Under the pieces are notes generated by a model. It saw only the letters and a program-made list of their open reading frames with translations, searched no databases and had not been told where the DNA came from. Of a stretch of DNA of 64,000 bases, positions 1 through 64,000 are shown piece by piece. The DNA comes from Neodothiora populina (taxonomy: Eukaryota): the NCBI RefSeq assembly GCF_041146345.1, contig NW_027191409.1:372001-436000 (forward strand). The letters run 5' to 3'. The position numbers were made by a program, and so were the translations under genes. The first letter of the stretch is position 1; every line of letters starts with the position of its first letter.

Positions 1-943
1 TTGTGCGTTTTGTCAAGAATTTGTGTGTGTTTCTCGCAAGAGAAATCGAGGTAGAGCAACGGGGCAGAAGAGGTGACGTGTGTCCAGACTCGGGTGGGGG
101 GAGCTCCAAGAACGGAAACCCAAACTTCTTGGCTCCGGCCGACGTTCTTTCCCGTAGCTGCCCTCGCTGCCCTCGCTGAACTCGGCGCCTGCCCTACCGC
201 TTACCTTACTCTCTACGATGTGATCCGATGCGCAAGAGCCGCTCCTGGGATAGTCACAAGTAATCAACAACGGCCAACCCGTTTACAACGCAACGTTGCA
301 ACCACTTTGCCATTTTGAGATGGCAAATTTCGTAGAAACTCACATGTGGCCAGCTTAAGCGAAATTATTCGAGCAGCTGGAACTATACGGTGGTCTTTGT
401 AGTTGAAAAAGGCCGGTCAGAGAAATTGCCAGTGACGTAGTCGATGTTTTGCCAAATCACGTGAAATGAGGAAACAGCGGCGTCTGGTCGCCGTGCAAGC
501 GGGCTTGTTTTGATAAACAGATCGCTCTTTAGATGTTCACGACAACACATTCAGCGACGACTCGCTACGAACCCGGCAATCTACCAACCAGGCCTTCCAC
601 GACTGGGTTACGGCACTGATCAGCCTTGCATTCGCATTCTGGAAGCCTTGTCACAGGACGATTCCATCTGCCAGGACTGACTACCTCCGTAAACAACCGC
701 CGCATTCGAGTATCAATCGCTCGTTCTGGATGCCTTAACACGACTCGGGAGGTTATAGCTTGCGACCAATCACGACTACGACCACATCATGTATTAGAGA
801 TTCCAATCGCACATACCGTATCTTTGTCTGGGTAAGAAAATTGTGGCTCGTATACAAAAATCCAATGTTTGTTGACAAACCGGGCTGATATCAAAACAGA
901 CTCACGCGAATCCATACCACAAATATCTAAACATTAATTCTCA

Positions 944-3691
944 ATGGCCTTCCAAATGCAGCGCACTCGCTCTGCACACTCCATTCATCGGCCATTGTCG
1001 CGTGCTTCCACTCAGAGTGCGCAGTCACCTGCGCCTGACCTGCTGCCGGACAATAAATATCATAATAATGCCGCCTTCATGCAGCAGCAGCTCATGGGTA
1101 TGCAATATGTCAATCCTCAGCCCACGAACCACATGGATCCTATGATGCAGATGCAAGCGCAAAACTTCCAGATGTCCCAGCAGCAGTTCGATCCAAATCA
1201 ACACTATCTGCCGGATAATGCGTATATGCTTCCCGGCGATACTAACTACCCCATGCCACCTCACATGATGCAGTACCAAGCCCAACTCAATGGATCAGAG
1301 CCCGAAGACAAGCGACGAAAGGGTTCCTCAGCCACTGCAACCAATGATAAGGAGCTGAGAGAGCTGCTGAGTCGTAATGATGGGCGCTCGCTTCCCGAAG
1401 TCGCTCAAGAAGTCATCGCAAAGGAGCGAACACCCCAAGCAGAGAAAACAAAACAGCTCTTCGCTATGTTATGGTAAGCTCACACTTAATAAGACCGCCG
1501 CCTTTTGATTCTATTGTTCTGACCTATCCGCTAGGCTTCGCAAGGTGTGCAAAACCGCAAAGACTTCTGTCCCGCGCAATCGTGTTTACTCACATTACGC
1601 CACTCGATGTGGCACCGAGAGAGTCGTTCCCCTAAATCCCGCTTCCTTCGGAAAGCTTGTTAGAGTCATCTTTCCAGGAATCCAAACCAGACGGCTGGGC
1701 GTCAGAGGCGAGTCCAAGTATCATTATGTAGACCTTTGTCTCGTCGATGATGCTCCTGCCGAACAATCCCAAGGCACCGCAAGGAGTACTCCTGCCTTGG
1801 AAAGGGCTGATTCAAGACGTAGCATGTCTGTTCAGCATGCACAGATTGATTTCAGCGCTGTACCAAGACCCACATCCGACAATATCGGCCTTGCCTCGCA
1901 GGATGGTATCATGGAGAAGCTCCAACCTTCCACAGAATCTGAGTCTCGGGGGCCGCCCTCGCATGCTAAGCTCTTTGCATACCCAGATACGAGGGGTATG
2001 GTCGCCGACAACGAAGGCTCGGTCATGTACGATCAGATATTACGTTTTCCACTCAAGGATGAATCTCCATCACAAGAGAATGAAGCAATCATACTTCCGG
2101 ACTTACATCCCTTCTGTCCCCTGAAGACTGACCCAGATACCGCAGACGCCTTGGTGGCGCTGTATCGAACCCATTGCACGTCACTCATCGACTGCATACG
2201 TTTCTGCAAGGAGAAGCAGTTCTTCCGTCTGTTCACATCTTTCCACGGTACCCTCACAGTACCTGTGCAGAAGCTCTTGGCCCACCCTAATCTTGCGCCG
2301 TGGATTCAGGCCGTGGACACGTTGATGTACCAGAAGATGGTCCGCTTCGTCTCGCGCCTCACACTCCAGGCTGCTCCCCCGGCCGTCATCACCATTCTCA
2401 ACAACATCTCAACCAACCTTCACGCGCACATCTCGAAGATCTTCTCGTCGCATCCTGTTCATCTTCTACAAGCCAAGCTGAAGCCAGCGGCGACATTCGC
2501 CAGTCTTTTGCACCGTCTCATCCGTGTCAATGCTGCGGCACACGCTGCAGCAAACCTACTAACAATCGATCAAAACCGAGAGCAGATGTGGAGGGAGTGG
2601 GTCACGATGGTGAATCCGAAACGTGTCATGGAGGCTGAGCTACCTACGTGTGGCTACGAAGAGGTGTATAAGATCCTTACCCAGGATATCAGAGGTCTGT
2701 TGGAACCTCTCGCATCCCCACCATTCCCCGACAATGCTCTCTTCTCTTTCGACAACGAAGCCTACGGCTATGCGCAGAACAGCTTCTCGAACGCTTTCTC
2801 AAACAACCTCGAGCAGTCCGACAATCCTGCCTCAACGGAGAACATTCTGGATCGCTGGTCTACCTTCCTATCATCGCTACCCGCACGTTTCCCTCAGGCG
2901 AAGACTCGAGTCTTGCTTCACTGCATCAGCGCTGTTGGAACCGCTGCGCTCCGCGATATCACCATCATGGGTGGTGCGAGCTACCAGACTTGGTGGGTTA
3001 TGAAGATCTTTGTTGATGAGATGGCACTGTGGCTGGCCGCCATGGGAGGGTTTCTGGAGCACGACGCGTCAGCTGTCGTGCCACAGGCAGAAGTTTCTCC
3101 TGATCTCCGAGCTGTCGACCTGCGAACTAGCGTGGGAAGTAACAACAGCGAGATGCACAGCCGAATGAGCAGTCTCGACCCAGACTTCAGCATGTCAATG
3201 GGCAACCAAAGCCAAAGTCAAATGATTAGACCGTCAAGTGCACATAGTAAGTAACGTGACTCTCCTTTCTAACATGATTTCTTAACATTGCAGAGCTCTA
3301 ACTAACCAAGTCACGTAAAGTTTCGAGACCTCAATCAGCACACTCCATGCACAGCTACGGCGTTTCTTCTAACAGACGACCACTCTCTCGTGCGCAGACT
3401 AGCATTGGCAACATGCAAATCGACACACACGATCAAGCCCAGCAGCAGCTATTAGGCATGCAAATGGGCCATCGCCACAGCTTTTCCATGCCCGGCCAAG
3501 CGCACGTACCGCAACAGCCGAGCAACCTGTCGCTTCACACATCGGTCGCTCCTGACCTGGGTGATATGGACGACAGTGGCATTGGAATGAGCCTTGTCGA
3601 TGATGATGCTCTTTCCAAATTTAACTTCACTACGGCAGATCTCGGATCGCAACTAATGAGCAGTGGCGAGATCAGCGTGTCTATGGTCTGA
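944..3691 (+). CDS. RFX-family winged-helix transcription factor (CPCR1/RfxA-like), 3 exons (~944-1472, ~1534-3246, ~3321-3691)
   Basis: RFX DNA-binding domain LFAMLW/L..VPRNRVYSHYATRCGTERVVPLNPASFGKLVRVIFPGIQTRRLGVRGESKYHY; GTAAG..TAG intron joins ORFs 944 and 1545; a further intron joins ORF 3347. Confidence 0.9.
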
Positions 3692-4685
3692 CCGCCAGAC
3701 GATGCTTTCTCGCTGCTTTCCGAGCTACCAAAACACGACTATCATGAACGCAATTACATGAATTACTTATTAAAGGCGGGATGAAATTCTAAGAGGTGCA
3801 AAAAACATGGATGTTTCAAAGGAGCATGAGAGAGGACGTTTCACTTTGACTCTCATGCATACGAGCATACGAAGCCTTTCTATGAAGGAAGCATGCGCAT
3901 CTTCTTCGAACATCTCTACGATGAAAATAGAGAAGTAGAAGAAGAGGGGCGTCCGTCGGCTCATTCCTACGACGCCTTCCTCCTGACGATTACGACTATT
4001 ATTATTGTCACTTCTCTGATCTTAATATGGGTATCTCTTCTCCTGTTTCTATGATACCATTTCGGGGAGGCGGATGGATGGGGGAATTTTTTATGAAGCG
4101 GTTTTGCGGCCTGATCGATTTGCAGGTGGATGTCGCCTCTACCCCTTGCAACCTATATGATACGATCGGGTCGCATGGCTGCAGGAGTATTCGACTTTTT
4201 CCGTTTTTTACTATTACAAAGTACACGCGCGTTTCGGGACAAACGGAGAACATTGTGGTGGGGTTAAGGAAGTCTGTGTCCCTCGTTGAGAAAAATCATC
4301 TTTCTCCGTGGAACAAGACCTTTTGTTATTATTTTACTTCTCTGATGTCCATTGATTGCTGCACTTTCTGTACGAAGTGCGGAAGGAGTGTTGGGAGGGA
4401 CTTGTTATTAAACCGGGTGTGATGCATTGAACTGATTATTGACTGATTGGACCGAACCGAATTGATTGATAACTGAGATATACGAGCATTTTCACAAATA
4501 CTCTTTCGGGTTTTTTCTTATTGAATTCGTGTGCAAAGACTGTGTCTAATTTTCGATTCAATGTTCTAGGTCTTCCCTCATTACGTGCAGAACTCGTGGG
4601 GCTTCGTGCCATCTCAGAAGAACGAGAGCATGAGTGACCTGAAGACATTCTTGACATGTCTCGTACTGTAATGACGCCATGTAAA

Positions 4686-6350
4686 TCAGACGTCCACGAG
4701 ACAGCAGCTGTCCACGGCGCCAAAGCCGGCGGCTACGCCACCCTCCTCGCTCTGGTCGCCCTTGGTCCTCAAGAGGTACCCAGCCTGATAGTTCTCGAAG
4801 ATCTGATCCAGGCCCTGCGCGTCCTTCTTCAACCGCCAGAGACAGACGCCATAGACGCCGAGCTCACCGATGACTCCGCCCTGCTGCACCTCGCCGTTAC
4901 GCAGGATGCTATTGGTCAGCGCGGGCGGCTCGATCATCTCCATGAGGATGTGCGCAGGCCAATGGGACTCGGGTTCTTGCTTCAGGAACTCCGGGATTGC
5001 TTTGCGGTACACGTTGTTGCCGCCGCCTTCACGCTGGGGCTTCAGTACGTAGCGCGTGGCGGTCTCGGGGTCCTGGGCTAGTTTGCGTGCTTCTTGTCCT
5101 GCTTCGCTGGTGTCCATGGGGTAGATTGGCGCGAAGGTCTTGTGCACTGCGGCGGCTTGCTCCTTGTCTTGCAGGAAGCGGGCTAGGTGCGGGGAGTGGG
5201 GAGTGGCTAGGACCTGCTGGACTTTCTTTGAGCCGGCGAGATGGGTCAGGATCGAGGGACATTTGATCGCTGAGCTGCGCTCGATGTGGAGACGTGAGTC
5301 CCAGTCTGCTTTGCCGTTGTAGTCGGATGGAGCGTATCCGGCTCGAAAGTAGACCACGGACACCTCCCAGGTTTGCTTGGGAGCGTGGGGTGGCGTGTAC
5401 AAGAGGTTGCGCTTTTCGTCGAGTCTGGTGTGGGCCATGACGGAGTCGAACTTCACGCGGAAAGAGCGCACTCCTTGTCTGGCTAGTAGCATGTACTCCA
5501 GATGTCTCTGATCGAACACGTTGCGCTCGAGGTCCTGGACAACGAAGATCACACATAGCGGGTTTTCGGTCTTAGGCTTACCGTAAGCGTTGTGACCTTT
5601 GGCCAGACCTGCTGCTAGTAGAGGAATAGATTTGCTTCTCTCCAGTGATGATGGCTTTATCACAGATGCACTCTCGTGAGGATATGCATCTGTTGATAGA
5701 AGGTAGTTGTGCATCTCTGACACCTTTGATGACAAACCTCCGAATGACGATGCAATCGTGTTGAATTCGACTTGCTTGATTGTTGGCTTTGCATCGGTCT
5801 CCATCGGATCCAAGTGAACCATGTAGTCTGAACGGAACAGACCAAGAGTGATGTCCTGACATCGATTAGCTTTGCATGAAGAGATACAACTGATAGACAC
5901 CATACCTGTACAATACCCTCCTCCTTCACCGTGAGGTAGACCTTCCATAGCTCCGCGATGAAATCATCTACTTCTGCCAGCCTGATGACAGTCAGTAAGA
6001 TTCTCCATCACCCCGGAAATGCCAGGTTCGCAGGTCCTCTATACTTACTCCTCGACGATTTGCTTCAACCAGGGTTCATCACTTGCAATAGCGGCGTAAA
6101 GCTCGTTATAGGCAGTTTGGATACCGAGACCTTGTTCGAAACAGCTCCGGGGGAACAGACTCGGGAAGATCGTGACAGGCGCAGTTACAGCAAGCGAGCC
6201 TGCTGGATCTTGGTCTTTAGAGACGAATGAGGGAACTGGTCTGACCGCAAGCCCATTGGCTATCGACCAGTCCTTGATGCTCGTGAGGAGATAGTCCAAT
6301 TGAGCCTCCGAGAGGTCTGGCGGGTACTTGGGATAGATTTCTCGGGACAT
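4686..6350 (-). CDS. GSH2: Glutathione synthetase (eukaryotic type), 3 exons
   Basis: LGLFRSDYMVH, KQVEFNTIASSFGGLS, YVLKPQREGGGNN, GGVAAGFGAVDS motifs; ORFs 6045-6353 and 4686-5948 joined by two short introns. Confidence 0.95.
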
Positions 6351-7435
6351 CACGACGTACTATCAGGCTAGATCGCTTACAGAGAATGAAAGTAATGGGT
6401 GGCTAATGAGTGGTGAATTAGGAGTGACTCTGCCATCGGGTACTGATTACCAATTGTGGTCGTTGGCAACGCCAAGCCCAATCGCGCCTTCGACCCCAAA
6501 CCGTCTGCGTCTCCACTTTCACCACTTCTTGACTTTGCGTGCGAGTTGTCGTATACTAAGCGCTCACTACGATATAAATACAGCGATAACCGCTGTAGTA
6601 GAAGCGATGTCAAAAGAGATGGCATCGGCTAATAATAGTGAACCCGGTCGGCGGTACAACTTTACTGCAGGTGCCGTAGAACGTGTGGTGTTCAGCGAAT
6701 ATTGAAAGTCGAGAAGCTGCATCTGATAGTTGTTGCATCATGGACAAAGGCAGTGGAGGGTTGCCTTGCGCCCTCCGTCACTCTTTCTGCCACTCAGGGC
6801 TCAGGAGTCGGAGGTACAGACCATAGCGAAGGAGAGGAGTAGTGAGTAAAATGCTACGCGATAGCACAAAGACAACTGTGATTTGCACTGAATCTTCCTT
6901 TACGATGAATGTCTCACGACATTATGTCCAAGACAAATATCTCTAAGCGTAAGTGTCAGATGCTGCATGGTTAATCTTCAGTTCATGAGGCTACGAGAAC
7001 AGCAATTGCGTTGGTCGACCACCTCGCATCATCTGAGCCACCCGCCTCAGTAACCGACCTTGTCCTATGGGTTACAAACAACCCTTACAACTGACACCTA
7101 AGCCACCTTCAGTAGCTGTTGCTACCTCATATTAAAACTGGATGCAGCACTACTGTCGGGTTGACCATTCTCATACAAGAGGTGTCCAGGACCTGACCAT
7201 CGGCTTCGCCATTGCTCCTGAAAAAGGCAGGAACTGCTTCACCTTCCCTTCATTTCGCTCCTTCCACTCCTTCCACTTCATCCACACCCTTCTGTGCACA
7301 GACCGTCCTAAATCAGTGTTGATGTGAAGCGGGTCCTTTGACAGACCATCATCTACCTTACCCTACGCTTTGTACCTTACCCTTCTATGGTATTACCTGA
7401 AGAGAGGACTTCATGTTTTGACCACAAGCACCAAC

Positions 7436-10400
7436 ATGGCAGATGCCGATCCATGCCAATGGTCGCCGCGTGAAGTAGCGCACTACATACGCACCTGTCT
7501 GCAAGGCAACATTGACACCTTAGGCATACGCCATGTTGCCCACTTCGATGCAGTGCAGCTTGCTGCTCAGTTTGAAGACGAAAATGTGAACGGGTTTTCT
7601 CTGCTCCAGGATATCAACGGAGACACTCTGAAGAATGACTTTGGCCTCGCTAGCATGAGCACGCGGACTGCGATAACAGTAGTTCTCGATAACCTACGCC
7701 AGGTGTCCGACAACTTCAACATAGTCAAGAGCAAGCCTCTACCTCCATCACTCTTTTCACTGTCCGCGGTACCCTCTTCTCCTACTATTCACCTTGAACC
7801 TGGACCTCGTTGCGATGAGCGCCTTGTCGAGATTGAGACAGGCCGGGACCGGGGCAGACTCAACTTCGAATCTACAACGTCGTCCATGCCGAGCCGCATG
7901 AGCACGCCGGACTTCATCATCAGGCGAAGATTGATCAGCAGAAGGGAACATGATGACGACCGACACTCCTTCAGTGATCTTCCGGCACAGGCTTTCCCTC
8001 TTAACGATATTTTCTACGGTGCTACCAAATTAGGCCACGAGCTTGATCTGTCTGAGTCTGCTACCGATGATTTCTCCTTCGTATCTAGTGGACAAACCCA
8101 CCCCGGCCTTATCAAATGCGTTGGTCACCGCATGAAGCACTTTCTCGGCAATGCGCAGATGGAGAAGACCATGTTTCTCGGTGAACCAGCTGTCGCTTTA
8201 TACCCATACGCGAGGAGGCTTCCTCGCCATCCTAAAGCAATGTCATCAGAAGAAACTCCTAGAGCGATCACTATGTTTCAAGCTCGAGACGACGGCCGCA
8301 TCGCTGCGATACGCACAGATGAGGATCATCTTGACGCTCTTCCTTCGGACGACGACGACGACTCCTCCATCACCTCTTCTAGCCTAATGCAGGGAAACCC
8401 TGAGGAGGATCGCGAGATCATCAGGGACGCAAGAACTACTTTTGACCGAAACAAATCTGCACTGATAGTAAATGAGGTAATTCAGGAGATCACTCTGGCC
8501 TGGCATGAAAATGAACAGCCAACCTTGGAGAAGACTCAAGCTTGGCGCATCTGGCGGCACTTCCATGCTTCTTGCCACGTTTTAGAGGACAGGCTCCAAC
8601 ACCTGAGATCGCGTTGCGACAATTATGTCGAGGAGATACTGAAGGAGCACTGGCGGAGCGAAAAATCTCTGAGGAAACAATGCGCTTGTCTCGAAGCTAC
8701 CGTCGAAGACATTGCACTTGAGGAGTGGAAGATTGAAGTCTCCCAGCGGAAGAAACAGCCCGATCGGGAAAAGGCGCCTCGAATGAGCATAACGAAACAT
8801 GCCATCCGTACTAGTTTAGACATCGACCACAGCAGGTTTATTTCAGCTGATACACTAACTAATATTAATGGACTCTGGTCAGATGATAATGTCCGCACAA
8901 CATCTCTGGATCCAGATAGCCATGAAGGGTCTAATGTCGATTCCGAATCGCCTCTGGACTACGAACACCAGCACGATGTTAAGTCTGGTCAGGAGCAGTC
9001 TAGCGTTGACCAAGATGGAGACATTATAATGACCTCGCCGGTAGAAACCGAGATTCCACCGCAATCATCTTTGCCTGCGATAGACTTAGACGACTACATT
9101 ACTATATCGTCCTCTTCAGGATCGCGACCTCCAACGCCGCGAAAGGTGGCATGCGCACATCTACAAACTCGTGGGGATGAGGACTCGTTCTACGCATCAA
9201 CCGAAAACATTGAGTCATGGCAATTCCAGAATCTCGAAGCTGAGATGGATGCTAAGAGGATCTTGATCAAGATTGTGTATGAGATGGATTATCATATAAA
9301 AAGACTGATCATAGGGTATATGAACAAGACTAGTCTTTCCGAAATCTCTCTCGGCATAAGAGAGGTTTGCTTGACCTTTCCCTCAGAGGCACTGACTTAT
9401 GCGGAACACGATATCGAGACGTCGAAAGCTATGAATTGCGTAGCACGACTGTATCTATGTTACCGTCACGAGATCGCCCACTACTGGACGAGTCCTGCGG
9501 TAGACTGCGGTCACTCGTCCGCGAAATCCAGACCTATCACTGACTATTCCTTGTTGCAATGGCATATATGCCTTAGAAAGGCTTTGTCATCGGTACATAA
9601 ACCGATACCTGTCCTTGAGCTCACGGACGACGATCACGAGGATGAGGATGAGGAAGAGGATGAGGAAGAGGATGAGGAAGACGATACGGAAAGTGTGATT
9701 GCCCATACTTCTCGAAAGAGGAGTGTAGTAAAAGACAAGACTGCAGAGAATATTTGCCAGAAAGCTTTAGAAAGACAAGCAGACTCCTCAGTGTATGAGC
9801 CCTCGACATTGTTGAGCCAAGGGCGCCACAATAAGATCATCATATCTCGTCGCGGTGATGGCGACCTGTCGCTCGCTGTTTACCTTAATCCCCACCTGGC
9901 GACCAACCTCAAGCCTCATCAGGTCGAAGGTGTCTGATTCATGTGGCGTGAGCTTACTGTTGCTGATGACGACGACGGTCAAGGATGTATCCTCGCACAT
10001 ACCATGGGGCTCGGCAAGACTGCTCAAGCGATCGCGTTGTTAATAACGATAGCAGAGACTATACTCTCTCCAGAAAAGAGACTCTTCATTCCTCAGAGCT
10101 TGACAAGGCAGCGCACATTGATAACATGCCCACCCGGGCTTATCAGCAATTGGCAAAAGGAGATGAAGATGTGGGACTTGGATAATATACTAGGAATTAT
10201 CTTTAGTATTGATTCTGAGAGCACAGACAAGTCTGCTCGCATGTCGATCCTGAGATCCTGGGATGCGAGTGGGGGGGTCTTGCTGATAGGCTACAAATTA
10301 CTTCAGAACTTTCCGAGCGGTGATGCGGAAAAAACTCGAGACTTCACGACTGAGGAACGTGATGAAGCAGCAGGGATTATCCTAAATTCTCCGTCTCTTG

Positions 10401-11839
10401 TGATCGCGGACGAAGTACATAAGCTGAAGAACGCTTCGTCGAAAACTTCCCAATGTGTTGCAAGATTCAGGAGTCAACGAAGAATCGGCTTGACGGCATC
10501 TCCGATGTCAAATAACACGCAAGAGATTTATGCAATAATCTCGTGGACAGCACCGGGATATCTTGGCTCTGCTGATGAGTTCCGAGCACATTATGGAGAG
10601 CCGATTGAGGCGGGCACATACAGTGACAGCACCCATTACCAACAGCGGCGGAGTCTGAAAAAGCTCAGCGCATTAAGCCGAATCATCAGCCCCAAACTGA
10701 ATCGAGCCGACATAACGGTACTGAAAGGTTCTCTGCAGGCGAAGGTCGAATTTGTTTTAACTATCCCCCTCACCTATGTTCAGAAGACAGCGTACACTAA
10801 ATTTGTGACACACCTTCTCTCCGGAAATGGTCAGACGATAAGCCAAACTCAGCTTTTTGGCTGACTTGATCTCCTCAGACTGTTATGTAATCATCCATTA
10901 TTGTTCCGCAGCAAATTGCTTGAAAGTCAGACGACTAATACGCAGATCCCAGCTGCTACGGCTGGATCTGTGGATGAAAATGGAGATGGGGAAGGGGAAG
11001 AAATCGCTCATGACGACGAACATGTTTCACCTCTCGACATCAGCGACAGTATGATCAAGGACTTATTTCAGTCATTGCCGGAGGGTGCCGATGAAACTGG
11101 CTCACACAAAGTGCAATTGGTGGAAGCTATCATTAAAAATTGTATCGACGCCGGCGACAAAGTCTTACTCTTTTCTCAAAGCATACTTTCTCTTGACTAC
11201 CTTGAGAGACGCTTGCATGGAAGACGTTTCTCACGCATTGACGGTGCTATGAAGCCAAAATCACGTTCCAGAATCCTACAAGACATGGAAAATGGTATGT
11301 ACGACGTGCTCTTGATCTCAACGCAAGCAGGCGGAGAAGGTGTTAATATACAATCAGCCAATCGAGTTATAATCTTCGACTTTTACTTCAACCCTACATG
11401 GGAGGAACAAGCGATTGGACGAGTGTATCGGCTAGGCCAACTCAAGCCAGTGTTTGTCTACCGAATCGTTGCTGGAGGAACGTTCGAGAGCAAGCTATAC
11501 AATCAGGCTCTGTTCAAGGCAGCTCTAGCATACAGAGTCATCGACAAAAGAAATCCCATGCGCAACGCTAACAAGAAAGCGCGAGAGTGGCTGTCTATAC
11601 CTGAAGATGTACCGCAGGACGATATTGAGGGCGACAAAGGCAAGGATCCTATGGTGCTAGACAAGCTCTTGGAGGCTGAAGGGACTCAGGGCATCATCAG
11701 AGGTATCAAGACTATGGAGACCTTACAGAGGGACGCCAATGATGAGCCGCTGACAGAGGAGGAACAGCGTGAGGTCGAAGAGGAAATTCGCAAGGCCTCC
11801 CTCCTGAAAAACGCTAGACGATCTGCGCCAGGGTTGTAG
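7436..11839 (+). pseudogene. SNF2-family (ATRX/RAD54L2-like) ATPase; one reading frame interrupted by two in-frame TGA codons (9935-9937, 10862-10864); pseudogene or recoded gene
   Basis: ORFs 7370-9937, 9941-10864 and 10901-11839 are in the same frame; motifs LKPHQ, GCILAHTMGLGKT, DEVH, LTASP, KVLLFSQ, EEQAIGRVYRLGQ. Confidence 0.85.
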
Positions 11840-12246
11840 TCTGTCTGTATATGCAACAGTCATTTGCGAAGGCCTTGACCCATGTCTGCGTTACCGAAAT
11901 CATGGTGTCATGGATCATTTTCAGGGCGCTGGCGTACATGTGCTTCTTAGGGATTTTCCTGAGTTTAAGGTCGGATACGCAGGACTATGTACACTGAGAA
12001 TGCTTCGCTATCGCAACGTGCTTTTTGCCTAAAAGCCCGCCCGGTCCTATGATAAATATGAAAGATCATTGCAACATAAACTATGTGCATGTGACTTGAG
12101 TCACAATCGCTCGTGAGATATCGTAAAATCATAAGAAGAGACCAAAACTCTGCGAGGCATGTAATGCATTGAAGAAGACCGAGTAATGGCCACTCGACAC
12201 GCTGTTCTCTCACCCCTTGGAAAGACCCAGTAGCTCCACGGCGAAC

Positions 12247-13515
12247 TCAAATCGTCGTACGCGGTCTACACAGCTCTGGCATCTGCATCTCGACATCTGA
12301 CTTGCCGAACGGGCCAAACTCTCTCAGCTCAGCAAACTCGTCCGGCTTGGGCCTCTGCACTTCACGGCCCCAGTCCGGAGAGTGGAAGTGATGATTTTGA
12401 GCCGAGTCAAAGTTGGCGTATCTCCTGTCGCTGCTACCACTATGATAGGCTTCCGGACCAGTGCCTCCCTCTCCGCCACCTCCTTCGCCGAAGGGGGTGC
12501 TGATGCGCCGCAGTTTGTACCGCGACAGTCGGTCCAGAGCGGTCTTGAAGTCGTCTAGGATTACAGTGTCCGTCAAGCACTTAAATACGAAGGATAATTT
12601 CCAGAAGGGATTGATGCCGTCTGGGGCACCGGAGCCACTGATGACGTGGGTCACGGATAGGATATCGACGATGATAAAGCCGATGCTCAGACTCATAGCC
12701 GTGAGTAGGACGGCGAAGCGTGGCGAAACGCGACAAAGTTCTATGATGCCGAATTCGTAACGTCGCTTGATATTGAAGAAGAGTGAGCAGCACGTGTAGA
12801 CCCACCAGGGATCTCGGAAGAGTGCCTCGTATGGTCGTGTGTATCTGAACAGGTCGTTGATATTGTTGAAGTAGAGGAAGTTTGCCACGATCTCGATAAT
12901 CCAGTACGGTTGTACCAGGATGACCGTGCCGATATAGATCATGCTGACTCGTCGACTGAGGAACGGCTTGTTCTTCATCCAGGCGATGACATTATGCATC
13001 GACCATGATACATTAAGAAAGATTGCTCCGACAGATAGATACCAGCCATAGTAAGGCGGATTCGGAAATATGAAGAAGCCTTGGAACATCCCGAATATGA
13101 GCTAGATCGTCAGTCAGCCGTGAAATGTACGTGATTATAGCATGAGAAAATGCATAGTAGTAACACGACTTATTATGGCAGGTGTTCTTTAGACTGTCGC
13201 TGCGATACTTGAAAACAAGATTCACTTCAGCGACACGTGTGATCGAAGTTTCACAATTGAAGCCGCAACGATGTCTGACAAGCCGGCTACCGGTCCTTGT
13301 TTCATGGCATAAAAAAACTAAAGCATCGCGAGCGCAAGCGGAGTCGACATGGAACGAACCTCGATAAGAATGAGCTTGTGAAGGACGACTTTGCGTCGCA
13401 TATTTGCTACAGTAATGCAGGCCATCATTACCAGACTTCCGACCATGAAGCCCTGCGCCCATGCTTCCAGAGTAAGACCTGCCGGGTCACTCGGTTTTTG
13501 CACGCTCAACACCAT
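12247..13515 (-). CDS. Fungal multi-pass integral membrane protein of unknown function, 2 exons (intron ~13102-13359)
   Basis: Several hydrophobic segments; exon 1 ..LHKLILIE splices (GTTCGT..CTGAC..TAG) in frame to LIFGMFQGFFIF of ORF 12247-13089. Confidence 0.75.
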
Positions 13516-15315
13516 CGTTATGGATATAGGCGCACTTCACTCGTGGGGTTGCTGCTGCTGCTACTTTATTGGAGCAATCGCATTATGCGGCGTCGATCAT
13601 GTATGACCTTATAACCAGTTCGGAACATTCATACGTTCGATAGCGAGTGGAGAGGAAGGCACAGATGTATACTCGGTGCGTGGAGTAGAACGAGACCTGC
13701 GATCACTTCGCACCACAAAGACAAGCGAAGATGGGGAAAATAGTTTTCTGACGAGAAACTGGGGCCCCGTGAAATTGCGTGTGGAGGCCCGCTCTAGTCA
13801 GAGGCAGCAGATGGTCCATCTGTGGCCTGACGGCCCTAAACAGATGGCATTGACGAGTGGCTGAGTTACCTTCCGAGCCGGGAAATACGGGAGGACAGGA
13901 CGGCATGTGGATGACGACGGCGGTCGCGAACTACAATATCGCCAAGTCATCCTTCGCTTCAGCTGTGTTCCCGCTCTTGTCAGGAACTGGGGAACCTCAA
14001 TCGGCCTCAGCTTACAGAGACAAGAAGGGGCTGAAGGTAGCGGTGAGAGGGCCGGCCGGCAGCTTATATAGACACATTATCGTTGACGCGCAACTTACAA
14101 GGTGCCATATCTCATTGAACCCTGAATTATAGAGGGATTGTCAGATCTGTCGGAGCAATGGCATGATGTGATTAAAGTCATCTAGCGCGCAGAGATACGG
14201 GCTTACAACCACAGCACAGGTAGCTCAGCTCGCTCAGGTACTCGTCGACCCGCTGCTGACCTCGGCGATGTCAATGCGTCTGGCTTGATCTTATCTCCTG
14301 ACTTTCTACCAGTCAATCTACTTCACGACATCCGTCCCTTGAGCACCACGGTGCACCTTCAGCTCACCAGAATCGCGTTATCCCCGCTTTTTGGAGATAT
14401 TCAGCGGGAGATCTGCCAAGCGGTTCACCAAAATGTCGCTTCTCTTGATCGTGGACTTACGTCTGCTCCAATCAACTTTGTGCATTATACATTAGTACGA
14501 TGCAAGGACGCTTTGCGTGCTACTCGGTGGATAGCACGCATTTGAGCACATACACTTGGTTCAGTCACTGCTAAGTCATTACTTCGTTCGAGTCTGATTT
14601 GGTGAAGAATGAGAAATTGCGGAGCGTCTTAGAGAAGAGTCCGTGTAGCTACAAGTACCATGAGATGAAGCACTAACAGCCCCAGTCAAAGGCCTGGCTA
14701 GATTCAGCCGCAACATCTACCGACCGAGAACGATGGCCAAGACTAGAGGCTGAGGAATGGTAGCCTGAGAAGTCATGCCTGTCCTTTAACACCGCACTTC
14801 GAAAAAGCAATTTATTCTGCGAAGATGTTACGCTGATCATGACAGACAGAGTATAGCGACATGACTCCACGTGCAGAGCTGTGTCACAGGGGCAATATTT
14901 CGTGCTTGCAGCTAATACTCCTAAGGTATGAAAGTCAGGAACAGTCGCGGGTATCGCTAATGTTGTCGTGCTCTTGGCTACTTCTGGCCGAGTCTGGGCT
15001 ACTCTGTCTCGCAATTCAGTAGACCTTCGACGTGATCGCAACCTCGAATGTCTCCTGCAGACGTTGTGCGTGTGCTCGCACTGTACATTGATATCTTCAC
15101 ATTGTGCACATTGCCTGCGTTAGTTCGGCTCGAACTAACGGTGATCGAGGTAAGTGGCATGGCTACTGCTACCATGTGCTTTATCCTTTTTCTTAAAGTT
15201 AGCCTTTCTTGGATAAGACAGCCATACTCTGATTTATATTTACATGCCAACATCCCCCTCATGCCATTTTTTGTTGTGATGTAGCTCTTCTGTCCAAGTG
15301 TGTATTCACGTCACC

Positions 15316-16444
15316 ATGTATCAGTCAGCACACAGCATTATCAGCTCGCTGTTGGTACTCCTCCTTACCCTCACTACTGCCCTTCCATTGACGGATGACT
15401 CGCGTCATGCAAAACGATCAGTAGCTGGGCCTGTCATCACCGCAAACTTCCCTGATCCAGGTCTCATGAAAGTTGGAGATACTTGGTATGCATTCGCAAC
15501 GAGAACTAAAGGCACGACTATCCACATACAAGTTGCAAGCTCGCCAGACTTCGAAACATGGACCGTGATCAACGAGGATGCTCTTCCGACTTTGCCTGCT
15601 TGGATCTATCAGCCGTCTTGGAACACTTGGGCGCCTGACGTCAAACAGCTAGTGCGTTTGATGGTATCCTTACTTGCTTTCCACATCTGACATAGTGTAG
15701 GATGATGGAAGCTTCATTATGTACTACTCTGCAAGCACAGCTGAGGACACGAGCAAGCACTGTGTGGGTGTCGCCAGCGCTAGCACTGTCGAGGGGCCAT
15801 ACACTGGGCAAGATAAAGCCCTGATCTGCCCGATATCCCAGGGAGGTGCGATTGATGCCTCCGGGTTTCGTGATGCCAGCGGGGCGCGGTATATCGTCTA
15901 TAAGATTGATGGGAATGCAATTGGTAGTGTACGTACCTAAATTTCGTTCTCCTTGCAGCAGGAACGGACTTGTCGTAATCGTACACGTGTCTGATTGATT
16001 TCTTAGGGTGGTGCGTGCGGAAACACGATAGCACCAATCCAAGCAACACCGCTCGTTCTACAGCCTGTAGCAAGCGATGGCTACACCCTGCAGGGCACTG
16101 CAACAACTCTTCTCGACAATATCGGGGTTTCAGACGACGGCGTCATTGAAGCCCCCACCCTCATTCGCTCGCAAGAAGGAATCTACTTCCTGTTTTTCAG
16201 TTCAGGTTGTTTCGTGACAAGCTCCTACACCATCAGTTATGCGACCTCGAGCAGCCTCAGGGGACCTTACACGCGAGCAGCAGCGCCATTGATGCAGACA
16301 GGAGACGGGCACGGACTGATTGCTCCTGGAGGCATGGACATCTGGAGCGATAATCAGCATATGATATTCCATGCCAACAATGCAGCTGGTCGCAGCATGT
16401 ACACGGCACTGATAAATCTTTCTGGTACTACAGTGACGGTATGA
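15316..16444 (+). CDS. Secreted glycoside hydrolase family 43 (arabinanase/xylosidase-like), 3 exons (introns ~15652-15700, ~15929-16006)
   Basis: Signal peptide; NFPDPG, WAPDV, GGAIDASGF, IEAPTL, APGG motifs of the GH43 five-bladed propeller. Confidence 0.9.
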
Positions 16445-17056
16445 CGGGACGGGACTCGGTGGGGATCGGGTTTGCAGCAGCAACAGCAGCAGCAGGAGAG
16501 CTCCGGCGGGTCGCGTTTATTTTCTTGGAAGGGTAAGACATGGGGTCCATTTATGCATATTGTTTTGGGCCTTGTTCTTTGTCTCTTCGTCACTCTTTAA
16601 TGGAAGGAGCCTCGGGTAAAACCTGTAGTGAGTGTTGTTGCAGGAGGACGGCGAAGACTGGATCAGCATTTTATGAGATCACGAGATTTATCTGAACAAG
16701 TCCATATTTCTGCACTAACTGGACCAATGGGGTTGGGAATTTTCTTGGAAAGCCTAGGCACCTCTCTATGTCTTAGTGATCATCAGGTACGGCAGCTGGA
16801 AACTTAGGATGGCAACGAGTTCCAGCTACTCGAAGCTAAGCTTCCACTCGAGGCAGGTGCTAGCAAGATCGCCACATACCATTTCTGAAAGCGTCGCAAC
16901 AAGCTAGCTAGCTACCTTAAGTACACAACTCAGTAAGGACATGACAAAAACAACTCGATGAAAGACCCCAGATAAGAAATATGGTGTATATATGCATTTA
17001 TATCAGACTTACGAAGGACAAACCAGACCGAGGATCCAGTACAATTTCGGCGCTGC

Positions 17057-18449
17057 CTAATTGACAGTGGGCTTCTTCAGCAAGCCAAATGCTAATCCAG
17101 CAACACCTAGCATGCCTGCCGCACCAACAGTGTAAGCGGTATCTCTTCCAGCCCACCAGTACAATGTGCAGAAACCGAGCGGACCAAGCGTCCTACCAAT
17201 CTGGCCCCATGACCTATGCGAGCCCAGCTTGCTGCCCCGTTCATTCGAGTCAGCCTCGAAGGAACTCAAGGAGTTCAGACCAGTGACGACGGTTGCCGAC
17301 GTCACCGCTAGCAAAGCCGCCGCACCATAGAGTTGCTTCTCGGTTTGCAGTCTACCTAGCATGACGAAGGCGGCTAGACAGGCCACGACTCCTGTTTGCA
17401 CGACACGAAGAGGATGCAAACGTCGAGTTACAGAGCCTTGGAGGATTGAGGCGATGATGCCGATGAAGCCCAGAAGGCGACCCGACTGAGCTGAGCCGTA
17501 AGAGAAGAGGTCGTATGTCATGAAGGGAAGTGAGAACTCCATGCCAGAGAAGAAAAGGATGAAGGCAAAGTGGGTCATGTTGAGCAGTGTGTGGCTATTC
17601 GTCCTCTGTACTTTCGCAGTCTTTTTGTCCTCGCTCTTATCCTTGACGACTCCATTGGAGGCAGGGGCAGCCGAGAAGTTGTGGGTCTCGGGGAGATATG
17701 CGTAAAGGTAGAGCGTTTCCGTGACAATGAGAAAGAGCGAGAACCCAGCGGCTGTTGCGAAAGGATTGGCAGCAACAAGAGTGATGGTACTCAACCACGC
17801 CCCAAGAGCTGGGCCGAAGGTGAAGGCAATGCTGAAACATGCGCCGATCAAGGCCATGGTCGCACCACGCTGCTTCTCATCACTGATATCGGTCGCAATA
17901 GCCAATGCCAATTGCACATTGCCTTCACTGAGGCCGCCCACGATTCGCGAAGCCAGGAAAGTACGGAAGTCAGTCGCTGCAACCCAGAGAGCGACTGAGA
18001 GGATGTTGCCAACCATGGAGCACAGGAGAGCCTTCCTGCGTCCATAGCGATCAGACAAAGTGCCAATGATAGGACTGGCTATAGCCTGACAGAAGGAGAA
18101 GAGGGAGCCAAGGGCACCACCCAGAAGGACGATGTCATAACGATCGTTAATGGGCTTTGCAAATGAGTTCTTGTATGTGTTCAAGGCTGACAGAACATGG
18201 CTGAGAATGGTTGGAGATGACGGCGTGTTGGCAGTCCGAGATGCGTCTTGCGCGCGGTAAAACTCGAGTAGCTTGGGAAACAGAGGGAGGATGAATGTAA
18301 AGGAGATCTTACAAGCGCATCAGCAAAGGTGTGCCTCAAGTGCATATGTAGGGGGTTTATTGACATACCAAGTCTAGCAGCAGAGAGATAAAGAGTACTT
18401 TCAACACCTTCTTACGCTTCTCAGGCGTCACCGGTCCTGCTTGTGCCAT
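17057..18449 (-). CDS. MFS transporter (MFSD10/tetracycline-efflux-like), 2 exons (intron 18308-18368)
   Basis: MFS motif A GTLSDRYGRRK; SRIVGGLSEGNVQL; N-terminal exon MAQAGPVTPEKRKKVLKVLFISLLLDL. Confidence 0.9.
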
Positions 18450-20624
18450 GTTGGGATTGGGTCTGTGTATGGAAATGTATTGATTCACAGGCTATGTGGG
18501 GTAAAAAGGATGTTGTGTTGTGGGACGACAACACACAAGTCAAGCACCAAAGCGAAGAACAAGGAGAGGGGTACCGGGTCTCAGGTATTAATACAATCCC
18601 TGCAACCGAGGTGGTAGCGTGTACAAGGACTTGTACAATGGTCGAACTGACACTTGTCTTTTGCGTCCAATAACTCAAATAGCGAACATGGTCAGATGTA
18701 AAGCTTCGCAGAAGTCGACTCAGGCTGGCCACATCACATCTTCTAGACGATCATCATCACTGTATGACAAGGTTGAAAGGTGTCTCCTGTGCTCAGCTGT
18801 TTGCCTTTACTAAATGCGGAGGTGGCTCTCGGTGGCCCTCGTTGGCGTCAATTCTCATGCAGGAACATAAGGCCATCCTCGGCTAGTGGTGATCATTGTA
18901 AGCCTTTGGAAATCAGCAGATGGGGCCAAACGTGAATAACCTCCATGGAGCTTTGCCACAAACGTCTCATCTTACTGGTACCGTAGTTGCGAAACCAAGT
19001 CCAGCTATTGTTATTATGCATCATTTGAAACAAGGCTTCGCTGATTGGGTATCTTCAGATGTGAAAAATGCAGAACTCTCTAAGGCAGGTGGTCACTCCT
19101 GCTACTTTTACACTATCCCTTGGAGGCAAGCAGACAGGTTATAATTTCAGGTCTTCACTATGCATGTCGAGTCTATAAGCCTTGACAAGTGCCCCGGAAG
19201 ATGTTTTTACCGAGTGCTTCTCAAGCGCATCATTCCAACCAATATCTCCAATACTCAAGATGCGTTGCTACCTTCCATGCGTACGGTACTGGCTTTCACC
19301 TGCGATCAAGTCCATCGATCTTACTATCAAGCTGTCTCGCCCTCAGCGCCTTTGTAGCCTGCTGTTTGGCCAGTTCAATTTGGCATTGGCAGGCCTTCAC
19401 TCAGCCATTACCAAGAGGGGTCTGAGTTCTCAAATAATCTGTGACTAAAGTGTGTTGCCAAAGTTTGTCTGCTGGGGTGACGTTATGACGCAATATGCTT
19501 TGAAGATGATGAGTCTATCGCTAAGGTAGGGTTTAAAGTAGAAACGTCGTTCACTGCTTTTCGAGTACAGTATCTAGTTGTAGCAGGTCGATAGGTGAGC
19601 ATGTTGCACTGTAGGGGCCCGGAACATCTTCTGGTTACAGATTATCACCACCTTCGACAAGTGCACCTAATGTACCTGACCTCACACTCAGCGGACGTTA
19701 CAAGAAATGATCTAGCATTAATGTATCGGCTGAAGCTGCTGACGTAGACGTAGTTTGGCGCCATGGCGTCTGTGCATAGTTCACATTCATCAATCTGGTT
19801 TCCCCGCAAGCCATATGCAATTGATGTGACTTGGGGAGAGGCCTACCTAGCCTTGCTTAGGAGGACCACCTGCTCCAGTAATATATTCATTCCAGGCGAC
19901 TTCAATACTGCGTCGACCTTGACTTCCACTCAGCCTTGCTTACCACGTTCATCTCTATCCTCCGCTCAGGTCGAAGTACCAATCTACATGTGCTAACGTG
20001 TTACAAGACGTCTGGACCTATCCTTGCCTTGCAATTGTCTGTCTCAACTATATGAATATCATGCCGCTGCCTGCGGAGCCAACAAGGCATGCAGCTCCAA
20101 GTGGTGTATCATCTCACGCGTCGCGAGGTCGCTAAGCAGTCTTTGCGTGGAAAGGACTTTCTCATTGGCAGTAGCTTTCACGCTGGAAGTCCATTTGCTT
20201 GCGCAAAAGCATTACTTCTCACTCTCTTACATGGTCTGAACAACTAGGCCTGGACAGGCATCTTCCTCCTTTCTGCCCGCTTCTCCAGGTGACGTACAGT
20301 CCATTTCAAAATGTGCCCATTCGCAGGAAATCTGGTCGGCCTACACGTGTCAGGAGCAGGAGAATCTCACGACTCCTTGCCACTGCACTGGACCAATTGT
20401 GTCGAAAAATGTCAACAATAAGATCCGATTGGGCGACTTCAATGGCGGAATACTCCATCGCAGCGAACCACATTACAAGACATGTCATATATATCTTGCG
20501 CCGTCATGCATCTACCCATGATGATCAACACACAAACTTTCTATAATATCTGTTGATGTGTCTCTATAGACAGGAGCCAGAAGAACTTCCGTTTATAAGC
20601 ATCGTGGGCTTATACGTCCACATA

Positions 20625-20888
20625 ATGTGCGAGTCTAAGATTGTTTATTACAGTCGTTGCCAACATTATCGGCGCGTTCCACATCATTGTCTTGCTGCTA
20701 CTGCTTCCTTGCCTTCTTACAATCGACAAACGCTGCTGTGGGAGTACACACCTTGCGCTGATTGGGACGAACATCGTTGGGACCAATGGGAGGGACCCGA
20801 AGTCAATCAGCAAAACCGCTGTAGGGAATGTATCCGACGGGTCCGAAACAATTACGGCACCCGAGATCCTTTTTCTGCAAGGTACTAA
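20625..20888 (+). CDS. Small Cys/His-rich protein, MC..CxH..CxxC family member 1 (87 aa)
   Basis: MCESKIVYYSRCQHYRRVPHHC..PC..CREC; ATG context ccacataATG; motif shared with three neighbours. Confidence 0.7.
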   Translation: MCESKIVYYSRCQHYRRVPHHCLAATASLPSYNRQTLLWEYTPCADWDEHRWDQWEGPEVNQQNRCRECIRRVRNNYGTRDPFSARY

Positions 20889-23391
20889 GCATAAGGTATA
20901 CCAAGAATTTCACCTGGACTCCTACCTGAAGGGATGCACCTTTCTGACGCCCCCTACAAGGTCAAGATCAATCTGGCTACTGGCAAACAACGCGTCTCAT
21001 GCCAGTGACACCACCCTTGGTCAGAAGCCAACATCTGCCAAAGCTAGAAGCGACCGTAGCTCTTCACTTAGGCTTAATTTTGACAACTAAGACTTTCATC
21101 GAGTGCAGCCGACCCAGACATACTTGTCTACGATCGGCATTTGACTTCATTTTCAACTCTCAGAAGCATGAGTCAAGTGAGCTGAACCAATAGAGCATAA
21201 ACATTGGTCCCATAAAGCATGGCAGCAAGCAAGTTTTCGAAGGGTAGCACTGCTTGATGGATAGGATGAGCAGTGCACCAAAGCCCATAAAGTTGTGACA
21301 CGCAAGCCGATGATAATTCACGTGCAGCCTTTCCATCATACGCCCTATGGGTGACGACATCACAACTGTCACTTATGTCCAGTAAGATCCGGTCAGTCAG
21401 ATCTTATTGCTTGATTGGCTACTCCTGTGTGTATCTGGGGCTTGCAAACGGAGTTGCGACTGACTGCGGGTCTCGATAGCTCCACAGCGGTCGTCGATCT
21501 CTCTCGAGGATGAAAAAGTGGACACAAAACTCTGAGCCTGACGTAGTCTGGTAACACAGTCTTTGTGAAAACTTGGCTTCAGACCCTGTGCTAGCAAACA
21601 TCAAACAATCTACCGGCTCTCGTGGTAGCCTTATCACGCTTGGTTTCATAAAGCAATTGGTGTGGCGAGGTCACTGATGTGGTATGGACAGAACCACATT
21701 GAAGGTTATTGGAACTTGACAGAATACAAGGCCGACCGCGAAACTCTGGTTCCCGCACTGTGGCAGGATTACGTCGTCTCTGATCCGAAGTGACCTTACT
21801 CCAGAGATACAGCGCGGTCGGAGAGTGCAAGGCGTGCTAATGGTAGAACGTACAACACGTCGCGTGTGGCCAGGAATCAAGGAACCTCTTGCCCCAACGA
21901 TGGCATCGCTCTGAGGAATCTCTAGTCTGGCATCATGATTCCGTTCACGGCCTATGGCCAACTCGCATGCTCAGACCGGAAGTCCAAGCAGCTCGAAGGC
22001 CGCCAGATCACTCACACTCAATTGTACTTGACACCAGTCTTGTATGCTGGGTAGAGCGTACAGAACTTTTGCTCTATGATCCCCTCTTGCAGTGACACCC
22101 TTTGAAGAAGACGATCCTTGGACCTCATAAGAACGTTGTTCTTCCCCAAAGCTTAGCCAAATGTGCTGCGAAAGAATCATAGCAGTCATTGCTCCTGACT
22201 ATGAGCCCTAATAATACACCAAGGATACTTGTGGATTGCTTAGTCTGATGCTACTGTCGTATGGACTGCTGCACAAGAATCAAGGCAGCTGGCAAATTGG
22301 GTTACATCCCACATCCCAATCTATGCTGGCTCACCAGTCCGCAAACTACGATGGTAGTCATAAGACCTAGCTTCAAAGGCAGTCGCTAAGCCAAGGTACA
22401 GGCGATCGAGCTATATGCACCCTACTTGAATGTCACATGTTTTCCAGCTCTGAGAAACGTATGAGTCCACGATGAGGGGATTTGTCTGTAGGGAGGACAA
22501 TCCTGTTGAGAGAAGTTGCTGCACAGCAAGATTATGGAAATGAGGCACGTTACCCCTCCCTCCTATGCCAATACAAGGCTATCGTAAGAATGAACTGCAT
22601 CCTACTGGACATGGCTCCGTTCGCTAGGCATCGGGGCTGTGCACTGCTGGCATAGGGCGAGGTCGATAATCGAAATAGCAACCTCTCATACCGGTTACTT
22701 GGACTCCATGAAGTTTCAGTCATTGACACAGCATCTTCCATTCGATGACCAAGGGTGAGGTATACCTCGTGATGTTTGGAGAGAGTCGAGGTCCACCTAT
22801 GGAAATGAAATTGGAGTGTAGACAAACTTGGCATGCTTGTGCTACGGTACTATGAATATGCTTCTTCTCAGAGATGTCCTTCACAAACAACCACACTGCC
22901 TCAATGGAAGAAGAGAGACTAGATGGTCAGTCTTTCTCTCATGTTGGGCAACGTCCACGCTGAGGATTGGTTGTACATGCCTCGATGCAATCCTTCTCGA
23001 TTTGCCTGTGTATATAACCACGCCCCTGGAACACCATCACGATATTCTTCGAGCCTGCATTGCAGTTCCATCACTCTCGCTTAGCTACTTACCTATTCTC
23101 TTACTCTCTGTATCCTCTGGCAGGATCACTATCGCTGTCAGCACATCCTAGACACATTCGCCTGTCGCTTGACCAGCCAATTTCACTTAGCATCCGACAT
23201 TCTTCACATCCGTCAGGGGTGCTCCCAAACCGACAGACATTATACATTGCCCTTTAGAGTCGAGCAGAACTCGTCTACAGATAATTCTGTTGACCTTCTG
23301 TTCATCATCGTCAAGCTTCGAAGAGGCAGTCTTTTCCCACCAACCATTGTTTCATTGACTTACGATCATCAACCACAACAACGAAAGAAAA

Positions 23392-23760
23392 ATGTGCGGC
23401 GCAAAACTCGTCCATTACCACGCCTGCTTACACACGCGTCTGATCCCCGTCAAATGCAACAGCGAGAACCCGCTGGTACGCAAGCAATACCGCTTCGCCG
23501 ACGGCGAAGAACTCGAACTCTCAGGAATCGACCCTTGCGAAGGCTGGTCCTTTTTCAGAGTTGATCTCGATGCTAGTGATGGTGGAAGTTCTGCTAGTGG
23601 TAACAATGAGAGGTATGGGGTGAGTATTGGGAATGAAGTATCGGGAGGTGATGGTGGCAGGGGTGATGCTGGGAATCTGCCTGGCCAGCCGGAGGAGTTG
23701 ATTGGGTTGTGCAGGCAGTGTAAGGTCAGGAGACATAATCTGCCTTGGAGGATCGGGTAG
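23392..23760 (+). CDS. Small Cys/His-rich protein, MC..CxH..CxxC family member 2 (122 aa)
   Basis: MCGAKLVHYHACLHTRLIPVKC..PC..(Gly-rich insert)..CRQC; ATG context aagaaaaATG; TATATAA near 23011. Confidence 0.7.
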   Translation: MCGAKLVHYHACLHTRLIPVKCNSENPLVRKQYRFADGEELELSGIDPCEGWSFFRVDLDASDGGSSASGNNERYGVSIGNEVSGGDGGRGDAGNLPGQPEELIGLCRQCKVRRHNLPWRIG

Positions 23761-24589
23761 TCGGGGTGTTGGTTACATTCTTTTTGTTCACATTGATCGT
23801 GATTCTCCTGCCGATGTGGGTCATGGGGTCTTTTTCATGCCTCGCTGGCTCGAGGCATACATACTGTTGACGAATCTACGATCGAGGCGCTTATGTATCT
23901 CAGGGGCGTTGATGATTCTGAGATTTCAATATTGTTTCTACCCGTATTTTCACTTCTCATATTCGAGCATTCTCGTGGGGATGTTATGCACTGATGATAC
24001 TCTTCTCAAGTACACTAAACAATCCAAACATGTTGTTCGAAATTCGTCCCTACTTCCTCCAAAAGGCTTCCTATGTGATATCACTTCATCTCGATGCCGA
24101 GACTCCATCGGCGCGAGTGTATCTGTGCATCACGTGGTAATCGCAACGACTCTACCACCTATGACACCTCCTACGCAACACAAGCCAGAGGTGAAGCCGA
24201 GGTCTTTAGACATATGCTCACGAGAACTCCACGAACCTCAGTATACCGTGGAGTCACGTAGTAGTTGACACGTCTGTGTGCACCGTCGCCGAGATGCATC
24301 CAAGGCAAGTTTGCAAAACGTACCTGCAATGATTTTGACGTGGCGACAGATGCGTTGTCTGTTGGAACATGTGGGACCGAATCCGATACTGACTTGCTTG
24401 TGCATGTTGTGTAGTATATAAAGACAGGAAGGAGAGTCGCAAGTGTGATGGATCAATGTCCTGCAACTTCGAGACATAGTATACTCCTCGATCGTGCTAG
24501 CAGTCAGACATATCACAGAAGAGACTCCCAGTCCACGAACGTCCATCAGTCATCATCAGAGGAGCCAGATATCACCTCCACCAACAACA

Positions 24590-24889
24590 ATGTGCAAGGT
24601 CAAATACGCACGATTCGCCTGCGGCCACGCAGAGTACGTGCTCGTCACGGCAGGCTGCGATAAAGCCGCCCTCACGCCCAGCTGGACCTACGATCCGGTC
24701 TGGAAGCAATGGATTCGAGCCTGCATTGTTCACTTTCCCTACGTCGAGTTCGTGCCTGCTGATCACCCGGATGATCCGCTCACTGTTAATGTCACTGTGC
24801 CGCATACGGGATGTACGAGGTGTGAGCCGCCGCTCCTACATAGGGCTTCTGGACTGCCGTTTTATTGGAAGCCTTCCAAGAGCGCTTGA
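24590..24889 (+). CDS. Small Cys/His-rich protein, MC..CxH..CxxC family member 3 (99 aa)
   Basis: MCKVKYARFACGHAEYVLVTAGC..AC..CTRC; ATG context caacaacaATG; TATATAAA near 24415. Confidence 0.75.
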   Translation: MCKVKYARFACGHAEYVLVTAGCDKAALTPSWTYDPVWKQWIRACIVHFPYVEFVPADHPDDPLTVNVTVPHTGCTRCEPPLLHRASGLPFYWKPSKSA

Positions 24890-25386
24890 TAAGTGAGGGC
24901 GTTAGAGAGGGCTTGGTGGTCTTAGGTGGCATACATGGTGGCCGTGGGGGTGTGGGCAGTTTCGAAGTAGTGGAAGTGAAAGGATTACAGGTCTGAGACT
25001 CATCGGATAATTCGATTCGAGTAGGTTCGAACGGAGAAATAAATCAGTTTCCTGATTTCAATCTCATGAAGGCACCTGATCCCGTTCAAGGGTGCCCGGT
25101 CGCACGCCGTCCAAATGGAAGAGCCGCGTATGTGGTTAGGTTTGTCTCTGTAGTACAAAAGACTGCGCTGTCCACGGGTAGCTGTACGACTAGTACCATC
25201 AAACATCTTCATATCGTGTCCGATGATGATGATGCTGCTGGAGATGATGCTCAATAGGATATAATGCATGTAGGGGACTGAACTGCGTCGAACATACTCC
25301 ATGCTTTTTTTCAACATTGTCCAGCTACTTTGACCATCGCAATTGGACTACACACATTCTCTACTCTAGCTCGTTGTTAAACCACC

Positions 25387-25686
25387 ATGTGTCGCAGGAG
25401 ACTAGTGGAGTATGAATGGTGCGGTCATGTCTGCTGGGTGGCTGACTTCTGCGACCACGCACCATACAAATACTATCCAGTACTTCGAACATTCGCGAGG
25501 CGCCCTTGCCCCTGGTGGAGGCAGATGCGACGTGCAGATGATGGAGTGGTAGAGCCATGGACCAACTTGTGTAGGGACTGCATTTGGAGAAGACGGATCA
25601 TGAGTATCCTTTCTGTCTTCCCGGACTATTTCCAGCGGCCGGGCAATGGGGCTGATCTGTGCCAGGCATTCGGACTGGCGATATAA
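25387..25686 (+). CDS. Small Cys/His-rich protein, MC..CxH..CxxC family member 4 (99 aa)
   Basis: MCRRRLVEYEWCGHVCWVADFC..PC..CRDC; ATG context accaccATG. Confidence 0.7.
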   Translation: MCRRRLVEYEWCGHVCWVADFCDHAPYKYYPVLRTFARRPCPWWRQMRRADDGVVEPWTNLCRDCIWRRRIMSILSVFPDYFQRPGNGADLCQAFGLAI

Positions 25687-26107
25687 CGACAGCCTGAAAG
25701 CGTTCTGGCCTACATTATATATGATCAATTTCGAGGAATTACACTATCAATCCACCTTCTTCATTGTTGTCACATCTGGCGAAGACACAGTGGCGCATGA
25801 ATCTTGTGGTTCAACAGCATCGCCTTTCATGTCGACATTTGCAAGAGCTCGTCTACAACTCTGGCCGTCATTGATACAGATATAGATACACATCAATGGT
25901 CGTGATTCAGATACGTGAGGGGACAGAGTGGTCAAGAGGATCAGAAGCAACCAGGCGCTCCCGCGAAGCAGACGATTGGAGTAAAACTGGAGAATGTGGG
26001 GAAACGGACGAACCGACGTTCCGTTTCATGTTCGGCCATGATCTATCAATTAATAGGACAATCTCTCGTACTTGGACCATAGCTGCTACGACTCGAATAG
26101 AAAAGAC

Positions 26108-27311
26108 ATGGCCTCGTCATTACGCAAGGCGACTGTCAGGGGATCGCAAGCCTGGGCGAGGGAGGTACGCGGTCAATCACAACAATATCTGCGAAAGCAA
26201 TCGTCGTTTGCACAGCTAGAGCCAGAGATGAAGGCGAGGAAGATCCGCCCTATATTCGATGATATGACGCCTCAGTATTCTTATCGACTGGACACTGCTT
26301 TGGCAGATTTCATGCCCGGTATTAGGTTAGTCACAATTTTCTCAGTATCAGAAACCAAAAGACACATGGGTGGTTGACATCGAACACAACAATAGTCCAC
26401 CAAAGATCTTGGCGGCCCCCGCGAGACATTTGCCACTTCCCATACCTCATCATCTACTCTACTTCGAGCCGGCAAAACCGCCATCTGAGCTTTTGCCTGA
26501 TGGAACGAATCCAGATCAGTCTCCGGGCGAGCCATTTGTCAGGCGCATGTGGGCCGGAGGTGCTGTGCATTACAACACCGCAAACCCGCTGTATATGGAC
26601 AACAGCCGAGGTGTCTGCATCGAAGGTATTAGAGACGTAGCAGTCAAGGGAAAACCTGGAGAAGAAAAGGTCTTTGTTGGCATAGAGCGCAGGATGGCGA
26701 CTATTACTTCAGATGAGCACAAGTGTCTGGCTGCGTGCTCTACGCATCCTGACAAGATTGCTGAGCTGGAAGATAACATCCGAGCTCGGCTATGGATGCC
26801 TAACGATACTGAGTTCGGACCCGCGAGTATCATTGAGCGACGCAACATTGTGTTCATGCGAGAGAGAAGCAGCGAGGAAGCTAAAGCTGCTGTTGAAGCA
26901 TCGCGCAAACCCGGCAAGATGTTGAAGCCACAGCATGAGCCTGATTTCACGCATACACTGGTTCCCGACGCACAGCTTCTCTTCAGATATAGTGCCCTGA
27001 CATTCAACGCTCACTCTATACACCTTGATGCGGGCTACTGCCAACATGTGGAGGGACATCGTCACCTGCTGGTCCACGGCCCGCTATCATTCACTTTACT
27101 GGTGAGTCTGTTGCAAAACCATCTGAAGAGTACTGGCAGCAATGAGGTTGTCAACTACGTCGAGTACAGGAACCTCGCACCACTCTACGCGTATGAGCCA
27201 CTGAAGCTGTGTGGCCGGAAAGCCGAAGCTCCTGGCAGGTGGGATGTCTGGGCTGAAACTCCCGAAGGTGGAATAGCGGTGAAGGGCACCATCAAGACCA
27301 GGACGGCGTGA
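26108..27311 (+). CDS. Hotdog-fold dehydratase/hydratase (HTD2/mesaconyl-C4-CoA hydratase-like), probably mitochondrial, 2 exons (intron ~26326-26395)
   Basis: RRMWAGG, LFRYSALTFNAHSIHLD, LLVHGPL, YRNLAPLY motifs; basic N-terminus MASSLRKATVRGS resembling a presequence. Confidence 0.85.
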
Positions 27312-27639
27312 AAGTCGAGACTACGAAATTCATAATGTATATATCTCAGAAATGTCTAGAAGGACATATTCTCTTTACAATGGAGGCGGAAAGACAAAAT
27401 TTTAACGTGGTTATTCAAGTCGATACACGGTATGCTTTGTGGCTGTCTTTGATTTTGACATACCTGATGACTTGGCTATAATTCGTGACAGCAAGATGGT
27501 AATTATGGGAAATAGTGGAATGAAATAGGGATATGGACCACCATTGTACAAGTATAAAACCTACCATGAATAAGTATGGTGGATGCACATGATCAACATG
27601 GCAGATGATGCTTGGAAAGACGACAAGATAAAGCATCAC

Positions 27640-28736
27640 TTACCCTGCACCAGGGCTGAACCCAGCTGGGGGCTCAGGATACGCACATCCACAGATTGGA
27701 CGCCTGCCACAAAATGGTATCCATGCTTTGTACAGATCAATCTGACGCTTTGCATCGGCAGCCATATCAACGGTCAGTTCTACAGTGGTAGCACGAGTAG
27801 CGGCTTCTATTTCAAGCACTCGCAGCATCCAATATTCAAGGAGGGGTGAGTACCCTTTCACAGGAATAGGCGTCGGTTGTTCGAATGTTGCTTCCTTGGC
27901 CTGAACGTGCGAAAGCGCTGTTTCAGAAAAACCTGAGTGGCTCTTATCGACGACACGCTCGATCTCAAGCTTAGCTGTGGCGTACCAGACATGGCAGTCA
28001 TCGCCCTGGATGTGGGGGGGACATTCTTTCTTCGGTCCCTTCTCTGTCAGCAAATAATGAATGATACTACCAAGAGCCCAGACATCCGCTGCTGTTGAAG
28101 CGATCGGACATTCTGGAGGTTGGAACTTGGGGGTGCCCCCACGATGCTCGTGTGGAGTCAGGTCATTAGTGGCCATTCCGAAGTCAATGATGACAATGTC
28201 ATCGAACAGAGTACCAAAGGGCGCATACTCAATCAGCAGGTTCTCTGGTTTAAGATCTCTATGGAAGATATTGTTGAGATGCAGATGGTGAAGGCCTTCG
28301 GAGATTTGCACCAACACATGCCAGATAAAAGCCTCGGAAATTTGCAACTGAAGGCATGGAAGCGGTGTACAAGGTTAGTAAGATCACCACCGCTGTGCAG
28401 TGGCATGATCAAGCGAAGCGGGGTCTCTTGAAACACTTCTATGATCTCTATGATGCGCGGATGCTTCGGTAGCCTGGTCAGTATGTTAGCTTCATGAAAA
28501 TAATCGACGTGAGGATTAGGCCGTACTATGCTCTTGACAGCGACAGCCTTGTGCGTGTCCATATCATGGTATCGGTCGCAAATCGCCTCACCTCCAGAGC
28601 CTAGTGGCTTTACATATCCGTATTTATCCTCGAATCTTACCACGGAAGAACGTAAATATGGGGTGAAGTCGCCAGCGCCTTCTCCAAGTTGCGTGTTGGA
28701 TGGTGAGTTGATAATGCCTGTTCCGTCGTCGGCCAT
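27640..28736 (-). CDS. Ser/Thr protein kinase (NIMA/Nek-like) with an apparent one-base frameshift near 28340
   Basis: LGSGGEA, VAVK, HPRII, GGDL in ORF 28233-28736; EAFIWHV, HRDLKPEN, DFG, PPE, DVWALG in ORF 27640-28347. Confidence 0.85.
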
Positions 28737-30470
28737 GATCGGCTGTGCCAGCTATAGAGCAAGCAAGCTTGATAAAGACAGAAGAAGGTTACGACACAGC
28801 GAACCCCAATATATACTGACAATCCAAAAAAGATCGAGTCGAATGGGTCAGACATGCTAGTCTTTGTTCTGTTGAGCTGTCTTTGTGGATGTAGAGAAAG
28901 ACTCGCACCCGCACTGAACAATGGGCCTTTCTTTGCAGCTGGCACAGGACAGATATCTTTAATGCGAACATTGTTTGACACTTGCCGCCGCAGTCTGACC
29001 ACAGTCGATCACAGCCAGAGGGGCTGCTGAAGATTTAGCAGAATGTGTTCCATGGATGACTACTTGATCGATACGTAAGGTATATAGTAAAGACAAAAAG
29101 ACGAGAGGTGTGGGTCAGATCGATCAGCAGTTTTATATTCGGAGCTACCTCCGTACCTCGATTGATCTTCCATTCCGTGATCTTTACTTAAAGCCAGACC
29201 AAGTATCGCAGCCTGGCCAGTGAACTTGACACTACTCATTATTCCAAGCTCAGGGATCCGGTTTACGAGGTGCTAAGGAGCAACAAGAGCCGGAGCGCGT
29301 GAATCGTCTATCGATTGTAGTTGCAATAAGGACGACTGAGCGAGACCTTATTCCTTATCGCACGACACAGGGCGGAGAACAGTTGGCCCGTGTGGTTTCA
29401 CGGTACTTGACGAACGTGCTGCCAAGTCTGCAGTGAAGTAAGTTTGACGTAAGGAAGGTGAAGTGGAAGGCATCGATCGCGCTGCTCCTCAGGACAAGGA
29501 AGGAACAATAGCAGAAGTCGATCCATGCTAACACTCTTCAGTCCTGTGCATGTAGAAAGGATCGGATCACGGCGGGACTGATTGCCCCAATACTGTACCA
29601 TTATAGTAGGTATTTCTCAATATTGCTATTGGCGGTGGTGTGATGGGAAAAGCACAAGTGTGGTGGGAATGACGTTGATCGTCTGGGGTTTCTCGGCACC
29701 TCGAGCTGGCTGGCAGGCTTGGGGAAGAGGCCTGAAGAAAATCGAAGATGAGTGGGACTTTTTTAGATGCAAAATCAATGCACCCACTCTACGGAACATT
29801 TGCGCATCGTCACGGACATATACCGTAAGGCACTCCCGGTAGATGCGCGTGATTTCAAAACGACTAGACCGACTACCCCTGGACATAGGCCGACCGCTCA
29901 CTCCCGCGCGTGTGCACAGAGACAGAGACGCCCAAAAGCAGGCAGAGAGATTCGACATCCATTAGCTGCGGAGTCATTATTGCCCGATCTTCGACCTCAC
30001 CTGAACCAGACCACTGCACCTGCCTTTACCACCAGTGATTATTGCTGTCGCTCCTGCCATTCAACAGAGTTTTACCCAGAGACTTCCTGAGCGGGAACCA
30101 CAATGCAAGTTTGAGTCGCGATTCGCTTTTTGTCGTCGACAATGGAGACAGTCTAGAAACCTGAATGAGCTTTCCGGTGTATTCAACTTCAGCTTCGCCC
30201 ATATATCTTGTCATCCGTTTCGCTACCTCTTCCCCTCCTGTTCCCGACCTTCCGTGCGCGTGAAAGACGAGGCTCAAACCGAGTCGCCATAAACCGTCTG
30301 ACAAAATCAAGCTACCTTACTCCGAGATACATCGTCTTTTCCCCGGCACTGGCCTGGCTGCCTTGACGCCAACCTTGATCGCATATACTAACATTATCTC
30401 CGTCTCATCCGTCGAGCGACTCTGGGGGGAGAATCTTACCGTCCCAAAGATCTGAAGGAGACACCGCAAT

Positions 30471-32989
30471 ATGCAGACCCAGCCTCGCACACGGAAGCGC
30501 GCAGCTCCAGGCGCATCGCCCGACTTGCAGCAGGACGTTGGCGCGCAGCCCTTTCAATACCAGGCAATGCAGGATTCGCCCTTCAATACTGATCCCATGG
30601 CCAACTATCCCCCAAATCCATATGACGGGTTGAACACTCTGGATCCTAGTTTTTACAATACACCGGCCTTGCACAGCAATCAATCCCAGGCCTTCGCGAC
30701 GAATGGCGCCGCTGCTTCGGGCTCGACAAATCCATCCAACCAGCTCGTGCGTCGCGATACCAACCAGCAATTAGCGACAAGGAACCCTCAGCGAAACCAG
30801 TGGAACAACTACAACGACCAGCGACTTTCCTCCGAGAGCAGGGTATGGGAGAACATGGAAGAGGATGGAGAGCAAGACATCGACACAAAGGCCGCCATGG
30901 CAAAGAAGGACGCCCAAGCTAAGCGCAAACAAATCCCCCCTTTGTCCAAAAACTTAGCAGCTTTTTGGACTCTTCCAACAACACCGACCTCATTCGCTGG
31001 TCCAATGATGGCAACTCCTTTATTGTTCTGGATGAAGATGAGTTTGCTCGCACCCTGATTCCGGAACTGTTCAAGCACAACAATTACGCTTCCTTCGTGC
31101 GCCAGCTCAACATGTATGGTTTCCACAAGAAAGTCGGCCTGAACGCAAATTCAATGAAGGCGGCAGAGAAAAAAGTCAAGGATCCCAACGTGTACTGGCA
31201 CGAATACTTCAAACGTGGTCGGCCTGATCTCCTGTGGTTGATTCAAAAGCCGCAGAGCAAGACCAATGCTGCCAAGCGGAAGCGCAACGAACACGACAAG
31301 AGAGACCCGAACGACAGCGAGGACGATGTTCGAAGGACCTCGCCCGAGCTTGTTGATTCGAGTCATGTGACAAAACCCCAGCGAGCAGGGCAAGGTGAAT
31401 TGATGGTATCTATTCCTCAATCCGAACTGCACAATGTTCGATCCGAGTTGCAGAAGCTGCAACGGCAGCAGGGTGTCATATCGAAGATGATAAGCCAGCT
31501 CAAAGAGCAAAACGAACAGTTCTACAGACAAGCAACTGCCTTCCAGGCCTTGCACGACCGGCATGAAAACTCGATCAACGCCATTCTGACTTTTCTCGCC
31601 ACATTTTACAATCGGAGTCTAGACGGCCAGAACCCGCAGAACCTGGTCAACATGTTTCAGAACTCAGTGCAACAGAACCAACACCAGGGTAGCGTCGTGG
31701 ACGTTGGTGACTTGCCCGAGGCGAACATTGACAACAACCAGCAACTCCAGAGATATCCAAAGCGACCCCTGGCTCTCTTACCACCTCCTCACACTGGTTC
31801 CACTCCTTCTACTAATCCCGCTTCCGCTCGATCCTCGATGAGCCCGTCAATGCGGCAGCGATCGAATTTGTCTGTACCAAGCGCTCTTCCCCCGCAACAA
31901 CACCAGCAGCAGGCCCAGCAACCGCAACAGCAGCAACAGCAGCGTCAAGCACCAAGAGCTAGTTCAACGCCACATGTGAAGAACGATGCCGAGACGCCCA
32001 ACTACCTTTCTCAGCTGCCCGAGGATGATATGATCTCGCTTCTCAACAATGTCAACGCCTCCAACAGTGCCTCTCCAAACCTACCTGGCGGGTCTAATTT
32101 CGACTTTTCTTCCGCCTTGGACCATTTCCAGACTGCAAACGGCGCCTCACCACTTACGCAACAGCAACGCGACAGTATGCTTTCTTTGATCGCACAACAA
32201 GGTCAACCGTCAACTTCCCGGCCTGGCGCCAATAATGCTTTGGTCGCGCCCACGCCACCACCGATGCCAAGTCTGGACCAATTGGCCCGCACGCAAGAAC
32301 AGCTAGACATGCTGACCCGTCTCCAACAAGACCAAGACTCGAAGGTGGCGGATCTAGCAGGTCGCCTCCAGCCGCTGAGTCCAAGCGGCACGATACCAGG
32401 GATGGGCGGACCCGGCGATCCAGGCGACTTTGACATCAATGCGTTTATTAACAGTGACGACAACTACTTCAATCAATTTCCTAGCACTGGAGGCAGCACG
32501 AACGTGACAGGAGGCGACATGAGCAATACCGCTCAGTCAGGCACTGCACGAATGGGCACCGCCGATGACGAATTGGGCGGCGGCGGCGCAGGCGACATTG
32601 ATTTCAGCAATCTGGGAGACGCGTCTACGTGGAACTTTGACGCCGGCGGCAATGCTCTGAGCGGCGACACTGATGATCTCTTTGGCGAGTACGGCACTTC
32701 GGGGGGTGACGACGACACGACCAGCAATGCGGCAGGGGTAGGTGGGGGCGGGGTGGGGAGCGGAGCGGCGTCGTCAGCGGACATTAGCGACAGCAGAGCA
32801 GAAGACGACATGCGCGATGGTAGAGGTCGCATAGTGGGAAGTGTCACGAGCGAAGAAACGTCGCCTGCTGCTGCTGGATTCAGTGCTGGCGATGATCTTG
32901 CTTCTGTCGCTGCAGCAGGAGAAGGCGGCGGTATCGCTCAGTCTGTCGAGGGCGACACGCCTGGCAAGAAGAGGAAAGTGCAACGATGA
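30471..32989 (+). CDS. HSF1: Heat shock transcription factor with an apparent one-base frameshift at ~30935-30943
   Basis: KRKQIPP then, in the -1 frame, FVQKLSSFLD..LIRWS..FKHNNYASFVRQLNMYGFHK (HSF DNA-binding domain), followed by a heptad coiled coil. Confidence 0.9.
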
Positions 32990-33406
32990 TGTCTTTCTTT
33001 TCTGGCCTGACCTCCTTGAAGACGGGGGCGCAGGGTATCATGTTTACCTCGAGTACAAATTGATAATACAGATAAGAGTAAAAGAAGGAAGATGATAGAA
33101 AGGGCAAGATGAACAGAGCTTGACGAGGGGCTTGTCCTTCTCGTGCGATCTGATGGGAGACCGAGCGCGGTGATGGTGGTATTGGTGGTTCAAGATTCGC
33201 ATGAGGATACATGGATGCAGAAAGTTCTCCCCACCTTCCTTTCTTGATTCTGTTGCAGGAGTAATAGAATGAACGAAATCACAAATGAATCCCTACTACA
33301 TCTTTGTTTCTCCAACTTGGACTTCTTCGAACGTAGATGGGGGGTATCAATTCTCCGCACTATATATACATGCATTTTCTTTCTTTTACTTTCGTTTCTC
33401 CCGCAG

Positions 33407-34879
33407 CTATAAGAACTCGACTTCGCTCCGCCACGCATCCTCGCCAACACGTCTGAACTCGACTCCCTGACCAAAGTAGCCGGCGTCGTTCCACGCGCGC
33501 ATGGTTTGAGCATCATAGGAGCCATAAGACTTGCCTTCCGGATCACGACCGTCGGCCCATCTATATTCCCATTGAGCTTCTGGTTGATCATTTGTGCGGT
33601 TATTGTTATGATCATCAGAAGTAGCAATGGGTTCTGAGGCAGAAGCGGAAGGAACCCAGTCGTCGCCCGTTTCGCGCTTGTATGCGCGCATAAGGACTTC
33701 TCTTTCCTTGTCGTATATGTCCTGTTGGTCGCGCGAGAAGAGGGCGTCGGCGGCACCGGTGATTTCTTCTACGATTGCTTTTCTGCGGGTTTCGGCGGGG
33801 TCTTCTTTTTGTTCTTCCTTTGTTTCGGTGCCGTCAATGTCCATTGTGTCGTTGTCGTCGTTTGTCTTTTGTTGCTTCTTTTGTTTCCATTTCGGGACCT
33901 TTTTGGGCTTGGCTTTTGGTTTGGCTTGGGACTGTAGGCGTTGCAGGGCTTCCAGCACGGTTTCTCCGACTTCGAGGTGAGAGATGAGGGTGCTGAGGAG
34001 GTCGGAATTGAGCAAGGCGTCGTCGGCGGCGAGTTTCTCCCTGCGTAGGGCGTCGCGCTTCTCTTGCGCTTCTCGCGCCTTCTTCATGTCCTTCTTGCCG
34101 AGTCCGTCCATCCAGGCATCGTGGACGGCGTCTGGATCGGCGGCTTTGCGGATGAAGTTGCCGGACTCGTCGAATCTACCTTCTTGCCCTTCCTGCTCCA
34201 TATTGAAGGCGTCGAGTTTCGGGGCGTGTTTCTTCTTGCTGCCGGCGCCCAGCTCGGCGGCGTCTCGGTCGTCGTCGACTTCGAGAGTGTCCAGTCGGTC
34301 TCTTTCTTCGTCGTCGCCGGATTCGCTGCTGCTCTCGCCGGAGACGTCTTCTCTTTGCTTGCCCTTGTCCAGATGGTTGATGAGGTTAAAGTCGGCGGAA
34401 ACATGGCCGCCGGACTTGGAAGAGTGGACCTGGCCCTCGATTTCGTTGATCTCCATGAACCGCACTGCTTTCTTGCTGCCTTTCTTGCCCTCTCGTGACA
34501 CTTCTTCGTCGTCGTCACCGTCGCCTTGTGCGCCACCTGCCTGGCCTTCATCCATGTCGGCGAACATGTCCAGTTCTTCCTCATCTTTACTCGCCGCCGC
34601 AGGTGCTGTGCTCTGCTTGGCTAGGCGGGCTTTCTCTTCTGCTCTTGTGTCAAAGTTCTCTTCGCTGCTGTCTGTGTCGTACCCGTCTAGCTTGACGGCA
34701 TTGCGCTTGGTCTGCTGGCCTCCTTTGCCAATCTCGTCCAGCTCTAGAATGGCATCTTCCTCTGACGCATCGGGTGCTAGGGTGGAGGGATTGCGGTAGT
34801 CGAATCGCGGTTTCTTAATGGAGCTCGACGAGTCTGGTTGGTAGCGGGCGTGCGCCTCGGCGTGTCGTTTGCCTGTCAT
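33407..34879 (-). CDS. LIN1: LIN1/CD2BP2 (U5-52K)-like protein with C-terminal GYF domain
   Basis: AFNMEQEGQEGRFDESGNFIR, LEVGETVLEALQRL, C-terminal WEYRW..YGSYDAQTMRAWNDAGYF. Confidence 0.85.
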   Translation of the reverse strand: MTGKRHAEAHARYQPDSSSSIKKPRFDYRNPSTLAPDASEEDAILELDEIGKGGQQTKRNAVKLDGYDTDSSEENFDTRAEEKARLAKQSTAPAAASKDEEELDMFADMDEGQAGGAQGDGDDDEEVSREGKKGSKKAVRFMEINEIEGQVHSSKSGGHVSADFNLINHLDKGKQREDVSGESSSESGDDEERDRLDTLEVDDDRDAAELGAGSKKKHAPKLDAFNMEQEGQEGRFDESGNFIRKAADPDAVHDAWMDGLGKKDMKKAREAQEKRDALRREKLAADDALLNSDLLSTLISHLEVGETVLEALQRLQSQAKPKAKPKKVPKWKQKKQQKTNDDNDTMDIDGTETKEEQKEDPAETRRKAIVEEITGAADALFSRDQQDIYDKEREVLMRAYKRETGDDWVPSASASEPIATSDDHNNNRTNDQPEAQWEYRWADGRDPEGKSYGSYDAQTMRAWNDAGYFGQGVEFRRVGEDAWRSEVEFL

Positions 34880-35314
34880 TTTTGGTCTGATTCACGCCAT
34901 ACAAGATTTAAAGGAAAGGTATGGGCGAGGTGGGCGACTGAGGTTATTGAAGAGAGAATGGGTAGCGTGGATTCCATTATATGTTTTGCCTTTGGCGGGA
35001 GCTTCTCTCTTTCTGCGGAGGCGGGAGCTTCACATTCGTCATTCGTCATTGCTTGTGACGCTGGATTTATAACACTCTATCAATCAATCTATATCAGTCT
35101 ATCTATGTCTGTCAATCAGTCACTCACTCACCCTCTACTGCCATAACAACCCCTTTTGTCCTCACCTTTCTGATAATCTCACCTACTTTAGAACAAGTCG
35201 AGGAAGGAACCACAACAGAACAACCTGCTCAGAAAAGCTATCTTAGCTAGCTAGCTGCCTATAACAAAGCAGCATCTTGTGTCTAAATTGTCACTTCACA
35301 CTTCTGCTGCAATA

Positions 35315-35401
35315 ATGGTATGATCAAATCCCCCTCTATTTCTCTTCTCATCCAAGATCATCACGAAAGAGATACAACCAATTCCCACCACCTGCGTTCA
35401 C

Positions 35402-35439
<38 letters not shown>

Positions 35440-36651
35440 ACACGCACCCCATGTCCACAGTACCGACCAAACGCCTTCTACGATGAGGATCCCATGGGCA
35501 TGTATCAACGGGCCATGATGTCGCGCGGCGGCAGAGCACGCCGCTTCGACGAGTATTACCGCTGCTATCCTGTCGCCATGATGCCCGGTCCCGAGCGTGA
35601 TGCCGCCAACCACGGTGGCAAGATCTTCCTGCCCGCTTCCGCTCTCGACAAACTCACCACGCTACACATTTCCTATCCCATGCTGTTTGAGCTCATCAAC
35701 GGGAGTGTCACGAATGAAGACGGTCAGCCCAAGAAGACGCATAGTGGTGTCTTGGAGTTCATCGCCGAGGAAGGTCGATGTTACCTGCCGTTCTGGGTAG
35801 GACGCTCTTTGCCTTTTGTGTTTCGTGCTTTCCACTGACCCGACGACTTTTCCTTTGTACAGCTCATGCAGATCCTCTCCATAGAGCCTGGCGACCTCCT
35901 GCAAGTCAAGTCTACCGATCTGTCCCCCGGCAACTTCATCAAACTCCAGCCCCAATCCCCCGACTTTCTCGACATTTCCGACCCCAAGGCCGTGCTCGAG
36001 AACGTCTTCCGCTCCTACTCCTGCCTCACCGTCGGCGATGTTTTCACTTTCAGCTACAACGACCACGTCTACGAAATCGCCGTCCTCGAAGTCAAACCCG
36101 ACGACGGCGTCAAACGTGCAATCAGTGTGCAAGAAACAGATCTCTCAGTCGACTTCGCCACGCCCGTAGGCTACAAAGAGCCAGAGCGAGTGAGCGGGAC
36201 GAGCACCCCCAGGTCCGTCGGAGGCATGGGAGGAGTAATGCACGGAGGCCAGGGTACAATGGCACAATCCATCAACTACGACTCGATCAAACCCAGCAGT
36301 TCCCAAGCAGCCACAGGCCATGCCTACGCCGCCTCGCACTTCACCACGGCAGGCCACAGACTCGTTGCCAAAAAGGGCGGCAGCAAGACAGCCTCTCCGG
36401 CTCCCGGAACCCCAGTATCATCAGGCACGCCCGTAGCCGGCCAGAGCGTGAATATCGGCCCTTCGGCAAAGACATCAAGCAAGAGAAGAAACGGGCCTCA
36501 GCCGCTGAGATTACCGCCCAACAAGCTGTTCTTCGGCTACGAGATCAAGCCCAAGCCCAGCAAAAAGGACGAGAACGCAGAACAAAAAGAGAGCGTGCAT
36601 TTCTCCGGCGAAGGCCAGACGTTGAGGAAGAAGAAGGGTGATGGGAAGTGA
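35315..36651 (+). CDS. UFD1: Ubiquitin fusion degradation protein 1; ATG-only first exon, introns ~35318-35460 and ~35798-35862
   Basis: YYRCYPVAMM, GGKIFLPASAL, THSGVLEFIAEEG, FLDISDPKAVLE, C-terminal FSGEGQTL (SHP box). Confidence 0.95.
35402..35437. repeat. (GCTT)n microsatellite in UFD1 intron 1
   Basis: about nine GCTT units. Confidence 0.9.
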
Positions 36652-36903
36652 GAGAATTTTTGTTTCTCTTCTTTCTCTATTTTTTTCTTCCCATTGCTGT
36701 TTCGCTCCTGCATTCAATAAATATCACATGATCATCATGATCGGAGGAAGGCGCAAAGGGAGTAACAACGGCGTTTCCTGGTATCTTTCTGGTGTAGTCT
36801 CATCATACAAAATTGAAATCGGTCAATGCATACCGAGAAAACATTCTATATCATCATCGACAAAGACAGGCGCAAATGATGCATTTTCCCATGGCGTTGC
36901 TTG

Positions 36904-36905
<2 letters not shown>

Positions 36906-36972
<67 letters not shown>
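36906..36972. repeat. (CT)n microsatellite
   Basis: about 33 CT units with one interruption. Confidence 0.95.
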
Positions 36973-36973
<1 letters not shown>

Positions 36974-37535
36974 TCTCGTCTGGTCTGTTGCTTGGTGCGT
37001 AGAAAGTGGAAGTTGAGAAAATAAAGGCACTGTAGACATAATCTCTGAATCATCAAGTCGAATGAAACCAACGCTCGTCCCCTTTCAGTGAAAGTCCCCA
37101 TGTCCTGAATTACTCTTGCAGGAGAGGCTAGCAAAACCCAAGGGCGCGGCAGGGTTGCGTGGTATACTGCAAAAAGGGCTTGCTTGCTTGGATGTAGATG
37201 CAACGGTACAAGTATGATGAATTAGAACAAGTATCACCATTTCACAACTATTTATATTCGTCTATTTCTGTTTACCTGCCTTCCTCTCCTTTCCTGCTTT
37301 TCTACTTTCCTTTCCTAGCTGTGACTTATCGGCCGACATGGACATTAAAGAAATTGGGGATGTAAAGTAATACTAGAAGGAGCAGTGATGAAAGAAGTGA
37401 ACAATAGAAGAACGATGAAGATTTACGATGCGCATATGTACCATTTAAACAATAAGGGGAATGGAAGAACAACGACAATGGACGAGCGAAGAGAACAAAC
37501 AATCAGGCAAATAACGCATGCGATGAACGAGAAAA

Positions 37536-39518
37536 TCAATCCCTCCGGAGTAATCCCATCCTCATAGCCGTCAGAAAACAAACACAGACGAATAGAATCA
37601 TGAAACCAAGAATGCCAAACCACCACCCCAGATTACCTGCGTCCATGCCCGGCACACGGACATTCATACCGAACAGACCAGTCACGAGGTTCAGCGGCAC
37701 CAGAATGGTCGCCAACACGGTGACTTTGGACAGGAGACTGTTGGCTTTGTTGCCCTGGGTGATGTTGTCGACGGAGATTTGCGCGAGGTAGTTGGAGTGA
37801 CTGCGCGAGTTCATCTTTTCGAAATGCGACAGGTTGGACATCATTGTGACGACGTGGTCTTGCACGTCAGACAGATAAAGACCCACGTCTCCGCGCGGCG
37901 CCATGCTGTATTGATCGTTGCATCTTTTGGCGAATCCTTTGATGACATCGGCCTTGCCTCCCAGCAGCCGCAGGAGCGACATGACTTTCTTCCTGCATTC
38001 TGAGATCTGGCGGAGGATCTGCCGAGAGTCCTCGAAGCGTGCGACGAATACTTGGTCTTCGATTGCGTCGGCTTCGATTTCGACGTCGCGGAGCACGGGT
38101 CCGAATGCGTCGACGATGTCATCGATCAACGCATAACAAATCCAGTCCGAGGAAAGATTGACATAATCTCTGAGACGACCGATACGTTTGCGTACATTGG
38201 CCGCGTGAGGGTTGGCGCAGAAGGTAAAGGTCAAAAGACCCTCACGGAACACGACAGCATAAACGTTGATGGGTTCCATGAACAATTCGCTGGTCTTGTC
38301 TTCCTGGTAGAAGGATCTGAAACAGACAAAGTAATAAGAACGGAAAAGCTCAACTTTCTCGCGCGTTTCCTGGGTCGTGATATCCTCGCGAGTCAAAGGA
38401 TGGACGCCAAATGCCTTGCAAATGGCAAAGACCTCTTCCTCTGATGGATTGAGCATATCAAGCCACCAGACACCCCCGTCTGGGCCAAGCTCGAACAAGT
38501 CACGGAATGTCTCGCCAGGCATCAGTAAATCACCGAGTTCAGAGGCGTGAACCGTGTCGTCTGCTTCCGAACTGAAGAAGGTGAATCTATTAAAGTTCTC
38601 GGGGATGCCGGCAAGGCGATGAGCGTCGGTCTCGCCTGCCTGCTGAGCCTCGACCTTCTCATCAATCTTTTCTTCGCTGGACGATCCGTGTCCGAGGCTC
38701 AGGAAGCTGGAGTTGGTCTTGGTAGGCCTGAGGTCGTTGAAGATCTTAACCTCCGATGGGGTACTTCTACTGAGTTGCTGAGAGAACGGATGGGGGCAAG
38801 GAGTCCTATCGTGAGTTTCGGCCACAAACTCCTCGAGTTCCTCATAGTCAATCGTGTAGGTTTTGCTGGCATCTCTGTCCGGAGGAAAGCAAACATCATC
38901 CTCCACAGAGCTACGTCGGCTCTCAACAGTGTGGGTAGACTTGACCTCGCTGAAAGTAGGTCGACGCCCCCGGGGATGAGTACTGTTAGAGACTGTACGC
39001 TGGAGAGTCAGATTGGTCACAGATGGTTGACTGGTAACCGTGCCTGCGCGACGGCGACGCTGGGGAGGGGCAAAAGCGTCGACCGAGTTGGGCGGGGAAG
39101 TAGAGCGCGAGCGAGAAGTATCGCGGCTTCTACTGGGCTGCGCATCTGGATCCTGGTAGCTGTTCTGGCGCTCACGGTCGTGCCTCTTAAGAGTTCCTTT
39201 GCGTCCGATAGGCGCGCTGAGCGAAATACGTCTCCACGGCTCGGTGCCTTGTTCGGACTGAGTGGTGATCTGGTCATCCTCGATCACGGCGGCCGTCTGT
39301 TCGAAATCTCTCGCGATGCTGCCGTGACCCATCTCGAGTTGCGCATTGAGCGCTGCCATATCGGGGCGAGTCTCGGTCATGCTGGTAAAGGTACCACGTC
39401 GCGAGCCCGTGCGGTGCTCGACCCGCGGCAAAGACTCTTCCTGGAATCGGTGGTCATCAAGGTCAGACACAGGAGTGCTGAACCTCGTACGAGATCCGGA
39501 CCTTGGAGTATCGGTCAT
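37536..39518 (-). CDS. CorA-family Mg2+ transporter (ALR1-like)
   Basis: WWLDM, FGVHPLTREDI, DWICYALIDDIVD, GLFGMNV (GMN signature) between two C-terminal transmembrane helices. Confidence 0.93.
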   Translation of the reverse strand: MTDTPRSGSRTRFSTPVSDLDDHRFQEESLPRVEHRTGSRRGTFTSMTETRPDMAALNAQLEMGHGSIARDFEQTAAVIEDDQITTQSEQGTEPWRRISLSAPIGRKGTLKRHDRERQNSYQDPDAQPSRSRDTSRSRSTSPPNSVDAFAPPQRRRRAGTVTSQPSVTNLTLQRTVSNSTHPRGRRPTFSEVKSTHTVESRRSSVEDDVCFPPDRDASKTYTIDYEELEEFVAETHDRTPCPHPFSQQLSRSTPSEVKIFNDLRPTKTNSSFLSLGHGSSSEEKIDEKVEAQQAGETDAHRLAGIPENFNRFTFFSSEADDTVHASELGDLLMPGETFRDLFELGPDGGVWWLDMLNPSEEEVFAICKAFGVHPLTREDITTQETREKVELFRSYYFVCFRSFYQEDKTSELFMEPINVYAVVFREGLLTFTFCANPHAANVRKRIGRLRDYVNLSSDWICYALIDDIVDAFGPVLRDVEIEADAIEDQVFVARFEDSRQILRQISECRKKVMSLLRLLGGKADVIKGFAKRCNDQYSMAPRGDVGLYLSDVQDHVVTMMSNLSHFEKMNSRSHSNYLAQISVDNITQGNKANSLLSKVTVLATILVPLNLVTGLFGMNVRVPGMDAGNLGWWFGILGFMILFVCVCFLTAMRMGLLRRD

Positions 39519-41287
39519 TTTTGTTTTGGTATTGTCTTGTTTACTGTAATATTAAGTCCTGTTGGATGTATCCGAACCCTTATCCTCCTTACACTGCAAT
39601 GAGCGGATAGATAGGCGCTTTTGGGAATAGCGAGAGGTGAGCGGCGCGCACGCGCTCACCACTGGATGGCGCTCAACTTGAACGACGGCTTCGCGCAGGG
39701 TGCGGCCCTACACTAAGCCGATGGGTACCCTTTGTGGGATTTAATCGCCAGTCTACCCCCTTACTTCCGTAAGATGGTGTCTATGATGATGTGTCTTCTC
39801 TCTGCTGCAAGCAGGTTGATGCGATGATGCACTGCCAAAGGGCAGTTATGGAGGCCTAGTGTCGCCTCCGCAGACGACCCTCTTTGGGCCGAGGAGGGGG
39901 CGGGAGGAGGAGGAGTGGGAGGAGTTGATGACCGCCAACTTGGTGGTATCCAGCTTGAAGGCGCCGAAACGGCGGTTGAGGTTCTATTGAGAGTAGAGCT
40001 GCTGTGTTAGTGGCGCACCTGAACCTGCTGCCAGACTAGGAGGAGAATCCAGGTATGATGCAGGTAGTCACTATTTTCTCAGGGGCGGACGGCTGAAAGG
40101 TCTATATAGGGAAGGTCTTGTTTCAATGAGCTTTCAAGCGAGGGGTGAAAATTGAGGTTGTGACTGGATGTCATAAGCCAGATGGCTGGTAATAAGAAAC
40201 AAGAAAGAGAGAAGGGCAGCGACGACTTTCAGACAGACGTTTGTCCATGTCACGTCAAGGTCAAGGCTTTCCAAGGCTTTCTTTGCTGCTAACCTGGAAG
40301 GTGCTGCCGCTGTTTCCCGCCAAGCCCCAATAATGGCTGTTCCGTACCTTAGGGGAAAGAAACAGCGAAAGGAGGGCGGCCGAGGGGCAAAGCGTGCACG
40401 CGCAAAGCAATTATCCACAGCCAATAAATCTGCATCGTGTCTGAAAGTCTGCTCGTCTGTCCGGCACATGGGGGGGTTCCTTGTCATCTTATTCGTTGCT
40501 GTTGTGTCTAGACACTCGGCCTGCTTTTTATTTTCTGTTCTTTCGCACCCATGTCACACATGGCACATGCATTATCGCAACGCCTGCGATAATTATTTTC
40601 ACTATGCATCTTGTGTACCTGCAGTCATATCCTTGCATTCTTTTCGCTGCATGAGATCATGACAAGCATCTGTAGCGTCGATTTAGCGGCTTTCGCGTCT
40701 GGCCCTTTCTCTGACACTAGTCTGGACACAGCAACCCAAACCACTATGCACAGTCCCAGGCAGCGTGAGTGACATTTCGCGCATGCCTTTCTCGAGAAAT
40801 CTACAGTATCATCCAGCAGACCTGCAGCTGTACAGCAGAGGTGTTATCATCGATACATTTGTTGCATTCACAGATCATGTGAGCAACGCATGTCGATCTA
40901 ATGAAGACTCACCAACTCCTGCTTTGTGTACACACATCGTGTCTTATCCGACCCAGAGACTGTATGACCACACGCCTCGCCAGGAATAACACTCTGTGCA
41001 GTCAGGCCATCCACAGCTAAGCCTCCACCAGGAGTGGGAAGATTTGCTCGTGTCGTCTCCACTTTAGATGGAATGGGCACAAGTATAGTGCACAAAGATT
41101 GTTGTGCTGGGCTTCACAGCTTGCAGAGTGCAACATAGCTCGACAATATCCATGGAATCTGATCGAGTCTAGCGCAAGGCAATCCGTCCGATTGATGCGA
41201 GCGGCTGCACACGAGATCTGGACCGTCCTGCTGGGTTGCAAAGTCTTTCTGGACATATACTTCCCATGCAAGCACAGGTCCTAACAA

Positions 41288-41377
41288 GGTTCTGTGGTGT
41301 AGTTGGTTATCACTTCTGTCTAACAAGTATTTTCTCTTGTCCACAGGCGGTCCCCGGTTCGAACCCGGGCGGAATCA
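41288..41377 (+). tRNA. tRNA-Val(AAC) with ~16-nt intron
   Basis: Acceptor GGTTCTG/CGGAATC, A box TGGTGTAGTTGG, anticodon arm TCTGT-CT-AAC-A[intron]C-ACAGG, T arm GGTTCGAACCC. Confidence 0.88.
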
Positions 41378-41477
41378 TGTTTTGCCTTCTGATCGTTGAA
41401 GAGGCCCATCTCCTTTTTGGCATGGACGGTATTGTTTTGATGGATATCTACTTATCCAATTCGAGACAAAACATCAA

Positions 41478-41563
41478 GCCCTCTTAGCTCAGTTGGTAGA
41501 GCGCGGCACTAGTATCCCATATACGCAATGCCGAGGTCGCCAGTTCGACTCTGTCAGAGGGCA
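41478..41563 (+). tRNA. tRNA-Thr(AGT) with ~13-nt intron
   Basis: Acceptor GCCCTCT/AGAGGGC, TAGCTCAGTTGGTAGAGC, arm CGGCA-CT-AGT-A[intron]A-TGCCG, GTTCGAC; one T-stem mismatch. Confidence 0.88.
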
Positions 41564-43687
41564 GTAATAATCTCCTTTTGTGGATGTTTGTGTTTTTTTG
41601 TAGCTAGCGATATCCGTATCAATGCTGATCAAGGCTGTCTTTTTCGTTCATTTTTCACTCAATTGGTATATTCGGCGCATGCTACGTGAGATGTGACCAG
41701 TGGAAATAACTCATCACGTCATTCGAATGAGGAAGTAGAGATTCCACAGCGCTGGTGAAGCAATAACATGGTGTAGGCGTTATTTCTATGCATACACTCG
41801 ATGCACATCATTCCAGCAATCACATGCAATTAGACATAACTGAGTGCAATTGAATTACGCGATTTGGCAAGCTCTGAAGCCTCAAGTACCTCGTATCATT
41901 TGTGTAACGATGATTTTCTTCTTCAAAACCAGGCCCTCTCACAGACCAGATATCGATGAAAAAAGAGATGAAGTGGCAGCCTGTCAGAAGTCCCACAACA
42001 CCCACCCAGTCAAGCCGACACGAAGCCAGACACTCGAAAAGGTCGAGATCATCACCACTTCCAGCGATTGAAAGTAAAAAATCGGCATCACTCTTGGGTA
42101 TCGGGGATATCTCTCATCAGCCAGGTTGGAGTTCTGTGGCTCTTGTGAAGAGTTCAGATAAGGTCGCTAACTTTAGAAAATGATTCTATGAAGTAAAGTC
42201 GACTGGTGAGATTAAGAGGAGGGCGAGGGAGAGCAGGCTTATATACCAGGTGGTGGGAGAAGGGGTGGCCAGAAGGGATGGACTTTGGGACGAAAAATTT
42301 CCACCACGGCCCACCCTTGCCGCGCATAAAGCCTTTGATAGGCCACTACGGTCTCCACTGCTACACATTTTGACACTCAGTGTGCTCCAGATGCACCGGT
42401 AGAAAAGCAAGTTCTTACGTAAATGTGTGCAAGATTTTCCAACTGACCAGGATGATTCGGGCCTTCTCTGAGACGGCTCGCTTAGGTCACGTGCTGTGCT
42501 CCCTCTCTCCGGTCTCACTTGTACCCGGCCTACCAGACACTCAAAGCACATGCGCATATGAACAGGCAGAAGAACAATCTTTCTCATATCTTCTACAACA
42601 AGTCTGACATTCTATAGCATCGTGACTCGCCTCATGAATCTTATAAGGCTGCTTATAGTATCTGGAGATCTCATGTAGGTATGCCAGAACCAGTACACAT
42701 CGTCGACGGGCACGTAGTACCTCCCAACTGCAGCATCTCATGATGTCCTTTTCGCACAACACAGTACTACGCCTTGCTTCAGCAGCGTTTTTGAACATAA
42801 GATAGTTGTAAGAGATTTGCTGTGGAAAGACAAATGACTCGGGCTACTAGACAAAGCACGGGATCCAGGCACGCAACACCTCCCTGGCTACATCTCAGAG
42901 TTGTAAAGTGATATGGTATGTTTCAGTGACCTACTTCAGATGCTGTTCAAGCCAATAGCTATTCTTCGAGGGATTGATTGTTGGTGAATCGAATAAGCCC
43001 GAGCCAACGAAGAGGGAAGCACAGCTGACAGGCACGTGATGATCCTTTGCAACATCTCATGAAAACAACACAATATAATATGGTACTATGCTTTGCTTCA
43101 GCTGCTTCTGATTCCTTCTCCGCTACTATGGGATATAGTCACCGCGCTGGCTAGGGAGGTCATGTTGACGTTGCCTATGATGTCGGCCTCGTCGTTAGTC
43201 AGACCGACGGTTTCTGAAGGAAGAATTGGAGATGGTGCTGGAAGATAAAGTGGAGAGGTGCCGGGGCTGAGATTGTCTTTGATTTTGCTAAGCAGGACTC
43301 AGCATGCAAATTTCTGTGGTCTATACGGAGTAGTCGTTGTATCAATACGGCTAGGTGCTTCTAGCACTCCTGCTGTGGGTTGTGACGTGAGCGCCATATG
43401 CTCTGAGCTGATAGGCGTGTTGGATACTGCTAGGTCATTTGTTGTTTATGCAATTTGCTGATTCAATCCATATTATATTGCTATGCTGCTCCATTTTTGT
43501 CGAGCATTCTTGGTATCGCATTAGCTGGCAGCAGCTGCTCACTCATCGTGCGTGTCGGGCGAGGAACTTATGGTAATAATGAAGTAGCTGGACATATGAG
43601 GTCTAAGCCCAGGGAGCGGGCTCGATCTGTTGTCAAAAAAACGAGCAATAGATATATACCATGCCACTGCCACGAAATATCAACGAC

Positions 43688-43806
43688 CTCTGCTTGGTGT
43701 AGTTGGTTATCGCGTCCGACTGTAATTGAAGTCGTCTCTTGGTTCACCAGAGATTAAGCATAACGTTGTTATCGGAAGGTCCCTGGTTCGATTCCGGGAG
43801 CGGAGA
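43688..43806 (+). tRNA. tRNA-Tyr(GTA) with ~45-nt intron
   Basis: Acceptor CTCTGCT/AGCGGAG, arm TCCGA-CT-GTA-A[intron]A-TCGGA, GGTTCGATTCC, then a T8 Pol III terminator. Confidence 0.9.
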
Positions 43807-44748
43807 TTTTTTTTGTTTCCTTGTTATGTCTGAGGTCTTGGCACCTGACTTGAGGGTAACCCTGGTTCCCTTGTCCACAACATCACTGTCTAGCTTCTGA
43901 CGATAGCATCATGGTATTTTCTTCTCCGTCTGCGTCGAAAATTACGATATAGCGAGCTATGGTATACTGCTATAATGATGACACAGTGCGCCGTATCATT
44001 GTGACTGTGTAGCTGCCGCTGGTGTTCACGAAGTTCACTGAATGAATTCAGATCGACTCATAAAGACAAAGACACACAAGTAGGATCAGCTCGAAACCAA
44101 CACTTCCCAATTACACCATGAATTTTCACCTATCGACAAACGCGGAGAATTCATGAAGTCAGAGAGGCACTTACCCGACTCGACCATAAGAAATGTGGAT
44201 TTCTCGACAATGGCGACCCCTGGAGAGTAGCAGCCGAAGCGAGGCACGATAGTGTATCTTTCTGAATTGGCTCTCGCGGCTGCTCAAGAGCCTTCGAGCA
44301 CTTGATTCGCACCAGTGCTCGAAGTCACGTAGCACCAAGGTCATACTCAGGAAAGCTGGGTTCAAAACCCAAGAATTTGCTCTTATTGCCACGACAGCCG
44401 CAGACCAAGCTCAAGATGTGTGGATGTTACGTTGATATAGTGACCTGACACCTTTCTGTGCAGCAGTTGCCATGTGTGGACACGAAAACAGGGGACGGTC
44501 ACGACTGTTGGAAGCAGACAAGCAGGCACAGAACGAACCACCATCTCAATCTCATGCAGAGAGGCATCGGCACAGCTGAAGCGAGGCATGGTGATATATT
44601 ATAATCGCCAACTTCCATGAGATGCAGGAGAAGTTTATCGTGTGCCTGTCGAGTACGTGTGCCCTCTCATCTGTGGTGACGTGGACAGTACTCGCGGCGG
44701 TTCTCTTTTAACTACAAAAAGTCCTTCTCGCAGCAGCCTGAGGTCTAT

Positions 44749-46716
44749 AAGGACAGAAAGACAACCGAGGAGAGAGCTGTCGCTGAAGCAGAGGAGGCCA
44801 GGCTAAGAACACTCAGAAGAAAGCAAAGAAGCGGAGTGCAGACCAACGCCGGCAATGCAGCTCCCCTTTCTACCTCGACGTCAAGTGCCAGCATGATGCA
44901 GGCAAGTGCAGTCATCGCATTTTGTGCTTGCAGAAGACGAGAAGAGATACATTGCCGTTGATGGACTTATTTACTACGATTTGTGATACACCCTTGAACA
45001 AGACAAACCAGTGAACGCTAAGTGAACGGAAAGAATCCAAGCACAGATCGTTGCAGCAGAGAAAGAAGCGGGTTTGGTATAGTCCTAATCAAGAAACTTA
45101 CATGTTTCAGAGGTGTGCAATTCCATCCGACCTGGCAAAACCGACATGGAAGGCACTTAATTCGACCTGGTCGATATCTTAGGGAGTAAGACAGGACGAG
45201 AACTTATCTCGTGTTTGCAGTCGTTGCGGTAAGACAGGTGGGGACAACAACTGTTACTGGACATCGAAAGATCGTCCATGCGATAGTGTTTCCTGCTCCA
45301 ATTGCTATGTTTATAGGCGCCGACATGGCGTGCCACGACCGTTGAGCTTGGAAGCTGCTCGTAAGGGAGTTGATCGCCCACAGCCTGAGGAAGGACTTTG
45401 CGAAGTTAAGGATTGCTCCAATCCGATCCAGCCTGTATACGACCATCAGGATGGTCAATGGGTCTGCCAAAGCTGCAAAGATCGAAGACGAAATGACAGA
45501 GGTAGTAAGGTGAAAGCAGGCAAAGAGCGTGTCAAAGACATGTCCGAGACAAAATTGGCAGAGTGGAAGGGCATGTCCCATTCGGCGAGGAATGATGAAC
45601 GATACCAAGAGAGACATCTTGAGGCGCGACGTGCCAAGGTGACCCTAGAAGAGAGAGCATTTGATAAGGCAGAGCAGATCAGGCTGGGAAAGCCTAGGAT
45701 GATATCATCACCGCAGGAGTTGAGCACAAATCGATGCAGACAATGCAACTTTCTCTAAAGAAGCAGCCGACAAGGCGGCCCAAGCAGCTGCTGAGGCTTT
45801 GTCCGGGGTGCCTGCTGCCATCACAGAAAGGCTCGAGGTGCACACGACCAAGCCGGCAAAGGGGAAGAGGACCCGCGGGACCCGGGCCCAGATTAAACAC
45901 AGAGTTCGCAGCCCTCACTCGAGACAGCACGATCTCAATGAAGTCTGGATGAAGAGTCGATGAATTTTGATTGAACAGTGAATGAATTATGGATGAATAG
46001 TCAATGAATTCTCGATGAATAGCCAATGACTTCGTCATGAATAGTCCATGCCCGAAACAAAGTTATTTCTTGCATAGAAGACATATCGGAGAAGGAGTTG
46101 GCAGAATGGAACAATATGACCTACTCACAACGCAGCTACAAACGGCAAAAAGGATCGACGGCTTGAGGAACGTCTCTCCAAGATGTTGCCTGAGGAGAGG
46201 GCGTTCGACATAGCCGAAGAAATACAGCTCAGAAGGCCAAGAAGGATCAGACGGACACCAGCACCGATCGCGGCGGATAACGCAGCTCTCGCCCAAGCTG
46301 CAGAAGAAAAGAAGATGCAGGCAGTGATTGTCAATACAACAGCTAGACAGGTCAGGCCTGTGAAGGCTAAGGGCATGGAACGAATTCCAGCACAGATCGC
46401 TGCGGAGAATGCGGCGAAAGAGCAGACTGCAACAGCAGCGAACGAAGCTCAAGCAGCAGTTGTTGACGCCGAGCGCGAGCTGGGTCCAGAGACGGCCACA
46501 CCAGCAAAGTTTAAGCGAGGTAGAACCTCACAGCTCCGTGTTGACACAATGTTTGCAATTGTGCCTTGCAACAACGGACAGAAGGCAACACAAGCATCAA
46601 GCGACGAGACTCCCATGATAGCTGACGATGTCGAGGTCGAGATGAGCAAGCCGACAAGACGGAAGCTCAAGTCTCGCGCTCAGATCAACGCAGAGGCTAC
46701 GGAAGAGGAAGATTGA
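44749..46716 (+). pseudogene. Decayed tandem triplication of an unknown gene with an EERA..AEE.RL module and Cys clusters
   Basis: Similar peptides at ~44749, ~45540-45700 and ~46080-46245, with frameshifts and stops. Confidence 0.5.
45937..46050 (-). repeat. Degenerate 11-bp-period satellite, reverse complement of the 51.6 kb array
   Basis: gatgaatagtc-like units, e.g. gatgaatagtc aatgaattctc gatgaatagcc. Confidence 0.75.
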
Positions 46717-46838
46717 AGCCATGTGTATATATCAGATAGAAAGACATTCGGTTCGAAGGTCAGATTTGCTGTCGGGTCAAACATCGTGTCAAGCATCAGG
46801 TCTTCTAGTGAAGAGGCAATGAGTTCCTAGTGAGCAGT

Positions 46839-46956
46839 CAACGAGATCCTGACGAATAGTTGATGAATTCGGATGAGCAGTCAATGACTCCTCCATGAAT
46901 GGATTTTGACCCTCCAGTAAACGATCGGTGACTACCCAATGGATAGTCCATGAATG
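46839..46956 (-). repeat. Degenerate 11-bp-period satellite, second short copy
   Basis: gacgaatagtt gatgaattcg gatgagcagtc aatgactcctc catgaatggat. Confidence 0.65.
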
Positions 46957-47211
46957 AAAACAATTTCCTTTCGTACAGGATTCTATGTAGTCGAACTCTA
47001 GATGTAGTCAATTGTGTCTCCAGCCTTTCCAAGGTATGACCCCGACTTCTTGGCAGCCTATAACCCTGAGTTGATCCCCAGGTACCCTTACCTTAAGCAC
47101 CACCTAAGCTATTGCATGTGAAAGGAAAGCAGGACGCACACCAATGCACAACAACATTAGCAACGACATCAACACGACTATACTGCATAATCCACAAGAG
47201 AAAAGAAAAAA

Positions 47212-47731
47212 ATGGACGCACTACTCGAACAAGCCCGCTCAGTATGGGAAGGACAAATAGTAGGAGACTCCTATGATCAGCCAGCCCTCAGCAAGGAGTC
47301 GTCAACATACTAATGCAATAATCCACACAGGACTACGAAGGGCAACGACTGGTAGACACACTATCAACGCTGCTCCTCTCAGCAGCAGGCGTAAGTCTTC
47401 CTGCCATCATCCCCTTTTCCCACCAAAAAGAGCAAAAATCAAAGAACCACAAATCCTCTAAGAGACAAATACACAGTTCCTCGCCTTCGTCGTCGGCTTC
47501 GTGACGCAGAATATACAGAATACGCTGTGGATTGGCCTGGGCGGCACGGCGCTGACGTTCGTCGTCTGCGTGCCGCCATGGCCGTTTTATAACAGGAACC
47601 CGCTGCAGTGGTTGCCCGCGAGGAATGCGCCCGTGTCGTCATCGTCGGCGGCGGGGGATTATGGTGGGTATACGAGGGGCCAAGGGTTGGAGGGGATTGA
47701 GATTACGGTTGATGGGAAGAAGGTCCAGTGA
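47212..47731 (+). CDS. SPC1: Signal peptidase complex subunit 1 (SPC12 family), 3 exons
   Basis: MDALLEQARSVWEGQI/DYEGQRL.., two transmembrane segments, VPPWPFYNRNPLQWLP. Confidence 0.9.
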
Positions 47732-48139
47732 TTGTTTCATGGGGCTGCGGAAAAGATGGGGGGTGGTGTCGATGGGCGGCAGTGGAGGTGCGAGCAGAGG
47801 ATAGAGACAGGTTCTGACACTTTGGGTGTTACTGCAGACCGAGACGTTTGTTTGTAGATTGGGTTCATTCTCGCTATTTGATACCTGGGGCACGTATCAT
47901 GCTCGTACGGGGACCATCATGCCCCTGTCCTTCGAGGGCGATAGCCCCCTGCCCTGTACTATTCATCTTCGTGAAAGCTCGAGGCGTCATCTCGCGCGTG
48001 TGATGGGAAACCCGCGACGCCAACCCCCTTATAACGCCATGCATGCAAAAAGAAAAAAAAAACAGGGCTGCGTGTCAAACGAGCGGTAGCCTCGCGCATA
48101 TAGTCTGGTCGCGTACGGGACACGCAGAGACAAAGAGAT

Positions 48140-48679
<540 letters not shown>

Positions 48680-49191
48680 TTTTTGGTGATGTAGTGGCGG
48701 TAACAAGAGAGGAGTCAGAGAGGAAGGCGAATGGCTGGTACGAGATGTAAATCAAGCTTGGTGGTTGTCTAGTAGCGAAGCATAAGGTATGTAAGAGCAA
48801 GTTGCCTGATCAGTGTTTCTCACGGCAGCTCTGAGGAAGGTACAGTAGGTATTGTCAGGTATAATCCACTCTGACGCCGCTCCGGGGAAGACTGCCCTCA
48901 CCTTGCTCCTAATCGATAACAGGTCGGAGTAGTCTTGGCATCAGACTGGAATGGATGGAGTGGATGGAGTGGATGGATGAGGCTCAGAACGGATGCTGAT
49001 TCGCCGGATACGTACAAGTTCAAGTTCAAGTTCAACGTAGGTTAACGAATGACGAAACGCGGCTGCTGCACTGGCCGCGAGGTAATACTTGTACTTGTGG
49101 TGTGTAATGAGAAGAAGTACGCAGTCTGGCGCTCCTCAGCCACAGTCGAGTGACTTTACCCTTTATATTACAACTGAAGCTAACCCAAGGC

Positions 49192-49233
49192 ACAGTACAG
49201 TACAGTACAGTACAGTACAGTACAGTACAGTAC
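49192..49233. repeat. (ACAGT)n pentanucleotide microsatellite
   Basis: about eight perfect units. Confidence 0.9.
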
Positions 49234-49484
49234 TTGTAGTGGCACCTTCCTTGCTCCTTTTGCTCCAACTCACACTTCTCACACCGGATATGCAGACTGA
49301 AACCTCCGTTAATTCTTCATCATTCGTCTCCAGCTCCTCGCATACCCCACATCAGCCTCCATCCGACTCGCTCCTTCCGACAATATCACAACCAGCGACT
49401 GCAGCTGCCCGACCTCCTGACTAGTCAACTCCTTGAACTTCAACACGTCTTCATTTCCACCCGAATCCACCCTCGCTAGAGGTC

Positions 49485-50942
49485 ATGTCAGCAACAGCCG
49501 TCGCTTCACCTGGTTCATTGCATCATCATCATCATTCTTTCGATATTGATAGCGGACCCCGCCACTCGTCGACTCACATGGCGTCGGAAAGCCCCTCCAC
49601 CCAGCGCAAGGCAAGAGCGCCGCGTCAGCGACAGCCTCCCAATTCCAACAACAACAACAACAACCAACACACTGCCGAAGTCCAGTCCGACTCAAATCTT
49701 GTCTCTGCGCAGACTCCAAAGGCCAAGAAGAACCGCCAGCGCCAAGGAGACAACAGAGGAGCGGCGTCCGGCAACGAAGCTCCCTGCCCCCGAACGACGG
49801 GCAAACAGCCTCCGCGCTCCAGACAGACGAATGGCTCGAGGGACTCGTCTGCGCAACTCGCAACTCCGGCGAAGAGTCTGGCCTACGCTAGTGCTGCATT
49901 TCACCAGTCACCCGCCGCATCCTCGCTGCCCATGCCAAAGTTCCTGTCCAAGTCGGTCCCTGCACCGCCTGCCGACGCCAGTCTGCAGTCCCGGCTGGAC
50001 CATGAGACTGGGAAGACGTCGGCTTCTCCGTCGCCTCCGACGAGTGCGACTCCGGAACCACTGTCAAGCCTCAAGTCCCCCCTCGACATGTTCTTCAATG
50101 CCGACAGACAAGAAAAGGCCAAGAAGCAGAGCATTACTTCGCTGAACGACATCCATAACTCTCCGTCCCTGCCTCATCGCACACCTACTGGCGGAAACAA
50201 GGACATGTTCATGCTGGAACTGGACCAGAATGAAAGCCCCACAGCTCTCGCATCTGCGAGACCCACTCTCGCCCCGAGCATGTCCTCTGCTCCTGCTCCA
50301 GTGCCAGCAGGTCAGAACGATGCGGCTGCCGCTGCAGCGACTCAATCTCTCAAGGACTTTCTGAAGCTGCCATCCCAGCGAAGTGCGCCATCACCACAGC
50401 CCCAGCAGCCTGTTCAACAGCCAGCTTTGCCGACCGAGTCTCCGTCTCAGCCTTATCTTGCGAGTCCTTTTGTCAATTCTACACCGCAGCAACACAACAA
50501 CGCTAGTGGGTTCGAGTCCCCGTTTCACTATGGTAACCGCAACCTTTCGCCCTTGTTCCAGGCTGCGAGATCGCCAGACAGCGGACCCGCACCTGCCAAC
50601 AGTGATTCGCCATTACAGAACAGGAATGCCTCGAACCAGCCCCAGCCTTTCGACCCCCGGGCGTATCTGGACCAGCATGTCCGATCTTCGTCCCTGGCCA
50701 ACAACTCAAGTTTCTCACCTGTTCAGTCCCAGCATGGTCCTAACCCCTTTCACCAAGACTCGCGCACCTATCCCCAGCAATCTAATCCGATTTATGCCTC
50801 ACCATCTTCTCGAATGCCTCCGAGCTATGCGCCTGTGCCCCAGACCGGCGCGTCTCAGCGTCAAGCCAACAACAAGCCCGTTGGAGAAGCGGACGTCAAA
50901 GACATGGAGGCCAAACTTCGCAACATCCTCAAGTTGGGTTAG
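49485..50942 (+). CDS. Disordered Pro/Ser-rich protein with PNRC/Edc1-type decapping-activator motif
   Basis: YASAAFHQSPAASSLPMPKF matches the YAGxxF..SP..LPxP pattern; C-terminal MEAKLRNILKL helix. Confidence 0.75.
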   Translation: MSATAVASPGSLHHHHHSFDIDSGPRHSSTHMASESPSTQRKARAPRQRQPPNSNNNNNNQHTAEVQSDSNLVSAQTPKAKKNRQRQGDNRGAASGNEAPCPRTTGKQPPRSRQTNGSRDSSAQLATPAKSLAYASAAFHQSPAASSLPMPKFLSKSVPAPPADASLQSRLDHETGKTSASPSPPTSATPEPLSSLKSPLDMFFNADRQEKAKKQSITSLNDIHNSPSLPHRTPTGGNKDMFMLELDQNESPTALASARPTLAPSMSSAPAPVPAGQNDAAAAAATQSLKDFLKLPSQRSAPSPQPQQPVQQPALPTESPSQPYLASPFVNSTPQQHNNASGFESPFHYGNRNLSPLFQAARSPDSGPAPANSDSPLQNRNASNQPQPFDPRAYLDQHVRSSSLANNSSFSPVQSQHGPNPFHQDSRTYPQQSNPIYASPSSRMPPSYAPVPQTGASQRQANNKPVGEADVKDMEAKLRNILKLG

Positions 50943-51565
50943 CCCGCATACTTGCTCTACTCAACTCTGTTGTTTTCCATTCGGCGTTTACTGGTCCACC
51001 GCATGCATCGAGGTTGCAGCGATTTCGCCTCTGGAAGGAGTCTTACGTTGTCTCTTTGCAAGTCTTCTTCTGCACCGGGCTTTCCACGTTATACACTGGC
51101 ACAGCCCAAAGCTCTGCTCTTGATTCGGAATGACAATTTTTTGTTTTGCTTTACTGGACCGATGCATTTATTCGGATGCATTCTGTCATTTCTTGCCATA
51201 GTTTTCTGCTTATAGCTCGATGACGGTCTGATTTGTTAGACGACATGATCTCTTCCTAGCATTAGCGTGGCGCAAAGGGCGTTTGTCTCTGATGTCGATG
51301 AAGAGGTGCAGTTCAATCTTCCGCATTGACAGGGCGTTTTTCTTTTCTGATTTACCTTGTCACAAGTGTAGGGAAGGACGGGGGATTACGGCAAGGATGC
51401 GACCCAGCATGATGCACACTACACTCATTTAAATCTAATAGTACAAAAAATAAGAGAAAACCATACTCGAACAGGAGCGGGAGGGTGGACTACAGCAAGT
51501 GGTCTGCACTCTCGTATCCGCAAAAGAACTGTTTCTAGTCATGGTCCGTTTACCGAGTAGTCCTT

Positions 51566-51989
51566 GACCTTTCGTCAAGAACTCAACGACCTTTCATCGA
51601 AGCCTTATCCTGTATTCAGTAGAAACTCGTCGACTATTCGTCAAGGGTTCATCGACTACTTATGTGGAATTCATTAGATGTTCATCAAAGACTGATTCAT
51701 TATTCGATCAAGACTGATGGACGATTCATTGACCTTTCATCAGGAACCTATCAACCTTTCATTGGATACTCATCAAATTTTCATCAAAGACTTGTTAATA
51801 GAGACTCATAACGATTTATCGAGAAGATATTGATTCTTTACTCGAGACTCACTGACTATTCATTAAAGACTCTTCGACTGTTCATTAGAGGCTTATTAAT
51901 TGTTCGTCAAAGACTTATCGCCTGTTCATTGTAGACTCATCGACCATTTATTAGAGACTGATCAAGTATTCATCGAGGGGTCGTCGACC
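51566..51989 (+). repeat. Degenerate 11/22-bp tandem satellite, about 38 units
   Basis: Consensus alternates GACTATTCATC and ARAGACTCATC; register nearly unbroken over ~420 bp. Confidence 0.9.
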
Positions 51990-52219
51990 AACAACGAGCA
52001 GCTTTTACATGTTTGTGGCCTGAACCAGGGGTAAGGTGGTTGATATACTCTGCACAGGCCACCACCTCTTCACATGCTAATTATCGGACATGGCGTTATA
52101 CCGCAACATGCTCCATACCATCCATTCACATTCTAACCAACCATACCATTCGCTAGCCATTCATCCCCCCCGCGTAAAAGACATTCACCACTCTACGACA
52201 CCGGTCCACGACCACGACC

Positions 52220-53353
52220 ATGACGACCCACCACATTTCGGAAGACGACCTCTATCGAACATCAACACAATTCAGACTATGGACCTTCAGCCCCGAAGCT
52301 CTACAATCCATGCGGCAAAACACCAACACGGCAGCGACAGAGCGAGCGAAACAATACCTGCCGCAGCAAGACGCCTCGACCTTCATGACCTGCGACGAAG
52401 AGAGGCGACTAGTGCAACGCTACTGCGACACGATTGCGTCGACGGCAGCGCATCTGAAATGGGCCTCGCACGTCAAGGCCACCGCGATCCAGTACCTCAA
52501 GCGCTTCTACCTGACCAACAGCGTGCACACGTACCCGCCGAAGGAAATCTATAAGTCGGTGCTGTTTCTCGCGTCCAAGACCGAGGGCGTGCACATGACG
52601 CTCGGCGACTTCGCCCGCAGCATCTCCAGTAAGCCCGAGCAGATCCTCGCGCCGGAGTATAAGATCATCCAGGCGCTGCGGTTCACGCTCGACGTGCGCC
52701 AGCCTATCCGCGGACTACGAGGGAGCTACATGGAGCTCGAGAGTCTGGCACATGGCAAGTTCGAGCCGATGCCGTTCATCGCCGCGAGCAAGACGCCGCG
52801 GGACCTGCAGCGAGACATGGCATCGCTCGCGGCACCAACACCCTCATGTCTCTCGGACTGGAGCCCGACGTCACCAGGCGAGGAAAAAGCCCTCGTCGCC
52901 CGCGCCTGGGCAGCGTACACTTGCGCGCGCACAATCCTCGACAACGCGGCCTTGCTGACAGACGCCTACCTGCTTTTCACGCCGCCTCAGATCCACCTCG
53001 CGGCGCTGAAACTCTCCGACACGCCTCTTTTGGATTTTTACATCTCGCTGCACGTCCCGTCGACACACCCTGCTGGTCCGCAGATCCTAGAGACCATCTC
53101 GCGCGCCGCGGAGCTGATGCGCGACTTTGACAAGGCGACGCAGATAATGAGCAAGGACGAGCGGGTCAGTGTCGAGCGACGGCTCGAGGACGTGAGGGAT
53201 CCGAGCACGGTGGATCTGGTGCGGAGACACGAGGAGGCGAAGAGGGGTGGGGCTGTGGAGGGGGTTGTGGATGAGCAGTTGGCTAAGAAACGGAGGCTTG
53301 CGAGGGAGGCGAGTCTGAAGGAGGGCGAGGATCTTTTTGGTCCTAGTTTGTGA
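52220..53353 (+). CDS. CCL1: Cyclin H / Ccl1 (TFIIH CAK cyclin)
   Basis: EDDLYRTSTQFRLWTFS, VKATAIQYLKRFYLTNS, LFLASKTE, LTDAYLLFTPPQI. Confidence 0.92.
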   Translation: MTTHHISEDDLYRTSTQFRLWTFSPEALQSMRQNTNTAATERAKQYLPQQDASTFMTCDEERRLVQRYCDTIASTAAHLKWASHVKATAIQYLKRFYLTNSVHTYPPKEIYKSVLFLASKTEGVHMTLGDFARSISSKPEQILAPEYKIIQALRFTLDVRQPIRGLRGSYMELESLAHGKFEPMPFIAASKTPRDLQRDMASLAAPTPSCLSDWSPTSPGEEKALVARAWAAYTCARTILDNAALLTDAYLLFTPPQIHLAALKLSDTPLLDFYISLHVPSTHPAGPQILETISRAAELMRDFDKATQIMSKDERVSVERRLEDVRDPSTVDLVRRHEEAKRGGAVEGVVDEQLAKKRRLAREASLKEGEDLFGPSL

Positions 53354-54124
53354 GAGAGGGTTCCTTTTTTTTTTTTTACTGTGTGTGTTTTTGTGCCATG
53401 TAAATACAAATGATACCCCTGGACCTATTCTTTTCTGCTCTTCTCTTTTCTTACCGTCTCTCTTACCTTTTCCTCCTTCATACTCTTTCCAACCAGGACC
53501 AGCCGTTCTACTCAACGTTGTGGCCTTGACATACACATACTCGGCGTCTTGTGTGTCGACACGAGACTCGGGACGCATTCGAGGTTGAGAGTCCTTGGAT
53601 GGAGAGACGGCATGTTTGGGAGGGTAAGACGACACGTTCGGGAAGGGAAGGACTACACTTCCGAAGGGAAACACAATACGTTCGAGAGAAAGAAAAGCAA
53701 CCAAGCAAACGACATGCAAGAGCTGGGAAAGTGCAAGCACAGACAAGTTCAAGGTAACTTGTGTAAATCAAACTCATTGGCGTCATTTGCATTCTAGAGC
53801 GCAAGAAATGCCACCAAAGCAGAAACTACGGAAAATAGAGTCGGCTCTCGAGCTGCTCTCGGTCATCCCTCCTTGGGATCTTTTTCGTGGACTCTCCACT
53901 GCAGAAGGAAAGGAGACAAAGAATTGACAAGATCTCGACGAGTCAAAGAGAGGCTGGTTCGGACCGTATGAGAGAGAAAGCCAGGTGAAATGCTTTGGCT
54001 GAGACAATTCCTGTTGTACGGTGGTTGTAGCGAAAATGGGTATATTTGACTACCTCCGTGACGTTCTTTCTGGCACAATCTGGCCAACTCCTTTGTGGCT
54101 CGTCGTCGCCGCTGCCCAGCCACT

Positions 54125-54495
54125 CTAAACTGAAAGACAGCCTTTGAGAGGACTCGATGCTGCTGGCTTCCTGGTCAAGGTTTGGCGGGTCTTGTCGAGC
54201 GCTCTCTGGGCAACGATCGATCTTGGAACCGAAGACTGAGCATAGATTAGCATTGATGAAAAGTAATCATGATGGAAAACCGATTTACCTGGTAATCTTC
54301 CTTGGTCAGGCTTACTGGCGAGTCGACAACCTCGTAATGGCTGACGGTCATTCCGACTTCCTCCTTCATCACATCCTTCTCCGCCGGAAATGCAACAGCT
54401 TCATCGCAAAGCTGTGCGCGGGGCGCCTTCAGATCACTTGGCGGGAGGTGGTCTGCTGTGGTCGCCTCGCATTGAGCGAGGGTTTGAGATTGTCA
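54125..54495 (-). promoter_or_regulatory. eRF1 readthrough cassette: TGA-CAA stop context, open extension frame and 3'UTR intron (54236-54288, or 54236-54315)
   Basis: Minus strand GAT TGA CAA TCT; 68 sense codons follow; CAG|GTAAAT..GCTAAT..CTCAG; spliced frame ends at TAG 54127-54125. Confidence 0.75.
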
Positions 54496-55855
54496 ATCGT
54501 CGTAGAACTCGTCTTCTTCATCGGCTTCGGCAAGTTGCTCGAAGTTGAGCTTGTAGCGAAGGATGGCACCGATACCACCGAATCCCTTGACGAACTGGTT
54601 GCCCTCGGAAGAGCGATCGGTGACAAACTCGAGGGTGGCACCAAAGTCACGGTATTTCTCCGCGAGCCACTCGAGCAGAGGCATCTGGTCGACGATCTCC
54701 ATCTCCTGTCCAGACTCCTTGTCCATGAACTGGCTGCGGTCCGCCTCTTGAATCTTGTTGGTGTGCAGTATGACCTCGTTGCCCTCGGAAGACTTGAGGG
54801 TCCATCGGGTGATTTCCAGGTTCTCGTAGACAATAAGAGTCTCGGCAGCACCGGCATCGAGGGCCCTGAGGGTGTCGTCGACACCATAACAGACCTTTCC
54901 GGTGTCCTGGGAAATTTCGTCAAAGTACTTGTTGATGAGCTTCTTCTCCTGGATGAACTTGACGCTTCCCAGAGTCTCGCTGGAAAGCTCGATTGCCTGG
55001 TTGAAGCCGTTCTCTCCTCCGTAGGAGACATCGACAATCTTGATGACCTTGCTTCCGAGGCGAGGGTCGAACAGATCGGACTGGTTCAGGTCGTTTTTGA
55101 AATCGGCGGAACCGGCAAGAATGAGACCGGCAACGTTGATCTTGTCGTTGGTGATGAAGTTCTGGACGGCAACCTCAGAAACCTTGCGGACGTAGTTGTG
55201 GCGCTTCTCCTCACGAAGACGGGCAAAACGCAGAGCAGATTGACCACCACGTCCGTGCTTCTTGGGCAGATCGACGGAGAACTTCTGACGAATCTCACGA
55301 GTGTTTCCAGAAAGAGTACCGAACAGGGCTCCATTACCGTCCATGATGATAAAGCCAAAGGCCTGATCGGACTCGAGAAGTTCACTCAAGGCTTCCGTGT
55401 GGAATTTGTTGTCGCAGAGGTAGAGCGAAGTGTTGATGGGCTTGAAAGGCTCGAAATCAATGTTGATCTTCCTCTCCTTACCCTCGGAGGTGATGATCTC
55501 ACCACAGTATACGACAAGACCATTCGGGGGAACCTTGTTGTACAACTTAAGACGCTGTTGAGTAGAAGTGATGGCAGACAAGACCGAGAGACGGTTCACA
55601 CGTGACTTGATGTTGGACGCAGTGCCGTACTCTTCTGCCAACATACGAGCGATACGCGAGATCTGATCCTTGGGAGCTAGACGATGTTGTCAATATTGGC
55701 CGAGGCGAGACGACGGGAGCGAACGTACGGATAATCAGCGAAATCATGGAGGTGCCGTTACCACGCGCTTGTTCGAGGCGCTTGACGAGCTTTTTGATCT
55801 TCCATATTTCGATGTTCTTCTCGGCCTCGTTGGCCAGCGCCTGCGCGTCACTCAT
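54493..55855 (-). CDS. SUP45: Eukaryotic peptide chain release factor 1 (coding intron ~55677-55730; probable 5'UTR intron ~55870-56075)
   Basis: [29 protein letters not shown], acidic C-terminus EEDEFYDD. Confidence 0.98.
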
Positions 55856-57489
55856 AGCTGGAGATTGTCTGGTAGAGCGGTGCGATTAAAGACTGCAAAA
55901 AAGATACGACAGACGTGTCAGTTGCAAATTCAACAGAGACAAGTAGGAAAGCGCTTAGCGAGGCGGGGTTGGCTGATGCAATTTTGTTGCGCCAAAGAGC
56001 CAACCAGCCGTCGACACTGACGACTGTGACATGAGACAGGCAGCAAGGGAATGAGTCAGATAGTACAAAACTTACATGGTCTCGCCGCGAGTGACTTGAC
56101 AGATAGTAAAAGTGGAAGGGGCGACAAAATCGCTCCTCGTTGGCAAGTACTGTACTGTTAGTGTGAGAGCGGTGAATCCGAAAGACTTTCCGACTTTCTC
56201 TGTTTTTGGTGTTAGAGGAGAATAAAGCGAACAAGGCAAATGACAGAATGCAGAGCCCGCCCAACCCACCTCACCAATGCACTACTGCCTGAAAAACGAG
56301 CAGCTTCGTCATTCCATCTTGGCGTACCTTATGGGAGAATCCACTACAGCTAAGGCACCCGAGGCACCTTAACTTTCGAAGGGTGGCCGGCCAGCCTCCG
56401 CGCTTCGCTTTTCTCAGGCGCAATTCGCAGTAAGCGCTTTGCAGCCGTCCAACAGTATCTCCGACAGTCACTCGTACCTGGTTCCCCTTGTGTTTCATTT
56501 GACCATCTCCAATTCCTCTATATTGCAAGATGAAGAAATCCTGGCGCCTCGTCCGTGGTCACCTGCGCATCATGTAACATTGCGATTACATGTCCAACGC
56601 TGCTGAACGCTGCCCGAATCTTTAAATGGACACAAGGGCAGGTAGTCTCGGAACGCAATGACCGCTTCCTTCCTACTTCTCGATTGTTGAGTCTACTTTA
56701 TCGATGAGCATACCGTATACAATACCGTGCTACTACAGTACAATTGTCAAGCGACTCGGCTAAATTAGTTATGCCACTGTTTCCAGTACAGTAGTCTCGA
56801 CAATCTGCGACACAGACTCCAAATCCCCAGCCAATACCTAGGAGCTGGTGCACTGTACCCATGTCATCGTTGTAAGTGGATCCGTCGGTGATGACCACCC
56901 GCTCCACAAGATCTCAGAGCACACGAGCTCCAAACCCGTCAGCCCGTTTGGAAGTTTACGTACAGAAAACTGAGTACAACACCGCTATCCCAGGCGACGC
57001 TGCGAAGTATCACCCAAAACATAAACAAATCGTAGATTGCTGTATCTCCTGTTTCTCTTCCATGCCAGGTCTGCGCGCACGACTTGCGGCCGAAGACATC
57101 GCTTTTCTTTTCGTTTTCTCCTTGGCTAGCGCAAGCCTGAAAGTTTCCTCCGCATTCTTCGCTTTCCGTCTAGATGGGCCGTCCTTGAAAGATCTCTGCT
57201 AGATTGTTACATTGTGTCCCTGCGTGATAAGGACTCAACTTTTCCTTCTCTCCCATAAGATCACACCACTCCCCCTTCTCTCATACCCTCCAGGCTCGCA
57301 GACGGCATGCGCTTTTGAAGACAATCGAGGCATTGACCCGTCGTCATCTCCGACCCCACAAAAGCCAGTATACTTGACTATATTGCATTTCATTTTCTAG
57401 TTCCATCCGCCGTCGATAGCAGTCGCTTCAACGCAAACTGCTATCGCATACTGTAGAACGCAGATAGTCCTTATTCGCCAAAATTAAGA

Positions 57490-59630
57490 ATGGCCCCAGG
57501 AAGACAGCCCATACCGTCCAATTGGACTGACTATGAAAGAGGCGCAGATCGTCGTGGTTCATCTGAAACGCTACAGAGCCGCGTGCAATGGGGCGAGGAC
57601 GTCAATGATGCACCCGAGCATGCTGTAGGCTCGCCAGAAGGCCACAATCAAAATCTGAGACATAGGCGGTACGCTTGCCCACGATATATATTGCAACCAG
57701 ATAAAAATACTGACTACCCAATACAGGTCTTCCATGTCTATGCGCATCAACACCATTCGACATGCCGGAGGTGTGAACAGTATCGACAACTTCGCCCGAT
57801 CGTGGCAGCGTGCTGCTGGCTTCTACGAGATTGCTCCTGTCCGCCACTCTTTCCGTGTCCAGGACGCCGACGAGGACGAGTATGAAAGAGGAGATGTCGC
57901 GGAGAGCGGACCGTCGCAACACAGATCACTGCTGCGACAGGCCTTTGAGGAAGATGGTCGCAAGCTCTCCGACGACGCCATCGACGAGACTGGCCTTGTA
58001 CAGGACGGCGCATCCATCTCTGATTATGGCACTGTTCGGGCACTCAATCGCTCGAGCCCATCGCAAGACAACATATTCGAGATCGAGCCATCTCTGGCCT
58101 CGCCATTCGGTGGTAGCTACGGTACTACATACGGAAGCCTTGCCTCGAGGGTCAACGAGCCGTCTATGAGGCATGCAGGACGTCTGTTCAGACAGCAGCA
58201 GATGCAGGGCGTGACCGAGCCGGACAAAGAACGGGAGCCATTGCTTGTCAAGCAAATCGAAGAAGACGGAAAGGTGGTCAACGTTGTCGTGGGCCAATCA
58301 ACCTTACCTCAGACCATCTTCAACTCCGTCAATGTCTTGATCGGTGTCGGCCTACTCGCACTTCCCCTGGCCTTGAAGTACTCCGGATGGGTTCCTGGAC
58401 TTATCTTCTTTGTCTTTGCCGCCATCTCGACCCAATACACAGCCAAACTGCTCGCCAAATGCCTGGACGTGGACAACTCACTGATCACATTCGCCGACTT
58501 AGCGTACGTCTCCTTCGGCCCTGGAGCTCGACTTGCCACGAGTCTTCTTTTCAGTCTGGAGCTTCTTGCGACCTGCGTGGCGCTGGTCGTACTGTTTGCA
58601 GATAGTCTTGATGCATTGATCCCCGGCTGGGGCATTATGGAGTGGAAAATTGTCTGCGGTGTCATTCTGATCCCTCTAGCTTTCATGCCCCTGAGACTGC
58701 TCAGTTTTACTAGCATATTGGGCATTGTCTCATGCTTTGGCAGTACGTAGTACAAAATTTCCTCACCGCCTTGGAAAAGCTGACACATTTCTATAGTTGT
58801 TCTGGCTGTGGTCGTGGATGGTCTCATCAAGCCTGACTCCCCTGGCTCACTTCGCCAGCCCATGAAAACTTTCTTGTTCCCCGAGCACTGGCAGACGATC
58901 CCTCTGTCGTTTGGCTTGTTGATGTCGCCCTGGGGCGGACACAGTGTTTTCCCTAATATCTATCGTGACATGAGACATCCTTACAAATACCGCCGCGGAG
59001 TTAACATCACATATGCTTTCACGGCGACGTTGGATCTCTTCATGGCTGTTGTAGGCCTGCTTATGTTTGGCGAGGGCGTTCGTGACGAGGTGACCAAGAA
59101 CATTTTTCTGACCGACGGATACCCGCAGTGGCTCTCTGTGATAATCGCCATCTGTGTGGCCATCATCCCTTTAACGAAGATCCCATTGAAGTGAGTCTGA
59201 ATCCATGTCTTCGAAGCTGTAAGCAATAGCTAACATCCATGATAGCGCACGACCGATCATCAGCACCATTGAGATCCTGACCGGCCTCGACTCTCGTGCG
59301 GTAGCACAAAGCACATCACTTCACGGCATGTCAGGCTTCAACCGCGGACTACTCAAGGCAACAATCAGAGTCGTGATTACGATTCTCTTTGTTATCTTTG
59401 CAATCTTGGTGCCTGACTTTGATCGTATCATGAGCTTGCTGGGCTCCGTAGCATGCTTCAGCATTTGCATTATCTTGCCATTGGCGTTCCACCTGAAGAT
59501 CTTTGGCGATCAGATCTCCAAAGCCGAGAAGATTATGAACTGGACACTTATCGTCATCTCGACTTGCCTTGCTGTTGTCAGTACAATCTTCAACTTTCTG
59601 CCAAAGGAGCTACTTGGCACGAGTGGATGA
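57490..59630 (+). CDS. Vacuolar amino acid transporter (AVT1-like, AAAP family), 4 exons
   Basis: GGVNSIDNFARSWQRAAGF, GQSTLPQTIFNSVNVLIGVGLL, WGGHSVFPNIYRDMRHP; many transmembrane segments. Confidence 0.92.
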
Positions 59631-61436
59631 GGATCCGAGGGTCGTTTCTTCCGAATTTCACGTTTCACGTTGTCTGTACTCAGCGCGATGTTTGTTGTAT
59701 GATCGAGGCATTTTTGCGAATGGGGACTCATTGTATATAAATCCTCCTCTTTTTGATGTTTTTGTTCCACTGCTTTCTTCTTCTCTTTCTCTAGAACAAC
59801 TTTCCATCAACACACATACTTGTAATTCGAATACGTTTTATTGTTCATGAGATTTATGGAAAACGAACGGGTCTCCTATCATTAGACTTGGTCCCGAAGG
59901 ACCGATTAGAAAACGTCACAATCTTTATTTATACGACGAGACGTCATCGCCCGAGTCATCTAAACAGTGAAGGAGCATATCTGCTTGTATGCTCACTCTA
60001 CACGAAACAACCCTCGACCTATTTCGACTACTAATGTACAGCACGTAGCTTCGCTCGACTCCCAGGTGGCTACCTTATATAGAAATAATACAAAGCTCAG
60101 ACCACCACCCGGGGGGGGGGGGGGCGGGTGCCAAGTAAGAGCCCAAACCCAAATCCAAACAACATTATAACGTCGTTGGAGAGTGAGCAGGTAAGGTACC
60201 GTACCCTAGGTAAAGCGAACGGGCGGATGGCCGGACGGACAGATGGACCGCGCTGTGGGTGATCAAGTCATCTACACTATGCCTCGTGGCTTGGGGGCGA
60301 GACTCACAAACCCGCGGAGACGTCTACTCTGTCATTGCAGAGGAGATGTGTGAGTCGAGAGTCATGTCTCCGAGGGACTAAGTGCTTGTTTGGTATGTAT
60401 GTGCTTATCTTTACACAGCAGTCAAGACGGCGCTTTTGTTCTTATCTCTGTCTATTTATCTATCTTTTGATATGGTTTGTAGCATTTTTTATAGACATAT
60501 ATATCTAACTAGCCTCTTCGACTCGACACTCTGTTTTTATCCTGTTTTCTTCTCCCTCCTACGTGGTTTGCCATTGCGAAATTGAGAAATCGTTCTGCTG
60601 TAGCCGTCTAGCCTTCCCCGAGGAAATACAGGCACAATAACGACTTTAATGAGGGGGAATTACAGAGCTATTACGTTATTGCAACTCACGCCGCTCTGTC
60701 ATTCTCTTTTTTTTCTCCAATTCAATTCGGTTGTCTTTGCCTCAACCCCTCATTGATTGCCTATTGGAGACGAAGGGACTAGTTGTTTGGAAATCAATAT
60801 GGTGCGCGCTTTACTACTGCTTAGGGTCGGTGACGTCTTCGGGTTGCCCTCACTTCTTGCCTCTTGCGCCGAAGATGCGGTGCGATGCGATGTCATGGCT
60901 GTAATGTGGACTGGAAGACAAGGCAGGGGGTGTTCAGGTGTGGAGGTAAGTCGTCGCTGCAGTGACCGAGTGTTACCAGACAGAGCCGTGAGCGACTCGA
61001 GATGTCAACCTGTTGTTGAATCACAAGCTACGTGAAAACCCTACCCGGATTCCTCGAGAGGGATTTTACGGACGAGGCTTCTGAGTCGGAGAACTCGAAG
61101 CGACTTCCATGGTATGTCTACTCGCTAGCAGCTGACCGAGGAGTTGTCGTTTTGTCCTGTCGTCGGTCACCGCCCAAACAGGTACCAGACCTAGACGTCT
61201 TTGCCGTTCATTCCGCTGGATCAAGCGATATTGCGTCTTTTGGTCTCCTCTTCTTTGCCTGGTCCTCATATCTTGATGTATTCCACCTTGTAGGCATCGC
61301 ACTGCTTTTCCCATAATTTCCTTATGCACATCTCACGTATTTTCCATCAACTTCACGAATAATCAGTTCTCCATCTTCGCTACCTGGCTATTCGTTCGAT
61401 CACTCGTGGCATTGCGAAAAGGATATATAATACAAG

Positions 61437-62408
61437 ATGGGCCCTTGGCTGGCTCGATTTCTTGATTTCGACCTCGACACGTACTTGAACCCTTACCTCC
61501 CACATTCTCGATTGTCGCGGCTCCCTGAACCGATATCTCGCTGGCTCGGATATCGCAATGAAGACTACAAGGAACGTCCTGTTCTGCTCGTTTGTGCGTG
61601 GTCCTTTGTCGGAACGTTGGCTAGTCTTTTACTTGTTGGTGCTTTGTACCGCTATGCCCCAGGACTCACGAAATACAAGCCTCCTGTCATCATAGCCAGC
61701 TTGGTATGTTGAGACCCAGTCGAGCCGTGTCGTGCCATCTGAGAAATGTCACTGACCGACATGCAGGGGGCTTCAGCGATACTAGACTTCAACGCAATCC
61801 GGACCCCACTAGCTCAGCCTCGTAATGCATTCTTCGGTCAAACGCTGTCTGCACTCGTTGGCGTTGCCATCGCCAAAGGTTTCCAGCGTAGTTCCGACTT
61901 CGATAATTTGCAGTGGATAGCTGGGGCAGTATGCTGTGCTGTCGCATCGATAGTAATGTCTATCACGGGTACCGTTCATCCGCCAGGAGGAGCTACTGCT
62001 GTTCTCGCAGCCACGAATGCGGAGATAATCCGGATGGGTTGGATATATATTCCTTTCATCATGCTCAGTTCGGCGCTGATGCTCACCGTGGCTTTATTGA
62101 TCAACAACATCCAGAGAAGCTATCCCGTGTACTGGTGGACAGCTAGAGATCTCAAGAAGCCGAAAGACCTGGGTGATCTGGAGAAGGTGGATTCGAATGA
62201 TAGTGCGAAGGCGTTGCGCAAAGCCTCGTCTACTGTCTCGTCTAGGTGTGGAGGCGCGGAGACTATATCCATTAGTGCTCATCATATATATTGGCCAGAT
62301 AGTCTACAGATTAGCGACGAGCAATTTGTCATGCTTCAGAGGTTACAGGCGGAGTTGCGGCATGGGTTGGCTTTGGACGAGAGGCCTTCAGTGTCAGGAC
62401 AACATTAA
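61437..62408 (+). CDS. HPP-family membrane protein, 2 exons (intron ~61704-61767)
   Basis: IIASL/GASAIL, PLAQPRN, TGTVHPPGGATA. Confidence 0.9.
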
Positions 62409-63568
62409 GACAGTAATCAAGCTCCTATGCTCGCGGAAGGATGTGATCGGACGGGAGTGTGTTTCGTAGATCTAATAACAGAGAAACTAAAAGAATGCTA
62501 GTCATGACACGCAGCAAACAATATATATCTCACCGAGCAACACAGACAGCGAGACAATATCTTGAATTGTGGCTCTGGGAGGCGCTGTAGACACACGTGA
62601 TCTGAATCAGATGGAAGCTTAGAGTTCCCGATTCCATCTAGTCTCGGGTTCGGAAAGCTGTCGCCGTGTTATGTTGCACACTATAAGTATATCTCGGCAG
62701 GTGTGATGATTTACTGTAGATCTTTAGTTGTGCACAAATGTCAGAGGTACAGTGCTACTGTGGTGCTGGCGTGCCGAATAGCAAAGAGGTAGCCAGCCAC
62801 ATCGAGGCGCGAAAGGGAGGCGGATGCAGGGATAGAGTTTGCGCGGGTCCGCCGCACTGCATTAGCGTTTCCGCGGTAGCTAAAAGTACCTCACTCTATA
62901 ATCCCCGTTGTGCATCAGACTCGAGACCTTTCGGACATTCCACCAGGGACCTGCGTTGTTGTTCGAGAGAGACACAAATTCTGACTCGCGACGCAAGAAG
63001 GTCATCGCGGATGGTCTGCGCAGAGCGCAACAGATCAACATGGCTTAGTAAAGAAAAGAAGCCGATGAATCAGTGACGATGACCGGAGATGCCGAAGAGC
63101 GCCATGTCGTATCAATGTTCAAGACAGGTAACTGTATTGGGCGCACTGTGAGATTGGAATCGTCATGGAGGAACTACGTCGGCGCCGGGTGATCTGTCCT
63201 GTCGTGCTACACTCGAGCCAAGACGCAGCTCGCCCAGCCACCTGCCACTTGCGCAAGCATAAGTAGTGGGGAATGGTAAATGTACGAAATCAGTTTGTCG
63301 ATTTGGACGCACTATTGTTTGCGATAGATCGGTGGAGGATGACTTGGGTACGACTTCTACGATAGAGCTGGGGTCGAGTACAAGCAACTGTTGTAGCTTC
63401 TCGCTTTCTCTCTCACGTGTAAGTGCCCACGTCTGGTTCAGAATGCAACGATGTTCCCCTGAGACAGCGGCACAGCGGAGTATCCGTTGAACGTTGGTCT
63501 TTAGCCTGTGGGACAAGTGTACTGTCCAAGGTGCAGACGGCCGGCTCATGGTCGAGGGTGGGTTTGTG

Positions 63569-63591
63569 GAGAGAGAGAGAGAGAGAGAGAG
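63569..63591. repeat. (GA)n microsatellite
   Basis: about 11 GA units. Confidence 0.85.
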
Positions 63592-64000
63592 CAGGGCAAG
63601 GATAAGGAGAGCTAGCTATCTACTGTAGTTTCTGTCAGCGGCCCAGCGTGTGTCAACGGGCGCGACTGTCAATGGGTTGTTCTTGCTGCACACATGTATG
63701 CGATCTGAAATTTGGGTAAGCGATCTTTGAGTAGGGCTTGCAAGCTTGATTGGACGCTTGGAGAAGTAATTTGGACGAGCCGAGATACGTTTCTGCTAGC
63801 GGCACAAACATACTCGAGCGTGGCTCGCTAGTTCTCCCGAGCCTCCTATCGACAAGGGCAAAACACGACTACCTTTTAGGCCATCTATCTTAGTGCTTTA
63901 GTGCTGGACCTTAACTCATCCAACGCTTCTCCTGCTTCCTGTCAAAGTGGACGTGCTACTGTACTCGTACCGCAATAGGTGCCTGTGCTTGCTGTCTCTA

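Follow-up and report, generated by a model that had tools for sequence, protein, structure and literature searches.

Our results suggested, with moderate confidence, that a tandem array in the 64 kb window (the whole stretch of DNA analysed, 64,000 nucleotides) encodes small intracellular proteins of a new fungal family that would combine structural zinc with the binding of a partner. Sequence comparisons supported that the four ORFs of the array are paralogues of an unnamed, narrowly distributed and previously unannotated small fungal family, here called the Met-Cys family. The ORFs, their putative ligands and the genes that border the array are:

ORF1: 20625..20888, + strand, 87 aa, a member of the family for which no close orthologue was found; ligands C2, C12, H14, C22, C44, C66 and C69.
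ORF2: 23392..23760, + strand, 122 aa, the orthologue type with most relatives; ligands C2, C12, H14, C22, C49, C107 and C110.
ORF3: 24590..24889, + strand, 99 aa, a very diverged copy with no homologue found; ligands C2, C11, H13, C23, C45, C75 and C78.
ORF4: 25387..25686, + strand, 99 aa, the orthologue type of P0010/P0014, P0013 and L001; ligands C2, C12, H14, C22, C41, C62 and C65, plus C16 and C92.
MFS gene: 17057-18319, minus strand, MFS_1 match (1e-41), one border of the island.
MaoC/itaconyl-CoA-hydratase-like ORF: 26547-27311, matching PDB 8khg_A (1.7e-16), the other border of the island.

The first-pass annotation, made from the letters alone, had placed four + strand ORFs here, and all of them are present where it had put them. 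The ligand spacing that it described was also recovered, with x9 and x7 in ORF1, ORF2 and ORF4, x8 and x9 in ORF3 and then x18-26, as were the CxxC motifs (CREC, CRQC, CTRC and CRDC), the Pro-Cys pair in three of the four ORFs and an aromatic residue 2-3 positions ahead of CxH. Likewise, A stands at -3 of all four ATGs, and TATATAA lies upstream of two ORFs, ORF2 (-381) and ORF3 (-175). Note that ORF1 has a further in-frame ATG at 20556, 23 codons upstream, with T at -3. The signal peptide, said to be absent, was indeed not seen by Kyte-Doolittle hydropathy: the N-termini of the four proteins have no hydrophobic stretch and are polar or charged straight after Met-Cys, and the maximal 9-residue mean was at most 1.38 in all 11 sequences (windows starting in the first 22 residues).

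When the six frames of the window were scanned for the N-terminal motif, MC-x7-11-C-x-H-x5-11-C, it matched four times and only in the four ORFs, against an expectation of 0.055 per dinucleotide shuffle (at most 2 in any of 200 shuffles). When all seven ligands were required, there were again four matches in the window, and none in the 200 shuffles. All these matches are on the same strand and within 5 kb. The island in which they lie had been called otherwise gene-empty, and its size had been underestimated (~7 kb); about 8.2 kb separate the bordering genes. Between 18.4 and 26.4 kb we found 54 stop-to-stop pieces of at least 70 aa; once the 4 with the candidate ORFs had been set aside, none of the remaining 50 matched Pfam at E<=0.01.

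Next, an exhaustive profile search (hmmsearch) covering 1.84 billion representatives returned nine matches at E<=1e-3, five of them true relatives (P0005 at 7e-11, P0007, P0010, P0012 and P0013) and four of them repeat-protein false positives. With P0014, P0015 (from a word search) and L001 (from a metagenome scan), eight foreign sequences of the family are known in all. Every one is unnamed and comes from a raw assembly, with none from an annotated reference proteome, and the taxonomic spread is narrow. The first-pass annotation had proposed a homologue search as a check on the family, and the relatives found do carry the same Met-Cys start and the same ligands. They form two groups, ORF2-like and ORF4-like, which have these features in common and whose C-termini are conserved. 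If the insertion in ORF2 is left out, the members are 85-99 aa long; the loop ahead of CxxC varies in length.

To relate the array to these proteins, a profile built from six foreign homologues only was run against 1962 six-frame pieces. It recovered ORF2 (E 1.4e-26), ORF4 (4.4e-16) and ORF1 (1.7e-12), the next best piece having an E of 0.54. Judged by these profiles, ORF1, ORF2 and ORF4 were shown to be significant members of one real protein family. The proposal that all four copies belong to one family stood for these three but not for ORF3, which the family profiles missed. Apart from ORF3, nine members share the invariant residues M1, C2, Y9, C12, C22, Y32, P43, C44, W47, C66 and C69; P0012 has Cys in place of H14. 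In the tree ORF2 grouped with its foreign orthologues (support 85/88 and 87/82, the latter for ORF2 with P0005), and the paralogues inside the array are only 25-33% identical, in agreement with the earlier view that the array is old.

ORF3 is tied to the family only by the ligand pattern, about 25 N-terminal residues and its place in the array. All six of its cysteines and H13 stand on scaffold positions, while it lacks PC..W and has no basic helix after CTRC. Profiles that leave ORF3 out gave no match to it at E<1, and its comparison with the other nine members by hhalign reached an E of 0.067 over 25 N-terminal columns. At the level of sequence, this shows ORF3 as an intact, extremely diverged copy that keeps just the ligand scaffold.

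In the case of ORF2 and ORF4, the alignments showed orthologues outside the window whose start and stop positions are conserved. The ORF2 relatives (P0005, P0007, P0012 and P0015) are 44-60% identical to P0005 or ORF2; proteins of this type have 85-86 aa from the MC and end in P-x-R-I/V-G/R. ORF2 itself has a 36-residue insertion rich in Gly, Ser and Asp (residues 62-97, nt 23575-23682), which is absent from all four orthologues. ORF4 is 47-53% identical to P0010/P0014, P0013 and L001. Proteins of this type have 98-99 aa, an eighth conserved cysteine (C92) and the tail I-M/L-x-I-L ... P-D/N-Y/F-F ... G-x-G ... C ... G-L-A, and they end in G-L-A-x. Moreover, ORF4 and its metagenome orthologue L001 are identical at 52 of 98 residues and differ 33, 26 and 63 times at the three codon positions, and their similarity, both in DNA and by tblastx, is confined to the ORF and stops at the stop codon. 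Since pN is 0.31 and pS 0.81 in this pair (pS falls below pN when either of the other frames is read), ORF4 is under purifying selection.

The first-pass annotation could assign the proteins to no named family, and neither could we. None of the 11 members reached the Pfam-A gathering score, families such as zf-RING, PHD, SWIM, B-box, CHY, CHCH and Thioredoxin included, and 10 of the 11 matched no family even at E<=10; the sole match was of P0015 to Thioredoxin (E 0.18 over 21 residues, 12.3 bits where the cut-off is 23.5). No PDB sequence match was found, and fold searches with the models gave none either (best Foldseek E 1.1-1.9, best VIA Z 2.2). The two AlphaFold models are of middling confidence (pLDDT 70 and 75; pTM 0.51 and 0.54). 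AlphaFold2 does not model zinc, and since the best VIA Z was 2.2 and no solved fold was matched, the models may be poorly packed. In both, a strand at residues 3-9 pairs with one at 14/15-21, so that C12 and H14 fall between the predicted strands, and a helix starts at CxxC. Over CxxC and the 10 residues that follow it, all 11 sequences carry a net positive charge, from +1 to +5.

We propose that the seven Cys/His residues (C2, C12, H14, C22, the Pro-Cys cysteine and CxxC) bind structural zinc, probably two ions, which would stabilise a core that is too small to fold without them. Two N-terminal beta-hairpins are predicted in each model, with the C-x-H knuckle at the turn of the first, and CxxC would cap the Lys/Arg-rich helix, an arrangement that resembles a treble clef. 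Zinc binding is made plausible by the change of His to Cys in P0012, as His and Cys commonly replace each other at metal ligands, and by the position of CxxC at the N-terminus of the predicted helix. Removal of Met from the Met-Cys start would make the first ligand the N-terminal residue. Cys2 had also been considered as a Cys N-degron or acylation site; it is strictly conserved along with the other ligand positions, and therefore a role as ligand is suggested instead. Most likely, the basic helix would act with the variable loop ahead of CxxC to bind a macromolecule, either a nucleic acid or a protein, and the paralogues would then differ in target.

With seven ligands, ORF1 and proteins of the ORF2 type are one short of two standard sites of four ligands each. 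The N-terminal amine is a plausible eighth ligand. A more ambitious version of the proposal, which we consider speculative and improbable as a whole, is a new two-metal mini-fold in which the N-terminal Cys would give both its thiolate and its alpha-amine, making eight ligands in seven-ligand members, with the paralogues acting as lineage-specific nucleic-acid- or protein-binding regulators of divergent targets.

Alternatively, the cysteines could form disulfides or redox sites, in substrates of the intermembrane-space disulfide relay or in unconventionally secreted proteins. The proteins are small, without a presequence and with invariant cysteines and a CxxC; moreover, C-x9-C-x9-C (C2, C12, C22) recalls the Cx9C motifs that are a mark of Mia40 substrates, and there is the very weak Thioredoxin match of P0015. 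However, this explanation is unlikely: the x9 spacing does not hold in ORF3, the models predict beta strands and not CHCH helices for the Cx9C segments, CHCH, Cox17 and thioredoxin stay below threshold in 11 of 11 members, the number of cysteines is odd (7 or 9) in 6 of the 11 sequences, and hydropathy gave no signal peptide. In addition, the His among the cysteines, otherwise invariant and Cys in P0012, points to a metal ligand and not to a disulfide partner. The same ligand evidence as for structural zinc would also suit metal-handling proteins, whose function would lie in the bound metal itself (Fe-S, or Cu/Zn buffering or chaperoning). Seven ligands with an N-terminal Cys would fit an unusual or labile site, and an MFS transporter gene adjoins the array, although this adjacency by itself carries little information. 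We find this explanation quite unlikely, because 6-9 cysteines in 85-122 residues are far below the content of metallothioneins, known Fe-S and metallochaperone families were not matched, and the conserved non-ligand core (Tyr9, Tyr32, Trp, Val-Pro) and the basic helix fit a folded recognition module.

Another possibility could be that some or all copies are non-functional here, ORF3 and possibly ORF1 being relics that are still open, and that the array is not expressed. ORF3 is invisible to the family profiles and has lost PC..W and the basic helix; no orthologue of ORF1 or ORF3 turned up in the 1.84 billion representatives, and both sit on long branches (2.4 and 3.8, respectively); and none of the four exact sequences occurs in a collection of 15 billion proteins. 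Codon-usage log-odds did not separate the four ORFs (ORF4 -0.12, ORF1 -0.08, ORF3 0.02 and ORF2 0.17; training genes 0.12-0.42) from the other ORFs of the island. Against this, each of the four frames runs uninterrupted from Met-Cys to a stop and has A at -3, intact foreign proteins are close orthologues of ORF2 and ORF4, ORF4 shows purifying selection, and the complete set of cysteines and His on the ORF3 scaffold is not expected of a decaying copy. Loss of function is thereby made distinctly improbable. Finally, the first-pass annotation had described the array as rapidly diversifying and suggested conflict or allorecognition roles, and selfish elements or precursor peptides under positive selection, of a toxin/antidote, allorecognition or RiPP-like kind, would account for tandem paralogues that have diverged strongly in an island with few genes, and for the variable loop and the narrow spread. 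The only pair with DNA, ORF4 and L001, points to purifying and not diversifying selection, contrary to that description; the orthologues, at 44-60% identity, are fixed in length; the island has no direct and no inverted repeats and no mobile-element signatures; and no processing sites or modifying enzymes adjoin the array. Such elements are highly improbable here. The gene neighbourhood gave no pointer to a biological process.

If they are expressed and bind zinc, the Met-Cys proteins would be a protein family missed by gene finders and reference annotation, and a new small metal-binding module whose ligand pattern and strictly N-terminal Cys have no counterpart among curated families and solved folds. 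They would also be a worked example of the many intronless micro-genes that still lie hidden in the "intergenic" DNA of fungi. Small cysteine-bearing families restricted to one lineage are common in fungi, and the practical consequence is modest, given the narrow distribution.

As occurs with fungal effectors and metallothioneins, the Met-Cys proteins are small, cysteine-bearing, lineage-restricted and tandemly duplicated. Unlike small secreted cysteine-rich effectors, however, they showed no signal peptide by hydropathy. Metallothioneins have a very high Cys content, CxC/CxxC clusters and few aromatic residues; they do not fit because Cys makes up 5-9% of the Met-Cys proteins (6-9 per 85-122 residues), CxC clusters are absent and an aromatic core (Tyr, Trp) is conserved. 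Twin Cx9C (CHCH) proteins of the mitochondrial intermembrane space, with one Cx9C motif in each helix of a helix-loop-helix, are likewise small and without a presequence, and share the C-x9-C spacing (C2-C12 and C12-C22). In the Met-Cys family, however, the two motifs share the middle Cys, the predicted hairpin is of beta strands and not helical, an invariant His is present, the spacing in ORF3 is x8/x11 and no CHCH family was matched. The RING C3HC4/PHD cross-brace, with eight ligands in the order C-x2-C ... C-x1-3-H ... C-x2-C ... C-x2-C, is also small and resembles the Met-Cys family in its 7-8 Cys/His ligands, C-x-H included, and probably in binding two metal ions. We rejected it: the Met-Cys family has a single CxxC, which is not N-terminal, and single cysteines at 2, 12 and 22, its spacings disagree with the RING and PHD patterns, and no RING/PHD model of Pfam matched any of the 11 members at E<=10. 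Treble-clef zinc fingers, the structural class that includes the GATA and nuclear-receptor modules, combine a zinc knuckle on a beta-hairpin with a ligand pair in the first turn of an alpha-helix. No treble-clef family was matched by Pfam, PDB sequence or fold; the Met-Cys knuckle is C-x-H and not CxxC, and the additional invariant C2, C22 and Pro-Cys imply a second site. What the two would have in common is the predicted layout, with C12-x-H14 at the predicted hairpin turn and CxxC at the N-terminus of the predicted Lys/Arg-rich helix.

Four small + strand ORFs, each opening with Met-Cys, were found where the first-pass annotation had placed them. Their residue positions also bear out its description of the ligand spacings, the four CxxC motifs, a Pro-Cys in three of the four and an aromatic residue ahead of CxH:

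ORF1: 20625-20888, + strand, 87 aa; C2, C12, H14, C22, C44, C66, C69; no extra Cys
ORF2: 23392-23760, + strand, 122 aa; C2, C12, H14, C22, C49, C107, C110; no extra Cys
ORF3: 24590-24889, + strand, 99 aa; C2, C11, H13, C23, C45, C75, C78; no extra Cys
ORF4: 25387-25686, + strand, 99 aa; C2, C12, H14, C22, C41, C62, C65; extra Cys C16 and C92

The features described around the starts were also present: each of the four ATGs is preceded by A at -3, TATATAA occurs 381 nt before ORF2 and 175 nt before ORF3, and none of 11 sequences (the four ORFs and their relatives) has the N-terminal hydrophobic stretch of a signal peptide. In three of the ORFs (ORF2, ORF3 and ORF4) no other in-frame ATG lies between the preceding stop and the Met-Cys codon. 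ORF1 does have one further upstream, at 20556 (T at -3), which would add 23 codons (20556-20624); this start is also Met-Cys (ATGTGT), and the extension is unlike anything in the family.

The motif count in the window is far above chance. When the six frames of the 64 kb were scanned with a loose N-terminal expression (MC-x7-11-C-x-H-x5-11-C), the 4 matches were exactly ORF1 to ORF4, compared to a mean of 0.055 and a maximum of 2 in 200 dinucleotide-preserving shuffles. The full seven-ligand expression gave no match in the 200 shuffles.

None of the four proteins matched Pfam at E<=10, the best E in a PDB sequence profile search was 0.72, and a search of a word index for homologues of the four ORFs returned 173 candidates, none at E<=0.01. 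The same kind of search with a 9-sequence alignment recovered only 2 already known members, indicating that it is lossy for this family. An exhaustive hmmsearch of 1.84 billion representatives with the four-sequence profile gave 9 matches at E<=1e-3, of which five are true relatives (P0005, P0007, P0010, P0012 and P0013); P0006, P0008, P0009 and P0011 were rejected as repeat proteins, each matched in several short segments. Further members came from a later word search (P0015), a cluster look-up (P0014) and a metagenome scan (the DNA locus L001). All these relatives are nameless sequences from raw assemblies or metagenomes. Neither JGI metagenomes, scanned with the ORF2-type alignment, nor prokaryote genomes yielded a confirmed member (119 and 17 pattern matches, respectively), and none of the four window proteins is present in a 15-billion-protein collection. 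The nearest ESM Atlas clusters were unnamed Ascomycota and Basidiomycota hypothetical proteins (0.89-0.91), a weak lead, and no usable match was obtained among the named clusters. Full-text searches by keyword and peptide motif gave no description of such a family in the part of the literature that they reached. The distribution of the family appears narrow.

The relatives fall into two groups. The ORF2-type proteins (P0005, P0007, P0012 and P0015) have 85-86 aa from Met-Cys, are 44-60% identical to P0005 or ORF2, and all end in P-x-R-I/V-G/R. The ORF4-type proteins (P0010/P0014, P0013 and the L001 ORF) have 98 aa from Met-Cys, are 47-53% identical to ORF4, and share the tail past the CxxC, which ends in G-L-A-x. 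The N-terminal extensions predicted for P0010, P0012 and P0013 are mutually unrelated up to Met-Cys, which fits a true start at this position. As an independent test, a profile built from six foreign sequences only was run against 1962 six-frame pieces of the window:

Foreign-only profile against the window
ORF2: E 1.4e-26
ORF4: E 4.4e-16
ORF1: E 1.7e-12
Next best piece: E 0.54
ORF3: unlisted at E<1

That ORF1, ORF2 and ORF4 belong to a real protein-coding family is very probable. The family is genuine, unannotated and unnamed, and in the array it has three solid members and a fourth that is very diverged.

Among the foreign members, DNA was available for L001 alone, so the ORF2-type was compared as proteins only. 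In blastn and tblastx, the similarity between L001 and the window was confined to the ORF (652-948 versus 25387-25686) and ended at the stop codon. The alignment covers 98 codons, with 52 identical residues; the differences at the three codon positions are 33/26/63, and the Nei-Gojobori values are pN 0.31 and pS 0.81, the latter saturated. When this alignment is read in the other two frames, pS (0.35 and 0.27) is lower than pN (0.44 and 0.45). This substitution pattern establishes ORF4 as a protein-coding gene under purifying selection. The fixed length and the conserved last residues of the ORF2-type proteins argue that this group is probably constrained as well. Note that a codon-usage log-odds score was uninformative, since the demonstrably conserved ORF4 scored lowest of the four.

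Pairwise identity among the array paralogues is just 25-33%. A maximum-likelihood tree of 11 sequences grouped ORF2 with P0005 (87/82) inside the ORF2-type clade (85/88); the ORF4-type branches were short and their clade was not recovered, and ORF1 (2.4) and ORF3 (3.8) had long branches. This grouping places the ORF2/ORF4 duplication before the divergence of the organisms in which the foreign orthologues occur, and the array is therefore old, as proposed. The rapid diversification proposed with it found no support: the only measurable pair, ORF4 and L001, is constrained.

In the nine members other than ORF3, M1, C2, Y9, C12, C22, Y32, P43-C44, W47, C66 and C69 (ORF1 numbering) are invariant, and V7, R16 and V18-P19 nearly so. 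His14 is also kept in all but P0012, where the sequence C-H-C puts a Cys at the His position; exchanges of this sort are characteristic of metal ligands. ORF4-type proteins have an eighth conserved Cys close to the C-terminus (C92 in ORF4). In all 11 sequences the stretch made up of the CxxC and the ten residues after it is positively charged overall (net +1 to +5). The distance between PC..W and CxxC differs among members, and the ORF2 loop there has an insertion of 36 residues (23575-23682), rich in Gly, Ser and Asp, which is absent from all four ORF2-type orthologues. It holds an in-frame 69-nt segment, from GTGAGT at 23620 to a CAG ending at 23688, with no clear branch site; judged by these ends the segment looks like a short fungal intron, and the frame is open whether it is spliced or not.

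AlphaFold2 models of middling confidence, built with the 10-sequence alignment, were obtained for ORF4 (pLDDT 70, pTM 0.51) and P0005 (pLDDT 75, pTM 0.54). In both, strands 3-9 and 14/15-21 are predicted to form an N-terminal hairpin whose turn holds C12/H14; both also have more strands, and a helix beginning at the CxxC. Foldseek against solved folds gave nothing at E<=0.001 (best E 1.9 for ORF4 and 1.1 for P0005), and a wide VIA search returned no chain with Z>=2 for one model and 2 for the other, the best being 2.2. The low Z suggests that the models, which lack metal, may be poorly packed, so the lack of a fold match is no proof of a new fold.

ORF3 is the least certain member. A nine-member profile that omits it also misses it, and hhalign against the other nine members aligned 25 N-terminal columns only (E 0.067); what ties it to the family is therefore its place in the array, together with the ligand scaffold and N-terminal hairpin. 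All six Cys and His13 are on scaffold positions, and it has neither the PC..W motif nor the basic helix. It is possible that ORF3 is a relic that happens to remain open; we prefer to read it as an intact, extremely diverged paralogue.

The array lies in an island of about 8.2 kb, whose surroundings are as follows:

17057-18319, - strand: MFS transporter gene (MFS_1, 1.3e-41), one flank of the array
26547-27311 (also given from 26331), + strand: hydratase-like ORF with a PDB match, the other flank
27640-28751, - strand: protein kinase, its domain divided between two ORF pieces that overlap and differ in frame
30923-32989: HSF-type factor, beyond the kinase

The hydratase-like ORF matches itaconyl-CoA hydratase / MaoC_dehydrat_N chains in PDB (1.7e-16, residues 130-249) and no Pfam-A entry at E<=0.01. 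The kinase N-lobe is at 28233-28751 and the C-lobe at 27640-28374, a split presumably due to an intron, a frameshift being less likely. Among 54 stop-to-stop pieces of at least 70 aa between 18.4 and 26.4 kb, 4 with the candidate ORFs were set aside and none of the remaining 50 matched Pfam at E<=0.01. The island has an ordinary GC (0.46-0.55), with no direct or inverted repeats of at least 20 nt and no Rfam matches. A fifth copy at 23109-23165 was rejected, since it matched the regular expression but received no support from the family HMM; the best non-member piece gave E 0.13, and the window holds no further copy.

The 9-mer AAAGACTGC occurs 5 times in the window on either strand, compared to 0.66 expected, a count reached in 0 of 100 shuffles. 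Three of the sites (20136-20144, 23326-23334 and 25158-25166) are less than 500 nt upstream of ORF1, ORF2 and ORF4, the three profile-supported members; the others are at 17616 and 55888. No site precedes ORF3, and L001 has only a 1-mismatch site, at chance level. The 9-mer is a possible, if weak, candidate for a shared promoter element of the array.

One public sequencing run, X1 (share 0.06; kind uncertain), was the only one with part of the window, in 6 short identical contigs spanning 18300-19086, 25329-25582 (the ORF4 start), 26532-26764 and 28621-28771. All are at or near gene 5' ends (MFS gene, ORF4, hydratase-like ORF and kinase). The run is probably DNA, and its contigs are neutral on expression. 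Elsewhere in the window, an SNF2-family helicase gene (7328-11839, +) carries DUF7607, SNF2-rel_dom and Helicase_C in a single reading frame that is free of frameshifts and interrupted only by two in-frame TGA codons (9935-9937 and 10862-10864). Both codons lie within conserved motifs, HQVEGV*FMW and *LDLLRLLCNHP; possible explanations are that the gene is a pseudogene through nonsense mutation, that the codons are a variant of the strain or of sequencing, or that they are read through.

Our results reveal an intronless small-protein family, conserved and constrained, with an invariant Cys/His scaffold from residue 2. Judging from sequence and model, this scaffold would bind structural zinc, with C12/H14 and the CxxC forming a first site in a treble-clef-like arrangement, and C2, C22 and the Pro-Cys a second one, whose fourth ligand would be C92 in the ORF4-type and the N-terminal amine, a carboxylate or water elsewhere. 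The basic helix past the CxxC and the variable loop could provide a surface for a nucleic acid or protein partner, and the paralogues may differ in target. Zinc binding by the scaffold is reasonably probable; the package of structural zinc, two sites and a partner-binding surface is slightly favoured, and any particular partner would be far less probable than zinc itself. Of the zinc-binding microprotein family first proposed, then, the genuine, unnamed and unannotated family stands, while ORF3 is tied to it by scaffold, hairpin and position and zinc is only probable.

The same cysteines could instead form disulfides or serve in redox chemistry, as in Mia40 substrates, which we consider unlikely; the helices of twin Cx9C proteins are not predicted in the family. 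That these are metal-handling proteins is quite unlikely, and the high Cys density of metallothioneins is not seen. We give just as little weight to the copies being non-functional in this genome: this would concern chiefly ORF3, and ORF4 is under purifying selection. Conflict or precursor elements are very unlikely. The signal peptide that defines secreted effectors is absent from the family.

The closest known systems are the treble-clef and two-zinc cross-brace modules, which the Met-Cys family resembles in size and ligand logic. It does not clearly show the defining pattern of either, and its spacing departs from that of RING/PHD. Small Cys/His metal-binding modules are a known general kind; what is new here is the family itself.
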